Below are positions 1 through 64,000 of a stretch of DNA of 64,000 nucleotides, one piece after another. The translations under genes and the position numbers were made by a program. The notes below the pieces were generated by a model, which was not told the origin of the DNA, made no database searches, and worked only from the letters and a program-made list of their open reading frames with translations. This DNA comes from a bacterium (GTDB lineage: Bacteria > UBA10199 > 2-02-FULL-44-16 > JAAZCA01), in NCBI GenBank assembly GCA_963674695.2, contig CAXXGI010000003.1:576001-640000 (forward strand). Reading direction: 5' to 3'. Each line of letters opens with the position of its first letter. The first letter of the stretch is position 1.

Positions 1-365
1 TCGCCGGCATGGCGGTGAACACGATTCTGCAGGGCCTGAACTACGATCTCGCCGCCAAGTCGATGAAGTATCAGGCCTCGATCGCGAACAAATACTATGA
101 AACGCAGGGGACAATCGCCGGGTATCAGAAGGAAGTGGCGATCGCACAGCTCGGCGTCCAGAAGGAAGGCATGGGGATCCAGCAGGAGATGCATGCCGCG
201 CAGCTCGATCACGAAAAGTCGATGGCGCGACTCGCAGGAAACACGCAGGCGCGTCTGAAGATGATCGAAGATCGCGGCAAGACGAACCGGGCCAAGATCC
301 TCACGGTGTCAAATGCGTTCGACCGCCGGGGCTGGAGCAACTACGGAACGCCGCGCGCGGCCTAA
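1..365 (+). CDS. Hypothetical Q/A/M-rich helical protein, probably 5'-truncated by the window edge
   Basis: Frame is open from the window start to the stop at 365. Helical composition; C-terminus FDRRGWSNYG resembles that of the next gene. Confidence 0.65.
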   Translation, partial: AGMAVNTILQGLNYDLAAKSMKYQASIANKYYETQGTIAGYQKEVAIAQLGVQKEGMGIQQEMHAAQLDHEKSMARLAGNTQARLKMIEDRGKTNRAKILTVSNAFDRRGWSNYGTPRAA

Positions 366-381
366 ATGAGAAGAGGTGTTT

Positions 382-1005
382 ATGATTTCGGGTGGAGTAA
401 TAAATTTTGAGGGTACGACCATTGCGGTCGATCCGACGGGCAACAGCGCAAGTATTGTCACCTGCAACGATACGGGAACGGCATCCATGTTTCAGGGAAG
501 CAATCAAACGGAAGCCGCATTTGCCTCAGAAAAAGCGTCCTGGAATGCTGCAGGAGGTGGATCTGGCGCTGAAGGCGCCTCCTCCGCCGGCGGCGCCTCT
601 GCCGGGATGTTTGCCTTTGGTGTCACGGTGGCGGGCTTTCAGACCCTCGGCGCAGCTATCGCCTATGGCCATCAAAAGTCGATGATGAAGACGCAGCACG
701 AGACGAAGATCATGGGATTCGACCACCAGGAGACGATGGCTGGGAAACAGAGGGATTCACAGCTCAACGACTTCAAGGAGCAGAAGGCCCGACAGACGAA
801 CGTCAAGGAGGCCAATACAAAGTATCTCGCCGCACAGCAGGAGCTGAAAAAAGCCCAGGGCAACAAGCAGATCTCGGCCGCCGAACTCAAAGAAGCGCGG
901 ATGACGAAGGCGACGGGGTCGACCGATAAGCGCGCGCTGGACAAGCTCTTCGATACGCGTGGAAAATACCGGTATGGCAACGCCGTCGTGCAAGGTCAGG
1001 CGTGA
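382..1005 (+). CDS. Hypothetical protein with Gly/Ala linker, hydrophobic segment and coiled coil
   Basis: AGAGG RBS before ATG 382 (ORF track starts at GTG 376). Hydrophobic stretch MFAFGVTVAGFQTLGAAIAY followed by a K/Q/E-rich helix; terminator follows. Confidence 0.75.
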   Translation: MISGGVINFEGTTIAVDPTGNSASIVTCNDTGTASMFQGSNQTEAAFASEKASWNAAGGGSGAEGASSAGGASAGMFAFGVTVAGFQTLGAAIAYGHQKSMMKTQHETKIMGFDHQETMAGKQRDSQLNDFKEQKARQTNVKEANTKYLAAQQELKKAQGNKQISAAELKEARMTKATGSTDKRALDKLFDTRGKYRYGNAVVQGQA

Positions 1006-1026
1006 ACGGATGCTGATAATCGAGAT

Positions 1027-1052
1027 CAAATGCCGCCTCTGGGCGGCATTTG
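1027..1052 (+). terminator. Hairpin, probable intrinsic terminator
   Basis: CAAATGCCGCC-tctg-GGCGGCATTTG perfect 11 bp stem just after the ORF end. Confidence 0.6.
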
Positions 1053-1076
1053 CATATGTGGGCAAAGACTCATGAT

Positions 1077-1164
1077 GTCATCCTGAGCGAGTCCGGGACG
1101 GGCGAGTCGAAGGATCTCATGAGATCCCTCCACTCCCTCGTTTCACTCGATCGGTCGGGATGAC
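1077..1164. repeat. REP-like family B (GTCATCCTGAGCGAGTCCGGG...GGGATGAC); other copies at 14393-14478 and 35240-35325
   Basis: Three similar intergenic copies with inverted termini and an internal GGATCTCATGAGATCC palindrome. Confidence 0.85.
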
Positions 1165-1194
1165 AACCAATATGCGATTGAATTATCTTTCAAT

Positions 1195-1223
1195 TTGACA
1201 CCACACAGGAAGATTCGTAAAAT
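1195..1223 (+). promoter_or_regulatory. Sigma70-type promoter
   Basis: TTGACA-17 bp-TAAAAT, ending 26 bp upstream of ATG 1250. Confidence 0.75.
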
Positions 1224-1249
1224 CAATATGTTACGAGCTAGGGGGATGC

Positions 1250-2029
1250 ATGGCCTTTGAACTGAACGACTTTAACGTCATGGAATACCTCTGGGAGACA
1301 CTGGCCAAGACCTCCGACGGCAAGCGCATTCGCTATTCCGCGGTCGATGTCGAGGAACTCTGGCGGATGGGGTTCGTCGATACGCAGCTGGTGAGTCTTG
1401 CCGAATGGAAGGCCGTCTTCGAACCACATCGAAAGGCGGACGGCTCCTATGAAGTGGGCAAGGGGGATTTCCTCGCCCTGGACCGCTATCGCTATAAGGG
1501 CGAGATTCGCATCCCCTTCGATGCGATGCAGATCAACGAGGGGAAATATACCGACGAGGGACTCGACGACCTCATCGCCGCTTCCATCGCCCCCTCCTGC
1601 GGGATGGGCTCCGACAAACTCAAATCCTTTTTCGACGATCTCAAGAATGAATTCCGCGACGCGGGCGGGCTCATCGAAATTCGCGGGACCGCCAAGGAGC
1701 GGATCAGGGCCCTGCTCGATGCGCACCCTTCTCCTCTGCGCAACCTCGAACTCCTGCTCGATCGCATGATCGAATCGGGAGAGGACGCCCTCTTCGCCGA
1801 GGGGATGGAGGTCGATGCGGTCACCATGCAGGCCGCCCGCGAGGTGCAGCATCAGGCCTCGTCGTTCAGCACCACGCCCACCACGCGCGCCGAAACCAAG
1901 GCGTCCGGGCTCAGGGCCTTGGAGAAAAGTCGCAAGAAGAAAGCAGCTGAAGTGCCCTCCCCCGGCGATGAGAAGGAGAAGGTCGACCTCGGAAAGCTCA
2001 AGCGTTCGAAACGTCGTATGCGGGGATGA
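1250..2029 (+). CDS. Hypothetical acidic protein with basic C-terminal tail
   Basis: 259 aa ORF with typical codon usage, RBS and own promoter; no family recognised. Confidence 0.8.
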   Translation: MAFELNDFNVMEYLWETLAKTSDGKRIRYSAVDVEELWRMGFVDTQLVSLAEWKAVFEPHRKADGSYEVGKGDFLALDRYRYKGEIRIPFDAMQINEGKYTDEGLDDLIAASIAPSCGMGSDKLKSFFDDLKNEFRDAGGLIEIRGTAKERIRALLDAHPSPLRNLELLLDRMIESGEDALFAEGMEVDAVTMQAAREVQHQASSFSTTPTTRAETKASGLRALEKSRKKKAAEVPSPGDEKEKVDLGKLKRSKRRMRG

Positions 2030-2061
2030 TACAGCAGACCATAGACCATGGACCATACGTT

Positions 2062-2210
2062 GTCATCCCCGCGAACGCGGGAATGACAAAGCCGAGTCCA
2101 TCGAGATTCCCGCGTTCGCGGGAATGACAAAGCCAAGTCCATCGAGATTCCCGCGTTCGCGGGAATGACAAAGCCAAGTCCATCGAGATTCCCGCGTTCA
2201 CGGGAATGAC
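2062..2210. repeat. REP-like family A unit amplified into a 41 bp tandem array
   Basis: CGGGAATGACA recurs at 2078, 2119, 2160 and 2201 with near-identical linkers. Confidence 0.9.
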
Positions 2211-2221
2211 ACAACTCTTTC

Positions 2222-2569
2222 CTACATCGATTTTGATTCCGGCTCTGACTTGGTCTCTGAAATCTGTCTCACAACGGAGAGTTCGCGTTCGAGCTGGCGG
2301 ATCTTCTTGTTCTTGGAGCGCAGCTCGAGCGTCTTATAGAGCGAGGGCAAGGCTTCGATGATGGCGATAGCCACCATGCCGCTGCAAAAGCTGATGAGCA
2401 GCACAAACCCCATCGGGATCGGAACCGAACGCAGGGAGAAGATATAGGGAATGGAAAAGCTGAAGACGACCTTGTAGCCCAGCGCTGCATCGCCCAGGTT
2501 GCAGTAGATGAAGTTGAGCAGCATGAAGAAGAGCAGCGCCATGATGAGCGCAAAGACCAATCGTTTCAT
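2222..2569 (-). CDS. LapA-family membrane protein
   Basis: Two TM segments plus C-terminal coiled coil; downstream of ihfB/HIT. Confidence 0.65.
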   Translation of the reverse strand: MKRLVFALIMALLFFMLLNFIYCNLGDAALGYKVVFSFSIPYIFSLRSVPIPMGFVLLISFCSGMVAIAIIEALPSLYKTLELRSKNKKIRQLERELSVVRQISETKSEPESKSM

Positions 2570-3090
2570 CGGGAGCCTCCTGATTCCTGCATTGACTTCG
2601 CCATGTCGTTGAATCCCTCTACCAAACGATCATAAGTGTTGGCAAGGTACTCCGGCATCGAGCGCGTATCGCCGAGGATCGGTAGAAAATTGGTGTCGCC
2701 GCACCAGCGCGGAACGACGTGCAGATGCACATGATCGGCGATCCCTGCGCCGGCGACTTTGCCGATGTTGAAGCCGCAATTGAATCCCTCGGCTTCAATC
2801 CTCTCTTCCATGATGGCGACGGACTTCGCCGCAAGCGCCATCATCTCGGCGTTTTCTTCCCCAGAGAGATCGGAGAGCTTTCCCGTGTGCTGATACGGGA
2901 TGATCATCAGGTGGCCGTTGTTGTAGGGAAAGCGGTTCATCAGGACATAACAGGTTGTGCCGCGATGCAGGATGAGACGATCACGATCTTGGTCAGTTTG
3001 TTGCACCAGCTCACAGAAGATACAGCCACTGCTCTTGTCGCGCAGCTCCTCGATGAACTGCATGCGCCATGGTGCCCACAACTGGTTCAT
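2566..3090 (-). CDS. HIT-family hydrolase
   Basis: LWAPWR, CIFC, YNNGHLM and HVHLHVVPR motifs. Confidence 0.95.
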   Translation of the reverse strand: MNQLWAPWRMQFIEELRDKSSGCIFCELVQQTDQDRDRLILHRGTTCYVLMNRFPYNNGHLMIIPYQHTGKLSDLSGEENAEMMALAAKSVAIMEERIEAEGFNCGFNIGKVAGAGIADHVHLHVVPRWCGDTNFLPILGDTRSMPEYLANTYDRLVEGFNDMAKSMQESGGSR

Positions 3091-3374
3091 GCGGTATCTC
3101 CGTTGACGCGTTCGCGTAGTTCCTTGCCGACTTTGAAGAACGGCACGCGCCGCTGGCCGACTTCGACCGCCATGCCGGTCTTGGGGTTGCGACCGATACG
3201 CGGTTTGCGCGTGCGCACTTCAAAGCTTCCAAACCCGCGAATTTCAATTCGGTCATCTCGGCAGAGAGCGTCCGTCATGCTCTCAAAGATCGTGTTGACG
3301 ATGACTTCAACATCGCGCGCCGCCAGATTGGGGAGTCTCTTCGCCAACAATTCGATCAGGTCGCTCTTGTTCAA
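3087..3374 (-). CDS. ihfB: Integration host factor subunit beta
   Basis: TTG start after AAAGGAGG; NKSDLIE...RIEIRGFGSF...GRNPKTG...FKVGKELRERVN. Confidence 0.93.
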   Translation of the reverse strand: MNKSDLIELLAKRLPNLAARDVEVIVNTIFESMTDALCRDDRIEIRGFGSFEVRTRKPRIGRNPKTGMAVEVGQRRVPFFKVGKELRERVNGDTA

Positions 3375-3390
3375 GGCCTTCCTCCTTTCG

Positions 3391-4284
3391 TTACCGCAAC
3401 GCGCTCGTCGTGGGTTGCGGAACCGATGATGCCTGCACACCGGCCATCTCGCGAACGAGCACCTTCGCTTCGGTGAAGAGGTGCTCGATCCACGGATGCC
3501 GTTTTTTCGGATAGATGAGATGAGGCATCCCCTCGATGTGGGCAAGTTCGCCCGCTCGATTGATCGCCTCGGAAAGTCCGCCGAGGGTGTCGACCAATTT
3601 GAGATGCTGTGCTTCTTCACCGGTGACGATACGGCCATCGGCGATCGTTTCCAGATCTTCCATCGGAATATTGCGCGCGGTCGAAACGGCTTGCTTGAAC
3701 TGCACATGGATCTGCTCGAGCATCGCTTCGAGAATGACACGCGCCTCTGGAGAGATGGGCGCATCGATCGGCATCATGTCTTTGAATTGCCCACTCTTGA
3801 GCGTCTCGTGCTGAACCTTCGCCCACTTGAGCAGATCGCCGATCATAATATGTTCGAGGCGCACGCCGATCGAACCCGTGATCGTTCCCGCATTGGCGAA
3901 GATCTCGGTGGCACCGAGCGCGACATAATAGCCGCCGCTGGCGGCGACCGATCCCATCGACGCGATCACCGGTTTTTTCTTGGCGAGGATGCGAATGGCC
4001 TCGAGGATCTCCTGCGAAGCAGCGACCGAGCCACCAGGAGACTGGATGCGCAGGATGACGGCACTGACATTGTCGTCTTCGAGGAAGTCGTTCGCCTGGC
4101 GGACGGTCTCGTCGGAGGTGAGAATCGTTCCGGCGACGGTGATAACGCCAACGCCGCTCCTGTCGAAGAAGGACGTCTGCGTCTGACCCGACCGGGAGAG
4201 AAAATAGACCATCATCCCGAAGAGAAATGATCCTCCCAACAGGACGACGGCAATCAGAGTAATGATGAGCCCCTTGTGTCGCAT
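3391..4284 (-). CDS. sppA: Signal peptide peptidase SppA
   Basis: SPGG, AASGGYY and TGSIGV motifs; rpsA-sppA-ihfB synteny. Confidence 0.93.
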   Translation of the reverse strand: MRHKGLIITLIAVVLLGGSFLFGMMVYFLSRSGQTQTSFFDRSGVGVITVAGTILTSDETVRQANDFLEDDNVSAVILRIQSPGGSVAASQEILEAIRILAKKKPVIASMGSVAASGGYYVALGATEIFANAGTITGSIGVRLEHIMIGDLLKWAKVQHETLKSGQFKDMMPIDAPISPEARVILEAMLEQIHVQFKQAVSTARNIPMEDLETIADGRIVTGEEAQHLKLVDTLGGLSEAINRAGELAHIEGMPHLIYPKKRHPWIEHLFTEAKVLVREMAGVQASSVPQPTTSALR

Positions 4285-4331
4285 GGGCTAAGTCCCCCGG
4301 GACGGATCGTCAAGCGTGACGCTGAAGCACC

Positions 4332-6032
4332 CTACTCAACCGTCGTTTCGTCTGCTTCTTCAGCTTTTGCTTCTTCCACGACGGGTTCCTTCGGCTCGTC
4401 CGTTTCTTCAGCCTTCACTTCTTCCACGACGGGTTCCTTCGCAACGACGGCCTTGGTCACCGCGACGATTCCCAATGTGAAATGACGATCGCGGGGGTTG
4501 GTTTCGGCGACAGCGATATCGAGCTCAGCGCCAACGCCCACACCTTCCGGGCAATCCTTCTTCGGGACGAGTCCCTCGACACCCTCTTCGAGTTTGACGA
4601 TGGCGCCCACTTCGTTCATCCGGACGACCTCTCCCTTGGCCTTGGTGCCTTCGGTGTAGGATTCATGGATGCGATCCCAGGGATCATCCTGAAGCTGCTT
4701 CAGGCCAAGCGAGAAACGCTCGTTGTCGGGATCGACGTGCAGCACGACCGCTTCGACTTCGTCGCCCTTGTTGAAGAGCTCCGAGGGATGCGCGAAGTTC
4801 TGCACCCACGTGATGTCGGAGATGTGGATCATACCGTCGATTTCGCCACCCACTTCGGCGAAGACGCCGAAATCGGCGATGTTGCGCACGGTTCCGGTCA
4901 CCTTGCTCCCGATCGGGAATTTCTCTTCGAGATGCTCCCACGGATTGGGCTCGGTCTGCTTGAGTCCCAGCGAAATGCGCTTCTGATCGATATCGACGTC
5001 CAGGACGATCGCGTCGACGGCATCGCTCGCCTTGAGGACCTTCGAGGGATGCTTGACCTTCTTCGTCCAGCTCATCTCAGAGACGTGGATGAGCCCCTCG
5101 ATGCCCTCATCGAGCTCGACGAAGGCGCCGTAGTCGGTGAGGTTGACCACCTTGCCCGACACGCGCGAGCCGACCGGATAGCGCGATTCGACATCGGTCC
5201 AGGGATCTTCTTTGAGCTGCTTGAGCCCCAGGCTCACCTTCTCGCTCTCGGAATCGAACTTGAGGACCACGACGCGGATGTCGTCGCCCACCGAGAACAT
5301 CTCGGAGGGATGGTTGATGCGACCCCAGCTCATGTCGGTGACATGCAGCAGGCCGTCGATGCCACCCAGATCGACGAAGACGCCGTATTCGGTGACGTTC
5401 TTGACCACGCCGTCGAAGACCTGACCCTCGGCCAGATTCGCCAGCGTTGCCTCGCGCATCTTGGAGCGCTCTTTCTCCAGGATGACTTTACGGGAGAGCA
5501 CCACATTTCCACGGCGCTTGTTGAGTTTGATAATTTTGAAGGGATAGGTGTTGCCCACATATTTGTCGAGATTGCGTGCCGGGCGAAGATCGACCTGCGA
5601 GGCCGGAAGAAAGGCCCGCACGCCGATGTCGACGGAGAGCCCGCCCTTCACCTTGGAGACGATCATGCCGTCGATGACGCCATCGTTTTCGCTGACATCC
5701 GCGAGGCGATCCCAGGTGCGCATGGCATCCGCGCGTTCCTTGGAGAGCACCATATTTCCCTGATCGTTCTCGATCGACTCGAGCAGGACGTCGATCTCCG
5801 TGCCTGCCTCGGCATTCACTTCACCGCGCGGGCTTTTGAACTCTTCGATCGGGATCTGACCTTCGGACTTAAACCCGATGTCGATGATGACGAAATCGCG
5901 GGTGACGCCGACGATCTTACCCTTGATGATCTGCCCCTCTTTGAGCTGGACCTTCTGCGACCGCTCTTCGAAGAGCTGGCCAAACTCGCTCTGCCTCTGC
6001 TTTTCGGTTGGTTCGATATGAAGTGCACACAT
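4332..6032 (-). CDS. rpsA: 30S ribosomal protein S1
   Basis: Repeated S1 domains (YGVFVDLGGIDGLLHVTDMSW etc.). Confidence 0.98.
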   Translation of the reverse strand: MCALHIEPTEKQRQSEFGQLFEERSQKVQLKEGQIIKGKIVGVTRDFVIIDIGFKSEGQIPIEEFKSPRGEVNAEAGTEIDVLLESIENDQGNMVLSKERADAMRTWDRLADVSENDGVIDGMIVSKVKGGLSVDIGVRAFLPASQVDLRPARNLDKYVGNTYPFKIIKLNKRRGNVVLSRKVILEKERSKMREATLANLAEGQVFDGVVKNVTEYGVFVDLGGIDGLLHVTDMSWGRINHPSEMFSVGDDIRVVVLKFDSESEKVSLGLKQLKEDPWTDVESRYPVGSRVSGKVVNLTDYGAFVELDEGIEGLIHVSEMSWTKKVKHPSKVLKASDAVDAIVLDVDIDQKRISLGLKQTEPNPWEHLEEKFPIGSKVTGTVRNIADFGVFAEVGGEIDGMIHISDITWVQNFAHPSELFNKGDEVEAVVLHVDPDNERFSLGLKQLQDDPWDRIHESYTEGTKAKGEVVRMNEVGAIVKLEEGVEGLVPKKDCPEGVGVGAELDIAVAETNPRDRHFTLGIVAVTKAVVAKEPVVEEVKAEETDEPKEPVVEEAKAEEADETTVE

Positions 6033-6101
6033 AGACGTAAATCTCCTTTTTCCCTTTAGATTTTAGGAGGTTGAAAGGAACCCTCCCAGAAGGGCTCGCG
6101 G

Positions 6102-6129
6102 AACATAGAGATCCGGCCCCTTTTTGTCA
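6102..6129 (-). promoter_or_regulatory. Sigma70-like promoter of rpsA
   Basis: TTGACA-16 bp-TATGTT on the minus strand. Confidence 0.5.
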
Positions 6130-6317
6130 AAGGATTTCTGTTGAATCTCGGGTGGTTATTGGCGTCCGGCCGAGATAGCGGTCATCTGGCGAGTTAGGTC
6201 ATGCCCAATGGAAAAAGGCTCGCACAAGGGGGCAAAATTGGATACCGTGACGGGCCTCACCGGGAGGCTATCGCCCCCTGACGGGATATGAGATAAAGCA
6301 TGAAGGGAGAGGTGTAT

Positions 6318-7370
6318 ATGACCGATAATAAAGAGGTATCCATACTCGATGTGACCATTCGTGATGGAAGCTATGCCATCGATTATCAATACCGTCCCGA
6401 GCAGGTCGCGGGAATCGCCGCTGCCCTCGACGCCGCCGGCATCGATTATATAGAGGTCAGCCATGGATGTGGGCTGGGCGCGGGCAGATTTCCGGGGCTG
6501 GCTGCCGCGGCGACCGATCTCGACTATGTGCGTGCGGCAAAGACCGCCGTGAAAAGCGCCGGCATCGGGGTGATCGCCACCCCGCCGATCGTCACGCGTC
6601 CCGAGGATGTCGAGGCGATCATCGATGAGGTGGACTTCATCCGATTTGCGGCAAACGCCAACACCCCGGAGACGGCCGAGGCGAGTATCGCGGCGGTGAA
6701 ACAGCGGCGCAGCAAGCTTCCCGTCTTCTTTCAAATGATGCGTTCGACGCGTCTTCGGCCCGAGGCGATGGTCACCGCAGCAAAACGGGTCGAGGAGATG
6801 GGCGCGGATCTGCTCTATATCGTCGATACGGCCGGACACTTTCTGCCTGAGGAGGTCGCCGACCTCGTGGCGCAGATCACCGATGCGGTCGATATCGGCG
6901 TCGGATTTCACGGCCACAATAATCTCGGGATGGCCATCGCCAATACGGTGGCAGCGGTCGAGGCCGGTGCGACCTCCATCGATGCCAGCCTTCGGGGCAT
7001 GGGTCGCGCGGCGGGCAACGCGCAGCTCGAAGCGGTCGTCTCGCTCCTGCAACGACGGGGTTTTGCTCAACAGGTCGACCTGGATCGCCTGGTTCGAGCA
7101 GGCGAGGAGCTCGTGGCGCCGGTCATGCCGCCTGCGCAGGGCATTGCATCCATGGATCTTTTGCTCGCCGATGCCAATATCGACCTCTACCCGCTCGCGC
7201 CCATCCAGCGCATCGCCGAGATCGCGGGGGTCGATTTCATGGCCTTCGTCCGCACGTTGGCGCAGGATGAGGAGCTCGTCGAGACCACGCCCGAGTGCAT
7301 CCTTCGTGCCCTCACCGCGATGGGGGCAGACGCGACGGCCGTTCTTAAACAGGTTGGATGGATTACGTAG
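6318..7370 (+). CDS. DmpG-like / HMGL-family (DRE-TIM) aldolase
   Basis: DVTIRDG, GFHGHNNLG and GMGRAAGN motifs; GAGG RBS before ATG 6318. Confidence 0.85.
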   Translation: MTDNKEVSILDVTIRDGSYAIDYQYRPEQVAGIAAALDAAGIDYIEVSHGCGLGAGRFPGLAAAATDLDYVRAAKTAVKSAGIGVIATPPIVTRPEDVEAIIDEVDFIRFAANANTPETAEASIAAVKQRRSKLPVFFQMMRSTRLRPEAMVTAAKRVEEMGADLLYIVDTAGHFLPEEVADLVAQITDAVDIGVGFHGHNNLGMAIANTVAAVEAGATSIDASLRGMGRAAGNAQLEAVVSLLQRRGFAQQVDLDRLVRAGEELVAPVMPPAQGIASMDLLLADANIDLYPLAPIQRIAEIAGVDFMAFVRTLAQDEELVETTPECILRALTAMGADATAVLKQVGWIT

Positions 7371-7500
7371 AGCCTGTCGGGAAAAGAGTTTTTGCTGTCA
7401 TTCCCGAGGAGTCGGGAATCTCGAAGTACTTGAAAAATCGAGATTCCCGCTTTCGCGGGAATGACAAAAATCGGTATAATCGTCATTTCCCGACAGGCTC
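7370..7500. mobile_element. MITE with GAGCCTGTCGGGAAA terminal inverted repeats, carrying a REP-A pair
   Basis: Perfect TIRs, flanking TACGTA direct repeat; a matching end occurs at ~56365-56437. Confidence 0.8.
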
Positions 7501-8678
7501 TACGTAAGGGCGGTGCAGACCGTATCGACATCGGCTTCCGAGAGGCGCGTATGAAACGGCAGCATGGCGAAGCGGTCGGCCACGGCGTCGGTCTTCGGCA
7601 AGGTTTCTGTTGAGGCGTCATGATGGGTGAACCACATCCCCATCTCGATGCCCTGCTGCTGATGCAGTCGCTCGGCGAGCGCGGTGCGATGGCGCACCAA
7701 CACCATATAATGTGTCAGGACGGTCTCGTCATCGACGGCCTGCACGACGATATCGCCGGATTGCACCAAACCTTCCAGCCGTTGATCATACCACTGCTTG
7801 AGTTGCCGTCTCTTGGCGAAGAGTTCCTCGCGCCGCTCGAGCTGCGCCAGGGCGATGGCGGCACTCAAATCGTTCATCTTGAAGTTTCCCCCGCGACTGA
7901 CGATCTCGCGGCCGGTCTTGAGGTTCACGCCCTGATAAGCCGCCGTGAGGATGTTCCCGGCAATCTCCGGATCGTTGGCCGTCACGATTCCCCCGCCGAG
8001 CCCGGAGATGATCTTGGAGGTGGCCAGCGAAAAGACGGTGGCGCCCATCGGGCCCCTGTTGACCATGCCGGGTCGGACGCCGTCGTGCGTCGAGGCGATG
8101 GCCAGCGAGGCATCCTGGATGAGCGAGAGCCCCTTCTTTGCGCCGGCGATGATCGAGGCATAGGGCGAAGGATCCACATAGCGATTCACATGCGTGAGCA
8201 GGATGGCGCGCGTCTTTTTCGAGACGGCCTCCCCCGCCGCCTGCGGATCCATGCACCAGGAGTCCTCGTCGATATCGACGAATCGGGGGATGGCCCCCGC
8301 AAGGAGGATAGCGTTGATGACCCCGGTATAGTTGAGCGAGGTCGTGATGACCTCGCCGCCGGCGCATCCGGCCGCGATGAGCGCCGAGGCAAGCCCGCCG
8401 GTGGCCGAGGCCACGCCGCCGCTGTAGGCCCCCCAGTTCGCCGGGGTCGGTTTGGGCAAGTGGTCGATGACGAACGCGGGCAGCGGATCGGGCATCTCCG
8501 AGAGGAACTGCGAAAACGCTGTGGCGAGATTCGTCACCGATGAGTTGGGCATGATACGAAAGGCGACGTTGGCCTGTGCGTCGGGATCGGAGAGGATTTT
8601 TTCAACCGCGGCGATAGCCGGCGAGTGTTTCGGATCAGGGTCGATATCGGGATGGATGAGCGTAATCGGTTTGGTCAT
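7500..8678 (-). CDS. DegT/DnrJ/EryC1/StrS PLP aminotransferase
   Basis: GAIPRFVDID, IQDAS, FSLATSK (PLP lysine), NFKMNDLSAAIALAQL. Confidence 0.85.
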   Translation of the reverse strand: MTKPITLIHPDIDPDPKHSPAIAAVEKILSDPDAQANVAFRIMPNSSVTNLATAFSQFLSEMPDPLPAFVIDHLPKPTPANWGAYSGGVASATGGLASALIAAGCAGGEVITTSLNYTGVINAILLAGAIPRFVDIDEDSWCMDPQAAGEAVSKKTRAILLTHVNRYVDPSPYASIIAGAKKGLSLIQDASLAIASTHDGVRPGMVNRGPMGATVFSLATSKIISGLGGGIVTANDPEIAGNILTAAYQGVNLKTGREIVSRGGNFKMNDLSAAIALAQLERREELFAKRRQLKQWYDQRLEGLVQSGDIVVQAVDDETVLTHYMVLVRHRTALAERLHQQQGIEMGMWFTHHDASTETLPKTDAVADRFAMLPFHTRLSEADVDTVCTALT

Positions 8679-8870
8679 GGTGACCTCAGTTTCGGGAAGC
8701 GTCGACGAGGCGCCTTCCGGGAATGACAACATGCGGCGCAAATGCTTCGCAGTGCTTGTCCTATCATATTCACCCGATAATATCGAGGGTCTCGCGTTCG
8801 TTCGTCTGGCCTTTTCCCTCATGTTTGAGTAGAGTGGCGTTCATTATAGGGGCAACGAAAGGAGATCGGC

Positions 8871-9914
8871 ATGAAGGAAACATCCTCCGCATTTCCCTCG
8901 CGCATGGGAGGCCTCATTATCATGGCCGCTTGTTTCATCATCATCCTTGCGGGGATGCGCGCGGCAAGTTCCATCATCCTTCCCTTTCTGCTCTCGCTCT
9001 TCATCGCGGTGATCTGCATGCCGCCGTTGAGCTGGCTGCGAGGGCGCGGCGTGCCCAATGGGCTTTCATTGCTCATCGTCCTGATCGGCATCGTGTTGAT
9101 CGGCTTGGCGCTCACGGTCTTCGTGGGAAGTCAGGCAAACGCCTTCTCGAACAACATCGCAACCTATCAGGCGCACCTGATGGAGAAACTCAACGGTCTC
9201 TTCACCTGGCTGTCGGGGCATGGCATCACGGTCTCCACGGATCTGATCGCCAAGCAGCTCGATCCCGGCATGGCCATGCGCATCGTCGCCGAGATGATCT
9301 CAGGGCTCAGCGGTATGCTGACCTACGGATTCATGATTCTGATCACGGTGGTCATCCTGCTCTTCGAGGCGATCGACTTTCCCGCGAAGTTCAAGGCGGC
9401 GTCGCACGATTCGAAACATTCGTCGGCGCAGCTCGGCCAGATCTATGGGAGCGTGAACCGCTATCTCGCGCTCAAGACGCTCATGAGCCTGGCCACGGGC
9501 ATCCCCATCGCTCTTTTCCTCTGGATCGTGGGCGTGGACTTTGCCTTTCTCTGGGGACTGTTGGCCTTTCTCTTCAACTTCATCCCGAACATCGGCTCCA
9601 TCATCGCGGCCATTCCGGCGGTGCTCTTGACCTTCATTCAATACGGACCTGGAACAGCGCTCGTCGTGGCGGCGGGCTACGTGGTGGTCAACATCCTCAT
9701 CGGCGTCGTCTTCGAGCCACGCGTCATGGGGCGCGGTTTGGGACTTTCCACCCTCGTCGTCTTTCTCTCGTTGGTCTTCTGGGGCTGGGTGCTCGGGCCC
9801 GTGGGGATGGTGCTCTCGGTTCCGCTGACGATGATCGTCAAGATCGTTCTTGAAGGATACGACTCGACCCGCGGCGCCGCCATCATGATGGGCCCCGCGA
9901 TTGATGAGGGTTAG
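8871..9914 (+). CDS. AI-2E family transporter
   Basis: Multi-TM; FIPNIGSII, EPRVMG, FWGWVLGPVGMVLSVPL. Confidence 0.92.
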   Translation: MKETSSAFPSRMGGLIIMAACFIIILAGMRAASSIILPFLLSLFIAVICMPPLSWLRGRGVPNGLSLLIVLIGIVLIGLALTVFVGSQANAFSNNIATYQAHLMEKLNGLFTWLSGHGITVSTDLIAKQLDPGMAMRIVAEMISGLSGMLTYGFMILITVVILLFEAIDFPAKFKAASHDSKHSSAQLGQIYGSVNRYLALKTLMSLATGIPIALFLWIVGVDFAFLWGLLAFLFNFIPNIGSIIAAIPAVLLTFIQYGPGTALVVAAGYVVVNILIGVVFEPRVMGRGLGLSTLVVFLSLVFWGWVLGPVGMVLSVPLTMIVKIVLEGYDSTRGAAIMMGPAIDEG

Positions 9915-11650
9915 AACGTGCGATAGACGATGGCGTTTTTTTCCTCGAGTGATGCAAGCGCGTCGCGAACCGCATTCGGTGAAGCGCCGATGCGCGCGGC
10001 GATCTCCAAGCTCGTGATCTTTCCCGCGGCAACATCGAAGACATCCCCCTCGATCGTTGAGAGGGGCTGACTCAAGCCCTCCGGATGCAGGAGATCACCC
10101 TCTCGGATAAAGGGCATGAGCGTGCGAACGGGAATGCATTCGCGCCACGCATCTCCCGCGACGCGTCGATAGGCGGGCCGCGCCTCGGCATCATCGAGAT
10201 ACGCTTGTTGCACCAGTGGGGCAATCGACTCCATATCGGGAAAACACTGCGCCAAAAGCGCGAAGTGAAATGCGCCCATCTGAGCGAGCGCGCTGCGGCA
10301 GAGTTCTTGAAAGGCGTCGTCCTGCGCGCGCACGACCTGCATCTGGATGCGGCGCATCTCGAGCACGAAGTGCGATCGATGCCGGATGATCTCGCGGCGG
10401 GACAGATGCGTGCTCTCCGTGACGGCGTTTTCGAAGTTGGCCGTTCGGGTCAGCTCCGGATCGATGATGCGCAGGTCGAAGCGCTCCGGATGCAGGCCAA
10501 TCTCCGTTCCCGGGAAGGGGCTCAGGAAGACGGAGTTGACGTGCAAAAAACCTCGCCCCTTCTCGACCGCTTGCTCCGCAAAGGCGAGATTGGCGGCGAT
10601 GGTCTCTTCCGATTCAAAGGGACCGCCGAAGATGATATTGGTGTGCGTAAAGATACCGAGACGTGCACATCGTTCGATCACATCGAGGGTCTCCTGCAGA
10701 TCGATGTCTTTATGATAGGCGGTAAGGACGCGCGCATCGCCCGATTCGATTCCGATCTGGAGGCTGCGCAGTCCGGCGTCGCGCATCGCGGGGAGCATCT
10801 CCGGATGGCGGGCCAGGCGGTCGATGCGCCCTTCTGCAAACCAGGAAAAATCGCGCCCTCCTCCGATGGCCGTGATGCGCTTGCAGAAATCGAGGAGGCG
10901 CACGCGATCGAGGGTGAAGGTGTCGTCCACCATCTTGACGGTGCTGCCGCCAAGGGTCGAGCGCGCGAGCTCGATGTCGCGGATGACGCCGTCGACCCGG
11001 CGATAGCGCACGCGCGGGGAGAGCAGCGGTGCCGCACAAAAAGCGCACCGATACGGACAACCCCGCCCCATGACCGCAAGCGGAACGTAGCCCAATTCGT
11101 TCATCCCCTCGATGAGGGTGAAATCGGGCGAGGGAAGATCGTCGAGCGAGATGAGGTCGGCCGGTTCGGTGAACGAAAGCCCCCGCCCCTGGCGATGCAC
11201 GATGCCGTGGACCTCGGCCAGGTTCTTGGCGCCCATCAGCTCCCGCAGCGGAATCTCTCCGTCTCCGCGAACGATTGCGTCCGGATCGATTGCGGCGAAG
11301 ACACCCTCTCCGTCGATGGTCGCATGCGGGCCGCCGCAGACGATGCGGCTTTGAGGCGAGTGGCTTCGAACGAACTGCGCCAGCCGCGCAACGGTGAAGA
11401 GGCTATCGGTCATGACATTGAATCCGACCCATCGGGGTCTCATCTCGGCCAGATAATCCGCAAACCACGGGAGCGAGAACATGGGATGCCGGGTGTCGAG
11501 GACGCGCACGCGAACGCCTTCACGCTGTAGGAACGACGCCATCGTGACCAGGCCCAGCGGCGGAAGGAGCATGCTCTGCCCCAGTGGCGAGATGCCCGCC
11601 TCGGCATAGACGAGCAACAGATCGAGTGTCGTGGAAGGCATGGCCGGCAT
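9911..11650 (-). CDS. Cobalamin-binding radical SAM protein
   Basis: PPLGL B12 domain, GGPHAT, GCPYRCAFC, GIESG; C-terminal helical/wHTH-like extension. Confidence 0.9.
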   Translation of the reverse strand: MPAMPSTTLDLLLVYAEAGISPLGQSMLLPPLGLVTMASFLQREGVRVRVLDTRHPMFSLPWFADYLAEMRPRWVGFNVMTDSLFTVARLAQFVRSHSPQSRIVCGGPHATIDGEGVFAAIDPDAIVRGDGEIPLRELMGAKNLAEVHGIVHRQGRGLSFTEPADLISLDDLPSPDFTLIEGMNELGYVPLAVMGRGCPYRCAFCAAPLLSPRVRYRRVDGVIRDIELARSTLGGSTVKMVDDTFTLDRVRLLDFCKRITAIGGGRDFSWFAEGRIDRLARHPEMLPAMRDAGLRSLQIGIESGDARVLTAYHKDIDLQETLDVIERCARLGIFTHTNIIFGGPFESEETIAANLAFAEQAVEKGRGFLHVNSVFLSPFPGTEIGLHPERFDLRIIDPELTRTANFENAVTESTHLSRREIIRHRSHFVLEMRRIQMQVVRAQDDAFQELCRSALAQMGAFHFALLAQCFPDMESIAPLVQQAYLDDAEARPAYRRVAGDAWRECIPVRTLMPFIREGDLLHPEGLSQPLSTIEGDVFDVAAGKITSLEIAARIGASPNAVRDALASLEEKNAIVYRTF

Positions 11651-11729
11651 CCTATCATCGCGATGCCCAAATGACCAGAGGGTGCGTCGGAACTGATAGC
11701 ATCAAAAAACGGCACCCGATGGGTGCCGT

Positions 11730-11874
11730 CAGACTGCTGACAAAGTCACTTCATGTTATCATTGTCCATAATCGAAGTTTGTCATTCCCGCGAAGGCGGG
11801 AATCTCGCTATTAACGGCACGTCGAGATCCCCGCTTTCGCGGGGATGACAACAGCAGGGTTTGTCATAAAACAC
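11730..11874. mobile_element. MITE-like insert (CAGACTGCTGACAAA end) with REP-A cargo, flanked by a duplicated terminator
   Basis: 23 bp direct repeat AAACGGCACCCGATGGGTGCCGT at 11707-11729 and 11875-11897. Confidence 0.7.
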
Positions 11875-11904
11875 AAACGGCACCCGATGGGTGCCGTTTT
11901 CGTT

Positions 11905-11979
11905 TGGAGCGGGAGAAGGGATTCGAACCCTCGACAACCACGTTGGCAACGTGGAGCTCTACCACTGAGCTACTCCCGC
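11905..11979 (-). tRNA. tRNA-Gly (GCC)
   Basis: GCGGGAG acceptor stem, anticodon loop TTGCCAA, GTTCGAATC T-loop, encoded CCA; downstream of pgsA. Confidence 0.97.
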
Positions 11980-12020
11980 GATTTTTGCGGGGGGCGAAGT
12001 AGCATCGCCTTCCCCCCTTG

Positions 12021-12617
12021 TCAAGTGCTTGCATCCTCGCGCACGACGGCCCGGAAAAAACCGATGGTATAGTGCAACCCCGAGGCCATGGAGAAGAAAA
12101 ATCCCGGGATCATGAGCGCCCACCCGATCATTCGCCAGTTGATGCCGAAGAAGGGGTAATGCAGGAGAAGCCCTACTAACGCGCTCGAGACGAAGGCGGA
12201 TTTATATTTTCCCCAGGTGGAGGCAGCGATCACGACCCCTTCATCCACGGCGACTCCGCGCAGGGCCGTCACGATCACCTCGCGAACGAAGAAGATCGAG
12301 ACCAACCAGGCCGGAATGCGGCCCAGGGGGATCATCATGATCATGGCGACGAGAAAGAGCGTCTTGTCGGCCAGCGGGTCGATGAATTTGCCGAAGGTGC
12401 TGGTGAGCCCCTTCTTTCGGGCCAGATAGCCGTCCACCAGATCCGAGAGCATGGCCGTGAGAAAGATGAGCATGCTGATGAAAGAGAGCGTTTGGTTCTC
12501 TCGCACATTCGGATTGTCATCGTCGAGAAATAGCATGACGATGATGATGATCGGCACCGCTGCCAGGCGGCCGATCGTGATCCAGTTGGGCAGATTAAGA
12601 AAGGCCTTGCGTGGCAC
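12021..12617 (-). CDS. pgsA: CDP-diacylglycerol--glycerol-3-phosphate 3-phosphatidyltransferase
   Basis: NLPNWIT; DLVDGYLAR...FGKFIDPLADK motif. Confidence 0.95.
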   Translation of the reverse strand: MPRKAFLNLPNWITIGRLAAVPIIIIVMLFLDDDNPNVRENQTLSFISMLIFLTAMLSDLVDGYLARKKGLTSTFGKFIDPLADKTLFLVAMIMMIPLGRIPAWLVSIFFVREVIVTALRGVAVDEGVVIAASTWGKYKSAFVSSALVGLLLHYPFFGINWRMIGWALMIPGFFFSMASGLHYTIGFFRAVVREDAST

Positions 12618-12717
12618 ATGAACCCCCGTTCGCGTATCGTTGGCCCGTTTTGCCGTCCCTGCCCCCCTTTGTCAAAGAGATTGTCCTTCCGAGGGTTCTT
12701 TGTTAACGCTCTGAGCG

Positions 12718-14307
12718 ATGGAATACACCTCCGATTATCTCGTGATCGGCAGCGGCATCGCCGGCCTCACCTTCGCCCTCACGGCAGCCGAGCACGGCTC
12801 CGTGGCGTTGGTGACCAAACGCGAGCTCGAGGAGTCGGCCACGCGGTATGCGCAGGGCGGCATCGCTGCTGTGGTGAGCGAGGCCGATACGTTCGAGAGC
12901 CATATCGAGGATACGCTTCGCGCGGGAGCGGGCCTTTGCCACGAGGGCATCGTGCGAACGATCGTCAGCGAAGGACCCGCGCATGTGCGCCATCTCATCG
13001 AATGGGGGGTCAGCTTCACCGGCGGCGAAAAATGGCCGTTCGATCTGACAAAGGAAGGTGGGCATAGCCATCGGCGTGTCTTGCACGCCGGTGATTGCAC
13101 CGGTCATGAGATCGAACGCGCGCTCGTGAAAGCACTCGTCGATCACCCGAATGTGGAGATCTTCGAGGACCACATCGCCATCAACCTGATCACGGCAGCG
13201 GATGTGAATCCCTCCGGGACGGAACGCAATCGCTGCATCGGTGCCTATGTCCTCGACATCAATGGGTGCCAGGTGCAGACGTTTCGTGCGGCGAACGTGG
13301 TGCTGGCTACCGGCGGAGCCGGAAAGGTCTATCTCTATACCTCCAATCCCGACATCGCCTCCGGCGACGGCATCGCCATGGCCTACCGCGCCGGCGCGCG
13401 CGTGGGAAATCTGGAGTTCGTGCAGTTCCATCCGACCTGTCTCTTTCACCCGAAGGCGAAGTCCTTTCTCCTCTCCGAGGCGATGCGCGGCGAGGGCGGA
13501 AAACTCCTGCTCCGCGACGGCACGCCCTTCATGCATCGGTATGACGCGCGAGGAGAGCTGGCTACGCGCGACATCGTCGCCCGCGCCATCGATGCCGAGC
13601 TCAAACGTACGGGCGACGAATACGTCCTGCTCGACGTGCGACACCTGGGCAAAGACTATCTCCAGAAACGTTTCCCGACGCTCCTGGAACGCTGCCTCGA
13701 ATTCGGCATCGACATCGTGCACGAACCGATTCCGGTCGTCCCGGCGGCCCACTATTTCTGCGGGGGGGTCTGCTGCGATATCGACGGACGCACGGATCTT
13801 GCCGGGCTCTTCGTCTGCGGAGAGACGGCCTTCACCGGCCTGCATGGGGCCAATCGCCTCGCCTCAAATTCTCTGCTCGAAGCGGTGGTCCTGGCCACGC
13901 GCGCAGCGAAGGCAGCGCGTTCGAATCCCCCGCCGGCACCGGAGACGATCGCCATCCCCGACTGGGATCCGGGGCGCGCAACCGATTCGGATGAAGAGGT
14001 CGTGATCACGCAAAACTGGGACGAGATCCGCCGCACCATGTGGAACTATGTCGGCATCGTCCGTTCCGACAAGCGCTTGAGCCGCGCCCTGCGCCGTATC
14101 CAGCTTTTGCAGGAGGAGATCCGCGAATACTACTGGAACGTCACCATCACCTCGAACCTCGTCGAACTGCGCAACATCGCGCTCGTCGCCGAACTCACCA
14201 TCCGCAGCGCACTCGCCCGCAAAGAAAGCCGAGGCCTGCACTACACCATCGATTATCCTGATGCCGATGAGAACTACCTCAAAGATACGTTGTTGAAGAA
14301 ATCATGA
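12718..14307 (+). CDS. nadB: L-aspartate oxidase
   Basis: [37 protein letters not shown]. Confidence 0.97.
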
Positions 14308-14340
14308 GATGTATCTGAGGGCTCAGAATTGTCATTCCAA

Positions 14341-14509
14341 CGTAACTATTCAGGTGCTTCACCTATCAAGTGGATAACGACCTGTTTAAGCTGTCATCCT
14401 GAGCGAGTCCGGGACGGACGAGTCGAAGGATCTCATGAGATCCCTCGACTGCGCCCTCCGGGCTTCGCTCGGGATGACAAATACAGTGGTCGGGTACCTG
14501 AATAGTAAC
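14341..14509. mobile_element. MITE-like element with GTAACTATTCAGG ends and REP-B cargo
   Basis: CGTAACTATTCAGG...CCTGAATAGTAAC; same left end plus REP-B at 35212. Confidence 0.65.
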
Positions 14510-14619
14510 ATTCCGACCAAACGAATCCTTCGACTCGCCAATGCTCGCTCAGGACAGCTTCCAATGAGTACGTAGAGGACTCTCTCGATGCGCCGCGAGC
14601 GAAGCGCGCCCAACAACAT

Positions 14620-14769
14620 GTGACATCGTCCGGCAGAGTGTTATTCGGGGATCTCTTCTTTCATCACGATCCAAGCCTCTGATGATGTGATGAAAGAAGA
14701 AAAAGCCGTCGAGGCGGCGTTTGAGCCGAGACGGCGGTCCCTGAATAACACTCTGCCGGACGATGTCAC
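14620..14769. repeat. 150 bp multi-branched inverted repeat
   Basis: 32 bp outer arms (1 mismatch) enclosing two internal hairpins. Confidence 0.8.
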
Positions 14770-14774
14770 GAACA

Positions 14775-15353
14775 CTACCGGTATCCGCTCTTCACTTTTT
14801 TCCAGTGTACGGTTGAATCGCCGACGATGCTGTGGGCGGTGAGCCAGAACTGGTCGCCGAGATCGATACGGGGAAAAGTGACGCGGTAGGCTTTCGACCA
14901 TCGGTCGAGGTGTGGGTAGAGGACATTCTCGAGGGGGCCGGGCGGAATCTTTTCGATTTCGATTGGGCGAACCTCTCGCCCGCTTGCGGTGGTGAGATAG
15001 ACCTTCCAGAATGACTCGGGGTCGATCGAAAAGTCGCGGTAATTCTTTTTCGTGTAGATCGAGATGAAGAATTCAATCCCCTTGCTGCGTTCGAATTCCT
15101 GTTCGTCATGAAACCGCTGTTCCTCCTCAGGCGTCAGTCGATACATCTTCACATAGCGTTTTTCGAGCGCCTCGCGAAAGCGGTCGCTGTAATAGGTGGC
15201 ATGCCAGATGATGTCGGCATCCATGTAATCGGTGTTATAGAGCTGGCCCTTCTTGGTCGCGCGACGAAGTTCGCCCCGATATCCCGCCCAGGCCGGCATG
15301 CTGGCGACGAGAACAGCGAGCGTCAGGAACAGGAGGGTGAAACGTTTTCCCAT
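14775..15353 (-). CDS. Secreted hypothetical protein
   Basis: Signal peptide (MGKRFTLLF...AWA); 192 aa. Confidence 0.75.
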   Translation of the reverse strand: MGKRFTLLFLTLAVLVASMPAWAGYRGELRRATKKGQLYNTDYMDADIIWHATYYSDRFREALEKRYVKMYRLTPEEEQRFHDEQEFERSKGIEFFISIYTKKNYRDFSIDPESFWKVYLTTASGREVRPIEIEKIPPGPLENVLYPHLDRWSKAYRVTFPRIDLGDQFWLTAHSIVGDSTVHWKKVKSGYR

Positions 15354-16243
15354 AGCGGATTCCTTCTTTCCAAATCGAGTTGCCGGCGCTCCAGCGGAGC
15401 GTCCGCATGTTCGACCACCCAGTGCAGGATTTCAGCGATGACCTCCTGCCGACCCGATTCATGCAATAGATCGTGTCGCATGTTGGGGTAGATGCGTTCA
15501 TGGCCATCGATGGTGGACAGCCGCGTGACGAATTGCCTGGTCCCTTGCGGTGCGCAGATCGAATCGCGTCCACCGGCGAGCATGAGGGTCGGAAGATGAA
15601 GGCGATGCGGCATGCCCATCACCAACTCGAGCATGCGCTCGATCTCATTCCAGGTGCCGAGCGAAACGCGACGATGAGCGAAGGCATCGCTTTCAAGTGC
15701 GCGTTGTTCATCGAGATCAGCCGTCATATCGGTGGGCCGCACACGGGTGTCGACCGAGAGCTTCGGCAAGAGGCTTGCCAGTTTTGTCCCAAAGCGCCGC
15801 CGCCACGCGGGAAGGCGTATGCCCGACTCGACGAGCATGTTCAGGCCGACAAATCCGCCGACGGTCTTCTCATGCGTGAGCAGAAAGTTGATGCCGATGA
15901 GCGCGCCCAGCCCTACGCCAACGAGAAAGAGCGGCACATCGCGATTTAGCGCTGTCTGTGAAAAATGAACGAATCCCGCGACGTCCTCGACCCAATCGGA
16001 GAATCGATTCACATGCCCACGTCGCCCCGCGCTTCGCCCATGACCGCGCTGATCGAACAGCGCGACGGCAAACCGCTCATTGACGAGTGCATTCGTGAAC
16101 GCGCTGTAGCGTCCGATGTGATCGCCCAGATCATGGACGAGAACCACGAGCGCCCGCGCATCCTTGGGCATCCAGTGCTGGTAGAAATGAACGCGCCCGC
16201 CCGGCAACTGCGCGTATTTGATGGTGACATCGACATTCGACAT
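15323..16243 (-). CDS. Lysophospholipase-like alpha/beta hydrolase with degenerate nucleophile motif
   Basis: DQRGHGRS and RHDLLHE present; GxSxG position reads GVGLG. Confidence 0.85.
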   Translation of the reverse strand: MSNVDVTIKYAQLPGGRVHFYQHWMPKDARALVVLVHDLGDHIGRYSAFTNALVNERFAVALFDQRGHGRSAGRRGHVNRFSDWVEDVAGFVHFSQTALNRDVPLFLVGVGLGALIGINFLLTHEKTVGGFVGLNMLVESGIRLPAWRRRFGTKLASLLPKLSVDTRVRPTDMTADLDEQRALESDAFAHRRVSLGTWNEIERMLELVMGMPHRLHLPTLMLAGGRDSICAPQGTRQFVTRLSTIDGHERIYPNMRHDLLHESGRQEVIAEILHWVVEHADAPLERRQLDLERRNPLWENVSPSCS

Positions 16244-16326
16244 GATTGATCTTGGATAGGCGATTTGCGACGGAAATGCAATACCCGCAAGAAGGACGAT
16301 GGGGGTTGATGACAAACCCTAGTTTT

Positions 16327-16400
16327 GTCATCCCCGCGAAAGCGGGGATCTCGATGGACCGTGATAATCGAGATTCCCGCTTACCCCATGCGGGAATGAC
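16327..16400. repeat. REP-like family A pair (GTCAT[T/C]CCCGCG..GCGGG[A/G]ATC-N-GAT[T/C]CCCGC..GCGGG[A/G]ATGAC); also 7397, 11781, 21498, 24688, 28678, 31262, 50312, 50393, 54887, 56244, 56327
   Basis: About 13 intergenic loci of paired GC hairpins in inverted orientation. Confidence 0.9.
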
Positions 16401-16442
16401 GGCGTGAGAAGACCCAAAGGGATCGGTCGTCCCTCGGACGAT

Positions 16443-17510
16443 TCAGCTCTTTTCAAACTCTTCGAGCAGTTTTCGCTGTTTTTTGGAGAGCTTCTTCGGT
16501 GTCGTGATACGAATGCGCACGAGCTGATCGCCGGTGCGCCAATGGCGGTGGACGTTGGCCAGGCCCTTCCCCTTCAGGCGCAGCACCTCGCCGTGATCGG
16601 TTCCGGCGGGGATGGTGAGTTCGGCCTCTCCGTCGAGCGTGGGGACCGTGATCGTTGTGCCGAGTATCGCCTGGGGAAAGGTGATCGGAATCTCACAGGT
16701 GAGGTCATCGCCTTCGCGCCCGAAGAAGTCATGCGGTTCGACCGAGATGAAGACGTAGAGGTCGCCTGGAGGGCCACCGTTTTCGCCCCCCTCCCCTTCG
16801 CCGCGCAACACCAATCGCATGCCGTTCTCGACGCCCGCCGGCACCTTGACCGTGAGTTTGCGCGTGCTGCGGACACGGCCCTGACCGCGACAGTCTTCGC
16901 ACGGTGTTTCGATGAAGGATCCTTGGCCGCGACAGCGCGGACAGGCGGTCTGCATGACGAAGAAGCCCTGTTGTTGCGTGATGCTGCCGCTGCCCCCGCA
17001 GGCCTGGCAGACGCGGCGCTCGGTCCCGGGCTGTTGCCCCAAACCGCTGCAGGTGTCGCAGCGAACCTGTCGGGTGAGGCTGATTTCGCGTTCGATCCCT
17101 TTGGCCGCTTCGACGAACGAAACCGTCAGATCGAAGCGCAGATCGGCGCCGGCGCGGACACGTTGCCCGCCGGAACGACCCGTGCGCGCTCCAAATCCGC
17201 CCATGCCGCCGAAGAACTCCTCGAAGATCGAACCCATCGAGCCGAAGATGTCCTCGACGTTGTTGATGCCATGAAAACCCGCCCCTTCGAGGCCGGCATG
17301 GCCATAGGAGTCGTAGAGTTGGCGGCGCTGTGGATCCGAGAGCACCTCATAGGCCTCCGAGGCCTCTTTAAACTTCTCCTCGGATTCGCTGCAATTGTTG
17401 GTCCGGTCGGGGTGATACTGCAGGGCCAGGCGCCGATAGGCCTTCTTGATCGCCTGGGTATCCGCGCTTCGCTCGAGCTCGAGAACCTCGTAATAGTCCC
17501 GCTTGATCAT
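16443..17510 (-). CDS. dnaJ: Molecular chaperone DnaJ
   Basis: J domain with HPD; four CxxCxGxG repeats. Confidence 0.97.
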   Translation of the reverse strand: MIKRDYYEVLELERSADTQAIKKAYRRLALQYHPDRTNNCSESEEKFKEASEAYEVLSDPQRRQLYDSYGHAGLEGAGFHGINNVEDIFGSMGSIFEEFFGGMGGFGARTGRSGGQRVRAGADLRFDLTVSFVEAAKGIEREISLTRQVRCDTCSGLGQQPGTERRVCQACGGSGSITQQQGFFVMQTACPRCRGQGSFIETPCEDCRGQGRVRSTRKLTVKVPAGVENGMRLVLRGEGEGGENGGPPGDLYVFISVEPHDFFGREGDDLTCEIPITFPQAILGTTITVPTLDGEAELTIPAGTDHGEVLRLKGKGLANVHRHWRTGDQLVRIRITTPKKLSKKQRKLLEEFEKS

Positions 17511-17535
17511 CGTCCATGACTCCGCTTCATAATAG

Positions 17536-17665
17536 GGGCACCTCTAAAAACTGCAGTCTGTTTGTCGCCTTCCGGGGAAATCAGGTGCATCTTCACAGAT
17601 GAAGCTTGTTCCAGACGCACCTGATTTCCCCTCGCGGCGACGCGTAGAGGTTTTGAGAGATGCCC
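17536..17665. mobile_element. MITE with GGGCACCTCTAAAAAC-type ends
   Basis: Imperfect TIRs; ATAG/ATAA flanks; internal AAATCAGGTGC...GCACCTGATTT hairpin. Confidence 0.75.
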
Positions 17666-17685
17666 ATAAACCTCTGCGCCCCATG

Positions 17686-17714
17686 ATATGGGGGCATCCC
17701 CCCCTCAAAGCAAG
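17686..17714 (-). promoter_or_regulatory. Sigma32-like heat-shock promoter of dnaJ
   Basis: CTTGCT-N~15-CCCCATAT on the minus strand; a similar CTTGA..CCATAT precedes dnaK. Confidence 0.6.
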
Positions 17715-17842
17715 GGGGTCGCTCGTTTTGCAGAAACCACGTGGAATTGCAAGCATTGGCGGGAGAGACCGTTCAGAAAAAAGACCAAAGCCCGCGCTGT
17801 GGCGCGAGCTTTGGTCTCCTTGTAGTGCCACCCTTTTAGGCC

Positions 17843-18532
17843 CTATTTGTTGTTCCGTTTTCTTCGTATCGTCAGCAGACCGACGCTTGCCATGAGCATC
17901 CAGAGAATTGCGGGGTTGGCCGCGGCGTTGGGGCTCAGGGCACAGCCGCCGGGATCTTCGCTCATCGGGTTGCCGCCACCGGGGATTCCGCCCGGAGGAA
18001 GGTCGTTTTCGTCTGCGTCACCGCCGCCGATCTCTGCGAGATCCTCTTCGGTCGCGAAGCGCATGCCGAGACAGGCGGCGCCGCCGTCCAATTCGCCCAT
18101 CGCATCCTCATCGTCGTTCATCGGCGTGGACAGCGAGATCACGACATCCGCGTCAATATCCTCGCGGCTGGTCTCGAGAACTGTGGTCTCTTCCGTATAG
18201 GGGGCCTGATTCGGATTCGGGATATAGACACAGTTGTCGCAGGCATCGTCGATGCCATCCGCGTCCGTATCCTGCCCGATCGGCTCACAGGCGTCGGAGG
18301 CGCTGTCGTCATCGTCGTCTTCGTCCTCGAGTTCCGCTTCCCAATCCTCTTCAGTCGATTCGCCGTCGCGATTGGCATCCGGAAGAAGAAGTTCGACTCC
18401 GCCATCGACCGGTCGCTGGATGACGTACCCGTCGACATCGGTATCATCGCTCCCACCGCCCCATCCAAATGTTGAGATCGGACCCATGGCAACGACCGCA
18501 ATAAAACAGGTGATGCAGATCAGTGTTTTCAT
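17843..18532 (-). CDS. Secreted acidic protein with thrombospondin type 3 repeat and MYXO-CTERM-like anchor
   Basis: Signal peptide; DTDADGIDDACDNCVYIPNPNQ; C-terminal GGC-x-TM-RRKR. Confidence 0.8.
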   Translation of the reverse strand: MKTLICITCFIAVVAMGPISTFGWGGGSDDTDVDGYVIQRPVDGGVELLLPDANRDGESTEEDWEAELEDEDDDDDSASDACEPIGQDTDADGIDDACDNCVYIPNPNQAPYTEETTVLETSREDIDADVVISLSTPMNDDEDAMGELDGGAACLGMRFATEEDLAEIGGGDADENDLPPGGIPGGGNPMSEDPGGCALSPNAAANPAILWMLMASVGLLTIRRKRNNK

Positions 18533-18560
18533 ATCTTCCTCCAACGCTCAAAAAGAGTGT

Positions 18561-19733
18561 TTATTTGCAAGCGTTCCAATCGATCGTCATGGAAATGATT
18601 TCTGCTCCGGATCGAACAAAGACTTGCCCTACTGTATCAGCGCTGATTCCCTCAAGGGTTTCATCTTCATTCGAACAGGTCACGGTGATACCTTGGCTGA
18701 GATCCACACGGGAAATACTTCCTCCAGAGTGGAGTACGTAGACGAAGGCACCCGCATCGGCGGCCACATGCACAGCCTGCGTGACATTGCTGAGCGGAAT
18801 AGCATTCGTAATGCTCGGCGGACTCAGCTCGACCTGATCGATGCCTTGCGCGTAACCGACAGCAATGCTGCTGGAATCGATGGGCATGAGGTTGGCGTCG
18901 AGTGGACTGCCGCTCAATGCAACGGTGGGATGGTCCGTGCCTTCACAGGCGAGCATGCTTTCGGTCTGTGCATCGAGCGAGACGATCGAAGTGCCGGTCA
19001 GCACTGCCAGGTGTGAACCGGCCAGCGCCATGGCGCTGGCTCGCGAGGCGATGTCACATCCGACAAAGTCATCCTCGGGAGAGATGTTCGGCCATTGCTT
19101 ATAATTGATGCCTACGACTGCGCTGCGCGATCCCGTCAGTTCTGCCGTAAAATAGAGCGTCTTCTTGTACAGAGCACCGGCTCCAACACTGAGCACTTTT
19201 ACGGAGTCATCGAAAAAAGTTCTGTCATCTTCCGCCAGGACGGTCTCCATGGATCCACCGTTCAAAACGTGATAGCCGACCTGATTCTCCTTTTGGACCG
19301 AAACGAAGATGTGTCCATCGCTGAGTTCCTGGATACTCTTCCCCGAAAATGCACCCGCGAGGGTCTTCTGTGAACAGCTGCCATCCGATGTGCAGGAGAA
19401 AAGGCGGGTACCACTCAGCCCCCAATGCTTGCCCTTCGAGGAGAGCAGATACTGCTTCGGCGCAAACGGTGCATTGAAGGAGGTGCCGTAGCTGATGGCC
19501 GGGGTCAGGTCATCCCCGGTCTCCTCTTCACCGGTGGATTCTCCTGTTTCCTCGTCGCCGTCTTCGCCTTCGACCCCTTCGGCATCCTGGTCGCCGTCAG
19601 CGGATTTGGCCTCATATGGCCCGCCGGTTTCGCAGCCCGACATCACGGCGGCAATTGCCGCAGCGGCGGCAAGATAGCCCAGATAGGCGAGAACAGGTGC
19701 GATTCCGAGAATGGTGAGCGTTGCTGGTAGCAT
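18561..19733 (-). CDS. Putative lipoprotein, beta-rich (propeller-like)
   Basis: GGAGG RBS; lipobox-like MSGC; acidic linker; beta-strand-like repeats. Confidence 0.65.
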   Translation of the reverse strand: MLPATLTILGIAPVLAYLGYLAAAAAIAAVMSGCETGGPYEAKSADGDQDAEGVEGEDGDEETGESTGEEETGDDLTPAISYGTSFNAPFAPKQYLLSSKGKHWGLSGTRLFSCTSDGSCSQKTLAGAFSGKSIQELSDGHIFVSVQKENQVGYHVLNGGSMETVLAEDDRTFFDDSVKVLSVGAGALYKKTLYFTAELTGSRSAVVGINYKQWPNISPEDDFVGCDIASRASAMALAGSHLAVLTGTSIVSLDAQTESMLACEGTDHPTVALSGSPLDANLMPIDSSSIAVGYAQGIDQVELSPPSITNAIPLSNVTQAVHVAADAGAFVYVLHSGGSISRVDLSQGITVTCSNEDETLEGISADTVGQVFVRSGAEIISMTIDWNACK

Positions 19734-19905
19734 GGTGCATCCTCCGACCATGCCCCCCCTTGATGAATCCCCCTTGCGTCCTTCACTCTCATTATCGGCC
19801 GATTTTGGGGAATGTTGCGTCCCAATTCTATATAGCGGTCTTTTTTTTGGGCGACGCATAACTATATGAAATAATTGTATATAATTGATCTCCTTGATAT
19901 CGGTA

Positions 19906-20049
19906 TCGTGAGATAGCGAGATAGCTTCATGGTGAGATGGCTGAATCGTGAGATAGCTAAATGGTGAGATGGCAAAAACGGAAAAGAGATCGCACAGTTG
20001 TTGTTTTTAGCCATCTCACCATCTTACCATCTCACAATCTCACCATCTT
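19906..20049. repeat. 8 bp-period inverted array (GTGAGAT[A/G] ... [C]ATCTCAC)
   Basis: Two arms of octamer repeats in opposite orientation; related to 25505-25727. Confidence 0.85.
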
Positions 20050-20059
20050 GGACATGAAA

Positions 20060-20075
20060 TGGCATAGAGATTGCT
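20060..20075 (+). promoter_or_regulatory. Sigma54-type promoter
   Basis: TGGCATAGAGATTGCT = GG-N10-GC consensus, 38 bp before ATG 20114. Confidence 0.6.
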
Positions 20076-20113
20076 ATAGAATGAAGGTGGTAGGACAAAG
20101 GAGTTTTGGGTCT

Positions 20114-21487
20114 ATGGAAAAACAAGGACTTAGACGATATTTGGGCTTTGGCCTGGGGGTTGTGCTCCTCTCCCTGTGGGTCGGTGTCTCCGGTTGTTCC
20201 GGAACGATCTCCGGGCAGATCTACTTCGACGCCAACAAGAACAGCACGCTCGACAGCAATGAAATCGGCGTTCCCTTCGCGAAACTGACCGTCATCAAGG
20301 ACGGAAAGACCATGAAAGAGGGTTTTACGGACGCTGAGGGCAATTTCCGTTTTAAACACGGCGGAGAGGGAACCTATTATCTCAAAATCGACACCTCGCT
20401 CCTCGAAGAGATGGGGGCCGCTGACTATTCCGCCCCGATAGAGCAGGAGGAAGAGGACGGGCCCAGCGCACAGGTCTTCAAGGCGATCGACATGGACGAT
20501 GGTGAGGATACCTCTGGTGCAGCCGGTGGAACCGGCCTGGAGGGCGATGACGATGACGACAGCAGCACGTCGAACACGGGCAGCAAGCCCGCAGCGCTTC
20601 CCTCCGAGCATACATCCAGCGGCTATCGCGTGAGCGTGGAGAACATCGTGGAGAAGAAGCACGAGATGATCCCGGTCTGGTACGATCGGCTCGCGGCGCT
20701 GAGCCGCTTGCCCGAACGCGTGGAACAGAAGTGTATCTGCGGCGCGCCCTGCACGCTCAAGATCCCCTATCCGGCACAGTGCTCGCTCGAGCCGCTCTAT
20801 GTCGGCCAGGGCATCAGCCTCGATGGCGGTGCGAACGCCGCCTGGGACTCGACCTTCAACGTCGTGACCTTCCTCGAGGGATCGAATGTCTCGGCCCAAC
20901 GCATCGGCGCCAAGGCCCAGTCGACCGATTCCAGTGGTTCAACGGTGCCGACCGTCGCCTCCAACGAGCTGGCCATGGCCGAGATCGACATCGTCAGTGA
21001 GTGTACCGAGGAGGAGGAGCGTACCTTCGAACCCAAGATCAAGTGCGGCGATGAGATCATCGACGGTGGCAGCATCCCGGTGAAGTTCGAGTATGAGGTG
21101 AAGGCGGAGCTGGGATTTTCGATATTGGGTGACGCGTCTGTCGGTAGAGGAAACATTGAATTCAAACTCATCGTCTATAATACGGGTTTGAACACGATCA
21201 AACGAGGCAAGGTGAAACTGGAACTCCCCGCCCTGTGCACGATGAACATCATCAGTTCCGATTCCAGTGCAGCGTGTCAGGATCGACGTGGGTCGATGGT
21301 CTGTATCGTCGAGAATCTCGCGGGCGAGAGCGATGTTACCTTCCGAGGTTCATTCGATATGCCGACACAACTCAGCAGCAGCACCGAATTCGAGATGAAG
21401 GCGACGTTTGAGGCAGAAGGCCTCGAGGATGATATCGAGGAGGAGAGCAGCTGGTATATCGAGGCGGTGCCGGAGGAAGGGACGTAG
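20114..21487 (+). CDS. Lipoprotein with SdrD-B-like N-terminal and DUF11/Ig-like C-terminal domains
   Basis: Lipobox VSGC; ISGQIYFDANKNSTLDSNEIG...TDAEGNFRF; C-terminal VYNTG...C..ENLAGE. Confidence 0.7.
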   Translation: MEKQGLRRYLGFGLGVVLLSLWVGVSGCSGTISGQIYFDANKNSTLDSNEIGVPFAKLTVIKDGKTMKEGFTDAEGNFRFKHGGEGTYYLKIDTSLLEEMGAADYSAPIEQEEEDGPSAQVFKAIDMDDGEDTSGAAGGTGLEGDDDDDSSTSNTGSKPAALPSEHTSSGYRVSVENIVEKKHEMIPVWYDRLAALSRLPERVEQKCICGAPCTLKIPYPAQCSLEPLYVGQGISLDGGANAAWDSTFNVVTFLEGSNVSAQRIGAKAQSTDSSGSTVPTVASNELAMAEIDIVSECTEEEERTFEPKIKCGDEIIDGGSIPVKFEYEVKAELGFSILGDASVGRGNIEFKLIVYNTGLNTIKRGKVKLELPALCTMNIISSDSSAACQDRRGSMVCIVENLAGESDVTFRGSFDMPTQLSSSTEFEMKATFEAEGLEDDIEEESSWYIEAVPEEGT

Positions 21488-21640
21488 AATATGAAGTGTC
21501 ATTCCCGCGAAAGCGGGAATCTCGCTTGATACGGCACATCGAGATCCCCGCGTTCGCGGGGATGACACAACCACAGACTTGTCATCAAAGCCATGCGGCC
21601 CCACGAGGCCGCTTTTTTTACGCAAAAATCGGGCCAACCC

Positions 21641-21669
21641 CTTGACTCCCCTGCTGATTCACTCCATAT
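21641..21669 (+). promoter_or_regulatory. Sigma32-like promoter of dnaK
   Basis: CTTGACT...CTCCATAT upstream of dnaK. Confidence 0.5.
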
Positions 21670-21724
21670 GAGCCCTGCGGCCATTCTGGCCGTCAACAAA
21701 TCCTTTAAAACAGTTGGAGGAAAC

Positions 21725-23647
21725 ATGGGTAAAATCATTGGAATCGACTTGGGAACGACCAACTCCTGCGTGGCCGTGATGGAGGGCGGAGAGCCCAAGA
21801 TCATCCCGAACGAAGAGGGAAATCGCACGACCCCGTCGGTGGTCGCCTACACCAAGGACGGCGAGATCCTGGTCGGTCAGATCGCCAAGCGCCAGGCCAT
21901 CACGAACCCTGAGAACACCATCTACTCGATCAAGCGCTTCATGGGGCGCAAATACGATGAAGTCCCGGAGGAGATCCGGATCGTGCCGTATAAGGTGGAG
22001 AAGGCCTCCAATGGCGATGTCGAAGTCCTCATCGATGGCAAGGAGCTGGCTCCCCCCGAGATCTCGGCGCATATCCTGCGCAAGCTCAAGCGCGCCGCCG
22101 AGAACTATCTGGGCGAGACCGTGAACGATGCCGTCATCACGGTTCCGGCCTATTTCAACGACAGCCAGCGCCAGGCCACCAAAGATGCCGGCAAGATCGC
22201 CGGGTTCGATGTGAAGCGCATCATCAACGAGCCGACGGCGGCGGCACTGGCCTATGGTCTGGACAAGAAGAAGGACGAGACGGTCGCCGTCTTCGATTTC
22301 GGCGGCGGAACCTTTGACATCTCGATCCTGGAAGTCGGCGAAAACGTCGTGGAGGTCGCCTCGACCAACGGTGACACGCACCTGGGCGGCGACAACATCG
22401 ATCAGCGGCTCATGGAGTATCTCATCGAGGAGTTCAAGAAGGATCAGGGCATCGATGTCTCGAACGACAAGATGGTTCTGCAGCGCCTGAAAGAGGCGGC
22501 CGAGAAGGCGAAGATCGAACTCTCCCAGACCATGGAGACCGAGATCAACCTCCCCTTCCTCACCGCCGACGCCTCGGGCCCGAAACACATGAACATCAAG
22601 ATGACGCGCGCGAAGTTTGAGTCGCTCGTGGGCGATCTGCTGGAGAAGACGATCGAGCCCTGCAAGAAGGCGCTGAGTGACGCCGACAAGAAGCCCTCGG
22701 ATATCCATGAGGTGATCCTGGTCGGTGGCTCCACACGCATTCCGAAGGTACAGGAGATCGTGAAGGAGTTCTTCGGGCGCGAACCGCACAAGGGCGTGAA
22801 CCCGGACGAGGTCGTCGCGGCCGGCGCATCGGTCCAGGGCGGCGTGCTCGCGGGCGATGTGAAGGACATGCTCTTGCTCGACGTCACCCCGCTCTCGCTC
22901 GGCATCGAGACGCTCGGCGGCGTGATGACCAAACTGATCGAGCGCAACACCACGATCCCCACGCGCAAGAGCCAGGTCTTCTCGACCGCGGCCGACAGCC
23001 AGACCTCCGTCGAGGTCCATGTGCTGCAGGGCGAGCGCGAGATGGCCAGCGATGATCGCACGCTCGGGCGCTTTCACTTGGATGGCATTCCGCCGGCTCC
23101 GCGCGGCGTGCCGCAGGTGGAGGTCACCTTTGACATCGACGCCAACGGCATCGTGCATGTCATGGCAAAGGACAAGGCGACGAACAAGGAACAGAAGATC
23201 ACGATCACCTCGAGTTCGGGGCTGGAAAAGAACGACATCGATCGGCTCGTCAAAGAGGCCAAGGAACACGAGGGCGACGACAAAAAGCGCCGCGAAGATA
23301 TCGACCTGCGCAACCAGGCCGATTCCATGGTCTACAACACCGAGAAGATGCTGAACGAAAACCGTGAGAAGATCCCGGTGGGCGATGCACAGAAGGTCGA
23401 CGAGGCGCTCGCCGCATGCAAGAAGGCGCTCGAAGACAAGGATGGGGCTGCCATCAAGTCGACCATGGAGGCGCTCACGCAGGCTTCGCACAAGATGGCC
23501 GAGGCGATGTACAAGGCCAGCAGCGCTGAGGCCGGAACCCAGCCAGGCGCCGAAGACGCGCAGCCCGGTGCGGAAGAGCCGAAGAAAGAAGAGAAAAAGG
23601 ACGAGAACGTCGTCGACGCTGAGTTCGAGGAGTCGAAAGACAGCTAA
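21725..23647 (+). CDS. dnaK: Molecular chaperone DnaK
   Basis: [30 protein letters not shown]; GGAGG RBS. Confidence 0.99.
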
Positions 23648-23681
23648 GGCGAGGCACGCTTGTCACGCGAGACAGGAAATC

Positions 23682-23709
23682 AAACGGCGCCCACGCGGGC
23701 GCCGTTTTG
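23682..23709. terminator. Bidirectional intrinsic terminator
   Basis: AAACGGCGCCC-acgc-GGGCGCCGTTTT between convergent genes. Confidence 0.8.
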
Positions 23710-23731
23710 TATTGGTGGTTGGGAATACAGC

Positions 23732-24520
23732 CTACTGTATTTCGCCTGATTTGATTTCGATGATAAGACTTCCACCGCTGCCATCGTTCTCCTTGAAGTT
23801 GACACGGATATGCGCCTTATCCTCCATGGTAATCGTAATGCTCTCTTTTGGGCTGTTAGGGTCGAAGTAGGACATGCCCTTGCGCTTTCCGCTCTCCTGT
23901 TTCGGAAATCGAATCCGCATCCTCGCTTCATCAAAGCTGCAGCCCGCATCTTCGAGTTTTTTGCGATCTGCCTTTGAGATGATGAGCTTTGTCACAACCG
24001 GGTGCGCGCCACTCTTGACTGCATCGCGCGTTGGCGCGAGCCCCTTTTCATGAAACCGCGCTGCCATCAGCCGAGAACTGATCGTGTTCTTCCCCTTGTC
24101 GCTGTGGACATCGAAGAGGTGGTGATCATCCTTATCGAAGACCCCATATTGATCGCAACTACAACGAGCCTGATTTAAAGGTGCCCCTAAACGCACGCCA
24201 AAGGCATCAGCCACCATTTTGTGCTTCGGCTTGATCTCCCAGGATTCATGGGCCAGCTCGTCCTTCATCTTTTGGACTCGCGCTTCTTCCTCCTGCTTCT
24301 CTGCGCGTTCGGCACAGACAAATTTATAGATGCCCTGAATGCTTGGATTGTTCATCTTGAGAACGTGGCTTCCACCATCCCGATTCTTCTGGATAAACAG
24401 ATCCCTTTCACCAACGATGCCATCGCCGTCCTGATCGAGAACGGTCACTCCTTCGCGATTAGCTTTCGCCGATTGATTGAATTCCTTGATCGATATATTC
24501 GAACAACGCATTTCACCCAT
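23732..24520 (-). CDS. Lys-rich hypothetical protein
   Basis: 262 aa ORF, AGGGAG RBS, lower GC; DQDGDG EF-hand-like loop. Confidence 0.7.
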   Translation of the reverse strand: MGEMRCSNISIKEFNQSAKANREGVTVLDQDGDGIVGERDLFIQKNRDGGSHVLKMNNPSIQGIYKFVCAERAEKQEEEARVQKMKDELAHESWEIKPKHKMVADAFGVRLGAPLNQARCSCDQYGVFDKDDHHLFDVHSDKGKNTISSRLMAARFHEKGLAPTRDAVKSGAHPVVTKLIISKADRKKLEDAGCSFDEARMRIRFPKQESGKRKGMSYFDPNSPKESITITMEDKAHIRVNFKENDGSGGSLIIEIKSGEIQ

Positions 24521-24657
24521 AGATGCTCCCTGATGTAGGCTCCTCTTAAGAGAATTATCGGCAATGAGATACCTGGAGTTGCTTCAGATTCAGGCAAAAA
24601 TAAATCTGAGATACACATGCGGTTTAAAGGTGCGGCGGGCAATTCAGAATAGCAACA

Positions 24658-24813
24658 GGACACCTCTAAAAACTGCGTTTTTTGCCTGTCATCCCCGAGT
24701 GATTCTATCGGGGATCCAGCCCGGAAAACTATAGAGGAGAAAGCTTTGGCTGGATTCCCGCTTACCCCCGCGGGAATGACACCATTCGGAATTTGAGGTT
24801 TTTAGAGGTGCCC
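24658..24813. mobile_element. MITE with GGGCACCTCTAAAAAC-type ends, REP-A cargo and AACA target duplication
   Basis: TIRs; AACA at 24654-24657 and 24814-24817. Confidence 0.8.
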
Positions 24814-24818
24814 AACAT

Positions 24819-25496
24819 TCACTCACGCTTTCCCGCTACGATCAGCGTGATCTCGCCCTTTGGCGGTTTCTCCTCCACCTGACGATGGAGTTCTGAAAGA
24901 TTTCCACGCGCGAATTCTTCATGAAGCTTGGTCAATTCGCGGCAGATGCAGGCCTGGCGATCGCCCAGGATATCGAGGCAATCCTTGAGCGTCGCGGCGA
25001 TCTTCCACTTCGAGACATAGAGGACGAGCGTATGCGGAATGTCGCGTATCTCCTCCAGGACGCGACGGCGTTTTCCAGGCTTGTCCGGCAGAAATCCGAC
25101 ATACGTGAACCGGTCGGTGGGAAGCCCCGCAGCCGAGAGCGCCGTGATAACCGCGGAGACGCCGGGGATCGGAACGACCTCGATGCCGGCCTTGAGCGCG
25201 GCGGTAACGAGCGGATAGCCCGGATCGGAGATGCAGGGCGTTCCTGCCTCCGATACGAGCGCGATATTCTCGCCCCCAAGGAGTTGGGCGACGATCCGTT
25301 CCGCTTTTACGCACTCGCGTCCCTGATAGTAGCTCATCAGCTTCGTATGCAGATCGAAGTGCGTCAGGAGCTTGCGCGTCGTGCGCGTGTCCTCCGCGGC
25401 GATGAGATCGACCTCCTTGAGGATACGCAACGCGCGCAGCGTCATATCCTCGAGATTCCCGATCGGTGTGGCGACGATGTAGAGGGTTCCGGCCAT
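24819..25496 (-). CDS. rsmI: 16S rRNA (C1402-2'-O)-methyltransferase
   Basis: LYIVATPIGNLEDMT, AEDTR, SEAGTPCISDPG, RELTKLHEE. Confidence 0.97.
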   Translation of the reverse strand: MAGTLYIVATPIGNLEDMTLRALRILKEVDLIAAEDTRTTRKLLTHFDLHTKLMSYYQGRECVKAERIVAQLLGGENIALVSEAGTPCISDPGYPLVTAALKAGIEVVPIPGVSAVITALSAAGLPTDRFTYVGFLPDKPGKRRRVLEEIRDIPHTLVLYVSKWKIAATLKDCLDILGDRQACICRELTKLHEEFARGNLSELHRQVEEKPPKGEITLIVAGKRE

Positions 25497-25504
25497 GCTT
25501 TGTT

Positions 25505-25727
25505 AGATGGTGAGATAGTGAGATAGTGAGATAGTGAGATAGCTAAAAGCCACTTCCTAGACTATCGTTTTTTCCGTTTTGCCATCTCACTATTAGGCTA
25601 TCTCACGATTGAGCCATCTCACTATTAGGCTATCTCACGATCTCACGATTGAGCCATCTCACTATTAGGCTATCTCACGATCTCACGATTGAGCCATCTC
25701 ACTATTTGGCTATCTCACGATCTCACT
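25505..25727. repeat. 8 bp-period inverted array with 32/40 bp higher-order repeat
   Basis: GTGAGATA-type x4; GCCATCTCACTATT at 25581, 25613, 25653, 25693. Confidence 0.9.
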
Positions 25728-27351
25728 AGTAGTAATGTGCAATCGGACATCGGCGTCCGGGGCCGAAGGCCTTCGAAGTGATCTTGAGGCCGGGGGCAGA
25801 CTGCCGGCGTTTGTATTCATTGCGATCGATCATACCGGTGATGCGCTCGACGAGCGCTGCTTCGAACCCCATCGCGATGATCGCGGCCACGCTCTGGCGC
25901 TCTTCGACATAGGCGCGGATGATCGGATCGAGGATCTCATAGGGCGGCAGCGAATCCGTATCCTGCTGGTCGGGCCTGAGCTCCGCCGAAGGGGGTTTGG
26001 TCAAGATCGCCTGTGGAATCACTTCATGTTTCCGATTCAGATGGCGCGCGAGCGCGAAGACCATCGTCTTCGGGATGTCGGAGATGAGCGCCAGCCCCCC
26101 CGCCATGTCGCCATAGAGCGTGCAGTAGCCGACCGAGATCTCCGATTTATTTCCGGTCGAGAGCACCAGCGCCCCCTCGCGGTTGGAGATCGCCATCAGA
26201 ATATTGCCGCGGATGCGCGCCTGAATGTTCTCTTCCGCGAGCGTCACCGTGTTCGGATCGAAGGCGAGCTGTTGCCGATAGGTCTCGTAGATATCACCGA
26301 TCGGTTCCGTGCAGGTGATGATGCCGAGGTTCTTCGCCAGCGCCTGTGCGTCGGTCACACTCGATTCGGAGCTGTACGGAGAGGGCATCAGCACGCCCAA
26401 GACCTTGTCGGGGCCGATCGCCTCGGTCGCAATGGCGGCCACGACGGCCGAATCGATGCCACCGGAGAGGCCGATGACGACGCGATCGAACCCGCACTTG
26501 CGCATGTAGTCGCGCAGCCCCAACACGAGCGCCTGCCGGATCTCCTCCTCCTCGGGGAGGTCCAAGAGATTCGCTGCCGGATTCAACTGATCTGTATCGA
26601 CGATGAAGCTCTCCTCGGCGAATGCCGCTCCCTCGCGAACGATCTGCCCCTTGGCATCCACCACGATCGAGCGTCCATCGAAGACCAGTTCGTCGTTTCC
26701 GCCGACCTGGTTGCAGTAGAGGATCGGACGGGAGAGATTTTTCGCCTCACCCGTAATCAACTCGCGCCGGATGGCCTGCTTGCCGATGGTAAAGGGCGAT
26801 GCAGAAAGGTTGAGGACGATATCCGCCCCCGCCTCGACGACGAGGGACACGGGATCGATGCGATAGAGGCGACGACCCGCGAACTCATGACGGCTCCAGA
26901 TGTCCTCGCACATCGTGAGCCCAATTGTGACACCGTCGAAGTCATAGACGCCATGTTCCTTCGCGGGCTCAAAATAGCGCGCTTCATCGAAGACGTCATA
27001 TTCCGGGAGCAAGGTCTTGTGTTGAACGAACTGGACGCGACCATCGCGGAGGATGGCCGCGCTGTTGAACAGCCCCTGTCCCTCGGCCGATTCGTTCAGT
27101 GAAACGAAGCCGACCACGACCGCTGTATGGCGCGTCTTTGCCGCGATGGCCTCGACTGCCTCGAGGTTGCGTTGAACGAAGGAGGGTTTTTCGAGGAGAT
27201 CGCGCGGAGGATAGCCGCAGACGGTGAGTTCTGGGAAGAGGACGAGATCGACCCCCTCCCCCTCGGCCCAGCGCAGACGCTCCTCGATCCGCGCCGCATT
27301 TCCGCGGAAATCGCCGATGGTGGTGTTGATCTGGGCCAGCGCAATCTTCAT
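25726..27351 (-). CDS. nadE: Glutamine-dependent NAD+ synthetase
   Basis: Nitrilase domain (FPEL, CED) plus SGGIDS, ENIQARIRG, PPSAELRP. Confidence 0.97.
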   Translation of the reverse strand: MKIALAQINTTIGDFRGNAARIEERLRWAEGEGVDLVLFPELTVCGYPPRDLLEKPSFVQRNLEAVEAIAAKTRHTAVVVGFVSLNESAEGQGLFNSAAILRDGRVQFVQHKTLLPEYDVFDEARYFEPAKEHGVYDFDGVTIGLTMCEDIWSRHEFAGRRLYRIDPVSLVVEAGADIVLNLSASPFTIGKQAIRRELITGEAKNLSRPILYCNQVGGNDELVFDGRSIVVDAKGQIVREGAAFAEESFIVDTDQLNPAANLLDLPEEEEIRQALVLGLRDYMRKCGFDRVVIGLSGGIDSAVVAAIATEAIGPDKVLGVLMPSPYSSESSVTDAQALAKNLGIITCTEPIGDIYETYRQQLAFDPNTVTLAEENIQARIRGNILMAISNREGALVLSTGNKSEISVGYCTLYGDMAGGLALISDIPKTMVFALARHLNRKHEVIPQAILTKPPSAELRPDQQDTDSLPPYEILDPIIRAYVEERQSVAAIIAMGFEAALVERITGMIDRNEYKRRQSAPGLKITSKAFGPGRRCPIAHYY

Positions 27352-27397
27352 GGATGCATCTCTATGGGGTGATCTGCCGAAAGTCAACGATCCCCCC

Positions 27398-27700
27398 TCA
27401 CTTCCAGGGGACGTTCACCTCGCCGAATTTTTTCCAGCGCATCTTTTTCTGATGGGGGTCCCAACAGCGCTGACCGTCCTTGGCCATCGAACAGGGACAA
27501 GCGTTGTTCTTGATGCCATAGTGACAAGCCTTGGGTTTGGCCGGCGATTGCCAATTATCGCGCGTGTGCGTGCTGGCCTCGGTTCGCTCCTGGACGGTCG
27601 GGGGCGAAACGGCGCCGGCATCCCCCACGGCAACCGTCGCCACGATCGGCAGCATGAGCGTTGTCATCAGGATCAGGCAGACGAGATTTCGTATCATCAC
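27398..27700 (-). CDS. Small secreted Cys-containing protein
   Basis: AAGGAGG RBS; signal peptide; four Cys in C-terminal part. Confidence 0.6.
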   Translation of the reverse strand: MMIRNLVCLILMTTLMLPIVATVAVGDAGAVSPPTVQERTEASTHTRDNWQSPAKPKACHYGIKNNACPCSMAKDGQRCWDPHQKKMRWKKFGEVNVPWK

Positions 27701-27707
27701 ATCCTCC

Positions 27708-28124
27708 TTAGCGTACGAATTGAATGACGAGGTGCACCGCCCACTGCAGGATGAGTGCCCCCAAGAAAACGGCAATCAGGAAATCGCGCTGGCCCTGTGT
27801 CAGCAATGTCCGTGGCCAACGCCCGACGATCACGGCAAAGAGCGCGCGTCCGAAGAGAGAGACGAGCCAAAGGGCGATGATGATTCCCAATGGATGCGCA
27901 TCGATGCTCGTTCGGATCTCTCCCCGCATGAGGGCGATGAATGCGGTGGTCAGGCCGCAGCCCGGACAGGGTACGCCCAGGAAATGACGAACGGCGCAGG
28001 TCGGAATGGCTTCGATCCGGGGAAAGCGCGGCAAGAACCACGCAACACAAAAAAGGGCCGGGACGCCCATCAGGACACCCCAGCCCTCTATTACCATTTG
28101 TCTGCGCGAAAGCGCCCTCTCCAT
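27708..28124 (-). CDS. DUF2752-like membrane protein
   Basis: C...GVPCPGCGLT...HP motif. Confidence 0.85.
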   Translation of the reverse strand: MERALSRRQMVIEGWGVLMGVPALFCVAWFLPRFPRIEAIPTCAVRHFLGVPCPGCGLTTAFIALMRGEIRTSIDAHPLGIIIALWLVSLFGRALFAVIVGRWPRTLLTQGQRDFLIAVFLGALILQWAVHLVIQFVR

Positions 28125-28126
28125 GA

Positions 28127-28564
28127 TCAGCCCAGTCCGACCTTTTTGGCGGCAAAATCACCGATGACCGGAATTCTCCAGCGCTCGCCCTGGTAGGCCT
28201 TCACCAGACAGACGACCCAGAGGACGAAGGCGGCGAGCATGACCAGCGGAATGAAAAATCCGATGATGATGCCCAGCACGCTGGCGATGAGCCCCATGAT
28301 GCCCGCGAGGATCTCGAGTGCGATGACGATGGCGATATAGGCCACGCCAAAGATGAGCGACTGCCAGGCGTGAAACTTGACGTCCTGGTTCTCCTTCTCG
28401 ATAAGGAGAAAGATGATGCTCGTGATCGGCGCGCAGATATAACAAAGAAGGCTGGCGATATTCGGTGCAAGCCCCGTTCCCTGGCTCCCTGCCGGCGGTG
28501 GCGGGGACGATGGCGGTGGCATGTTTCCGGTGGGCGGTGTTGGTGTCTGTCCGGCACTTCTCAT
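28127..28564 (-). CDS. DUF4870-like membrane protein
   Basis: TGLAPNIASLLCY...VKFHAWQS...KAYQGERWRIPVIG. Confidence 0.85.
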   Translation of the reverse strand: MRSAGQTPTPPTGNMPPPSSPPPPAGSQGTGLAPNIASLLCYICAPITSIIFLLIEKENQDVKFHAWQSLIFGVAYIAIVIALEILAGIMGLIASVLGIIIGFFIPLVMLAAFVLWVVCLVKAYQGERWRIPVIGDFAAKKVGLG

Positions 28565-28756
28565 AAATTCCCCCTTTTGTTCATCGAATTGGCGGTATTG
28601 TGCCGAATATCAATGCGTTATGCAATACTAATTCAGAAGGCTGCAAGACATTCTCGCATCCGATCGTACTCAGCAGAGTCATTCCCGCGAAGGCGGGAAT
28701 CTCGATGTACCGTAAAGAGCGAGATTCCCGCCTTCGCGGGAATGACAAACTTCTTG

Positions 28757-30538
28757 TCATCTCTCCTGATAAAGCCCCTCCAGTGCCTCGCTGTATTTTT
28801 CGCAGATCGCCTTGCGCCTGACCTTCATGCTGGGGGTCAGCTCTCCCCCTTCGATCGTGAAGGGTTCATCGAGGATGATGAAGCGCTTGACCGTCTCGTA
28901 GGCGGAGAGCCCCTCATTACCGCGCTGCACGACTTCCTCGACGAGCCTTTGAACCTCCGGATGTTGCGAGAGCGGTTCTTTATCGCGAAGGGGGATCCCC
29001 CTCTCCCTCAGGATTGAGCGCACGCCCTCCTCGTTGAGGGTGATGAGCGCGGAGATGAACCGGCGCCCTTCTCCACAGAGGAGAAAATGGTCGATCAGCG
29101 GCGAGGCACTCATGACCCGCTCGATCGGCTGTGGAGCGACGTTCTTGCCGCCAGCGGTGATGATGATGTCCTTGCATCGGCCGGTGATACGGATGAAGCC
29201 GTCGCGCGAATACTCCCCGAGATCGCCGGTGCGAAACCAGCCATCCTCGGTGAAGGCCGTGCGCGTCTCCTCCGGAAGCCCGAGATATTCGCGAAAGACC
29301 GTGGGGCCGCGGATGAGCAACTCACCCTCTTTGGAGATGGTCAGCTCCACCCCCGGCAGGGGTTTGCCCACCGTTCCGAAATGGTAATCGTCCGGACTGT
29401 TGACCGTTGCCGCGGCAAAGGTCTCGGTGAGACCATATCCTTCCTGCACGAGGATGCCGACGGCATGGAAGAACTCCGCGATCTCCTGCGGGAGGTAGGC
29501 GCCACCACAGATAAAGGTGTGCAATCGGCCCCCGAGTCGTCTCCGAAGGCGGCGAAAGAAGAGCAGGTCGGCCAGGCGCCAGCGAAGCGCAAGCCAGGTC
29601 CCGACGGGCCGGTGCTTTTGGAGCAACTGGCTGCGCTTTCGGCCGATGGCGAGTGACCATGTCACGAGTTGCCGAAACGGCGTGGCCAGCCCCTGCCGGT
29701 AGATACCGACGTTCTCGTAGATCTTCTCGAGCATGCGGGGAACGGCACAGACAAAATGCGGGCGTGTCTCGACATAATTCTCGGCGAGCTTGGCGATGCT
29801 CTCGGCAAAGACCGCTTCGCACCCCTGGATCAGCTGATAGAACTGCATCATGCGCCCCAGGACGTGTGCCAGCGGGAGGCAGAGAAGGCCCACATCCGTG
29901 GTGGCGAAGCGAAAGACCTCCTGGTCGGCACGAATCTCCGCCTGCAGGTTTCCATGCGACAGGACGACCCCCTTGAGCCGTCCGGTCGTGCCGCTGGTAT
30001 AGACGATCGTGGCGATCTCCTCGCTGGAGATCCCATGGAGAAACGACTCGATCTGGCAGCGGTCGTCATCGGTCGCCTCTTGTTCCAGATCGAGCATCGT
30101 CCGATATTCCGCTATCGGTTTGAGGGTGAACAGGGGAATGGACGACAATGCGGGATCCGATGCGACGGCCCCCTGATACGTGCGCAAAAGGCCTTCATCC
30201 TCGACGATCGCCATCGAGGGCTCTGAATCCTTCAGGATATGGGCCACCCCCTCGGCATTCAACGAGGGGTAGATCGGTACGGTGACACCGCCCGCAGCGA
30301 GAATGGCGCAGTCGGCCTGGGTCCACCCGAGGCAGGTCTGGGCGAAGAGGACGACCCGCTCTCCGCGTTTGAGCCCTATTTTTTTGAGACTCGCGGCCTG
30401 ACCCAGGATGGACTGGGCCATCTGCGTCCAGTTCAGGGTCTGCCACGCCCCTGCCTCCTTGAAGCGGACGCAGGGATTTGAGCCTCTTCTCCCAGCGGTC
30501 TCCAGAAAGGCGGCGATGACGTTTTCGCTCCTGCTCAT
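28757..30538 (-). CDS. Long-chain fatty acid--CoA ligase
   Basis: YTSGTTGRLKG, EGYGLTET, GWFRTGDLG. Confidence 0.93.
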   Translation of the reverse strand: MSRSENVIAAFLETAGRRGSNPCVRFKEAGAWQTLNWTQMAQSILGQAASLKKIGLKRGERVVLFAQTCLGWTQADCAILAAGGVTVPIYPSLNAEGVAHILKDSEPSMAIVEDEGLLRTYQGAVASDPALSSIPLFTLKPIAEYRTMLDLEQEATDDDRCQIESFLHGISSEEIATIVYTSGTTGRLKGVVLSHGNLQAEIRADQEVFRFATTDVGLLCLPLAHVLGRMMQFYQLIQGCEAVFAESIAKLAENYVETRPHFVCAVPRMLEKIYENVGIYRQGLATPFRQLVTWSLAIGRKRSQLLQKHRPVGTWLALRWRLADLLFFRRLRRRLGGRLHTFICGGAYLPQEIAEFFHAVGILVQEGYGLTETFAAATVNSPDDYHFGTVGKPLPGVELTISKEGELLIRGPTVFREYLGLPEETRTAFTEDGWFRTGDLGEYSRDGFIRITGRCKDIIITAGGKNVAPQPIERVMSASPLIDHFLLCGEGRRFISALITLNEEGVRSILRERGIPLRDKEPLSQHPEVQRLVEEVVQRGNEGLSAYETVKRFIILDEPFTIEGGELTPSMKVRRKAICEKYSEALEGLYQER

Positions 30539-30569
30539 ATCTCTTTCCCCCCGTAGATCTCCTCGAAAA

Positions 30570-30962
30570 TCAGCGAAAGGCATCGAGGAGGCACTCGATC
30601 TGCACTTCATCAGCCGCAAATACGATCCCAATTACATCGTAATAACAAGGCGGTAGATCGTTACCGTTAAAGCTCTTTCTGTGCTGTGTGAGGTAGCACT
30701 GCGCCGCGATTCGGATCCGTTTTCGCTTTCGTTCGGTGACGGTCTCGAAGGGGGTAATCGGACTCCTGGCCCCACGGGAACGAACCTCGACGAAATGGAG
30801 CTCATCGTCCCGGCGAGCGACGATATCGATTTCTCCGCGTCGATACCTCACATTTCGTTCCACAATGCGAAATCCGCGCTCCATAAGGTAGTCTGCGGCG
30901 ATCTGCTCAGCCCGCGCACCTGAGGCGGCACGGCCACCGAGCCCGCCACAGGCCGAATTCAC
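30570..30962 (-). CDS. YraN (UPF0102) family protein
   Basis: AEQIAADYL...RN...GEIDIVA...FVEVRSR; start uncertain. Confidence 0.88.
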
Positions 30963-31026
30963 TTGTGTTTCCTGGCGCTTCCTGATAATCCCCGCGCACT
31001 TTTTCGATTGTTTCAGGAGGAATCTC

Positions 31027-31215
31027 ATGCCGCGTCAATGTGCTCTCTGTAAAAAAGGACCGCTCTTCGGTCACAATGTTTCGCATGCGAACAACAAGAC
31101 CCCAAAGGTATCGCGACCGAATCTTCAGCGTCGCCGTGTCGATATCAATGGAACCGTCAAACGTGTGGCGATCTGCACGCGCTGCCTGCGTACGGGTGCG
31201 GCCAAGATCGTGTAA
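31027..31215 (+). CDS. rpmB: 50S ribosomal protein L28
   Basis: CALCKK...[11 protein letters not shown]...PNLQ...CTRCLR. Confidence 0.97.
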
Positions 31216-31368
31216 TCGTTCAAGAGTTCCTGTCCGAAACAAAGCGTTTTTGCCGATCGGTGTCATTCCCGCGGAGGCGGGAATCTCGAAGTGCTTGAAA
31301 AATCGAGATTCCCGCCTCCGCGGGAATGACACCCAAACTCTAGGAACTCAAGAACACAATCTTGGCTC

Positions 31369-33546
31369 TTACCCTCTCACGCGATCCACGGATATAATTC
31401 CCTTCACACGCTCCATCGCCTTGATGATTTGGCGCAATTGCGTCAAATCGCGGATTTCTACGTCAAAATCGTTTGTGGCGGTCTTGTCATCGTTGATGTG
31501 AATGGAGGCACCGGCGATATTGCTTCCCTGTTCGGTGATCGCCTCCGTCATCTTAGTCAGCATGCCCTGCTGATCGACGCAGACGACACGAATGCGCGCC
31601 ACGCGTGTGGCGGCATTTGATTTCTCCCACTCGACATTGATCAGGCGTTCGGGATCCTGGCCGAGCACCTTGGGACAGTCGCTCACATGGATGGAGACCC
31701 CGCGCCCACGGGTGACATAGCCGATGATCGGGTCGCCCGGAACGGGATTGCAGCACTTGCCAAAACTGACCAGCATATCCCCCATGCCGCCGACCTTCAC
31801 CAACCCCCGCGGGCGCTTGAGACGCCGCACGAGCTTGCCGATGACCGATTCTTTCTCCTTCTTCTGATCATCCGTTCGCAGCGCTTCCGGTGGCACAAAC
31901 AGAGCCACAATCTGGAGCGGCGAAAACTTTCCATAGCCGACGGCGGCGAGAATGGCCTCGGCATCATTATAAGAGGAACGATCAGCGAACTCCTTGAGTT
32001 CCCGACTCTTGAGCACCTGAGCGATGTTGAGCTTGTATTTGCGACAGGCTTTTTCGAGCAGCTCGCGCCCGACGGCGGCGCTCTTGTCGCGGTCCTCCAT
32101 GCGCAGGAAGGAACGAATCTTGGTCTTTGCGCGCGAGGTCTTGACGAACTGCAGCCAATCCTTGTGGGGATGCTTGCGCTTTCCGCGCAGAATCTCCACC
32201 GAATCGCCACTGCGCAGTTCATAGCGCAGGGGGACGATCTTTCCATTCACCTTGGCCCCGGTGGTGGAATGCCCCACATCGGTGTGGATGGAATAGGAGA
32301 AATCGAGCGGTGTCGATCCGCGCGGAAATTCGAGGAGTTCCCCCTTTGGGGTGAAGACATAGACGTCATCGGCAAAGAGGTCGAGTTTGACGGTATCGAG
32401 AAACTCAGCCGGATCGGAGAGCTCATTCTGCCATTCGAGCAGGCGCCGGATCCATTTAAATTTCATCTCATCCTTATCATCGATGAGGCGTCCTTCCTTA
32501 TACTTCCAGTGAGCGGCGATGCCGTGCTCGGCGATATCGTGCATCTCTTCCGTACGAATTTGAAACTCAACGCGTTCTCCTTGCGGCCCGATGACGGTCG
32601 TGTGCAGCGAGCGATAGTTGTTCGCCTTGGGCATGGCGATGTAGTCCTTGAACCGCCCCGGCACCGGTTTCCACTGTGCATGAATACAGCCAAGCGCTTC
32701 ATAGCAGCGCTGAATCGATTCGGTTACGATGCGGAACGCAACGATGTCATGGATCTGGTCGAACGGGATGTGCTGCGCCTCCATCTTGCGCCAAATGCTG
32801 TAATAATGCTTGAGCCGGCCGTACATCTCAAAGGGAATGCCGTTTTCCTGCATCTTCTCCCTGATGATCCGATGCACCTCGGCAATGTATTTATCGCGTT
32901 GTCCCCTTCGCTTGCGCACCTGTTCGTCGATCATCTGAAAGATGTCGGGCTTGAGATACCGGAGGCAGAGATCCTCCAACTCGATCTTCATCTCCTGCAT
33001 GCCGAGCCGGTTGGCGATCGGGGCGTAGATGTCGAGTGTCTCCTGAGCGATGGCCACCTGGCGCATCTCGGGCATGTGGATAAGCGTGCGCATATTGTGC
33101 ACGCGGTCGGCGAGTTTGACGAGAATGACCCGGATGTCCTTGGCCATGGCCATGATCATCTTGCGAAAGTTCTCGGCCTGGCGCTGTTCGGAGGTGGTGA
33201 AATGGATCTTGGAGAGCTTGGTAACGCCATCGACCAATTGTCGCACATCCGTACCGAAGAGCTGCTCGATCTCCTCGACGGTGGCCACAGTGTCCTCGAC
33301 CGTGTCGTGCAGGAGCGCGGTGGCGATCGACGGAACATCGAGCTTCATCTTCGCCAGGATCCCCGCCACCGACATGGGATGGATCAGATACGGTTCGCCG
33401 GAGCGCCGCGTCTGCCCCTGATGGGCCTTGGCCGCGAAGACATAGGCCTTTTTGATGAGATCGACGTCGGCGTCGGGATTATAGGTTGTGACGATATCGA
33501 GGATATCGTTCAGGCGAATCATGGATGTGCTGTCGTCTGATGCCAT
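31369..33546 (-). CDS. Bifunctional (p)ppGpp synthetase/hydrolase (Rel/SpoT)
   Basis: HD (LHDTVED), RFKDYIA, TGS, CC and ACT domains. Confidence 0.96.
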   Translation of the reverse strand: MASDDSTSMIRLNDILDIVTTYNPDADVDLIKKAYVFAAKAHQGQTRRSGEPYLIHPMSVAGILAKMKLDVPSIATALLHDTVEDTVATVEEIEQLFGTDVRQLVDGVTKLSKIHFTTSEQRQAENFRKMIMAMAKDIRVILVKLADRVHNMRTLIHMPEMRQVAIAQETLDIYAPIANRLGMQEMKIELEDLCLRYLKPDIFQMIDEQVRKRRGQRDKYIAEVHRIIREKMQENGIPFEMYGRLKHYYSIWRKMEAQHIPFDQIHDIVAFRIVTESIQRCYEALGCIHAQWKPVPGRFKDYIAMPKANNYRSLHTTVIGPQGERVEFQIRTEEMHDIAEHGIAAHWKYKEGRLIDDKDEMKFKWIRRLLEWQNELSDPAEFLDTVKLDLFADDVYVFTPKGELLEFPRGSTPLDFSYSIHTDVGHSTTGAKVNGKIVPLRYELRSGDSVEILRGKRKHPHKDWLQFVKTSRAKTKIRSFLRMEDRDKSAAVGRELLEKACRKYKLNIAQVLKSRELKEFADRSSYNDAEAILAAVGYGKFSPLQIVALFVPPEALRTDDQKKEKESVIGKLVRRLKRPRGLVKVGGMGDMLVSFGKCCNPVPGDPIIGYVTRGRGVSIHVSDCPKVLGQDPERLINVEWEKSNAATRVARIRVVCVDQQGMLTKMTEAITEQGSNIAGASIHINDDKTATNDFDVEIRDLTQLRQIIKAMERVKGIISVDRVRG

Positions 33547-33624
33547 TGCGAGCGTTTATCCTCCCCAGCGATCAGCCTAAGCTATCGGAAGGATTGCGCC
33601 TTTTCAAGCGCCTTTTGCCATTCC

Positions 33625-34191
33625 TCACGCTTTTCGGGTGGCTTCATCGACCAGGGCGATGAGTTCGTCGGCGGCCTGCTCGATGCGATCGTTGACGATC
33701 GTGCGATCATAGCGGTCTTTGAAGGCGAGCTCACGCTGGGCATTGGAGAGGCGCAGCGCGATCTGTTCGGGGCTATCCGTTGCCCGGCCGGAGAGCCGCC
33801 GCTCGAGTTCCGCCATGTTGGGAGGGAGCAGGAAGACGGTGATGGCATCTGGAAAGGCGCCTTTGATCGCCATCCCCCCCTGCACGTCGATGTCGAGCAA
33901 GACGTCATCACCCGCTGCGAGCATCGATTCGAGCTTGGCACGGGGGGTTCCATAGCGCTCGCCATGCACCTCGGCCCACTCGACGAACGCCCCGTCGTCG
34001 ATCATCTGCTGGAATGTCGACCGATCGACGAAGAGATACTCGCGGCCATCGACCTCCCCCTTCCGTTGGGGGCGTGTCGTGGCGGAAACAGAAAACCACA
34101 TGTCCGGCCGAAGCTCCTTGAGGCGAGCCAAGACCGTGGATTTTCCCGTTCCCGATGGGGCAGAGATGATAAACAATCGCCCTTTATTCAT
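33625..34191 (-). CDS. gmk: Guanylate kinase
   Basis: SAPSGTGKST, TTRP, EWAEVHG.RYGT. Confidence 0.96.
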   Translation of the reverse strand: MNKGRLFIISAPSGTGKSTVLARLKELRPDMWFSVSATTRPQRKGEVDGREYLFVDRSTFQQMIDDGAFVEWAEVHGERYGTPRAKLESMLAAGDDVLLDIDVQGGMAIKGAFPDAITVFLLPPNMAELERRLSGRATDSPEQIALRLSNAQRELAFKDRYDRTIVNDRIEQAADELIALVDEATRKA

Positions 34192-34311
34192 CTGCACCTA
34201 CTCAGTTGCTGGGACGATGGACGAAAAAGCCCTTTCGTCCTAGATCCCGGAGGGATCGATCGTCCCTCGTCCTAGCGAACAACATTCGCGATCGTCCATC
34301 GCATCATTGAC

Positions 34312-35187
34312 CTATTCGACATTCTGGATCTGCTCGCGCAAGCGCTCCAGCTCGCTTTTGGCATCGACGACGAGCTGAGAGATCTTGGCGTCGGAACCCT
34401 TTGAGCCGATGGTGTTGATCTCGCGGTTCATCTCCTGCAACAGAAAGTCGAGCTTGCGCCCAACCGGCTCTTTCTGGTCGATGAGCTTGGCATACTGCTT
34501 GGCGTGGCTCTCCAAGCGGACAAGTTCCTCGGCGATATCTTGACGGCCGGAAAGATAGGAGACTTCCATCTGGAGACGCTGTTCACCCGCTTCTTTTGCT
34601 CCTCCCATCCCCGAGGCCTTCTTCCGCAGGCGCTTGAGATGGGCATCGAGCGCATGATCCGACTGCTTTCGAATCGCACGCGTCACCCGGCGAATGTGAT
34701 CGAGCCGCTGTTTCTGGTCACGTTTGATATGCGCCCCTTCCTGCACGCGCATCTTGTTGGCACTGGTCGCGGCTCGCTTGAGGAGGGTTGCAATCTGCCC
34801 CCAGAGACGTTCATAGGAGCCTTCACGTTCCTCCACGCGCAGGATGCGATCCAACCCCACGGTTCCCAGAAAGGATGGCTCCTCTTTGAGTTTGAGCTCC
34901 CGCTTGAGCGAGCGCAGCATCGTCCGATAGCGCTGGGCCAGTTCTTTATCGATCGAGATCGTGGTGCCGCCGAAGAGCGATTCCTTTTCCCGGAAAAAGA
35001 CATCTACCTTGCCTCGCCGATAGAGCGGAGTGAGCACCTTGCGAATGCGCGCTTCAAGCACGCCCATTCGTGATGGAATCTTGATGCTGAATTCACTGAA
35101 GCGATGGTTCACACTCTTGATCTCGACGAAGAGTCGCCCCTTGCCGACCTTCCCCTCCGCCGTTCCAAAACCCGTCATCGATTTCAT
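34312..35187 (-). CDS. YicC/YloC family endoribonuclease
   Basis: MKSMTGFG, SVNHR, GRKLDFLLQEMNREINT, REQIQNVE. Confidence 0.95.
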   Translation of the reverse strand: MKSMTGFGTAEGKVGKGRLFVEIKSVNHRFSEFSIKIPSRMGVLEARIRKVLTPLYRRGKVDVFFREKESLFGGTTISIDKELAQRYRTMLRSLKRELKLKEEPSFLGTVGLDRILRVEEREGSYERLWGQIATLLKRAATSANKMRVQEGAHIKRDQKQRLDHIRRVTRAIRKQSDHALDAHLKRLRKKASGMGGAKEAGEQRLQMEVSYLSGRQDIAEELVRLESHAKQYAKLIDQKEPVGRKLDFLLQEMNREINTIGSKGSDAKISQLVVDAKSELERLREQIQNVE

Positions 35188-35342
35188 ATTTTCCGCCTTT
35201 TGTTGTTTTCACGTAACTATTCAGGTGCTTCTTTGAGCTGTCATCCTGAGCGAGTCCGGGACGGACGAGTCGAAGGATCTCATGAGATCCCTCGATTACG
35301 CCCTCCGGGCTTCACTCGGGATGACACATTTTTCAACTGCTC

Positions 35343-35987
35343 TCACCCTTCATACGTTACCGTCGTTTCGCCAAATTCGATCGCGTCCCCGCGACTGAGC
35401 AGCGTTGATTCAATTTCGTTCCCATTGACGAACGTGCCATTCTTGCTGACCAGATCAAGGATGCCAACTGCACCCTCCTCGGCAAAGACCATCGCATGCA
35501 GTCGTGAGAGGCTCGAATCCGTGAAGACGATATCCGCCGCGCGCCGAAAAATGCCGAGTTCCGAGCCGCCTGCTGGCGTAGTCCCCGTCGCCTTCTGAAA
35601 CTGTCGGCCGATGTACTGCAGGATGAGGCTTTTGGTGCTCTCGTCGAGCTCCAAGCTGATGTCGACATTGAAGACGGAGGTCTTATTCGGATCGACCTGT
35701 GCACGACCGATAGCCCGGCACGTGCCCTGCTCGACCTGAAAGCTCATATTGATGTCGGGTCCCTTGATCACCCGAAAGCTGACGCGAGGCAGTCGCACCG
35801 ACCCGCTCCCCCCGCGTGTTCCCGGGCGCAGCGCTTCTTCGACCGTCATGATGGGGATACCGTCTCGAATGGGATACTTGATCTTGCAGCGCTCGCAGGA
35901 AAGTGATTGACCGCCGTCGATATTTTTCACCTTTCCCTTGCATTGAGGACACGCCAGGATGTCGATCAACTTCGCGTCGAGCGCCAT
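35343..35987 (-). CDS. Trm112-like zinc ribbon fused to FHA domain
   Basis: LACPQCKG...YPIRDGIPIM; IGR...SRLHA...SKNGTFVNG. Confidence 0.85.
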   Translation of the reverse strand: MALDAKLIDILACPQCKGKVKNIDGGQSLSCERCKIKYPIRDGIPIMTVEEALRPGTRGGSGSVRLPRVSFRVIKGPDINMSFQVEQGTCRAIGRAQVDPNKTSVFNVDISLELDESTKSLILQYIGRQFQKATGTTPAGGSELGIFRRAADIVFTDSSLSRLHAMVFAEEGAVGILDLVSKNGTFVNGNEIESTLLSRGDAIEFGETTVTYEG

Positions 35988-35989
35988 AA

Positions 35990-36570
35990 TCACCTCTTTT
36001 TTCCGCGGTGTCGGGCATTGTACTGTGCGATGACCCCATCCGTCAAATCCCGGCTGTTCGGAGCATAGAGGACAATATCCTGCGATTTCTCGAGGATGAG
36101 GGTATATCCTTGCTTCTCCCCCAACTCGCGGACGATCGTGCGCAGTCGGCTCAGGATATCATCCGTGAGCTGTTCCTCTTTGAGCGACATCTCCCGCTGA
36201 AAGGATGCCAGCCGCTGTTGGAGCTCGAGATACTTCTGGCTATAGCGCTCCTCACGACTTCTGATGACTTCCACCGGAGCCGAAGCCCGATCGTCGTCGA
36301 TCGCCTCCTGTTGTGTGCGGAGTTCCTTCTGCAACCGGGTGAGGACGGCCTGCTTCTCCTTGAATTCATCTTTCAGGCGCTGTTTCGCAGCACGGCCATC
36401 GGTCACCTCGTTGAGTGCCCGCTTGAAATCAACATATCCGATCGTCGCTCCAGCGTCGCCCGTGGGTGCCTTCGCTTCCACCGCATGCGCGGCAACCGGA
36501 ACCAATAGGGCTATGGCGCAGAGAAAACCGAGTGATGCGCGGAAGAGACCTCGATACATGCGTACCTCCA
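35990..36570 (-). CDS. OmpH/Skp family chaperone
   Basis: Signal peptide, IGYVD, DLTDGVI; start uncertain. Confidence 0.88.
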
Positions 36571-36650
36571 TTGCCGACAGGTAGACAAACGCGGAACGCA
36601 TCTGATGAGAGCCTCATGCGTTCCGCGCTTGTCCTCGTCTGCTTCCCCGC

Positions 36651-37187
36651 TTACTTCTTGTTATATTTTGTGATCACCTGGCTGGTCAGATCCGTTCCTG
36701 GAGGGGCATATAACGCCATCTCACGTGGGACGATGATCGCATAGCCATCCTTCTGGCCGATATCCTGGATGATCTTCTGAATCTTTTCGCTGATCGGCTT
36801 GATGAGGCTGGCTTCCTTCTCAGAAAAGGATTTTTCAAAATCGACGCTCATGCGCTGCAGCTCCATGAACTTCTGCTGAAACTGCATCTCCTTCTCCTTG
36901 AGCGCTTCCGCCGAATAGGTCAGGCGCTGCTTCTCAAGGTTCTCCTTCATCTTCTTCAATTCGTTCTGCAGGATCTCGAGCTTCTGGCGCTTGGCCTTTC
37001 CGTCCGCTTCGAGTTTGGAGCGAGCCTGCTTGCCTTCGTTGACCTCATTCAGACAGCGATTGAGATCGACATAACCGACTTTCGATGCCGTACCCGCTGC
37101 CGCAGAGGCCTGCGCCTTCGCGATCTGGACCGTCGTCACCGCAAGCACCAGTAGAACCACCGCCATCACTGAAATTGCTTTTTTCAT
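36651..37187 (-). CDS. OmpH/Skp family chaperone
   Basis: Signal peptide, KVGYVD, DLTSQVI; follows bamA. Confidence 0.9.
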   Translation of the reverse strand: MKKAISVMAVVLLVLAVTTVQIAKAQASAAAGTASKVGYVDLNRCLNEVNEGKQARSKLEADGKAKRQKLEILQNELKKMKENLEKQRLTYSAEALKEKEMQFQQKFMELQRMSVDFEKSFSEKEASLIKPISEKIQKIIQDIGQKDGYAIIVPREMALYAPPGTDLTSQVITKYNKK

Positions 37188-37272
37188 CTTTTCACCTCCT
37201 GATGTGTGTTTTGAGCCTCAAGGAATTTGGAGCCTATAGAATAAAGAGCCTTGGAAGACAAGGGTATTCTTG

Positions 37273-39599
37273 TCAGAAGAAGTTTCCGATCGTGAAGTTG
37301 AAGACCACCGAATCCTCTCCTGGACGACGCTCGATCGGGATGCCCCATTCGAACCGAAGCGGGCCCATCGGCGAGTTCCAGCGCACGCCAAAACCGTAGT
37401 CGAGCCGGAGGTTGAGGAGGTTGTAATTCTGGTTCTCCGAAAAGGAATTTCCGGCGTCGAAGAAGACTACGCCGCGAACGCCCGCCTTGTCATAGATCGG
37501 AAACTCCACCTCGGTGACAAACAGCATCAGCTTGTCGCCGCCGTAGACGAAGTCCTCGTCGCGGCCGGAGGGGGTGCGCGGAATACGCAGCTTCGGTCCC
37601 ACGGAGTTCGGATAGTACCCGCGAAGGCTGTTCACACCACCGGTGAAGAATCGCTCGTAGAGCGGCACCGGTTTATTGTTGAGGCTCTTGATGTAGCCGA
37701 TGCGGAAGAACTGCCGGAACGTGATCGTCTTCCAGATCGGCTGATAGACCATCGAACGAAAGTTGACGCGGTAGAAATCGTTGTCGCCACCGAGCTTGCT
37801 GCCGCTGATCTCCTGCCCCAGGAGATGATAGAGACCTTTGCTCGTCGTGATCCGGTTGTCACGCGTATCGCGCGCGAGGGTGAGGCTGATCGCCGACGTG
37901 ATGCCGCTGGCATCCTGCCGGAAGAGCTGCGGGACGATGTAGCTGAAATCGCCCACCTTCACCTGCTCAAACTGATAGCCGATGTTGGCTGTGCAGTATT
38001 CGAAGAAGCGGTGACCGATATTGAGTTCGCCACCGGTCGCTTCACGCCGGAAGTCGGTATAGCGATAAGCCGATCGATATCCAGAGACGCCGACGATCCA
38101 CTTCGTATCGAGAAAGTAGGGGTCGGTCAGCGACAGCATGAAGAGCTGGCGTTTCTTCGACAGCTCCGTTGAAATCGATCCACTGATGCCATAGCCGAAG
38201 AAGTTCTCCTTCTGCACGGAGGCGTTGAAGATGAAGTGTTCTGCCGAGGAGAAACCGGCGCCGATATTGAAGCTGCCGGTTGACTTCTCCTTCACCTCGA
38301 CCTTCAGGATCATCGTATCATCGCGACTTCCGCGCGGAGTGGCAAAGTTCACATCCTCGAAGTACCCCAGCCGCATCAGGTTCTCTTTGCTTTTGCGCAG
38401 TAATCGCTCGCTGTAACGATCGTCTTCCATCAACTCCATCTCACGCCGAATGACCTTGTCGCGCGTGGTCGTATTGCCCGTGATGATGATCTTCTCGATG
38501 TTGACGCGTTTGCCCTTCGTCACATTGAAGTCGATGTCCACGGTCAGGTCTTCATCGTTCGGGACGCTCCGCGGAACGATGCTGGCGAAGGCATACCCTT
38601 CATCTCCATAGGTATCGGTCAGACGCATCACATCCTGATCGAGGGTTCGCTGCACATAGATGTCGCCCGGCTTCGTCCCGAGCTCACTCATCAGTTCTTC
38701 GCGTGTGGTGAGGATGTCGCCGCTGATATCGACTTTGCCGATGCGGTACTGTTTGCCCTCGTGGACCTGGAACGTGACAAAGATATAGCGTCGGTCCTTG
38801 GAGATCGTCGTGCGCGGCGGTGCCACCTTTACCTTCAGGTATCCGTGATTGAGATAGAAATACGTGAGCATGAGCACATCGTTGCGCAACATCTCCTCAT
38901 CGTATTTCCCGGTGTTGGTGATGAACGAGAAGACACCCTTTCGCCTCGTCCGAATGTTTTCGCGCAGCTCGTCATCGTCGAAGACTTCATTTCCAATGAA
39001 CTGAACACGGCGAACCATCACGCGCTGATTCTCGCGAACATCGAAGATCAGCTTGGCCTCGCCCTCCTCCTGTGTCTCGAGATGATAGTCGACGCCGGCC
39101 AGATAATAGCCCTTCTTCGCATACGCCTCGCGAATCTTCTGCATCGATTCAGCCACATCTTCCTCATCGAGCACCGAAAAAGCGCGCTGCACGACCTCGG
39201 CGCGCAGATCATCCGCCTTGATCTTGCGGTTTCCGGAAAACTCGATCTCGGAGATGAGCGGTTTTTCGATGAAGATATAGGTGATGCGCGTGCCACCGGG
39301 AACGGCGGTGCTGTCGACCTGCACGTCCTGAAACTGCCCGAGCTTGTAGAGCGCCCTGATGTCGTTGTCGATTTGTTCGAGATTCAGCGGTGCCCCGACG
39401 CGCGTAGTGATGTTGTTCGTGACCGCCCCTTCCGGCGTGCGCACGAGGCCCTTAAAGGCGACCTCCGTGACGATGGACGAAGCCGCCAGCGCGGTCGCAT
39501 ACCAGAGCACCACCGCGACGATGAGCGCTGTTCCTGTGAGATATCTCCGCATGTTCCCCCGAAATGACATGAAAGTGCTCTTTCTGAATGCGCTCTGCA

Positions 39600-39603
<4 letters not shown>
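37273..39603 (-). CDS. bamA: Outer membrane protein assembly factor BamA
   Basis: POTRA repeats, TRDKVIRRE, SLRGY, SPMGPLRF, C-terminal Phe. Confidence 0.96.
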
Positions 39604-40289
<686 letters not shown>

Positions 40290-40323
40290 GAAATCCCTTT
40301 CTCCAACCCGCGCTTGCCGGGCC

Positions 40324-41589
40324 TTATCGATGCAACCCCTCGATGATCGGTGCACGAACGAGCTTGCGCGCAGCCACCTGTGAGGAAAGCCAAACGACCC
40401 CCAGACAAAAGAGCGCCAAAGTGCCGCATATCATTGGGGAAATGTCAATAGGCAGCCGATCGACGAGATAGATCTCCGGCGCCAGCGGCACGACATCGAC
40501 ATACTTTATGATCAAGGAGATGGCTACCCCAATCGCCATGCCCACGGCAATTCCCCACAGGCCGATGCGTAGGCCCGCACGGACGAGCAGCCCTCCGATG
40601 ACGCGATCGGGAATGCCGAGCGATTTGAAGATGCTCACCTCCCGATAGCGACGGATGGTCATCAGCGTGAGACAGGCGATGATGTTGAGCGCCGCGACCA
40701 CGACCATGAGGCTCATGACGATGAGCAGTAATAACCGTTCGAGTCGCACGGCCGAGAGCAGCTCGCTGTTGAGCTGATCCCAGGTGATGAGCTGATACGG
40801 AGGCCCCATCGCCCCCTCGATGGCACGAGCCATCGCTCCCGCGTCCATCGGGTCGTCCAGATCGATCTCCACTCCGGTGATGGCATCGGCATCGGTTCCA
40901 AAGAGCTGACGAACCGCCTGCATCGGCATCATGAGAAATTGGGTATCAAAATCGTGCATCCCGGAGGCAAAGGTTCCCACGACGACCGCTTCGACCAGAC
41001 GATGACGAGACGCCCCCTCCGCTTCCGATCCGGGGATCATCAGGCGAAACGAAGCCGGCCCACCGAGTTTCTCCGCGAGCGATCGACCCACGATGACCGG
41101 ATAGGCATCGCGCCCCTTGCGCTGAAACGGTTCGGCGAGCGTCGGAACGTCCGCCGTCAGGCGCAGGCGCGCGCCGCTGACCGCGCCAAATCCCTTCGGA
41201 TCGATCCCCTTGATGACCACGCCAAAGATGCGCCCCTTGCCGAGGGCCAGTCCCTCGCGATAGAGAAACGGCGAAAGACCGGTGACGCGCCCCTGTAGCG
41301 GCCTGCCCTTCTCGGCACCCAGCTCTTCGAGCACGCGTTTGAGTTCATCCACATCATCCATGCTGCTCGTCCCCATGAGGACGACATGGGCATTAAAACC
41401 CGTGAGCGCCTTGGTATAGCTCTGTTCGAAACCGCGGCCGATCGCGCTGGCGACGGTGAGCGCGGCCACCGCGACGGCGAGTCCCGCGATGGAGACGATG
41501 CGCATGGCGCGCACCGAACGCGGAAGCGCCGCATGCGACTGAAACCGCTCGCTGATAAAGGTGATAAGAGGTGTGCAGGAGCTACTCAT
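40324..41589 (-). CDS. LolC/E-type ABC permease
   Basis: MacB/FtsX topology; YLVDRLP; operon position. Confidence 0.85.
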   Translation of the reverse strand: MSSSCTPLITFISERFQSHAALPRSVRAMRIVSIAGLAVAVAALTVASAIGRGFEQSYTKALTGFNAHVVLMGTSSMDDVDELKRVLEELGAEKGRPLQGRVTGLSPFLYREGLALGKGRIFGVVIKGIDPKGFGAVSGARLRLTADVPTLAEPFQRKGRDAYPVIVGRSLAEKLGGPASFRLMIPGSEAEGASRHRLVEAVVVGTFASGMHDFDTQFLMMPMQAVRQLFGTDADAITGVEIDLDDPMDAGAMARAIEGAMGPPYQLITWDQLNSELLSAVRLERLLLLIVMSLMVVVAALNIIACLTLMTIRRYREVSIFKSLGIPDRVIGGLLVRAGLRIGLWGIAVGMAIGVAISLIIKYVDVVPLAPEIYLVDRLPIDISPMICGTLALFCLGVVWLSSQVAARKLVRAPIIEGLHR

Positions 41590-42832
41590 ACCGCAGCACC
41601 TCCGCAGGATCGAGACGCGTCGTCTGCCGCGCGGGAACGATCGAGGCGACGAGCGCGATGGCTATTCCCGCAAGCGCGAAGAGGAGCGCGGCCACGGGGT
41701 TCACCTCGACGGGCAAAAAATCCAGATAGTAGGAATCGGGCAACCGAACCGGCCAGAGGATCAGCGCGCCGATGATCCCCATCCCCGCGGCGAGACCGAT
41801 GAAGGAGCCGACCGCGCCGATGAGGGCCGCTTGCACGAGGAAGATGCGCTGTATGCCACGCCTGGTCATGCCGATCGCCTCGAGCAGGGCGATGTCCTTT
41901 CGTTTGGCCGCTCCCACCAGGAGGATGACGCCGATGATCGCACAGGAGGCGATGAGCACGACCAGGAAGAGGATCGCCCCCATCGCGGTGCGTTCCAGCG
42001 CCAGCGCGGCAAAGAGTTTTCGATTCTGTTGATGGATGCCCTCAGCCTCCCATCCTGCCGGAAGCTTTGGCGTGACCGCGGCGACCATTTCCGGCGCTGC
42101 GGTCGTGGTGTTCAGCCAGACATGCCAGCCCTCACGGGCCTGCTGGCCGAGCAATCGTCGGGCATCTTCGAGGGTGGTGAGGATCATCTTGCCGTCATAC
42201 TCATAGAGCCCGGTGCGAAAGAGACCGTTGAGAACGAATGGCCGACTCGAAGGAAGCAGCTCTCCGGTCGGTCCCACCTCGGCCAGCGGTGCGGTGAGCA
42301 TGAGCCTATCTTCGAAATCGGGGTGAACGGCAAGCTCTCCGGCCATCTCTCTGCCGATGATCGCCCCGGGGATCTCCTCGCCCGCGCGCGGCGCAAGCGG
42401 GTCTGACGCATCGACCGATTCCGGCAGGACGAGCCCGAGGCCGGCGATGCGCTCGAGGGAAGAACGGTCGATCCCGCGCACGCGGCCGCCCATGGCGATG
42501 GGATCGCGAGCCACATTGGACTGGACGATGACCTCCCCCTCGACGAAGGGACTCACATCCCGCAGCGCGCCGTTGGGAAAAAGCGCGCGCACCTGATCGG
42601 CATCGAGCAACGCCCCTTCATCCGTACGCGTCAGGGTGACGGGGGCGTTGAGCGCGGTCAGTCGCGTTGAGAGCTCTTCGCGAAAGCCACGCATCACACC
42701 CATGACCACGGTGAGCGCACAGATCCCCATGGCGACACTCAGAAGAGCGGTCACCTTGAGCAACGGCGCAAAACGTCCCGTGTGAGGAGAACGCAGAAAA
42801 CGTCCGGCGATCCAGGAAGAAAGGTTCATCAT
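41582..42832 (-). CDS. LolC/E-type ABC permease
   Basis: VVMGVMRGF, GLYEYD, LDPAEVLRYE. Confidence 0.88.
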   Translation of the reverse strand: MMNLSSWIAGRFLRSPHTGRFAPLLKVTALLSVAMGICALTVVMGVMRGFREELSTRLTALNAPVTLTRTDEGALLDADQVRALFPNGALRDVSPFVEGEVIVQSNVARDPIAMGGRVRGIDRSSLERIAGLGLVLPESVDASDPLAPRAGEEIPGAIIGREMAGELAVHPDFEDRLMLTAPLAEVGPTGELLPSSRPFVLNGLFRTGLYEYDGKMILTTLEDARRLLGQQAREGWHVWLNTTTAAPEMVAAVTPKLPAGWEAEGIHQQNRKLFAALALERTAMGAILFLVVLIASCAIIGVILLVGAAKRKDIALLEAIGMTRRGIQRIFLVQAALIGAVGSFIGLAAGMGIIGALILWPVRLPDSYYLDFLPVEVNPVAALLFALAGIAIALVASIVPARQTTRLDPAEVLRYE

Positions 42833-42835
42833 CAA

Positions 42836-42931
42836 TCGTGAACCGTGAACCGTAAACGGTGAACGGTAAACGGCAAACAGAAACTGCCAGAACTGCCTTC
42901 TGTTTACCCCTCACTGTTCACAGCTTACCGT

Positions 42932-42941
<10 letters not shown>
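42836..42941. repeat. 7 bp-period inverted array (GTGAAC[C/G] ... GTTCAC)
   Basis: GTGAACC GTGAACC GTAAACG GTGAACG GTAAACG arm and GTTCAC arm; half copy at 60539-60568. Confidence 0.8.
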
Positions 42942-44416
<1,475 letters not shown>

Positions 44417-44503
44417 AGGAAATATCCTCGATTCTGTCGAAATTTCGCCGAGTTATAGTGAAGATCGAGGGGAAGTCAAGTGCTAGGGTCTTCGGAAAAT
44501 CCT

Positions 44504-45442
44504 CTAGCCCGCAATCGGCGCGAATGAGGTGACGAGCATGCCGGAGAGGTAGGAGAGGTTGAAATCGACGTAGGTTTGATCCAGCCCATGATCGTCCGGC
44601 AGCATGCTCAGCTCGAAGTATCCCCCAGCGGAGATCTCTGCCCTGCCCTCCACGAGCACCCCTTCGTTCCTGTGCAACGGTTCGAGCAGGGTCTGGCGCA
44701 GCTGATCTTGGTGGAGAAAGAGCGATTGGGCCCCCTTGATCAGGATGCCATCGATCGATTCCAGCGGAGCGGGAACAGCATCGTTCCACCGAGTAGACGG
44801 AATGCGAATATGTGGCGTCTCCATCGGCGTGAAAAATGTATTGAGATAAAGGGCACGTTGCGTGCGAGCATCGGGCGATAGGGAGAAGGTGAGCAGACCG
44901 TGATTTGGCTGCACGCGATAGCGCCCTGTCTGATAGAGCTGGAGCGCGCCAGGATGTCCCCAGAAGACGCGCGCACTGTGAAAGACCGCGTCTGGATAGA
45001 CCGCGCGCATACGTCCCAACAGCAGCGGAAGCATGCCACCCTCCATACCGCATCGGTTCAGGATATGCTGCGCGTGTTCAACATTCCCGAGTACCGGATC
45101 GAGCCCCCGCCGAGCTTCATAGAAAATCGGATGCTCTCGATCTGACTCCGGATGGTTGAGAAAGGGGTGTTTATCGATCAGCAGATAGGTATCGGCATTT
45201 GGAAAAACGGCGAGCGCGTCTGTCAATCCGTATGCGGACAGGGGATAAAGGACATGATTCGGTCCGCTGCTCGACGGATACAATGCATCGATGTGCTCGG
45301 CACAGTGCGAACGCAGAGCGTGAAGCCACTGACAATAGCCATCGGTGCCGGAATACGGCATGGAACGATCAACGAACGCTTCGGCGGGGAGATCAATGCG
45401 GGTCGTGCTGAAGGCGTCGATCAGGTGAAGGATTCGTTCCAT
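44504..45442 (-). CDS. Hypothetical protein
   Basis: 312 aa from ATG 45442; VLYPLS...FPNADTYLLID suggests a Rossmann-like core (weak). Confidence 0.65.
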   Translation of the reverse strand: MERILHLIDAFSTTRIDLPAEAFVDRSMPYSGTDGYCQWLHALRSHCAEHIDALYPSSSGPNHVLYPLSAYGLTDALAVFPNADTYLLIDKHPFLNHPESDREHPIFYEARRGLDPVLGNVEHAQHILNRCGMEGGMLPLLLGRMRAVYPDAVFHSARVFWGHPGALQLYQTGRYRVQPNHGLLTFSLSPDARTQRALYLNTFFTPMETPHIRIPSTRWNDAVPAPLESIDGILIKGAQSLFLHQDQLRQTLLEPLHRNEGVLVEGRAEISAGGYFELSMLPDDHGLDQTYVDFNLSYLSGMLVTSFAPIAG

Positions 45443-45502
45443 TCCCCCTTTTCGCCTCCGGCCCGAAAAAGTTGCGTCATTTTTAACGGGCAAGAAAGCT
45501 CT

Positions 45503-47497
45503 TTAGAGCCCCTGAATCGTATAGACCAGCGCCACATCGCGGGGCATGCGAGCTGCTTCGATGCGCTCGGCGACGATGCCCAAACCCTCGGGGGCTCGCC
45601 CGGGATAGGTGACCGTCAGCTCCACCGCAGCATCCGCGTTTCCGGTCGCGATGGCGCGGACGATCCCCGCGAGCAAGCGCTCCAGGACCGGCTGCATGCG
45701 CTCGCTGTTGATAGCGAAGCGATTGCCGCGCTCCTTGAGCGCCCCATGCCAGGCCAGCGCGGCCAATTCCAGGCGCGCGGCGCGCGCCACCGGATGATCC
45801 GGGCCAAAGCGCAGGTTTCGGAAGAGATTGGCGATCCAGGTGGCATAGAACCGCTCACGACCGGAACGCGTGAGGATCCCCTTCTGCTCCAAGTGAAAGG
45901 CGGTCCAGGCCGCCATGACATCGCGCTGCGCGGCGGCGAGCGTGCGGGTACGGGTGGCATCCACCTTGTCGTCGGCAGGCATGGTTGCCTGCGGCCCCAC
46001 GCCGAAGAGCAGCGCCTTGAGCGTGGACAAGAGCACGAAGGCCCGCTCATCGATGCGCGCCAGCTCCTTCGGGTCGAGGGCGATCTCGGCGATCTGCTTG
46101 AGCAGCGGCAGCTTCGCCCGATGATGGTTGGCCATGATCACGCGCTTCTGTCGCCCCTCTTTGGCAGCCTTGCCCACGTTCGGAAGCATCGTTGCCAGAT
46201 GCGGCCCTTCGTCGCCCGCCGAAAAACCGGTGGCGAGGACCACATCGATGATCGCCATCGGCGGATCAGCGACGATCGGACGAGCGGCATAGGCCCCGCC
46301 GGAGAGATTATTGGAAAGCGTCGTCTCGACCTCGAGACGCAATCCTTTGAGACCGTCGGCGAGTGCCTGCAGCTTGTCGTTTCGCACGCCGAGAATGAAT
46401 TCATAGAAGGCTTTCGTCGCATAGGGATCGCGATCGGTCTCATACGGGCCAATGATCACCTCGAGCGGAGCGCGCGCATCGATCCAGGCCTGGTCGCTGT
46501 CGATGAAGGGATCGTCCGAACCGGGCGCGGCAAGCGCCTTGGCCTGAAGCGCAAGCTGATGGGCAAGCGAGGGATCCATTCCCGGGATCAGCGCGATCTC
46601 CTCGAGCCGGCGCACGATCGGACGCAGAATGCGGGCAAACGGCGGATAGCCCCCGTAAGGAATCGCCATCAACGCTCCGGCCTCGCTTCGCTTGACGACG
46701 GTGAAGGGACTCATGAGCCCATTCATCGGATCGGAGGCGAGCTGGGCGAAGAGCGATGCGTCCATTCCTTCGGGCCACATGATCATGCCGATCATCGGAT
46801 CCGGGAAGAACGGCATCGCATTGGCGAAGGGAAACGCTCCCGTTCGGAACGAGGTTGGACCACCCACTCGCTTGAAGAAACGAATGGAGGGCAGATCTCC
46901 CTCTTCGATGAGCGTGCGTTCGAATTCGAGCGAGAGCGGATGATTTTGCAATTTGTAGAGATCGTCGATGAGAAATCCCACTTCGACGAGCGCACGAACG
47001 GCCTTCTGATTCGGCTCGTCGAGTTGCGACAGATCAAACCGCGTAAAGGCCTCGAGTTCCTCAGCCAGCGCCGCATCGATGGCCGCGCGCCGCTTCTGCT
47101 CAAGGCGTTCGCGAACGAGTTCGATGGCCCGATCGAGCGTCGCCGAACGACGCAGCGCCCCATGCTCCGGTTGATCGAACCGCTCGCGCTGCGCACTCGG
47201 AATGACGATCTCATTCGCCTCCAGATCGATGTCGCCCAGTTCGCCCCCATCGCGCACCCAGCGCAGATCGAAGAGCGTCCCCGCCGTCTCGTTGAAAGCG
47301 CGGCGATAGTTCTCCGTGGTGATCGCGGGTTCGGTCCAGGCAATCGCGCTCACGCCGGCCTTGGGTGACGTGGCCGTCGTCCCCGACGTCGCATTCGAGA
47401 CATCGCCCTGTGGAACAGGCGACGTGACACGCTTTCGGCATCCAACGGCGAATAGAAGGATAACGATGGATAAAAATGCGATCAGAGGGCGCTTCAT
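45503..47497 (-). CDS. Lipoprotein homologous to peptidase M49 (DPP III-like), lacking metal ligands
   Basis: Lipobox AVGC; SPFTVV, IGPYET, KAFYE, ATMLPN, LFRNLRFG; HExxH position reads KALLF. Confidence 0.78.
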   Translation of the reverse strand: MKRPLIAFLSIVILLFAVGCRKRVTSPVPQGDVSNATSGTTATSPKAGVSAIAWTEPAITTENYRRAFNETAGTLFDLRWVRDGGELGDIDLEANEIVIPSAQRERFDQPEHGALRRSATLDRAIELVRERLEQKRRAAIDAALAEELEAFTRFDLSQLDEPNQKAVRALVEVGFLIDDLYKLQNHPLSLEFERTLIEEGDLPSIRFFKRVGGPTSFRTGAFPFANAMPFFPDPMIGMIMWPEGMDASLFAQLASDPMNGLMSPFTVVKRSEAGALMAIPYGGYPPFARILRPIVRRLEEIALIPGMDPSLAHQLALQAKALAAPGSDDPFIDSDQAWIDARAPLEVIIGPYETDRDPYATKAFYEFILGVRNDKLQALADGLKGLRLEVETTLSNNLSGGAYAARPIVADPPMAIIDVVLATGFSAGDEGPHLATMLPNVGKAAKEGRQKRVIMANHHRAKLPLLKQIAEIALDPKELARIDERAFVLLSTLKALLFGVGPQATMPADDKVDATRTRTLAAAQRDVMAAWTAFHLEQKGILTRSGRERFYATWIANLFRNLRFGPDHPVARAARLELAALAWHGALKERGNRFAINSERMQPVLERLLAGIVRAIATGNADAAVELTVTYPGRAPEGLGIVAERIEAARMPRDVALVYTIQGL

Positions 47498-47509
47498 ATC
47501 GGGGACTCC

Positions 47510-48614
47510 TTAGGAGGTCGCACTCATCAACAGGAGGTACGAACGAATAAAATCGTCGAGGTCGCCGTCGAGGACGGCGTCGACATTTCCCTTTTCGACA
47601 TCGGTGCGATGATCCTTGATCATGCGGTAGGGTTGCAGGACATACGAGCGAATCTGCGAACCCCATTCGATCTTCTTCTTGTCCTTCGTGAGTTTGTCCT
47701 GTTCGGCCTGCTTCTTCTCCAGCTCCAGCTCATAGAGCTTCGCGCGCAACAGGCGCATGGCCGTCTCTTTGTTCTGATGTTGGCTGCGCTCGCTCTGGCA
47801 AGCAACGACCGAATTGGTCGGAAGGTGGGTGAGCCGCACGGCGGAATCAGTCTTGTTGACGTGCTGTCCGCCCGCACCGCCCGCGCGATAGGTATCGACG
47901 CGAAGATCTTCGGGGCGAATCTCGATCTCGATGTCATCCTCGATCTCCGGCAGGACGAAGACCGAGGTAAAGGAGGTATGCCGACGCTTGGCGGCATCGA
48001 ACGGCGAAATCCGCACGAGCCGATGCACGCCGTTTTCCGCTTTGAGATACCCGTAGGCATAGGGTCCGCTGACCGTAAGGGTCACGCTGCGAAACCCCGC
48101 GCCGTCGCCCGCGGTGAAATCGACGACCTCGTTCTTATACCCTTTGGCATCGGCCCATCGGCGATACATGCGCAGCAGGATCTCGGCCCAATCGCAGGCC
48201 TCGGTACCGCCGGCACCGGCGTTGATGAAGAGAATGGCGTTGGACTCATCCTGTTCGCCCGAGAGCATGCGCTTGAATTCCATGTCGTCGAGGACGCGCT
48301 CGACTCCGGCCAGCGCCTCCACCGCCTCGACCATGAACTCCTGAGCATCATCTTCCTCAGCCAGATCGAGCGTCGCTTCAACATCGCTGAGCGCACGCTG
48401 CTGCACGTCGACGGACTCGAGCAACTGCTTGAGCTCCTCGCGTTCACGGGTGAGCTTCGTGGCGGCCTGGGAGTCGTTCCAGAATTCGGGTTGGCCGGAG
48501 ATGGCGTCTATTTCAGCGATGCGTTTCCGCTTTTCATCACAGTCAAAGATGCCCCCGGATGTCGTGGAGCTTTTGCTGTAGCGCTTCAAACTTCTCCTTC
48601 AATTCTTTGCTCAT
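47510..48614 (-). CDS. prfB: Peptide chain release factor 2 (programmed +1 frameshift)
   Basis: SPF and GGQ motifs; MSKELKEK... leader joined through GGGGG-cat-CTT TGA C. Confidence 0.97.
48542..48556 (-). promoter_or_regulatory. prfB +1 ribosomal frameshift site
   Basis: Internal SD-like GGGGG, 3 nt spacer, CTT TGA C. Confidence 0.93.
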
Positions 48615-48636
48615 GTTGGGTCTCCGTGTTTCGACA

Positions 48637-48732
48637 ATTCCCTCCCCTTTGTAAGGGGAGGGTTAGGGTGGGGTAGATCGCGGAAGTTCCATGATCTACC
48701 TCCCCTAGCCCCTCCTTACAAAGGAGGGGAAT
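48637..48732. repeat. REP-like family C (CCCTCCCCTT..AAGGGGAGGG / CCCCTCCTT..AAGGAGGGG)
   Basis: Two hairpins in inverted arrangement; overlaps the lnt stop. Confidence 0.75.
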
Positions 48733-50293
48733 ATTTGAAGCGCCGCCATAACACAACGATCAGGCCCAGCGCAACATAGGCGGCGCAGGCGATGGCGAAC
48801 CAATCGCCCGTTTGGGCATAGACCGACAACCCCTCCATGAGTGGAACGGCTGCGACGATGACCGATGGCTCGAAGATGCCGGATTCGACGACCATCGCGC
48901 CCGTCGGCGTGATCACCGCGGAAACGCCCGTGTTGGTCGCGCGGACGAGAGAGCGCCTGCTCTCCACCGCGCGGAAGGCCGATATCGCCAGGTGTTGAAA
49001 CGGCGCGGAACTGTGGCCATACCAGGCATCGTTCGTGAGATTCACCAGGAGATTGGCGCCGCGCCGGGTCTGCTCGGCGGCGATCTCCGGGAAGACATCC
49101 TCATAGCAGATGAGAATCCCCAACTTTGCCGCGCCGGCAATGATCGGATCGAAACTCTGGCCGGGCAGAAAGTTCCCGATGGGTTCTGTGAGCTTCGAGG
49201 CGAAGAAGAGCAGTTTCTTGTAGGGCACATACTCGCCGAACGGAACGAGGTGCGCCTTATGGTAGAGCCCCATGCGCATGCCCTGAGCATCGTAGAGCAG
49301 AGCGCTGTTGTGAAAGTTCCCATCCGCGCGTTCGATGATTCCGCCCAAGAGCGTGTAGGGCGCCGGGCCGAAGTGTTCGTCGAAGAGGCCGATCACTTTG
49401 GCGTCGACCTGAAGCTCCCGCTCGGAGATCGTCCAGGGGATCGCTGATTCCGGCCAAATGATGAGATCGATCGGCGTGCGCTCGAGCTTGTGTGCCATCA
49501 TCCGATGCGCGTCGAGATTTGCCACGGCCCGATCCTGCGCCCACTTCTCATCCTGCGGGATGTTGGCCTGGATCATGCCGATTTGAATCGTCGGGGCTGC
49601 GTCCACGATCTTGGGCACCGTGTGCAGACACACGATTCCATAGATGAGTGTGGAGCCGATGAGGAGAATCGTGACGACGATCTTTGCCGGAAGGAAGGTG
49701 ACGCGCTCGCCGGAGAGCCGTGCGATGATATCAGCAATGAAGGCGTTCATCCAGACGACGAGAAAGGTCACCCCATAGATGCCGACCAGATCTGCAATCT
49801 GAATGGCCGGCAAAAAACGCCACTGCGACATGGCGATATTGCCCCAAGGAAATCCATTTGCAGGACCAAGGTTTCGCATCAGCTCAAGTGCAGTCCACGA
49901 GACCGCGATCCAGACGATGAACTCCCCGCGCCAACGCAGCTGGATGAGGCGTGCCAGCAGAGGTGCGAGCGCCATGATGGCCGCTTGGATGACGATAAGC
50001 AGGACGAGCACGGCGACGCTGATGCCGGGCGAGAGATGGCCGAAGTGATGGATGGCCCCATAGAGCCAGAAGAGCGAGACGCTGAAGCAGACAAGCCCCC
50101 AGAGAAACGCGAGCAAAAATGCACGCCGCGGTCCGACGGATCGAATGACAAAAAAGAGCGGCACCAGCGCCACCCACCCGAGCCACCCCAGCGCTGGAAA
50201 AGCCACGCCCGCGATCATCGTCGGAAACGAGAACGCGACGAGAACGCCGGAGAGGACGGCGAGTGCGATTTGGATAATGGGTTTCATGGTCAT
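48716..50293 (-). CDS. lnt: Apolipoprotein N-acyltransferase
   Basis: GFPW, WPES, KAHLVPFGEY, ICYE, TNDAWY, RATNTG. Confidence 0.96.
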   Translation of the reverse strand: MTMKPIIQIALAVLSGVLVAFSFPTMIAGVAFPALGWLGWVALVPLFFVIRSVGPRRAFLLAFLWGLVCFSVSLFWLYGAIHHFGHLSPGISVAVLVLLIVIQAAIMALAPLLARLIQLRWRGEFIVWIAVSWTALELMRNLGPANGFPWGNIAMSQWRFLPAIQIADLVGIYGVTFLVVWMNAFIADIIARLSGERVTFLPAKIVVTILLIGSTLIYGIVCLHTVPKIVDAAPTIQIGMIQANIPQDEKWAQDRAVANLDAHRMMAHKLERTPIDLIIWPESAIPWTISERELQVDAKVIGLFDEHFGPAPYTLLGGIIERADGNFHNSALLYDAQGMRMGLYHKAHLVPFGEYVPYKKLLFFASKLTEPIGNFLPGQSFDPIIAGAAKLGILICYEDVFPEIAAEQTRRGANLLVNLTNDAWYGHSSAPFQHLAISAFRAVESRRSLVRATNTGVSAVITPTGAMVVESGIFEPSVIVAAVPLMEGLSVYAQTGDWFAIACAAYVALGLIVVLWRRFKYSPPL

Positions 50294-50492
50294 AACGTGC
50301 CCCTCTTGATTGTCATTCCCGCGCAGGCGGGAATCTCGCTTGAAGGCACAAATCGAGATCCCCGCTTTCGCGGGGATGACACCCCTTGGATTGTCATTCC
50401 CGCGTGCTTGAGGCGGGAATCCAGCCAAATGCTTTTGTTGTACGACTTTCCAAGACTGGATCCCCGACTACACCACTCGGGGATGACAATCA

Positions 50493-50888
50493 TCACAACA
50501 CCCGCATCATGCCTTCGAACTCCAGTCGCCGCATGTCGCACCAGTCGCGCCAGGTTTCATCCCCCTGCCCTCCCACGTGCAACAGGCCGTGGAGCATGAG
50601 GAGAAGGAGTTCCTGATCGAGCGGAACCCGACGCTGGCGTGCCTGACGCCGTGCCGTCTGCACCGAGATGACGATATCTGCAATTGGATTGCAATCGGCG
50701 CCATAGACGAATGCCAATACATCGGTGGCGTGCGCTCGCCCTCGATAGCGACCGGAAAGCTCCGCAATGGTCCGGTCGTCGGTGAAGAGGATGTCGACGT
50801 GACGTCTTCGCGGACGAGGAACGATGCGCTCGATCACACGCCGCAGACGAGCCAGGTCATCGCTCTTTGACAGTCGGCTCGTCGTCAA
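50493..50888 (-). CDS. ybeY: rRNA maturation RNase YbeY (atypical metal motif)
   Basis: TDVLAF, DIVIS, HGLLH; phoH-HDIG-ybeY-lnt synteny; start uncertain. Confidence 0.85.
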   Translation of the reverse strand: MTTSRLSKSDDLARLRRVIERIVPRPRRRHVDILFTDDRTIAELSGRYRGRAHATDVLAFVYGADCNPIADIVISVQTARRQARQRRVPLDQELLLLMLHGLLHVGGQGDETWRDWCDMRRLEFEGMMRVL

Positions 50889-53289
50889 CCGAATCTTCGC
50901 GGACGGAATTTTCGTCGATGACGCTGATCTCCGGCTCTTTGTCATGTTCACTGTCCTTCGGATATTCGATGCGCTGGTGATAGATGCCGAGCAGAATGCG
51001 CGTAAAGGATCGCGCGATATCGTTCAAATCGCGCAGCGTCAGATCGCATTGGTCGAGCTGCGATTCGGCAAAGATGTCGTTGATCCCCCGCTGAACCGTC
51101 TGTTGAATACGCGTGCTCGATTTTTCCTTGAGCGCGCGCACCGAGGCTTCCACCGTGTCGGCCAGCATAAGGATGGCCGCTTCGCGCGTCTGCGGCTTGG
51201 GGCCCGGATAGCAAAACTCCTTTTCGTCTATCTTTTGGAGGTCCGGATCCTCATTCCCCTTCGCTTTCTCATAAAAGAACTTCATCATGCGTGTACCGTG
51301 ATGCTGCGGAATCATGTCGGTGATCACCTTAGGCAAACCCGCCGACTGCGCCATCTCGATCCCATCCTTGACGTGCGCGGCGATAATGAGTGCCGACATA
51401 TGTGCGGAGAGTCGCTCGTGCCGGTTATCGCCCCCCTTGATGTTCTCGACGAAGTACTGCGGCTTCTTCATCTTGCCGATGTCATGGTAATAGGCGCCCA
51501 CACGGACCAACAGCGGATTGGCGCCGATGGATTCAGCGGCAGCCTCACCGAGAACGCCCACGAGATGGGAATGATGATAGGAGCCCGGAGCCCGCACGAT
51601 CAACTCGCGCAGCAGCGGATGGTTCAAGTTGGCCAGCTCCAGGAGTTTGATATCAGACGTGTAGCCGGAGACCGACTCGACGATCGGTGCAGCGATCATC
51701 GTGAAGATAGCCGCTCCAATTCCCGCCAAGAGCGCGCAGAACATCGCGACGATGGTATTCTGCACCGTCACATCGGAAGCGACGGTGGCGACCGCGAAGA
51801 GTTGAACGGCCAACACCGTCAACGCCGCGATGCACCCCGTGATGACGCCGGCTCGAATGATCGCCGTGCGCCGATCGGCATTGGAGATCGAGACGATCGC
51901 CGCGAAATTGACGATGAGCGCATACGCCACAAACGAGACGTTCGACTCGACGAGCATGCCGGAGAGCGCGCTGATGGAAACCGCAAAGACCAGCGTAATT
52001 TCAGCGCCGAGGAAAAGGCGCAGCAGCATCGTGCCGCCCGCAACCGGAAGGAGATAGGCTAAAAGACTCGTGGGCATGTCGAGCATGAAGGCTTCCTGGA
52101 CCCCCGGCAGGAGGATCAGAGAAAGGCGCATGATCAGCAGCAACGCCAGGCCCACCAGTGACATCAGGTAATGATCATTGCGATTCGGACGCACACGGTG
52201 AAAGAAACGTTCTCCCACATAAAATGGCACGACGAGCACGAGCAGCACGAGCATGAACGTGCCGGAAAACTGAACGGCATAGCTGGTGCGTCGCCGCTCC
52301 TTTCGGATGCCGGACAGAATCTTGATGTGACGCGGCTGATAGCGATCGCCGTCGCGGATGATCATCTCTCCGGCCTTGATCTTGATGATGACATCCTTGA
52401 GATTGCTCGATGCCGCCTCCTGGCGTTTTTCAAATTCGGTTCGGTTGAGCGTGCAGTTAGGCTCGACCAGCTGCGCGGCGATGTTCTTGATCACCTTGGC
52501 CGTCTCCGGCGCGCGCAAGCCCGTCGTCGAAATCGCCTCATCCTGGATCTTTTTGCGCAGTTGTTCGGTGGAGAGAATCAGATTCACATCGGCGAGGTGC
52601 TCTTCAACCGGTTGGACCTCCGTGCTTTCCTGTCCCGTGATGCGCCGAACGACGATACCGCGCTCCTTCTCGGCATCGAGTGCGGCGCGCTCGGCCACAA
52701 CCGGACGCTTCATCGCCCTGGTGAGCGTCTCGATCAGCCGATCCTGAACCACGCGCCCAAAGCGCTCTTTGACGAGCAGGTTCCACTGCGTGGGCGTCGG
52801 CGTGATGCCCAGTTTCTCGCTGAAGATCTGCTTGATCTCGGCGGATTCATCCTTCGAGAGGGGGTCGCGACGTCCGAGTCTTCCCTTTCCCCTCGCGCGC
52901 TCCGCATAAATGTCACTATACCGATCGCGTGCGGCTGAGAACGCATCATGCACGCGCGCCGCAATGCCGTCCACGACGCGAACGTCGAAATCGTAGACCG
53001 GCAGCACCTCCATGCGCGCTTCATCTCGAAACTTCTGCGTCGACCCCTCATCGATGATCTCGTAGTTTCGATTCGATTTCACATCGCGCGAGGCAATCAT
53101 GCCTTCTTGCAGCACGGTCGGGATCTGGTCGATGGAGACGGTGAGGATGAGCGTCACCGTCACGGACAACGCGACGAGCATGATCCAGGAGAATGCGGCC
53201 GAATGAAAGAAACGCGGAAAGCTCTCGAAGTCGCTGCGTTTGATTCGTCCGAAGAAATCGCGAAAGCGTTTGATGGCTCGATCAGGCAT
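50857..53289 (-). CDS. 7TM-HD (HDIG) phosphohydrolase, PgpH-like
   Basis: LLELANLNHPLL, APGSYHHS, YHDIGK, QHHGT, YPGPKPQT. Confidence 0.92.
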   Translation of the reverse strand: MPDRAIKRFRDFFGRIKRSDFESFPRFFHSAAFSWIMLVALSVTVTLILTVSIDQIPTVLQEGMIASRDVKSNRNYEIIDEGSTQKFRDEARMEVLPVYDFDVRVVDGIAARVHDAFSAARDRYSDIYAERARGKGRLGRRDPLSKDESAEIKQIFSEKLGITPTPTQWNLLVKERFGRVVQDRLIETLTRAMKRPVVAERAALDAEKERGIVVRRITGQESTEVQPVEEHLADVNLILSTEQLRKKIQDEAISTTGLRAPETAKVIKNIAAQLVEPNCTLNRTEFEKRQEAASSNLKDVIIKIKAGEMIIRDGDRYQPRHIKILSGIRKERRRTSYAVQFSGTFMLVLLVLVVPFYVGERFFHRVRPNRNDHYLMSLVGLALLLIMRLSLILLPGVQEAFMLDMPTSLLAYLLPVAGGTMLLRLFLGAEITLVFAVSISALSGMLVESNVSFVAYALIVNFAAIVSISNADRRTAIIRAGVITGCIAALTVLAVQLFAVATVASDVTVQNTIVAMFCALLAGIGAAIFTMIAAPIVESVSGYTSDIKLLELANLNHPLLRELIVRAPGSYHHSHLVGVLGEAAAESIGANPLLVRVGAYYHDIGKMKKPQYFVENIKGGDNRHERLSAHMSALIIAAHVKDGIEMAQSAGLPKVITDMIPQHHGTRMMKFFYEKAKGNEDPDLQKIDEKEFCYPGPKPQTREAAILMLADTVEASVRALKEKSSTRIQQTVQRGINDIFAESQLDQCDLTLRDLNDIARSFTRILLGIYHQRIEYPKDSEHDKEPEISVIDENSVREDSVDDEPTVKER

Positions 53290-54265
53290 GATGCTCCTCT
53301 TCGCGCTCAAAGGCGCGTACGATATCCCCCACCAGCGGGTGGCGCACAACATCGCCGTCGTCAAAACGGTGAAAGGCAATCCCCTTTGTTCCTTCGAGAA
53401 TACGCCAGGATTCCAGCAATCCTGAGCGCTGTTCGGCGGGAAGATCGATCTGCGTAACATCCCCCGTGATGACCATGCGCGAATTCACCCCGAGACGCGT
53501 GAGACACATCTTCATCTGTTGATAGCTACAATTCTGGGCCTCGTCGACGATGACGAACGAACGATGCAACGTGCGACCCCGCATGAAGGCCAGCGGCGCA
53601 ATTTCGATGATATCGTCAGCGATGAGTTCTTCGACGCGCTCGACCTCGAGCATGTCGTAGAGGGCGTCATAGAGCGGGCGCAGGTAGGGGTTCACCTTGG
53701 CCTGCATATCGCCCGGAAGAAAGCCGAGTTTCTCGCCCGCCTCGACCGCAGGGCGCGCCAAGACGATGCGCTCGTACTCGCGTTTCATGAGCGCGGCCAC
53801 TGCCATGGCGACGGCCAGATAACTCTTTCCCGTTCCGGCCGGACCGATGGAGAAGACAATATCATGGTTGCGCATCCCCTCGATGTAGCGGCGCTGATTG
53901 GGCGAACGCGGAACGATGACGCGACGCCTGGCCGGCACGACGATGGCGTCGGAAAAGAGCGATTCCAGATCGGCGTCGCCATCGCGCGAAAGCAAGCGGA
54001 TGGCCTGTTCGATATCGCTGCCGAGGATCGGATACCCCTTCTTGAGGAGTTTATAGAGCTGATTCAGAATGCGCTCGCCGACGCCAACTTCATGTTCAGA
54101 CCCGGAGAGTTTCAGATCCGCACCACGGACATGGATCTCGATGCCCAAACTCGCTTCGATCGAGTGGAGATGAATATCCTCAGCGCCGAAGAGATCGCGC
54201 GCGAGCGCGTTGTCCTCGAACCGCAAACTGACGACCTTTGGCGATGTCTTCTTTTTTCGTGTCAT
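53282..54265 (-). CDS. PhoH family protein
   Basis: GPAGTGKS, RPAVEAGE.LGFLPG, FMRGRT, DVVRHPLV. Confidence 0.96.
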   Translation of the reverse strand: MTRKKKTSPKVVSLRFEDNALARDLFGAEDIHLHSIEASLGIEIHVRGADLKLSGSEHEVGVGERILNQLYKLLKKGYPILGSDIEQAIRLLSRDGDADLESLFSDAIVVPARRRVIVPRSPNQRRYIEGMRNHDIVFSIGPAGTGKSYLAVAMAVAALMKREYERIVLARPAVEAGEKLGFLPGDMQAKVNPYLRPLYDALYDMLEVERVEELIADDIIEIAPLAFMRGRTLHRSFVIVDEAQNCSYQQMKMCLTRLGVNSRMVITGDVTQIDLPAEQRSGLLESWRILEGTKGIAFHRFDDGDVVRHPLVGDIVRAFEREEEHHA

Positions 54266-54296
54266 CGTGAGTATCGCTGTTTCGCCCCTCGGCCCT

Positions 54297-54764
54297 TTAC
54301 CGTCCCCTCGGTTGCTGGGCGCGCCCGGCTTGTTGCTTCGCCTTCTCGCCGCCCTCGCCCATCACCTGCACGGCAAACTCCCGGCGTCGGCCACCCTTTT
54401 CCAGATCGATGAGGATGATCTCTTCGCGGGGTCCCAGGGCGAGCTTCCCGGCGGAGAAGGGAACCGTCAGCGTCTTGCCGATCATGGCCCCCACGACGCG
54501 AGGTCCGACCGCAATCTCCTCCTTGCGCCGATTTTTGATCTGTTCATCCTGCCCCGGAAAGACGGCAAGGGCAGCCTTGAGGTGCTCCACCACATCCGGC
54601 AAAGGCTCGATGATCGTGATCGCTCCGCCCGGCGCGGGAACCGAGACGGTCACGAGTCCTTCGCTTGCACCCGCCTCACGGAGCGCGCGGTTCACCTCGT
54701 GGATGATGGAGCGCACGTCCACTTCCGATGTCGTCGGGATAAAGTAATTCCTGAAGAAAATCAT
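54297..54764 (-). CDS. YjbQ-like (UPF0047) protein, divergent
   Basis: EGLVTV...AITIIE...LTVPF..GKLALG..EEIILID...RRR. Confidence 0.7.
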   Translation of the reverse strand: MIFFRNYFIPTTSEVDVRSIIHEVNRALREAGASEGLVTVSVPAPGGAITIIEPLPDVVEHLKAALAVFPGQDEQIKNRRKEEIAVGPRVVGAMIGKTLTVPFSAGKLALGPREEIILIDLEKGGRRREFAVQVMGEGGEKAKQQAGRAQQPRGR

Positions 54765-54830
54765 AGTGCTCGGACTCTACGGTTGGACTGGGAGGATTGC
54801 AACGGCAAAAAAAGACCGGAATTGGACTGC

Positions 54831-55005
54831 GGATACCTCTAAAAACTGCGTTTTTTGGTTTTGTCATTTCCACGAAACCAAAGTTTGTCATTCCCGCGTA
54901 GGCAGCCTGCCCGCCGGTTGTGTGGCGGGGGAATCTCGCTTGTAATGGCCAATCGAGATCCCCGCTTTCGCGGGGATAACAACGGCAGGGTTTGTCAGCA
55001 GTCTG
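54831..55005. mobile_element. Chimeric MITE: ACCTCTAAAAACTG left end, TTTGTCAGCAGTCTG right end, REP-A cargo
   Basis: Left end matches 24658; right end is the reverse complement of 11730. Confidence 0.6.
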
Positions 55006-55033
55006 AAGGCCCCCATCGCGGGGGTCTTTTTGT

Positions 55034-56218
55034 TTAGGGAATGGATGTCGGCACAAACCCGCGGGCGGGGCCTTTGGAGATGCCGACCTGAACGGTGGTC
55101 TTGGCCTTGAGGCCGATGCTCGGAAACTGGGCGACGAGCGTCTTGAAGTTTTCATAGTGTTTCCGCTTCTTCTCGAGATCGATCTTCCCCTCCGTCATCA
55201 CCGCGCGATAGATGTCGATGACGAGGCCGCCGTCGATCATCGGCAGTGCGCGCAGCATGCCCTGGTCGTTGCCGACTTCGCGCGGATTCGCCCGAGGCAG
55301 ATCCGCGAACGGTCCGAAGTTGTCGCCGATGACGCCGGCCAGGCGCATCGCGCCGATCGAGAGTTTCTGCTGCTTCGTCGTATCCGCGTTCCAGCGCACG
55401 ACCCGGCGTGCGGCGATCGAGGCGCCGCCAGTAGCCTTGCCCTCGCGGGCGTTGGCAATCTCGACCGGGCGCGGCTGAATGACGGCGTGTCCATATCGCT
55501 TGAGCACCTCCTTCCAGCTTTCGATGCCGTTCGACTGGATGAGGTTTGAGAGCAGCACGGGCTTATCCGGATGCTTTGGATCGGCGACATAGGCGTCGAT
55601 CCCCTCCACGGCCCAGAGCGGAGCACCATATCCGACCTGTTCGAGCATGGGGGCCACGAGAAAGAAGGGGCTGGCCGAGACAAACCCCGTCACAATTCCG
55701 CGCGTACGCAGGAATTGGGTGAGCGCACGTATTTCGGCATAGACCTGAGGAAAATCCTCGCGCTTGGACGACTGCCGAAAGAGCCGATCGACCTCCTTGA
55801 GCGTGAGGCCGGAAAACGCAAGGCTCGCATAGGTATACGCGACGATCGGGTCGATGCCATAGAGGTGTTCATAATAATCGAACGGCGTCTTCCCCTCGCG
55901 AACGAAGGGGAAGCCCTCCAGGAGCGGCGCCGTCTTCCAGGTGATGGCCCCTTTCTTCACGCCTTCATCGAAGACGACATCGGCGATATCCCCCGCCCAA
56001 GCGGTGTTGTCGCAGTCGATCAGCAGCAGGAGCGTCTCCGGTTCATGGCGCGCCAGTCGCGACAGCCAATCGGAGAGCTCTTTATAGGCGGCATCGTTCC
56101 ACGCACCGCGCGCCGGCAGGGCGTCGGCATTGCGCGGGTGGAAGGACTGCGCAGATGCCGACGATACGAACAGCATCAGACAGGACAGCACTATCAGGAC
56201 ATATCGTCTTGCAGACAT
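55034..56218 (-). CDS. Secreted HAD-superfamily hydrolase
   Basis: Signal peptide; DCDNT motif I, VSAS motif II, GK, GD. Confidence 0.75.
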   Translation of the reverse strand: MSARRYVLIVLSCLMLFVSSASAQSFHPRNADALPARGAWNDAAYKELSDWLSRLARHEPETLLLLIDCDNTAWAGDIADVVFDEGVKKGAITWKTAPLLEGFPFVREGKTPFDYYEHLYGIDPIVAYTYASLAFSGLTLKEVDRLFRQSSKREDFPQVYAEIRALTQFLRTRGIVTGFVSASPFFLVAPMLEQVGYGAPLWAVEGIDAYVADPKHPDKPVLLSNLIQSNGIESWKEVLKRYGHAVIQPRPVEIANAREGKATGGASIAARRVVRWNADTTKQQKLSIGAMRLAGVIGDNFGPFADLPRANPREVGNDQGMLRALPMIDGGLVIDIYRAVMTEGKIDLEKKRKHYENFKTLVAQFPSIGLKAKTTVQVGISKGPARGFVPTSIP

Positions 56219-56436
56219 AGCAAATCTCCATTGCACTTCTTTTGTCATTCCCGCGAACGCGGGAATCTCGCTTTTAATAGCAGATCGAGATCCCCGCGTT
56301 CGCGAGGATGACAAAAACACAGGTTTGTCATTCCGCCTGCCCGCCGGTTGTGTGGCGGGGGAATCTCGATTTTTCAAGTACTTCGAGATTCCCGATTCCT
56401 CGGGAATGACAACAAAAGCTCTTTTCCCGACAACCT

Positions 56437-58299
56437 CTATTTATCATTCACCACCGCATCGATGGCGCGGCGTTGATCGATGATGCGACCGTAGAACGGC
56501 GCCGGGATCGGATCGCCCGTCTTCCAGAGGATCTGCTTCACCTCAACGGGGGTGAGTTTCGGATCGAGGGCGAAGAGCTTGGCGGCGGTGTTCGTCGCAT
56601 TGGGTGACGCCATCGATGTGCCGGACAGCGGCACCGTCTTCCCGCCCGGAATGATGCTCGGCACGGTCACGCCCCAATCGAAGAGCTTCACGAGTTTGCG
56701 ATTGGAACTGGTGAATCGCGCCCACCTTCCGAAGGGATCGACCGCACCGATCGCCGCGACGTTAGGCCGCTCGATGCCGGAGGAGACGGTTTCGAACTCC
56801 ACGACGTCCTTGTTGTCGTTGCCCGCGGAGACGAGAAAGAGCGTGTCGGGACAGTGGTCGAAGACATAGCTCCAGACCTTGCGGCGCCAGGCCTGGACCT
56901 TGTCGGCACGGCGCTCGGCCTTCTTCGGATCGGTGTAGGTCCCTTCCTTCAGGATCGCTTCGAGCACATAATCGCGATCGAAACCCAAGCTCGCATTGAC
57001 CACGCGGATTCCGTGCCGGTTGATGAACGCGGCGATCGCCTTGGCGTTTTGCATCTCGGCCTTGAGCTCCGCATCGGTCGGGCCCCGCTCGTGATAGATG
57101 CGGCCCTCGCCCGCCCAGGCCGAACGAAACGGCGCGATGCGGATGAAGGGATTGCCCTTGGCGGCGATGCCGGCCACGTGCGTGCCGTGGGCCCACTCGC
57201 CGATCATATCGAGGTTGAGCAGGAACGCGCGACGCGCATCGACGGTTTTGACCGCTTTATAGGTGGTGATCAGGTGACGTGCCTCGGGCGTGTTGCTCAT
57301 GCCGGCGCGGATATCCATGATCCCCTTCAGAAACTGGCCGTACTGGGCGATGACCGCTTCGCCCGGATCATAGAGGAGGCGATCGTTGATCGAGGCCTGA
57401 TCGGGATCGGCGGTGTCGTGCGCAAGCCCATAGATATCGTCGATCTGGCCGTTGCCGTCGTCGTCGCGACCGTTCTTGATCTCGCCGGTGTTGACGAGCA
57501 GGCGGTCCTCGAACTGTGTCGTATCCACGCCGCAGTCCCAGATGCCCACGCCCACGGGCCAAGCCTTCTTTCCCGCGATATCGACGTTCTGAAAGGCATA
57601 TTTCTTTGGATCGCGCTGACGTGCGTAATAGGGCTTGAGCTGCGCAAACGCACGCTCATAGGTCTTCATGTTGTCGGCCACAGCGCCGCGAAAGCGCGTG
57701 TCCTTGAGGTATTCAAACGCCGTCATCGGCGTGAGCAGCGACTCGCGGTCCATCTTTCCCGCGAGCTCTACGAGCCGCTTGGTCGTCGTGAGGTAATAGG
57801 CCATCTGCCCGTTGAAACGCCCCTTGGGAAGCTCCTTGAAGGCCGCCACCAGCGCTGCGACCTGCTTGGGCTTGCTGTCTCCCGCCAAGACGCGGCGAGC
57901 TTCAGCGCGCAGCTTCGGGGCGAAGAGAAATTTGTTCGGATTATTCGCCCGCGCGCGCATGATCGTCACCATCTGATCGGCGCGCTCGGCCTTTCCTTCG
58001 ATCTGGAAGAGATAGCCGAGCGTTTCGAGCTGCTCCATCGCGCGATCGGGGATGAGCGGAAGCAGGTTCGGATCGGCCGCATAGGCCTCGAATTGGTCGC
58101 ACTTGAATGCCGGATAATATTTTTTGAGCTTCGCCTTCACGTCGGCTTTCACCAATGCGATCAGGTCCGCATCGCTCTTGCCCTTCCAGGAGGGATTCAT
58201 CTTTGACGTCCCTTCGACACCATCCGCGGCGAAAGTCGGCGGCATCAAAGCGATGGAGAAGAAAAAGACGATGATGGTGATGAGATGTTTGCGCGGCAT
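56437..58299 (-). CDS. S8 subtilisin-like serine protease
   Basis: DCGVD, HGTHVAG, SAGN, GTSMASP; signal peptide. Confidence 0.92.
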   Translation of the reverse strand: MPRKHLITIIVFFFSIALMPPTFAADGVEGTSKMNPSWKGKSDADLIALVKADVKAKLKKYYPAFKCDQFEAYAADPNLLPLIPDRAMEQLETLGYLFQIEGKAERADQMVTIMRARANNPNKFLFAPKLRAEARRVLAGDSKPKQVAALVAAFKELPKGRFNGQMAYYLTTTKRLVELAGKMDRESLLTPMTAFEYLKDTRFRGAVADNMKTYERAFAQLKPYYARQRDPKKYAFQNVDIAGKKAWPVGVGIWDCGVDTTQFEDRLLVNTGEIKNGRDDDGNGQIDDIYGLAHDTADPDQASINDRLLYDPGEAVIAQYGQFLKGIMDIRAGMSNTPEARHLITTYKAVKTVDARRAFLLNLDMIGEWAHGTHVAGIAAKGNPFIRIAPFRSAWAGEGRIYHERGPTDAELKAEMQNAKAIAAFINRHGIRVVNASLGFDRDYVLEAILKEGTYTDPKKAERRADKVQAWRRKVWSYVFDHCPDTLFLVSAGNDNKDVVEFETVSSGIERPNVAAIGAVDPFGRWARFTSSNRKLVKLFDWGVTVPSIIPGGKTVPLSGTSMASPNATNTAAKLFALDPKLTPVEVKQILWKTGDPIPAPFYGRIIDQRRAIDAVVNDK

Positions 58300-58373
58300 G
58301 ATACCCCCCTTTGCCCTGGACATATCGGCTTCAAGGATACCCCGCAAGGGGAAAGCGAACGAAATAATCCTGG

Positions 58374-59186
58374 ATGGTTGACGAATCCGTGGCGCTCCCC
58401 TATTTCACCCTCATGCCAAAGACCGGAGCAAAGTTCGAGAAGCTGGTGGCAATCATGTCGCGTCTGCGCGCACCCGATGGCTGCCCGTGGGACCGGAAGC
58501 AGACCTATCGCGACATCGCGGCGCACACGCTCGAAGAGACGCATGAGGTGATGGAGGCGATCGATCGGGAGAACTTCACCGATCTCTGCGAGGAATGCGG
58601 CGACTTAGTCCTGCAGGTCATCTTCTATGCCCAGATGGCGCGAGAGGACGGACACTTCACGATCGACGACGTCATCGATGCGATCACGAAGAAACTCATC
58701 CATCGCCATCCGCACGTCTTCGGCGAATCGAAGGTCGCCGATTCGAACGAGGTGGAGGAGCGCTGGGAAGAACTGAAGATGGCCGAGGGAAAAAAGTCGG
58801 TCGTGGGCGGCGTGCCCAAGAACCTTCCCGCGCTGCTCAAGGCGTTTCGCCTGGGCGAGAAGACCTCGCGCGTCGGCTTCGACTGGGGCGATGCCGAGGG
58901 GATCCTGGCCAAGGTCGAGGAGGAGACGCGCGAGTTGCACGAGGCGAGCCAGTCCCAGGATCGCGAGGCGATCGATCACGAATACGGCGACCTGCTCTTC
59001 ACGCTCGCCAACCTCGGCCGATTTCTCGGCCTCGACCCCGAGGGCAGCCTGCGCCGCGCCACCGAACGCTTCAGCGCGCGATTTCAACACATGGAGCACC
59101 AGTGCGAAAGCGACAACAAGAAACTCCAAAAACTCACGCCGGAGGAATGGGATACGCTGTGGGAACAGGCAAAGAAACAGGTATGA
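58374..59186 (+). CDS. mazG: Nucleoside triphosphate pyrophosphohydrolase MazG
   Basis: LRAPDGCPWDRKQT, EECGD, RHPHVFG, GFDW; start may be 58413. Confidence 0.96.
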   Translation: MVDESVALPYFTLMPKTGAKFEKLVAIMSRLRAPDGCPWDRKQTYRDIAAHTLEETHEVMEAIDRENFTDLCEECGDLVLQVIFYAQMAREDGHFTIDDVIDAITKKLIHRHPHVFGESKVADSNEVEERWEELKMAEGKKSVVGGVPKNLPALLKAFRLGEKTSRVGFDWGDAEGILAKVEEETRELHEASQSQDREAIDHEYGDLLFTLANLGRFLGLDPEGSLRRATERFSARFQHMEHQCESDNKKLQKLTPEEWDTLWEQAKKQV

Positions 59187-59318
59187 ATTATGAATCGACT
59201 GCTGCAATAGTCACAATATGATCGCACAGAAGAAATGAGTGGTTGCGATATCATCACACAATTGTCTTCCGATTTCTGATGATGATCTTGATCTTGATGT
59301 TGATTTCTGATTACCGGC

Positions 59319-59651
59319 TCACCTGAGCCGGTAGAGCATCCGGCTGATTCGATCTGCCCTTTCCTTGTTCTCCATTTCACATCGTGCCGGAATCAAGGAG
59401 AATGCGGCGGCCAGATCGATGCAGGCCGACACCTCCGCGAGCGAAGCCCTGGAGATCTGAAAGAAGCGCTTTCGTTCCCCCTTGCCCATCCGAGCATTGC
59501 CCTCCGCCAAGTTGAGCACGACGGAAGCCATGGCCCTTCTGAGCTGATCGACCAGATAGCCGTACCCACGTGGCCATCCACCGGAGAGCCCCCCGAGCTC
59601 CTTCGCCAGAGTGATCGATTCCCGGTAACAGTCCAGTTTTTCATGTAGCAT
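59319..59651 (-). CDS. Four-helix bundle protein (TIGR02436 / 23S-IVP / Avd-like), copy 1
   Basis: HEKLDCY...LVDQLRRAMASVVLNLAEG...RFFQISRASLAE; GGGAGG RBS. Confidence 0.88.
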   Translation of the reverse strand: MLHEKLDCYRESITLAKELGGLSGGWPRGYGYLVDQLRRAMASVVLNLAEGNARMGKGERKRFFQISRASLAEVSACIDLAAAFSLIPARCEMENKERADRISRMLYRLR

Positions 59652-59655
59652 TTGA

Positions 59656-59731
59656 GCCTCCCTGTGGTGGTTAATTTTTTTTGCCCCCCGACCGGGCGAG
59701 GGGCAAAAAAAATTAACCACCACAGGGAGGC
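59656..59731. repeat. Central near-perfect palindrome holding both RBSs
   Basis: 32 bp perfect arms 59656-59687 and 59700-59731 around a 12 bp quasi-palindromic CCGG core. Confidence 0.95.
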
Positions 59732-59734
59732 GTC

Positions 59735-60070
59735 ATGAATCATGAAAAACTGGACTGTTACCGGGAACTCATCATGGTCTCGAAGGAGCTCGGGGGGCTC
59801 ATGAAAGGATGGCCGAGAGGCTCTGGCTATCTGGTCGATCAGCTCAGAAGGGCCATATCGTCTGCTGTGCTCAACTTGGCGGAGGGCAACGGCAAGCGGG
59901 GGCAACCACGTGAACGAAAGCGCTTCTTTCAGATCTCGATGGGATCCATCGCGGAGGTGGCAGCGGGCCTGGATCTGGCCGCCGCATTCTCCTTGATTCC
60001 GGCACGAGTACAGGAGGAGAATAAGGCGATTCTGCGAGCAGCATACAACCGGATCAGGAGACTCTCCTGA
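59735..60070 (+). CDS. Four-helix bundle protein (TIGR02436 / 23S-IVP / Avd-like), copy 2
   Basis: HEKLDCY...LVDQLRRAISSAVLNLAEG...RFFQISMGSIAE. Confidence 0.88.
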   Translation: MNHEKLDCYRELIMVSKELGGLMKGWPRGSGYLVDQLRRAISSAVLNLAEGNGKRGQPRERKRFFQISMGSIAEVAAGLDLAAAFSLIPARVQEENKAILRAAYNRIRRLS

Positions 60071-60222
60071 TCCGGCTCCGTTATCGATATCTCGAAGAAT
60101 CGGTTTCTCCCAATCGGTTCTCGGTTTTCCGTTTCGGTTTGAAATGTCAGGCGGGGTGATAACGGCACATTGTTGTTGTCAGATCCAATAGTGATCACTA
60201 CAATTCACTTCATTCACCACTT

Positions 60223-60549
60223 ATGACCTACAATCGTTGGACAACCGCCATCATGCTCAACGCCTTCGTCTTTCCCGGTGCCGGGCATTGGCTCATCGGT
60301 CGTCGCCTTTCCGGCGTGATCATCGGCGTGCTCGCCGTTATCTTTTTGATGACACCGCTAGCGGCCTACACGCGGACCACACTGCACCTCTTTTCACTCC
60401 TGAAGTACAAGGGCACCGGTCTTTCGATGATGGGCCAGGCGTGGACCATGAACCAAGACCTCATCCTCTGGTGCCTGGCCGGCCTCGTGATCACCTGGGG
60501 ATTTGGAATTCTGGATCTGGTGGTGAGGCGGCGACGCCGTGAACAGTGA
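60223..60549 (+). CDS. Small membrane protein
   Basis: FPGAGHW motif, hydrophobic segments, basic tail. Confidence 0.7.
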   Translation: MTYNRWTTAIMLNAFVFPGAGHWLIGRRLSGVIIGVLAVIFLMTPLAAYTRTTLHLFSLLKYKGTGLSMMGQAWTMNQDLILWCLAGLVITWGFGILDLVVRRRRREQ

Positions 60550-60624
60550 ACCGTAAACGGTGAACAGCAATCCATTCGATATCACACCACCTCACCAACT
60601 CAAAACCGCCTTAGATGAGATATA

Positions 60625-60675
60625 TTGACAGTATCGGTGTAATGTCCTACACTCATCGGTGTAAGCACATACACC
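60625..60675 (+). promoter_or_regulatory. Sigma70 promoter with two palindromic operators
   Basis: TTGACA-17-TACACT; GGTGTA-N6-TACAC at 60636 and 60658. Confidence 0.75.
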
Positions 60676-60682
60676 GCCCATT

Positions 60683-61222
60683 ATGCTCAACTTACGTTCC
60701 AAAGTCGCGCGCGAACTCTTGAGTTTCTTCTTTCTCCACGAGGAGGAGGGATACTATGTCAATGAACTCGCGCGCCGTCTCAAACTCGACAAACGCAACA
60801 TGGCCAAGAAGCTCGCCGAGTTCGAAGCGGATGGGCTCTTTCAGTCCACCCTGTCCGGACATCAGAAGTACTATTCGCTGAACCGCTCCTTCCCCCTCTA
60901 TCAGGAATACCGTCAGTTCGTCCTCAAGACAGCCGGTCTGGAGGCACAGCTTCGCGAGGCACTTCGAGAGATCCCAGGCATCTCGCACGCCTACCTGTAT
61001 GGTTCCTACGCCTCAAACCGCATGGACGCATCGAGTGACATCGACCTCATCATCATCGGCGACCACAAGGTCATCGAAGTTCAGCAGGCCATAGCCGCAT
61101 TGCAGAAGAAGCTCGATCGCGAGATCAACCTGGTCAACCTGAGCGAAGACGAGTTCCGTGCGAAGGCCGACGATCCCTTCCTCGTCGACATCATGAAGAA
61201 CGATCGACTGCAGCTCATATGA
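60683..61222 (+). CDS. wHTH + minimal nucleotidyltransferase (MNT-type antitoxin)
   Basis: YVNELARRL HTH; YGSYA...SDIDLIIIG. Confidence 0.88.
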   Translation: MLNLRSKVARELLSFFFLHEEEGYYVNELARRLKLDKRNMAKKLAEFEADGLFQSTLSGHQKYYSLNRSFPLYQEYRQFVLKTAGLEAQLREALREIPGISHAYLYGSYASNRMDASSDIDLIIIGDHKVIEVQQAIAALQKKLDREINLVNLSEDEFRAKADDPFLVDIMKNDRLQLI

Positions 61223-61270
61223 CAACATTCGAGACAAAATATTTTCGGAATATCTCGAGTATATCGACGC
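61219..61270 (+). pseudogene. Possible 5' remnant of a cognate HEPN-type gene
   Basis: ATGA-coupled start MTTFETKYF, after which the frame runs into repeat DNA; end approximate. Confidence 0.35.
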
Positions 61271-61369
61271 CATCATCACACAGATTGAAGCTCGCATTGA
61301 CCGGGATTGATCGATGCTTGAGCCATCTCACCATCCAGCCATCTCACGATCTCACCAAAGGAGCTCATT

Positions 61370-61573
61370 ATGCCCGAATGCAACAAAGCCAAGAACATGA
61401 ACCATTGCACCTGCACGTATGACCCCTGCTCCCACAAGGGCGTCTGCTGCGAGTGTCTGCAATTTCACTGGAAGAACAAGGAACTCCCCGGCTGCCTCTT
61501 TCCCGAAGACTCCGAACGCAGCTACGATCGCTCGCTGAGAAACTTCATTGAGGTGTGGCAGAAAAGGCTGTAA
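61370..61573 (+). CDS. Small Cys-rich protein (DUF6485-like)
   Basis: CTCTYDPCSHKGVCCECLQFH...LPGCLFP...YDRS; AAGGAG RBS. Confidence 0.8.
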   Translation: MPECNKAKNMNHCTCTYDPCSHKGVCCECLQFHWKNKELPGCLFPEDSERSYDRSLRNFIEVWQKRL

Positions 61574-61670
61574 ACTGTTGTTCGTGAACGAGAAAGACCG
61601 GACAACGCTGCATGACGCCGTACAGTCGCTGGTCTTGCGCGAACAGTGACCGACGCAGCGGGAGGCTTCC

Positions 61671-62810
61671 ATGAAAATCGAGCAAAAACAATGGACGACG
61701 GTCGATGGCTGGACGGCGTGCTGCGGCGGGTTGGAAGGAGGAACAGCCGAGCTCGTCCTCGTATTCGGAGCGACGGCGCTGCTCAAGGAGAAAAGTCTGC
61801 TGGAGGAAATCTCCGGGATGTATCCTGAGGCCCATGTCTGCGGCTGTTCGACGGCCGGCGAGATCTGCTGCACGGACGTTCGCGACGATTCCCTCGTGGT
61901 GACGGCTATCCATTTTGAGCGGACACAGGTGCAACCGGCTTCGATATCCATGAAGGAGGTCCAAGACAGCCGCGAAGCGGGAGAGCGACTCGCGCGACTG
62001 CTCCCGAAGGAGCAGCTGGTTCACGTCTTTGTCCTTTCCGACGGCCTGGCCGTCAACGGGAGTGACCTGGTCAGGGGAATGACGGAGCATCTGCCGCCGT
62101 CGGTGACGATCACAGGTGGTTTGGCTGGAGACGGAGCACGTTTTCAGGAGACACTCGTGCTGAGCGACGGAGCGTCGGTTTCCGATGTCATCACCGCCGT
62201 CGGTTTCTACGGGGATGGCCTCAAGGTCGGTCACGGATCTTTCGGAGGATGGGATCCCTTCGGCCCCGATCGCCTGATCACGCGATCCAAGGGAAACGTG
62301 CTCTTTGAAATGGATGGCACATCGGCGCTCGTGCTCTACAAGGAGTACCTCGGCGAATACGCCGATGATCTTCCGGCAGCGGGATTACTCTTCCCCTTGA
62401 GCGTCCGAGAACAGGGAAGCGAAATCAGCTATGTCCGCACCCTCCTTGCGGTGGATGAGGATGCGGGGAGTCTGACATTTGCGGGCGACGTGCCCCAAGG
62501 CGCTACGGCTCGCCTTATGAAGGCGAACTTCGATCGTTTGATCGACGGGGCCGTCCAAGCGTCACATGCCGGTTTGGAGATGGTCGGTTCAGTGCCGCCC
62601 GACCTGGCGATACTCATCAGCTGCATCGGTCGGAAACTCGTTCTCAAACAGCGGGTTGAGGAGGAAGTCGAGGGTGTTCGCGACGTACTGGGAGGGCAGT
62701 GCTTTCTGACGGGTTTTTACTCCTATGGGGAGATCGCCCCTGCCTTGTCCGGAATCCCCGCAGGGCTTCATAACCAGACCATGACGATCACGACGTTATC
62801 GGAGAAATGA
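61671..62810 (+). CDS. FIST signal-transduction protein
   Basis: GCSTAGEI, GGLAGD, GWDPFG, SCIGRK, GFYSYGEI, LHNQT. Confidence 0.93.
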   Translation: MKIEQKQWTTVDGWTACCGGLEGGTAELVLVFGATALLKEKSLLEEISGMYPEAHVCGCSTAGEICCTDVRDDSLVVTAIHFERTQVQPASISMKEVQDSREAGERLARLLPKEQLVHVFVLSDGLAVNGSDLVRGMTEHLPPSVTITGGLAGDGARFQETLVLSDGASVSDVITAVGFYGDGLKVGHGSFGGWDPFGPDRLITRSKGNVLFEMDGTSALVLYKEYLGEYADDLPAAGLLFPLSVREQGSEISYVRTLLAVDEDAGSLTFAGDVPQGATARLMKANFDRLIDGAVQASHAGLEMVGSVPPDLAILISCIGRKLVLKQRVEEEVEGVRDVLGGQCFLTGFYSYGEIAPALSGIPAGLHNQTMTITTLSEK

Positions 62811-63505
62811 TGCCAGTCACTCATACCCTTCTCAAACGGCAATTGCGGAAGATCTTCGGCGAGGGATATGAGATCCCCGAGCCAATGCGGCCATTGATCG
62901 ATGCGGTGGACGAGGCCTACCAGAGCTTCGACGCCGATCGCCTCCTCCTCGAGCGCTCGCTCGACCTGACCTCACGCGAAATGTCCGAACAGAAGGAATC
63001 GCTCAGGCGACTCGCTGATGAATGGCAGACGACCTTCGACTCGGACAACGACCTCATCCTGGTCATCAGCCATGACCAGCGCGTCATCAGGATCAACCGC
63101 GCCACCTGTGCGTTTCTGGAAAAACCGGCCGAGGAGATCATCGGCAAGCATTGCTGGGAACTCTTTCACGGCACGAAGGCCCCGCCGGACTTTTGTCCCT
63201 ATCGGCGCGTACTCGAGAGCAAGCAGCGCGAGTCGGCTGAGCTCCATCTGAAGGAGAAGAATATCTGGATCTCCGTCGTCGTCGATCCCATCCTCGACGA
63301 GCAGGACGACGTAGTCGGCGCGGTCCAGATTTCCAGAGACGTCACCGAACGCAAGCGCACAGAGCAAGATCTCGAAGCGAAGATGAAGCAACTTGCGAAG
63401 CTCAACGAGATCATGTTGACGCGAGAAATTCGTGTCGTCGAGATGAAGGAAGAGGTCAACACCCTCCTCAAAGAACTTGGACGAAAACCGAAGTACGCGG
63501 GGTAA
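62807..63505 (+). CDS. PAS-domain protein without catalytic output domain
   Basis: HTLLKRQL N-terminus, PAS (IGKHCWELFHG...RDVTERK), coiled-coil C-terminus. Confidence 0.85.
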   Translation: MMPVTHTLLKRQLRKIFGEGYEIPEPMRPLIDAVDEAYQSFDADRLLLERSLDLTSREMSEQKESLRRLADEWQTTFDSDNDLILVISHDQRVIRINRATCAFLEKPAEEIIGKHCWELFHGTKAPPDFCPYRRVLESKQRESAELHLKEKNIWISVVVDPILDEQDDVVGAVQISRDVTERKRTEQDLEAKMKQLAKLNEIMLTREIRVVEMKEEVNTLLKELGRKPKYAG

Positions 63506-63532
63506 CGGGATAAGCACTTCAACAGTGAACAG

Positions 63533-63565
63533 CAAAAGGCCGGGGTTGCCCCCGGCCTTGTTTTT
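63533..63565. terminator. Bidirectional intrinsic terminator
   Basis: AAGGCCGGGG-ttg-CCCCGGCCTT followed by a T tract, between convergent genes. Confidence 0.8.
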
Positions 63566-63586
63566 CATCTCATCCACCATTTCTAC

Positions 63587-64000
63587 CTACTCCGGAACGG
63601 TGATTTCGATCATCTCTGAATCTTCACCCTCAACTCCAACACTATTTTTCGTTCCGATGACGAAGATGTGCTCCGATCCTGGAGTCCAATCGGTCGGACA
63701 GTAATTGTCGTAGGAAAAGGACGTGGTTGTCACAAGTGTCGTCGTCACATAATTCCCATTCCCATCGATATATGGTTCTCCATCGATACCAAGGCCAACG
63801 CTCTTGATCAGATATCGATCTGCCAACGCAACGGGTCGCCAAGAAAATGCAATGCACCCATTCGCATACACGACCGACACCTCCGTCGGTGCAGGCGGGA
63901 CGTCAGTGGACGTGGAGGTTCGAGGTGTTGCTTCGACCTCATCTTGCGTGAGACTTCGCTCACCGAACTGATTGACGGCAAAGACCCGATACCGCCAAGG
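63587..64000 (-). CDS. C-terminal part of a fibronectin type III domain protein (continues beyond window)
   Basis: Open frame from 64000: WRYRVFAVNQFGE...PPAPTEV...FSW...KNSVGVEG. Confidence 0.75.
   Translation of the reverse strand, partial: PWRYRVFAVNQFGERSLTQDEVEATPRTSTSTDVPPAPTEVSVVYANGCIAFSWRPVALADRYLIKSVGLGIDGEPYIDGNGNYVTTTLVTTTSFSYDNYCPTDWTPGSEHIFVIGTKNSVGVEGEDSEMIEITVPE

Follow-up and report, generated by a model that had tools for sequence, protein, structure and literature searches.

Two small genes that lie head to head in the window (the whole 64,000-nucleotide stretch of bacterial DNA analyzed here) raise the question of how neighboring paralogs can share blocks identical even at silent sites and still encode two distinct proteins. 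Our results indicate that the genes belong to a dispersed palindromic cassette of about 1 kb that has no transposase gene of its own and carries anciently diverged paralogs, which we call A and B. In the explanation that we propose, the cassette would have entered a mazG/downstream-gene pair that is uninterrupted in relatives. A and B, members of the Avd-like family of 23S rRNA intervening-sequence (IVS) proteins, face outward from a hairpin of about 85 nt holding both Shine-Dalgarno sequences; each gene is closed by a stop-codon hairpin, followed by word repeats and then by a terminal inverted repeat. The inverted arms would repeatedly exchange patches by gene conversion or recombination, and conversion tracts overwriting type-specific residues would mostly fail to persist.

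In the window, the cassette lies in a gap of 1,036 nt between mazG and a gene for a small membrane protein. A preliminary description of this DNA had recognized a palindromic cassette but confined it to 59312..60075, whereas the repeat runs from about 59203 to 60202 as an imperfect palindrome of about 1 kb with terminal inverted repeats, one copy among many. The inverted arms at 59497-59645/59741-59889 (149 nt, 83%), 59363-59477/59912-60026 (115 nt, 83%), and 59656-59693/59694-59731 (38 nt, 95%) place the axis at 59693/59694, and the divergent open reading frames (ORFs) A and B were found mirrored about this point, as had been claimed. Similarity between copies begins at 59203 with the left terminal inverted repeat (59203..59227), a 25-mer that recurs in the genome only at cassette copies or remnants, and stops at 60202 with the right one (60178..60202); aligned without gaps, the left end and the reverse-complemented right end agree at 18 of 30 positions in the window copy and at 20 of 30 in the copy at C3:18338-19410. 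The left flank (59228..59313), which lies between the end repeat and gene A, consists of short GAT-rich word repeats (47-78% identity among copies versus 30-37% outside the element), and the right flank (60076..60177) of CGGTT/CCGTT-type words (57-78% versus 30-41%). Gene A (59319..59651, minus strand, 110 aa) has a stop-codon hairpin at 59314..59331 (minus strand) that was read from the sequence and whose equivalents fold in many related cassettes. Gene B (59735..60070, plus strand, 111 aa) has one at 60049..60075 (plus strand), with 13-nt arms that are 100% complementary; it is conserved among copies and has analogs in related cassettes. Between the genes, both ribosome-binding sites lie in the central palindrome or hairpin (59656..59731), which is made of the 38-nt arms. 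Promoter-like sites, all of them consensus matches only, number 5 in the region versus 0.6 expected; they include an outward-facing site at the right end (60176..60204, plus strand; TTGTCA-17-TACAAT, 10 of 12 matches) and a weaker mirror site at the left end (59216-59187, minus strand). The scan gave no site within the intergenic hairpin, and position profiles upstream from A and B revealed a Shine-Dalgarno motif and A-rich arms and nothing else. We considered the loop as a flippable promoter switch (TTGTCA-17-ATAAAG, present in a few cassettes) and dropped the idea because this arrangement is absent from most cassettes, including that of the window.

The two products had been described as four-helix-bundle paralogs, and profile matches and predicted folds agree on this. 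A matches PF05635 (E 6.4e-20, 71.8 bits) and TIGR02436 (61.9 bits), as does B (E 2.8e-13, 50.4 bits; 47.5 bits), in all cases over the full length and above the curated cut-offs of 33.8 and 24 bits. The AlphaFold2 models (pLDDT 95.2 for A and 96.3 for B) have four long helices; the best Foldseek matches of the B model were 2GSC (TM 0.88), 2RLD (about 0.8), and Avd (4DWL; TM 0.72). A profile search also matches 2GSC (E 7e-18), a PF05635 structure deposited with five chains. Both proteins are under strong purifying selection, with pN/pS values among the four intact copies in this genome of 0.08 for A and 0.06 for B. By analogy, A and B might jointly form a hetero-oligomeric, nucleic-acid-binding barrel resembling the pentamers of Avd, a reading to which we give somewhat less than even weight. 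Avd is the accessory protein of diversity-generating retroelements (DGRs), represented by PDB entries 4DWL and 8UBB (PMC10053308), and the likeness to it lies in the four-helix-bundle fold. Identity with this accessory protein was ruled out: for 10 copies, the ORFs up to about 3.5 kb away include no reverse transcriptase domain and no template or variable repeats were seen nearby, and neither A nor B matches the bAvd profile PF22296 at E <= 0.01.

Ralph and McClelland are said to have described in 1993 IVSs in 23S rRNA that contain an ORF of the PF05635 family, in Leptospira and Coxiella, and IVS-like sequences are dispersed in some genomes. The cassette resembles them in the protein family and in having ORFs enclosed by inverted repeats. 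It differs in that it lies outside any rRNA gene, at the mazG junction, has two head-to-head genes where an IVS has one, and carries a hairpin between the genes rather than around them. An rRNA IVS was ruled out as the identity of the locus, since an Rfam search of 58900-60500 returned no rRNA match and otherwise only sub-threshold chance matches.

How the two genes came to be so alike in places is visible in their alignment. In the codon alignment of the window pair, identity extends to 241 of 336 nt, and the residue is the same in 74 of 112 columns; only 11 of these 74 columns use different codons, and all 11 adjoin blocks that change amino acids. The four identical runs that had been cited earlier are all present. 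Four runs of at least 26 nt were found; as many occurred in 0 of 10,000 codon-column shuffles, and the longest run (36 nt) was reached in 300 of 10,000. The reported alternation of perfectly identical runs with diverged blocks is therefore confirmed, and for the number of long runs the shuffles reject chance identity given protein conservation. Codons for the same residue are identical in 62 of 72 cases within the window pair versus 20/47 to 29/60 (43-48%) between cassettes of the same genome (binomial p against 0.48, 1.6e-11). It is suggestive that the diverged blocks are anchored by type-diagnostic residues, as six of the eight strict type-diagnostic columns coincide with diverged codons (Fisher p 0.077); two type-A diagnostic positions of the window copy already hold the type-B residue.

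A search of genomes and metagenome-assembled genomes (MAGs) for head-to-head TIGR02436 pairs, which the preliminary description had proposed, yielded 40 distinct A/B cassettes, found in this genome, in relatives, and in public MAGs; MAGs supplied most of them. On a tree of their 80 proteins, the A/B label changes twice versus a mean of 27 after shuffling, the AU test does not reject a tree that constrains A to a single clade (p 0.565), and type-specific residues are common to cassettes of different genomes. Judged from these sequences, A and B are shown to be two protein clades that were already separate before the cassettes diversified. The grouping of silent sites is different. In 630 quartets of 36 nonredundant cassettes, 5,633 informative synonymous sites were cassette-wise, 931 type-wise, and 758 crosswise; in a control of 56 same-genome quartets, the cassette-wise pattern again dominated (363/225/97), although it did not exceed the type-wise count in 15 of the 56. 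These counts come from quartets that have sequences in common and are thus not independent. Median pS is 0.62 within pairs versus 0.81 between cassettes; the values within pairs range from 0.39, that of the window pair, to 0.785, which equals saturation. Because the proteins cluster by type and the silent sites by cassette, within single genomes as well, A and B appear to be ancient paralogs with recurrent arm-to-arm gene conversion, and the earlier claim of arms homogenized while two subunit types are kept is borne out by both patterns.

The lower silent divergence within pairs than between cassettes might also arise if each cassette were its own recent inverted duplication and A and B young duplicates. 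This is very improbable, given that the A and B clades span the 40 cassettes and that type-specific residues recur across genomes. Even less probable is genome-wide codon usage as the source of the silent likeness: most quartets in the complete set do compare different genomes, but the excess of cassette-wise over crosswise sites persists inside single genomes, as does the excess of identical codons within the window pair over other cassettes of this genome. Two signatures of gene conversion were found here, namely paralogs that predate the divergence of the loci (the A and B clades of the 40 cassettes) and silent sites that group by locus beyond homoplasy and codon bias (both quartet sets). 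We consider it likely that the mosaic arose as the inverted arms underwent gene conversion, or recombined, repeatedly and in patches.

Concerted evolution by gene conversion between inverted paralogs or arms is familiar from tufA/tufB of Salmonella and Escherichia coli and from the human Y-chromosome palindromes. As in those systems, paralogs that predate the species agree at silent sites within one genome or locus, tracts occur in patches, and recombination between arms can flip the intervening DNA. Unlike them, the cassette has arms that encode two maintained protein types; it is also a multicopy 1-kb unit, palindromic to its ends, whose axis is a conserved hairpin with both ribosome-binding sites.

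The preliminary description had further claimed that the arms pair as a hairpin, cruciform, or double-stranded RNA. For the coding arms this is not supported: across the cassettes, an ~85-nt center and the two stop-codon hairpins are the only consistently structured parts, and the silent identity of the coding arms ranges from strong to none. The central region of the window folds as RNA at -64.7 kcal/mol with 34 pairs, and a central hairpin of about 33 bp that includes both ribosome-binding sites is kept in 40 of 40 cassettes, with compensatory changes at 13 of its 13 inner pairs. RNAalifold on the MAFFT alignment recovers those 13 inner pairs only, since indels misalign the outer stem, whereas single-sequence folds give about 33. 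Such covariation is predicted alike by conversion and by selection for pairing. The loop of the hairpin occurs in both orientations among cassettes; in L058 and L059, related cassettes that share a genome, one loop is the exact reverse complement of the other, which is the product expected from recombination between arms. There is about an even chance that the central hairpin is under a constraint of its own, whether it serves as a 5' leader concealing the ribosome-binding sites or, in the DNA, as a cruciform or a site of recombination.

Selection for long-range pairing could in principle have maintained the silent identity of the coding arms as well, as parts of an RNA or DNA fold-back of about 700 nt. 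The conserved hairpins at the center and at both stop codons fit this idea, as does a palindrome that continues all the way to the ends of the element. Nevertheless, we regard it as improbable: several cassettes, with pS within the pair up to saturation, lack arm pairing beyond the center while keeping both genes and the central hairpin intact; the mismatches lie in clustered blocks rather than as scattered wobble pairs; G-U counts are equal on the two strands (68 versus 67); and the flipped loop shows that the arms exchange physically. Silent identity that varies from strong to none is better fitted by episodic conversion than by a pairing constraint.

The genome holds four intact copies of the cassette, one divergent pair, and several degraded copies whose centers have been replaced or deleted. 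It could be asked whether the palindrome is a fold-back assembly artifact, as short-read contigs of three to four runs break inside the repeat and none crosses the center; one joint in such a contig connects 59385 with 59981, as in the deleted derivative at C1:1028107-1028475. The chance of an artifact is close to negligible, because the four intact copies differ in sequence and center within one three-contig assembly, 35 further distinct cassettes come from other assemblies, and the arms are diverged, both encoding proteins under purifying selection.

Whether the cassette has moved was approached through its boundaries. Similarity between copies ends sharply 115-130 nt beyond the genes, at the inverted terminal repeats and in unrelated contexts, and internally deleted derivatives retain both ends. 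With up to 6 mismatches allowed, every match to the terminal 25-mers lay at a cassette copy or remnant except for one site with 6 mismatches. Of 11 same-family genomes in which mazG was matched, 9 have an empty mazG junction, with a homolog of the downstream small membrane-protein gene lying within about 45 nt; a tenth was judged empty by eye. This junction is the sole clean empty site: synteny at the permease/TamB locus is not conserved in relatives, and their Sua5/DciA interval contains a methyltransferase-like ORF and is thus not a simple empty site. Head-to-head pairs occur in 12 of the 41 relatives searched (this genome counted). Within the class, 16 of 93 genomes, belonging to 4 of 24 families, have cassette-type matches, and a single genome may have as many as 24. 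The cassette thus has the features of an element bounded by terminal inverted repeats, being multicopy with conserved inverted termini and sharp boundaries, and the earlier suggestion of an undescribed fold-back element agrees with a dispersed multicopy palindrome that has inverted ends and one clean empty site.

A contrasting explanation is that the cassettes are immobile, being old paralogous loci that arose by segmental duplication or ordinary recombination and were inherited vertically. The copies are not young, as pS between those of this genome is 0.11-0.36, and cassette copies of other genomes are merely 65-82% identical. No transposase was found beside 10 copies and no transposase-bearing partner with matching ends in this genome; inspection by eye gave no copy-specific target-site duplication, and the two ends resemble each other directly over a short stretch that belongs to the element in every copy. 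Against immobility stand the sharp limits at the inverted repeats in unrelated contexts, the junction interrupted here and intact in relatives, the deleted derivatives with both ends, and the patchy distribution within the class. We therefore hold immobility to be unlikely and think it somewhat more probable than its opposite that the cassette is, or formerly was, mobilized in trans via its inverted or hairpin ends. Miniature inverted-repeat elements (MITEs), mobile insertion cassettes, and REPINs, which depend on RAYT Y1 transposases, are likewise nonautonomous, multicopy, and intergenic, with inverted or hairpin ends. The cassette shares with them the lack of an internal transposase and the internally deleted derivatives; unlike them, it encodes two conserved proteins, and neither a cognate transposase nor a target duplication could be found for it. 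A REPIN/RAYT system was ruled out: the RAYT-like Y1_Tnp gene of this genome (C3:157420-158142) is flanked by a different REP-like repeat of about 70 nt, and a Y1-like match, a fragment, was found near only 1 of 108 related loci.

A small, multicopy two-gene unit with a patchy distribution also recalls toxin-antitoxin-like or antiphage modules, whose copies would persist by addiction or defense, and an AbiEii gene is found about 1.6 kb away from one of the degraded copies. This reading is quite improbable: PADLOC models assigned 0 families to A and 0 to B, the neighbors of 10 copies are unrelated housekeeping genes, and A and B are paralogs of one fold, while we know of no toxin-antitoxin pair made of two such paralogs.

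The word repeats of the flanks have a parallel in Geobacter metallireducens, where classes 1 to 3 of "global regulator binding sites" are opposite-strand pairs of tandem 7- to 8-nt word arrays, intergenic and present in dozens of copies (PMC2700814). They were interpreted as IHF/HU sites and lie between adjacent annotated genes, with none listed between paired sites in the parts of that source describing them (PMC2700814). Their consensus words TCTCCGTS, MTYCTGA, and GTTGCTYN resemble words of the cassette flanks, whereas the same parts of the source state no link to PF05635 genes (PMC2700814). Separately, we observed that in other phyla solitary family members have inverted arrays of tandem hexamers on both sides, the arrays in Verrucomicrobiota, Planctomycetota, and Bacteroidota being made of 6- to 8-nt words, and that across phyla 19 of 22 loci associate PF05635 genes with flanking tandem-word arrays. 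Neither paired cassettes nor inverted word arrays around solitary family members were found described in the full-text literature, subscription journals lying outside its coverage.

PF05635 is a large family, and to our knowledge no function has been established for it outside DGRs. We speculate, with clear reservation, that PF05635/TIGR02436 genes might be the cargo or a maintenance or mobility factor of a widespread, undescribed class of small elements bounded by inverted structured DNA (word arrays in the three phyla just named, hairpins and inverted termini in the cassette), with the barrel binding the structured ends or their RNA stem; the A/B cassette could then be a dimerized, hetero-oligomeric form, renewed through recombination between its arms, and 23S rRNA IVSs the same kind of element landed in rRNA. 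The cassette provides a defined genetic unit for asking why PF05635 genes sit in rRNA IVSs and recur within genomes, with testable parts in its obligatorily paired paralogs, the strictly conserved hairpin over the ribosome-binding sites, the hairpins at the stop codons, and the inverted ends. In addition, it offers a small-scale bacterial example in which selection for two different products offsets gene conversion within a palindrome. Up to a dozen cassettes in a genome act as replicates, from which conversion tract lengths and selection could be measured.

Gene A lies at 59319-59651 on the minus strand (110 aa) and gene B, divergent to it, at 59735-60070 on the plus strand (111 aa); profile search assigned both clearly to PF05635 and TIGR02436. 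The repeat finder placed the axis of the flanking inverted arms at 59693/59694, with innermost arms of 38 nt that are 95% complementary, and together with the ORF calls this confirmed the mirrored gene pair of the preliminary description. In a protein-guided codon alignment, A and B were identical at 241 of 336 nt and used a different codon in only 11 of 74 same-residue columns; all 11 silent differences adjoin amino-acid-changing blocks. The patchwork of identical and diverged blocks also held up: four identical runs of at least 26 nt were observed, a number that none of 10,000 codon-column shuffles reached, and this clustering is not due to chance. Same-residue codons were identical in 62 of 72 cases inside the window pair, against 43 to 48% when separate cassettes of this genome were compared.

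The pair represents a single copy of a palindromic cassette of two genes, which is dispersed and has defined boundaries. A six-frame search of its own genome (3.03 Mb, contigs C1 to C3) gave 22 B-like matches, which BLASTN with the window region resolved into three additional intact copies (C2:896580-897511, C3:6645-7542, and, inverted, C3:18335-19410), a divergent pair (C3:919104-919811), derivatives with the center replaced or deleted (C3:56280-57295, C3:796345-797306, C3:245464-246183, and C1:1028107-1028475), and end fragments. Similarity among aligned copies spans ~59203 to 60202 in window coordinates, beyond which the sequences are unrelated; identity to the window copy was 89 to 97% in the genes, 39 to 78% in the center, 47 to 78% in the flanks, and 30 to 41% outside. 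The termini are inverted repeats of one another (18 to 20 of 30 positions matching, ungapped), and terminal 25-mers are confined almost wholly to cassette copies in this genome; no target duplication was recognized at the copies. Ten copies were examined for neighboring ORFs, which are unrelated housekeeping genes (permease/TamB, flagellar or type III, purine genes, kinase, serpin), with no transposase, no reverse transcriptase, and nothing resembling a diversity-generating retroelement (DGR) among them. The four intact copies are not young (pS, 0.11 to 0.36), and pN/pS among them was 0.08 for A and 0.06 for B; strong purifying selection acts on each gene. The intact cassettes at C3:6645-7542 and C3:18335-19410 are 11 kb apart in inverted relative orientation and bracket genes for a sigma factor, a FliI/EscN-like ATPase, YscO/FliJ, FliN, and FliP (type III/flagellar export). 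A separate ~70-nt palindrome-containing repeat, present in tandem within C3:157369-158433, flanks a Y1_Tnp (IS200-like) gene there in a RAYT/REP-like layout; it recurs at C1:429267-429405, C1:519134-519382, and C1:520739-520941, and a single unit occupies the replaced center of three degraded cassettes (C3:56672, C3:796700, and C3:245797 regions).

Insertion of the cassette was demonstrated at one locus, the mazG junction. Among 12 other genomes of the same family, 11 had a mazG match; in nine of these, at most ~45 nt separate mazG from a downstream homologue of the window's small membrane protein (60223-60549), in a tenth it was found next to mazG by eye, and in one mazG is followed by something else. 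The window has 1,036 nt between the two genes; the cassette fills this gap and has a predicted outward-facing promoter-like site at its right end, directly before the displaced downstream gene. Farther downstream are an HTH plus nucleotidyltransferase (Polbeta/NTP_transf_2) ORF (60683-61222) and a FIST N/C-domain protein (61671-62810). At two more loci no empty site was demonstrated, synteny being lost at one and a methyltransferase-like ORF occupying the relatives' interval at the other. In the Sua5-DciA interval, the relatives G012 (L156) and G001 (L159) carry a SAM-methyltransferase-like ORF of ~200 aa, in place of which the window's genome has a degraded cassette (C3:245400-246322).

A and B are ancient protein types, as judged from a maximum-likelihood tree of 80 proteins, in which the A/B label changed twice (mean with shuffled labels, 27). 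The tree rests on a short alignment of 111 columns, and resolution is lacking at many forks; a tree with all A proteins held together was not rejected and scored better (AU, P = 0.565), and type-specific residues are recognizable across genomes. Silent sites point the other way, being shared between A and B of one cassette. In 630 quartets drawn from 36 cassettes less than 85% identical, synonymous informative sites numbered 5,633 cassette-wise, 931 type-wise, and 758 crosswise, where an exchange-free tree predicts equal cassette-wise and crosswise counts; the cassette-wise pattern led in 603 quartets. Because codon usage could mimic such a signal between genomes, the count was repeated inside single genomes, where the sharing of silent sites by paralogues, a check proposed in the preliminary description, was borne out (363 cassette-wise, 225 type-wise, and 97 crosswise sites in 56 quartets; cassette-wise leading in 41). 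Median pS was 0.62 within pairs versus 0.81 between cassettes, within-pair values ranging from 0.39 (window) to 0.785, at which exchange is not detectable. We infer recurrent conversion between arms, with selection for two distinct subunits acting as a filter. In the window, diverged codons contain six of the eight columns that are strictly diagnostic of type (P = 0.077), a placement that makes selection against conversion across diagnostic residues plausible, and at two type-A diagnostic positions the B residue has replaced that of A.

The central hairpin is conserved universally among the cassettes. In all 40 distinct complete cassettes, assembled from scan loci and previously collected loci, the intergenic region (81 to 94 nt; 142 nt in one cassette) forms a stem of ~33 pairs that extends from the complement of one Shine-Dalgarno sequence to the other. 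The sequence of the stem varies widely between cassettes, even inside one genome, with compensatory changes at 13 of 13 inner pairs (MAFFT alignment), and the stem is retained even where silent sites in the coding arms have reached saturation. This suggests that the hairpin is under a constraint of its own; very local conversion would give the same picture. G-U pairs are equally frequent on the two strands (68 versus 67), and therefore neither strand is marked as transcribed. By a crude motif rule, the asymmetric loop is forward relative to A and B in 16 cassettes, reverse in 6, and unclassified in 18; one genome has two related cassettes, L058 and L059, whose loops are perfect reverse complements of each other. 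A flipped loop is the product expected from recombination between the arms, and the hairpin would be a leader or recombination structure. Many A and B stop codons sit inside GC-rich hairpins that have no T-run.

Head-to-head pairs with 83- to 95-nt spacing, which the preliminary description had proposed looking for in other genomes, were present in 12 of the 41 relatives examined, the window's own genome included. Matches at an E value of 1e-20 or better occurred in 16 of 93 genomes and 4 of 24 families of the class, reaching 24 in one 2.5-Mb genome. Scanning a single genome for each species yielded 350 stretches encoding relatives; among the best 80, which were kept, 57 are in MAGs labeled Myxococcales, Bdellovibrio, delta proteobacterium, Oligoflexia, or Pseudomonadota and mostly carry an A/B pair where the contig extends far enough. 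Three loci (L052, L057, and L095) have a B-type gene lacking a partner despite room upstream. The other 23 are single genes from other phyla.

Those 23 loci (L103-L130) are solitary PF05635 genes in MAGs labeled Verrucomicrobiota, Planctomycetota, Bacteroidetes, and Thermodesulfobacteriota, bracketed by tandem hexamer arrays. Tandem repeats of period 5 to 10 make up 21.9% of their 200-nt flanks versus 3.2% of the remaining sequence of these loci. Arrays stand on both sides of the gene in 19 of the 22 loci whose two flanks are present, a count that overstates independence (several loci are orthologous, and L126 duplicates L122), and in 19 of 19 the upstream unit recurs downstream in reverse-complemented form (11 exact, 8 with one mismatch). 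At L105:1040-1202, gene-less inverted arrays, (TCGTTC)5 and (GAGAAC)5.5, stand ~100 nt apart, 1.8 kb away from a PF05635 gene that has these same arrays on either side. The pattern is weaker in the window's genome, where two of three solitary members have a 5'-side array and the third has none. There, a solitary PF05635 gene (L140:652-1002, minus strand; C1, ~748.9-750.4 kb) is head to head with a Y1_Tnp gene (L140:1432-2178, plus strand), one of three paralogues 82 to 89% identical, with a (CTTCCCA)x4 array between them. Paired word-repeat "global regulator sites" of Geobacter metallireducens have similar words in the same opposite-strand layout; no gene is listed between those sites in the account consulted (PMC2700814).

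AlphaFold2 confidently predicted a four-helix bundle for both A and B, and no defense model matched either protein. The best solved matches of B were 2GSC (TM, 0.88; five chains deposited), 2RLD (labeled "S23 ribosomal protein family"), and the DGR accessory protein Avd of a Bordetella phage (TM, 0.72); a likeness of PF05635 to Avd is stated in a review (PMC10053308). In the mechanism we propose, conversion between the arms would recur, with selection for two different subunits filtering its outcomes; A and B would work together, and the cassette would be mobilized in trans.

Follow-up and report, generated by a model that had tools for sequence, protein, structure and literature searches.

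The two hairpins that enclose the stop codons of a divergent pair of PF05635 genes are supported as selected structures by comparison of their copies and homologues. We put at about even the chance that they are stem-loops at the 3' ends of the mRNAs, derived from terminators; they would serve to form the 3' end or to protect it, and maybe slow translation termination. The cassette that carries them is, as judged from its sequence, a 1,000-bp palindromic mobile element that lacks a transposase and is bounded by terminal inverted repeats. As a kind of feature the hairpins are ordinary; it is their carrier that is unusual. The window referred to below is the whole stretch of 64,000 nucleotides that was analyzed, and its features are as follows.

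59203..60202, no strand: whole repeated element, a 1,000 bp imperfect palindrome, delimited by copy alignment, inverted-repeat ends and empty sites
59203..59228, plus strand: left terminal inverted repeat TGCAATAGTCACAATATGATCGCACA, with the same end at other genome loci
59229..59311, no strand: left subterminal flank of short periodic words, TGATCT x3.7 at 59283-59304 (TRF), conserved between copies
59312..59333, minus strand: left hairpin, a 10-bp perfect stem (as RNA 9 bp and a tetraloop) enclosing the TGA stop of gene A
59319..59651, minus strand: gene A, 110 aa, PF05635 (6.6e-20) / TIGR02436, MLHEKL...MLYRLR*
59656..59731, no strand: central 76-bp near-perfect palindrome with 38-nt arms (95%), containing both ribosome-binding sites (GGAGG)
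59735..60070, plus strand: gene B, 111 aa, PF05635 (2.8e-13) / TIGR02436, MNHEKL...NRIRRLS*
60049..60075, plus strand: right hairpin, as RNA a 12-bp stem and a 3-nt loop, enclosing the TGA stop of gene B
60076..60177, no strand: right subterminal flank of ATCGG/CGGTTT-type words, conserved between copies
60178..60202, plus strand: right terminal inverted repeat GTCAGATCCAATAGTGATCACTACA, with the same end at other genome loci

Genes A and B are two divergently oriented paralogues of the PF05635 and TIGR02436 family ('23S_rRNA_IVP / four helix bundle protein'), and their proteins share 73% identity over 97 residues. Each coding region makes up one arm of a long imperfect palindrome (59363-59477/59912-60026 and 59497-59645/59741-59889, each 83% complementary). 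This arm-to-arm homology ends at 59363/60026, short of both hairpins. The central palindrome folds at -71.2 kcal/mol (z -13.3), and both promoters presumably lie within it. Start codon and ribosome-binding site are conserved in the ORFs that carry the stop hairpins.

We determined the extent of the element from its copies in the same genome (3.03 Mb, 3 contigs, C1 to C3). This genome contains 19 PF05635 matches, 14 of which make up 7 head-to-head pairs, and decayed cassette copies are present besides. A BLAST search with 59190-60225 returned near-full-length copies of 84-91% identity at C3:18335-19410 (query 14-1016), C2:896580-897511 (query 88-1014) and C3:6645-7542, as well as a variant subfamily in which the centre is replaced, a derivative with an internal deletion (C1:1028107-1028475) and several fragments. 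In the BLAST matches and in an alignment of 7 copies, homology runs from window position 59203 to about 60202-60205, extending 109 nt past the left hairpin and 127 nt past the right one. The element ends, TGCAGTAGTCAC.../...GTGAnnACTGCA, are complementary at 17 of 26 positions in the window copy; the left inverted repeat reads TGCAGTAGTCACGATATGATCGCACA and the right one ...AATAGTGAGCACTGCA, and they begin TG...CA. With 0-2 mismatches the left end recurs at C3:56280 and, on the minus strand, at C3:19410, C2:848872 and C1:866218, and the flanking sequences of these copies diverge directly outside TGCAG. The right end recurs at C2:897486-897510 and, on the minus strand, at C3:18338-18362 and C3:796350-796374.

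Perfect target duplications of 7 bp flank the copy at C3:18338-19410 (CTTTATA) and the copy at C3:56280 (CATCACA), where the right end is 4 nt short; a perfect 7-bp duplication is thus present in two of the three copies with both ends. The internal-deletion derivative (C1:1028107-1028508) has a direct repeat of 7/8, and the window copy has no target duplication (CGACTGC vs ATTCACT). Its insertion site can be read from relatives. In G001, G012 and G008, 0-18 nt separate a mazG orthologue from the DUF6677-like membrane-protein gene that comes after it, and in the window the small DUF6677-like membrane-protein gene starts at 60223, 1,036 nt past the mazG stop. Because mazG adjoins the membrane-protein gene in three relatives, the interval 59187-60222 is entirely insertion, and since the two genes abut there they are probably co-transcribed. 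The preliminary description had proposed that the hairpins delimit the element as structural end signals rather than ordinary terminators. That they are selected and unlike ordinary terminators agrees with our results, but they are not the element boundaries: the ends lie 109 and 127 nt further out, and the comparison with relatives gives an empty site that corresponds to the whole gap between mazG and the membrane-protein gene. In three DNA contig sets the contigs break within the repeat, and one joint, 59385 to 59981, equals the internal-deletion derivative.

Terminal inverted repeats, multiple copies, internal-deletion derivatives and the lack of a transposase are shared with MITE-like non-autonomous DDE elements. 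The cassette differs from these in carrying two intact conserved genes and in being a near-complete palindrome, and transposase searches of the genome (PF01609, PF00665, PF01797) found no autonomous partner with the same ends. As candidates for such a partner, inverted-repeat-like matches at C3:692021 and C3:720087 were set aside as weak and located inside housekeeping genes, and one DDE_Tnp_1 ORF and one rve fragment as lacking cassette-like ends. Readings as integron attC sites or CRISPR-like repeats were rejected because the copies are dispersed and not arrayed.

The hairpins themselves were found where they had been described, at 59312-59333 and 60049-60075, and both are perfect. An inverted-repeat search gave arms of 10 nt on the left (59312-59321/59324-59333, 100%) and of 13 nt on the right (60049-60061/60063-60075, 100%). 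Also as described, the two stop codons of the cassette are inside them: that of gene A, the complement of 59319-59321, in the left hairpin and that of gene B, 60068-60070, in the right. In each case the stop TGA pairs with the TCA of the last sense codons, and both stems start in the last codons and end 5-12 nt past the stop. Folded as RNA of the gene strand, the left hairpin reaches -17.7 kcal/mol (z -3.05), with 1 of 200 shuffles as good, and the right hairpin -22.6 kcal/mol (z -6.33), with none of 200 as good. Both are among the 8 perfect inverted repeats of the window (at least 10 bp, loop of at most 8 nt), where 20 dinucleotide shuffles gave a mean of 0.65.

The outer stem CCGG[C/A]TCA...TGA[G/T]CCGG is common to both hairpins despite the divergence of the 3' coding sequence, as had been pointed out before: the gene-strand 5' arms, left TACCGGCTCAGG and right AACCGGATCAGG, are identical at 10 of 12 positions, while the last 14 codons of A and B have only 2 residues in common. 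With respect to the stop codon the two hairpins are in different registers; for this reason the C-G / A-T difference between left and right, taken in the preliminary description for a compensatory change, does not represent covariation of homologous pairs. In our reading the real covariation evidence is that from the element copies and the orthologues.

Among the copies of this genome, 11 loci carry the left stem and 7 the right stem, with one additional degenerate variant of the latter. At none of these 11 left and 8 right loci do the hairpin sequences lie outside cassette copies or their fragments. Each hairpin shows a compensatory G-C to A-T change, the left one at C3:246163 (CCGACTCA/TGAGTCGG) and the right one at C2:897360 (GGAA/TTCC). 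Stems are broken only in decayed copies (left hairpin of C3:56423, right hairpin of the C3:245.5k copy); intact copies show no stem disruption at an overall divergence between copies of 9-16%. In the core of the left stem 3 of 16 columns vary, compared with about half of the columns in the 45 coding nucleotides upstream. The cassette at C3:919080-919787, which is 66% identical, has hairpins of different sequence over both stops. Both hairpins are also intact in the deletion derivative C1:1028107-1028475, which lacks the promoters and most of both genes; this fits a role apart from the expression of their own genes, or descent from a selected master copy.

We also assessed the hairpins in other genera of the same family and order, in which the A type (MLHEKL...MLWGLMR*) and the B type (MNHEKL...IRALP*) are kept as head-to-head pairs. 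Covariation scores were obtained for twelve sequences, 6 of the right and 6 of the left type, which were picked once folding was seen, so that the scores are inflated and to be read as upper bounds: in the right-type register (4 genomes) 93.6% of cells are paired, 6 of 13 pairs are changed on both sides, none of 500 shuffles reaches the score and slid controls pair at 19-53%, and in the left type 93.3% are paired, 5 of 10 pairs are changed on both sides and again none of 500 shuffles reaches the score. The right hairpin covaries with the orthologues L054 and L026. In register 57, used by most B genes (9 sequences), 81.8% of cells are paired and 80 of 500 shuffles reach the covariation score. 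The covariation among homologues that had been suggested as a check is accordingly seen in the right and left registers, with their post-hoc choice of sequences, and not in register 57.

Applying a fixed rule (contiguous stem of at least 8 bp, loop of 3-8 nt, overlapping the stop), we found such a hairpin, among relatives from other genera, in 11 of the 25 genes of type B and 4 of the 20 of type A, the search pattern behind both counts missing some genes such as L054, and in 120 of 2353 ORFs of at least 300 aa in the own genome. B genes are thereby enriched roughly tenfold over background. Only the A(MLW)/B(ALP) clade shows the enrichment; the paired genes of a clade further away, with the ends VKMLYKLR/AMIMRLRR, have no hairpins, and in L071, a member of that clade, the TACCGGCTCAGGTGA ending is the same, yet the 3' arm is absent. 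Across 58 non-redundant paired genes of relatives, stop windows show no excess stability (mean -11.6 vs -11.2 kcal/mol in coding controls), with stop-centred windows below z -2 in 10 of the 58. The hairpins of other genera differ in sequence and register from those of the window, and the offset of the hairpin centre from the stop varies between lineages. Homologues without hairpins, which the preliminary description regarded as speaking against its proposal, do occur in part, amounting to about half of the B and about four fifths of the A genes. The hairpin is best described as a recurrent, lineage-enriched, re-registering feature that is not universal.

Ordinary terminators of this genome are stems flanked by AAA...TTT and followed by T-tails, for example at 63536-63559 and 55005-29. 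Of the six other perfect inverted repeats in the window, four are likewise stems with AAA...TTT (or AA...TT) outer pairs, like canonical terminators. The cassette hairpins have neither such flanks nor a T-tail. The absence of a poly-T tract noted before was confirmed, with 1 T in the 8 nt past the stem on the left (gene strand) and 3 on the right, and a terminator scan listed neither site. In their GC-rich stem of 8-13 bp, small loop and position right at the ORF end the hairpins agree with intrinsic terminators, but the tails of 1/8 and 3/8 T fall below the U-tract of about 5 or more U in 8 nt. The likeness is greater in relatives, where 8 of the 11 B-gene hairpins have at least 5 T in the next 8 nt. 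Since a U-tract is missing while the organism uses canonical T-tailed terminators, termination at the window stems is doubtful. Rho-dependent termination through a C-rich, G-poor flank was rejected as the main model. Of the 58 paired genes in relatives, 45 have C>G downstream, with a mean skew of 0.16; in the window the flank of gene A is only mildly C>G (0.21 vs 0.15) and that of gene B has G>C (0.26 vs 0.20). A wobble-pair test for the strand of action was neutral, with 14 G.U pairs on the sense strand against 12 A.C cells. A search of Rfam gave 4 matches with E<1, all far below the gathering scores.

In the explanation we prefer, each hairpin would work in cis and in the mRNA, as the 3'-end stem-loop of one of the two divergently transcribed genes; that the mRNA is the acting molecule, and that the hairpin affects it, we hold to be about as probable as the opposite. 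The hairpin would mark or protect the transcript 3' end, either by weak termination poor in U-tract or by blocking 3'-to-5' exonucleases after later termination. It may also act as a brake on translation termination, given that the stop codon is inside the stem, in the manner of the stop-proximal REP stem-loops of E. coli. At any landing site the hairpins would keep the outward transcription of the cassette self-contained. A stem that slides, is free in sequence and varies between lineages, and is mostly T-tailed in relatives, looks like a terminator-type or 3'-end-protecting structure, and register drift is what a structure needed just at the gene end typically shows, unlike a sequence-specific site. 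The T-rich tail would have eroded in the window lineage while the stems grew long and perfect, which favors protection or definition of the 3' end over efficient intrinsic termination.

For E. coli, PMC12306157 states that REPs whose distance to the stop codon is below 16 nt stall ribosomes before the stop and lower translation, and that REPs stabilize upstream mRNA. REPs within 15 nt of a stop resemble the cassette hairpins as stable GC-rich palindromes without a U-tract at or over the stop that are repeated in the genome. They differ in that the REP stop is a few nucleotides upstream of the stem, whereas the cassette stop codon is inside it. The cassette stems are never free extragenic repeats and occur only within copies of one cassette, and unlike the independently dispersed extragenic sequences of REP/REPIN systems, all hairpin loci (11 left, 8 right) are in cassette copies or fragments.

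The chief rival reading, rather unlikely in our estimate though with several observations on its side, is that the element acts as a folded whole, be it single-stranded DNA, a cruciform or a read-through transcript, and uses the hairpins to guide processing (e.g. by RNase III) or mobility. With comparably low probability the 1-kb palindrome would then form one long stem like an rRNA intervening sequence, and the hairpins would cap the ends of arm pairing. The whole element is indeed predicted as a single long hairpin (-634.5 kcal/mol), whose long stem carries the two hairpins at its base as local side stems and in which the outer flanks pair once more. This fold, however, is predicted on a sequence that is palindromic by construction. 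The insertion between two genes whose adjacency in relatives makes co-transcription probable, the persistence of the hairpins in gene-less or decayed derivatives, the 10 of 12 nucleotides common to both 5' arms although the adjoining codons differ, the wobble test without preference for the gene strand and the occurrence of PF05635 genes as ORFs of 23S rRNA intervening sequences are all consistent with such a role. On the other hand half or more of the orthologous cassettes have no hairpins, and terminal inverted repeats with 7-bp target duplications are a cut-and-paste DDE signature for which no internal hairpins are needed.

According to 10.1101/2024.02.27.582315, PF05635 genes are ORFs of 23S rRNA intervening sequences. 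These share with the cassette the protein family, with a PF05635 ORF in the insert, and the build of a compact insert whose ends can, by prediction, pair into a long stem (same source). The cassette differs in its location between mazG and the DUF6677-like gene and not in an rRNA gene, in its two head-to-head genes, terminal inverted repeats and target duplications, and in stop-codon hairpins that are local and do not form a long closing stem. It is a slim chance that, when the cassette lies inside an operon, hairpins and long stem together serve as processing signals of an intervening-sequence-like cassette without a transposase. Read-through RNA of the operon with the cassette, here mazG and its partner gene, would then fold and be cleaved at the hairpins or next to them, perhaps assisted by the Avd-like four-helix-bundle proteins that the cassette itself encodes. 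Stable, hairpin-capped A and B messages would be freed and harm to the host operon would be limited. If true, this would extend the principle of the rRNA intervening sequence to protein-coding operons.

The PF05635 family includes Avd of diversity-generating retroelements, which binds nucleic acids and reverse transcriptase. We consider it improbable that the hairpins are sequence-specific RNA or DNA sites for the Avd-like four-helix-bundle proteins of the cassette, or for a host factor, and give autoregulation. The outer stem ACCGGnTCAGG/CCTGAnCCGGT common to both ends within the element family, together with the kinship to Avd, would suit such sites; the sequences and registers of the stems, however, vary freely from one genus to the next, with protein identity remaining at 55-60%, and many orthologous cassettes have no hairpin.

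We give little credence to the view that the hairpins have no function of their own and are leftovers of the element's palindromic history that hitch-hike with it. The copies are related by descent, so that common stems need no selection, and the aggregate stability of stop windows in relatives is not above that of coding controls. This view does not account well for two independent compensatory double changes with no disruptive change in intact copies of 9-16% divergence, for the hairpins that diverged cassettes, among them the 66%-identical one at C3:919080-919787, carry in the same position with a different sequence, or for the tenfold enrichment in B genes.

The nicking sites considered in the preliminary description, i.e. 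recognition of the ends by an HUH (Y1) transposase as in IS200/IS605 or REP/RAYT, are disfavored and highly improbable. The genome does encode 4 Y1_Tnp-like ORFs, one of which, L135 2173-2922, is similar to REP-associated tyrosine transposases with a score of 56.7 bits, short of the family cut-off of 80 bits. The hairpins, however, are set back from the element ends by 109 and 127 nt, and Y1 elements have neither terminal inverted repeats nor the target duplications seen at some of the copies. None of the 11 left and 8 right hairpin loci is near any of the 4 Y1 genes, and the hairpin sequences are confined to cassette copies. What the cassette shares with IS200/IS605 and REPIN/RAYT is a mobile unit with hairpins close to its ends, and two related hairpins that form an inverted doublet. 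In IS200/IS605, however, end hairpins lie within a few tens of nucleotides of the ends, whereas those of the cassette are more than 100 nt inside, and the cassette has terminal inverted repeats and target duplications and no linked Y1 transposase. A link to a cognate RAYT was not found for the 4 Y1_Tnp matches, none of which is near a hairpin locus, and the flanks of the Y1 genes hold other repeats.

Taken alone the hairpins are of modest interest, being gene-end stem-loops with good comparative support. The carrier is more unusual: a gene pair for an 'rRNA intervening-sequence protein' is carried by a discrete, palindromic mobile element of 1 kb whose ends are defined inverted repeats and which has split what is probably an operon and is present in multiple copies in a genome with few insertion sequences. 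In the literature on PF05635 or its family names, as far as its accessible portions go, no description of a two-gene palindromic PF05635 cassette was found. To our knowledge PF05635 proteins are widespread and unexplained outside diversity-generating retroelements. As a compact, self-contained unit with both mRNA ends apparently marked, the cassette would offer a simple system for tests of expression, binding and mobility. Repeats are also found around PF05635 genes that stand alone: one solitary PF05635 gene in this genome has a 31-nt inverted repeat made up of CTTCCCA words on its two sides, and in metagenome loci word repeats begin at the stop codon of many PF05635 genes that occur singly.

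In the window the divergent PF05635 paralogues of the cassette, A and B, align with 73% identity, which exceeds the figure for either gene against its orthologues from other genera (about 50–61%). Since A and B resemble each other more than their orthologues, yet their final ~14 codons are still type-specific, the sequences suggest gene conversion between the cassette arms, ending before the 3' ends of both genes.

The two arms meet in a palindrome:
59656–59731, both strands: central palindrome, GC stem with T8 before and A8 after
A bidirectional terminator has the opposite arrangement to this T8–GC stem–A8 order, and the palindrome probably represents back-to-back promoters with a 5' stem-loop on each of two mRNAs. 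An extended -10-like word, TGgTTAATT, is mirrored on its two strands. In a variant subfamily of the cassette, about 270 bp of unrelated sequence takes the place of the palindrome and of both 5' gene halves, and this sequence holds flank-like words in reversed orientation. Variant copies are located in the window's own genome (G000, contigs C1 and C3):
C3:56280–57295: variant-subfamily cassette
C3:796345–797306: variant-subfamily cassette
C3:245464–246183: variant-subfamily cassette
C1:114447–114510: variant-subfamily cassette

A candidate outward promoter lies at the right end of the cassette:
60176–60204, outward-pointing: promoter-like site TTGTCA-17-TACAAT (10/12), running through the right inverted repeat and across its junction with the flank
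The DUF6677-like gene, which the insertion has parted from mazG, begins 19 nt downstream of this site. Possibly the site is a hybrid promoter contributed by the cassette.

Over the whole genome, G000 is poor in insertion sequences, with one DDE_Tnp_1 ORF (C2:704014–705474), one rve fragment and four Y1-like ORFs; despite this, about a dozen cassette copies or fragments are present. A different repeat was observed in locus L136 (C3:155500–160000):
L136 4265–4337: REPIN-like doublet of GTCATCCCCGCG...CGGGGATGAC words, near another gene of the Y1 (HUH-type) transposase family
The family of this GTCATCCCCGCG...CGGGGATGAC doublet is probably the true REP family of the genome. Similar words are also found at ~56247–56266 of the window and within one decayed cassette copy.

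Tandem 7-nt words (e.g. GATTAAG) are located at the ends of many single PF05635 genes in the metagenome loci L150–L184, starting within the last codons of the gene and including the stop codon. G000 has a solitary gene of this family in locus L135 (C1:747500–752000):
L135 1351–1804: solitary PF05635 gene, 31-nt inverted repeat of CTTCCCA words on both sides
L135 2173–2922: Y1/REP-tyrosine-transposase-like ORF, 249 aa (56.7 bits, under the 80-bit cut-off)
About 430 bp lie between the two, and upstream there is a putative phage-integrase-like ORF, its likeness read by eye. In the PF05635 family, repetitive or structured DNA often begins at the stop codon.
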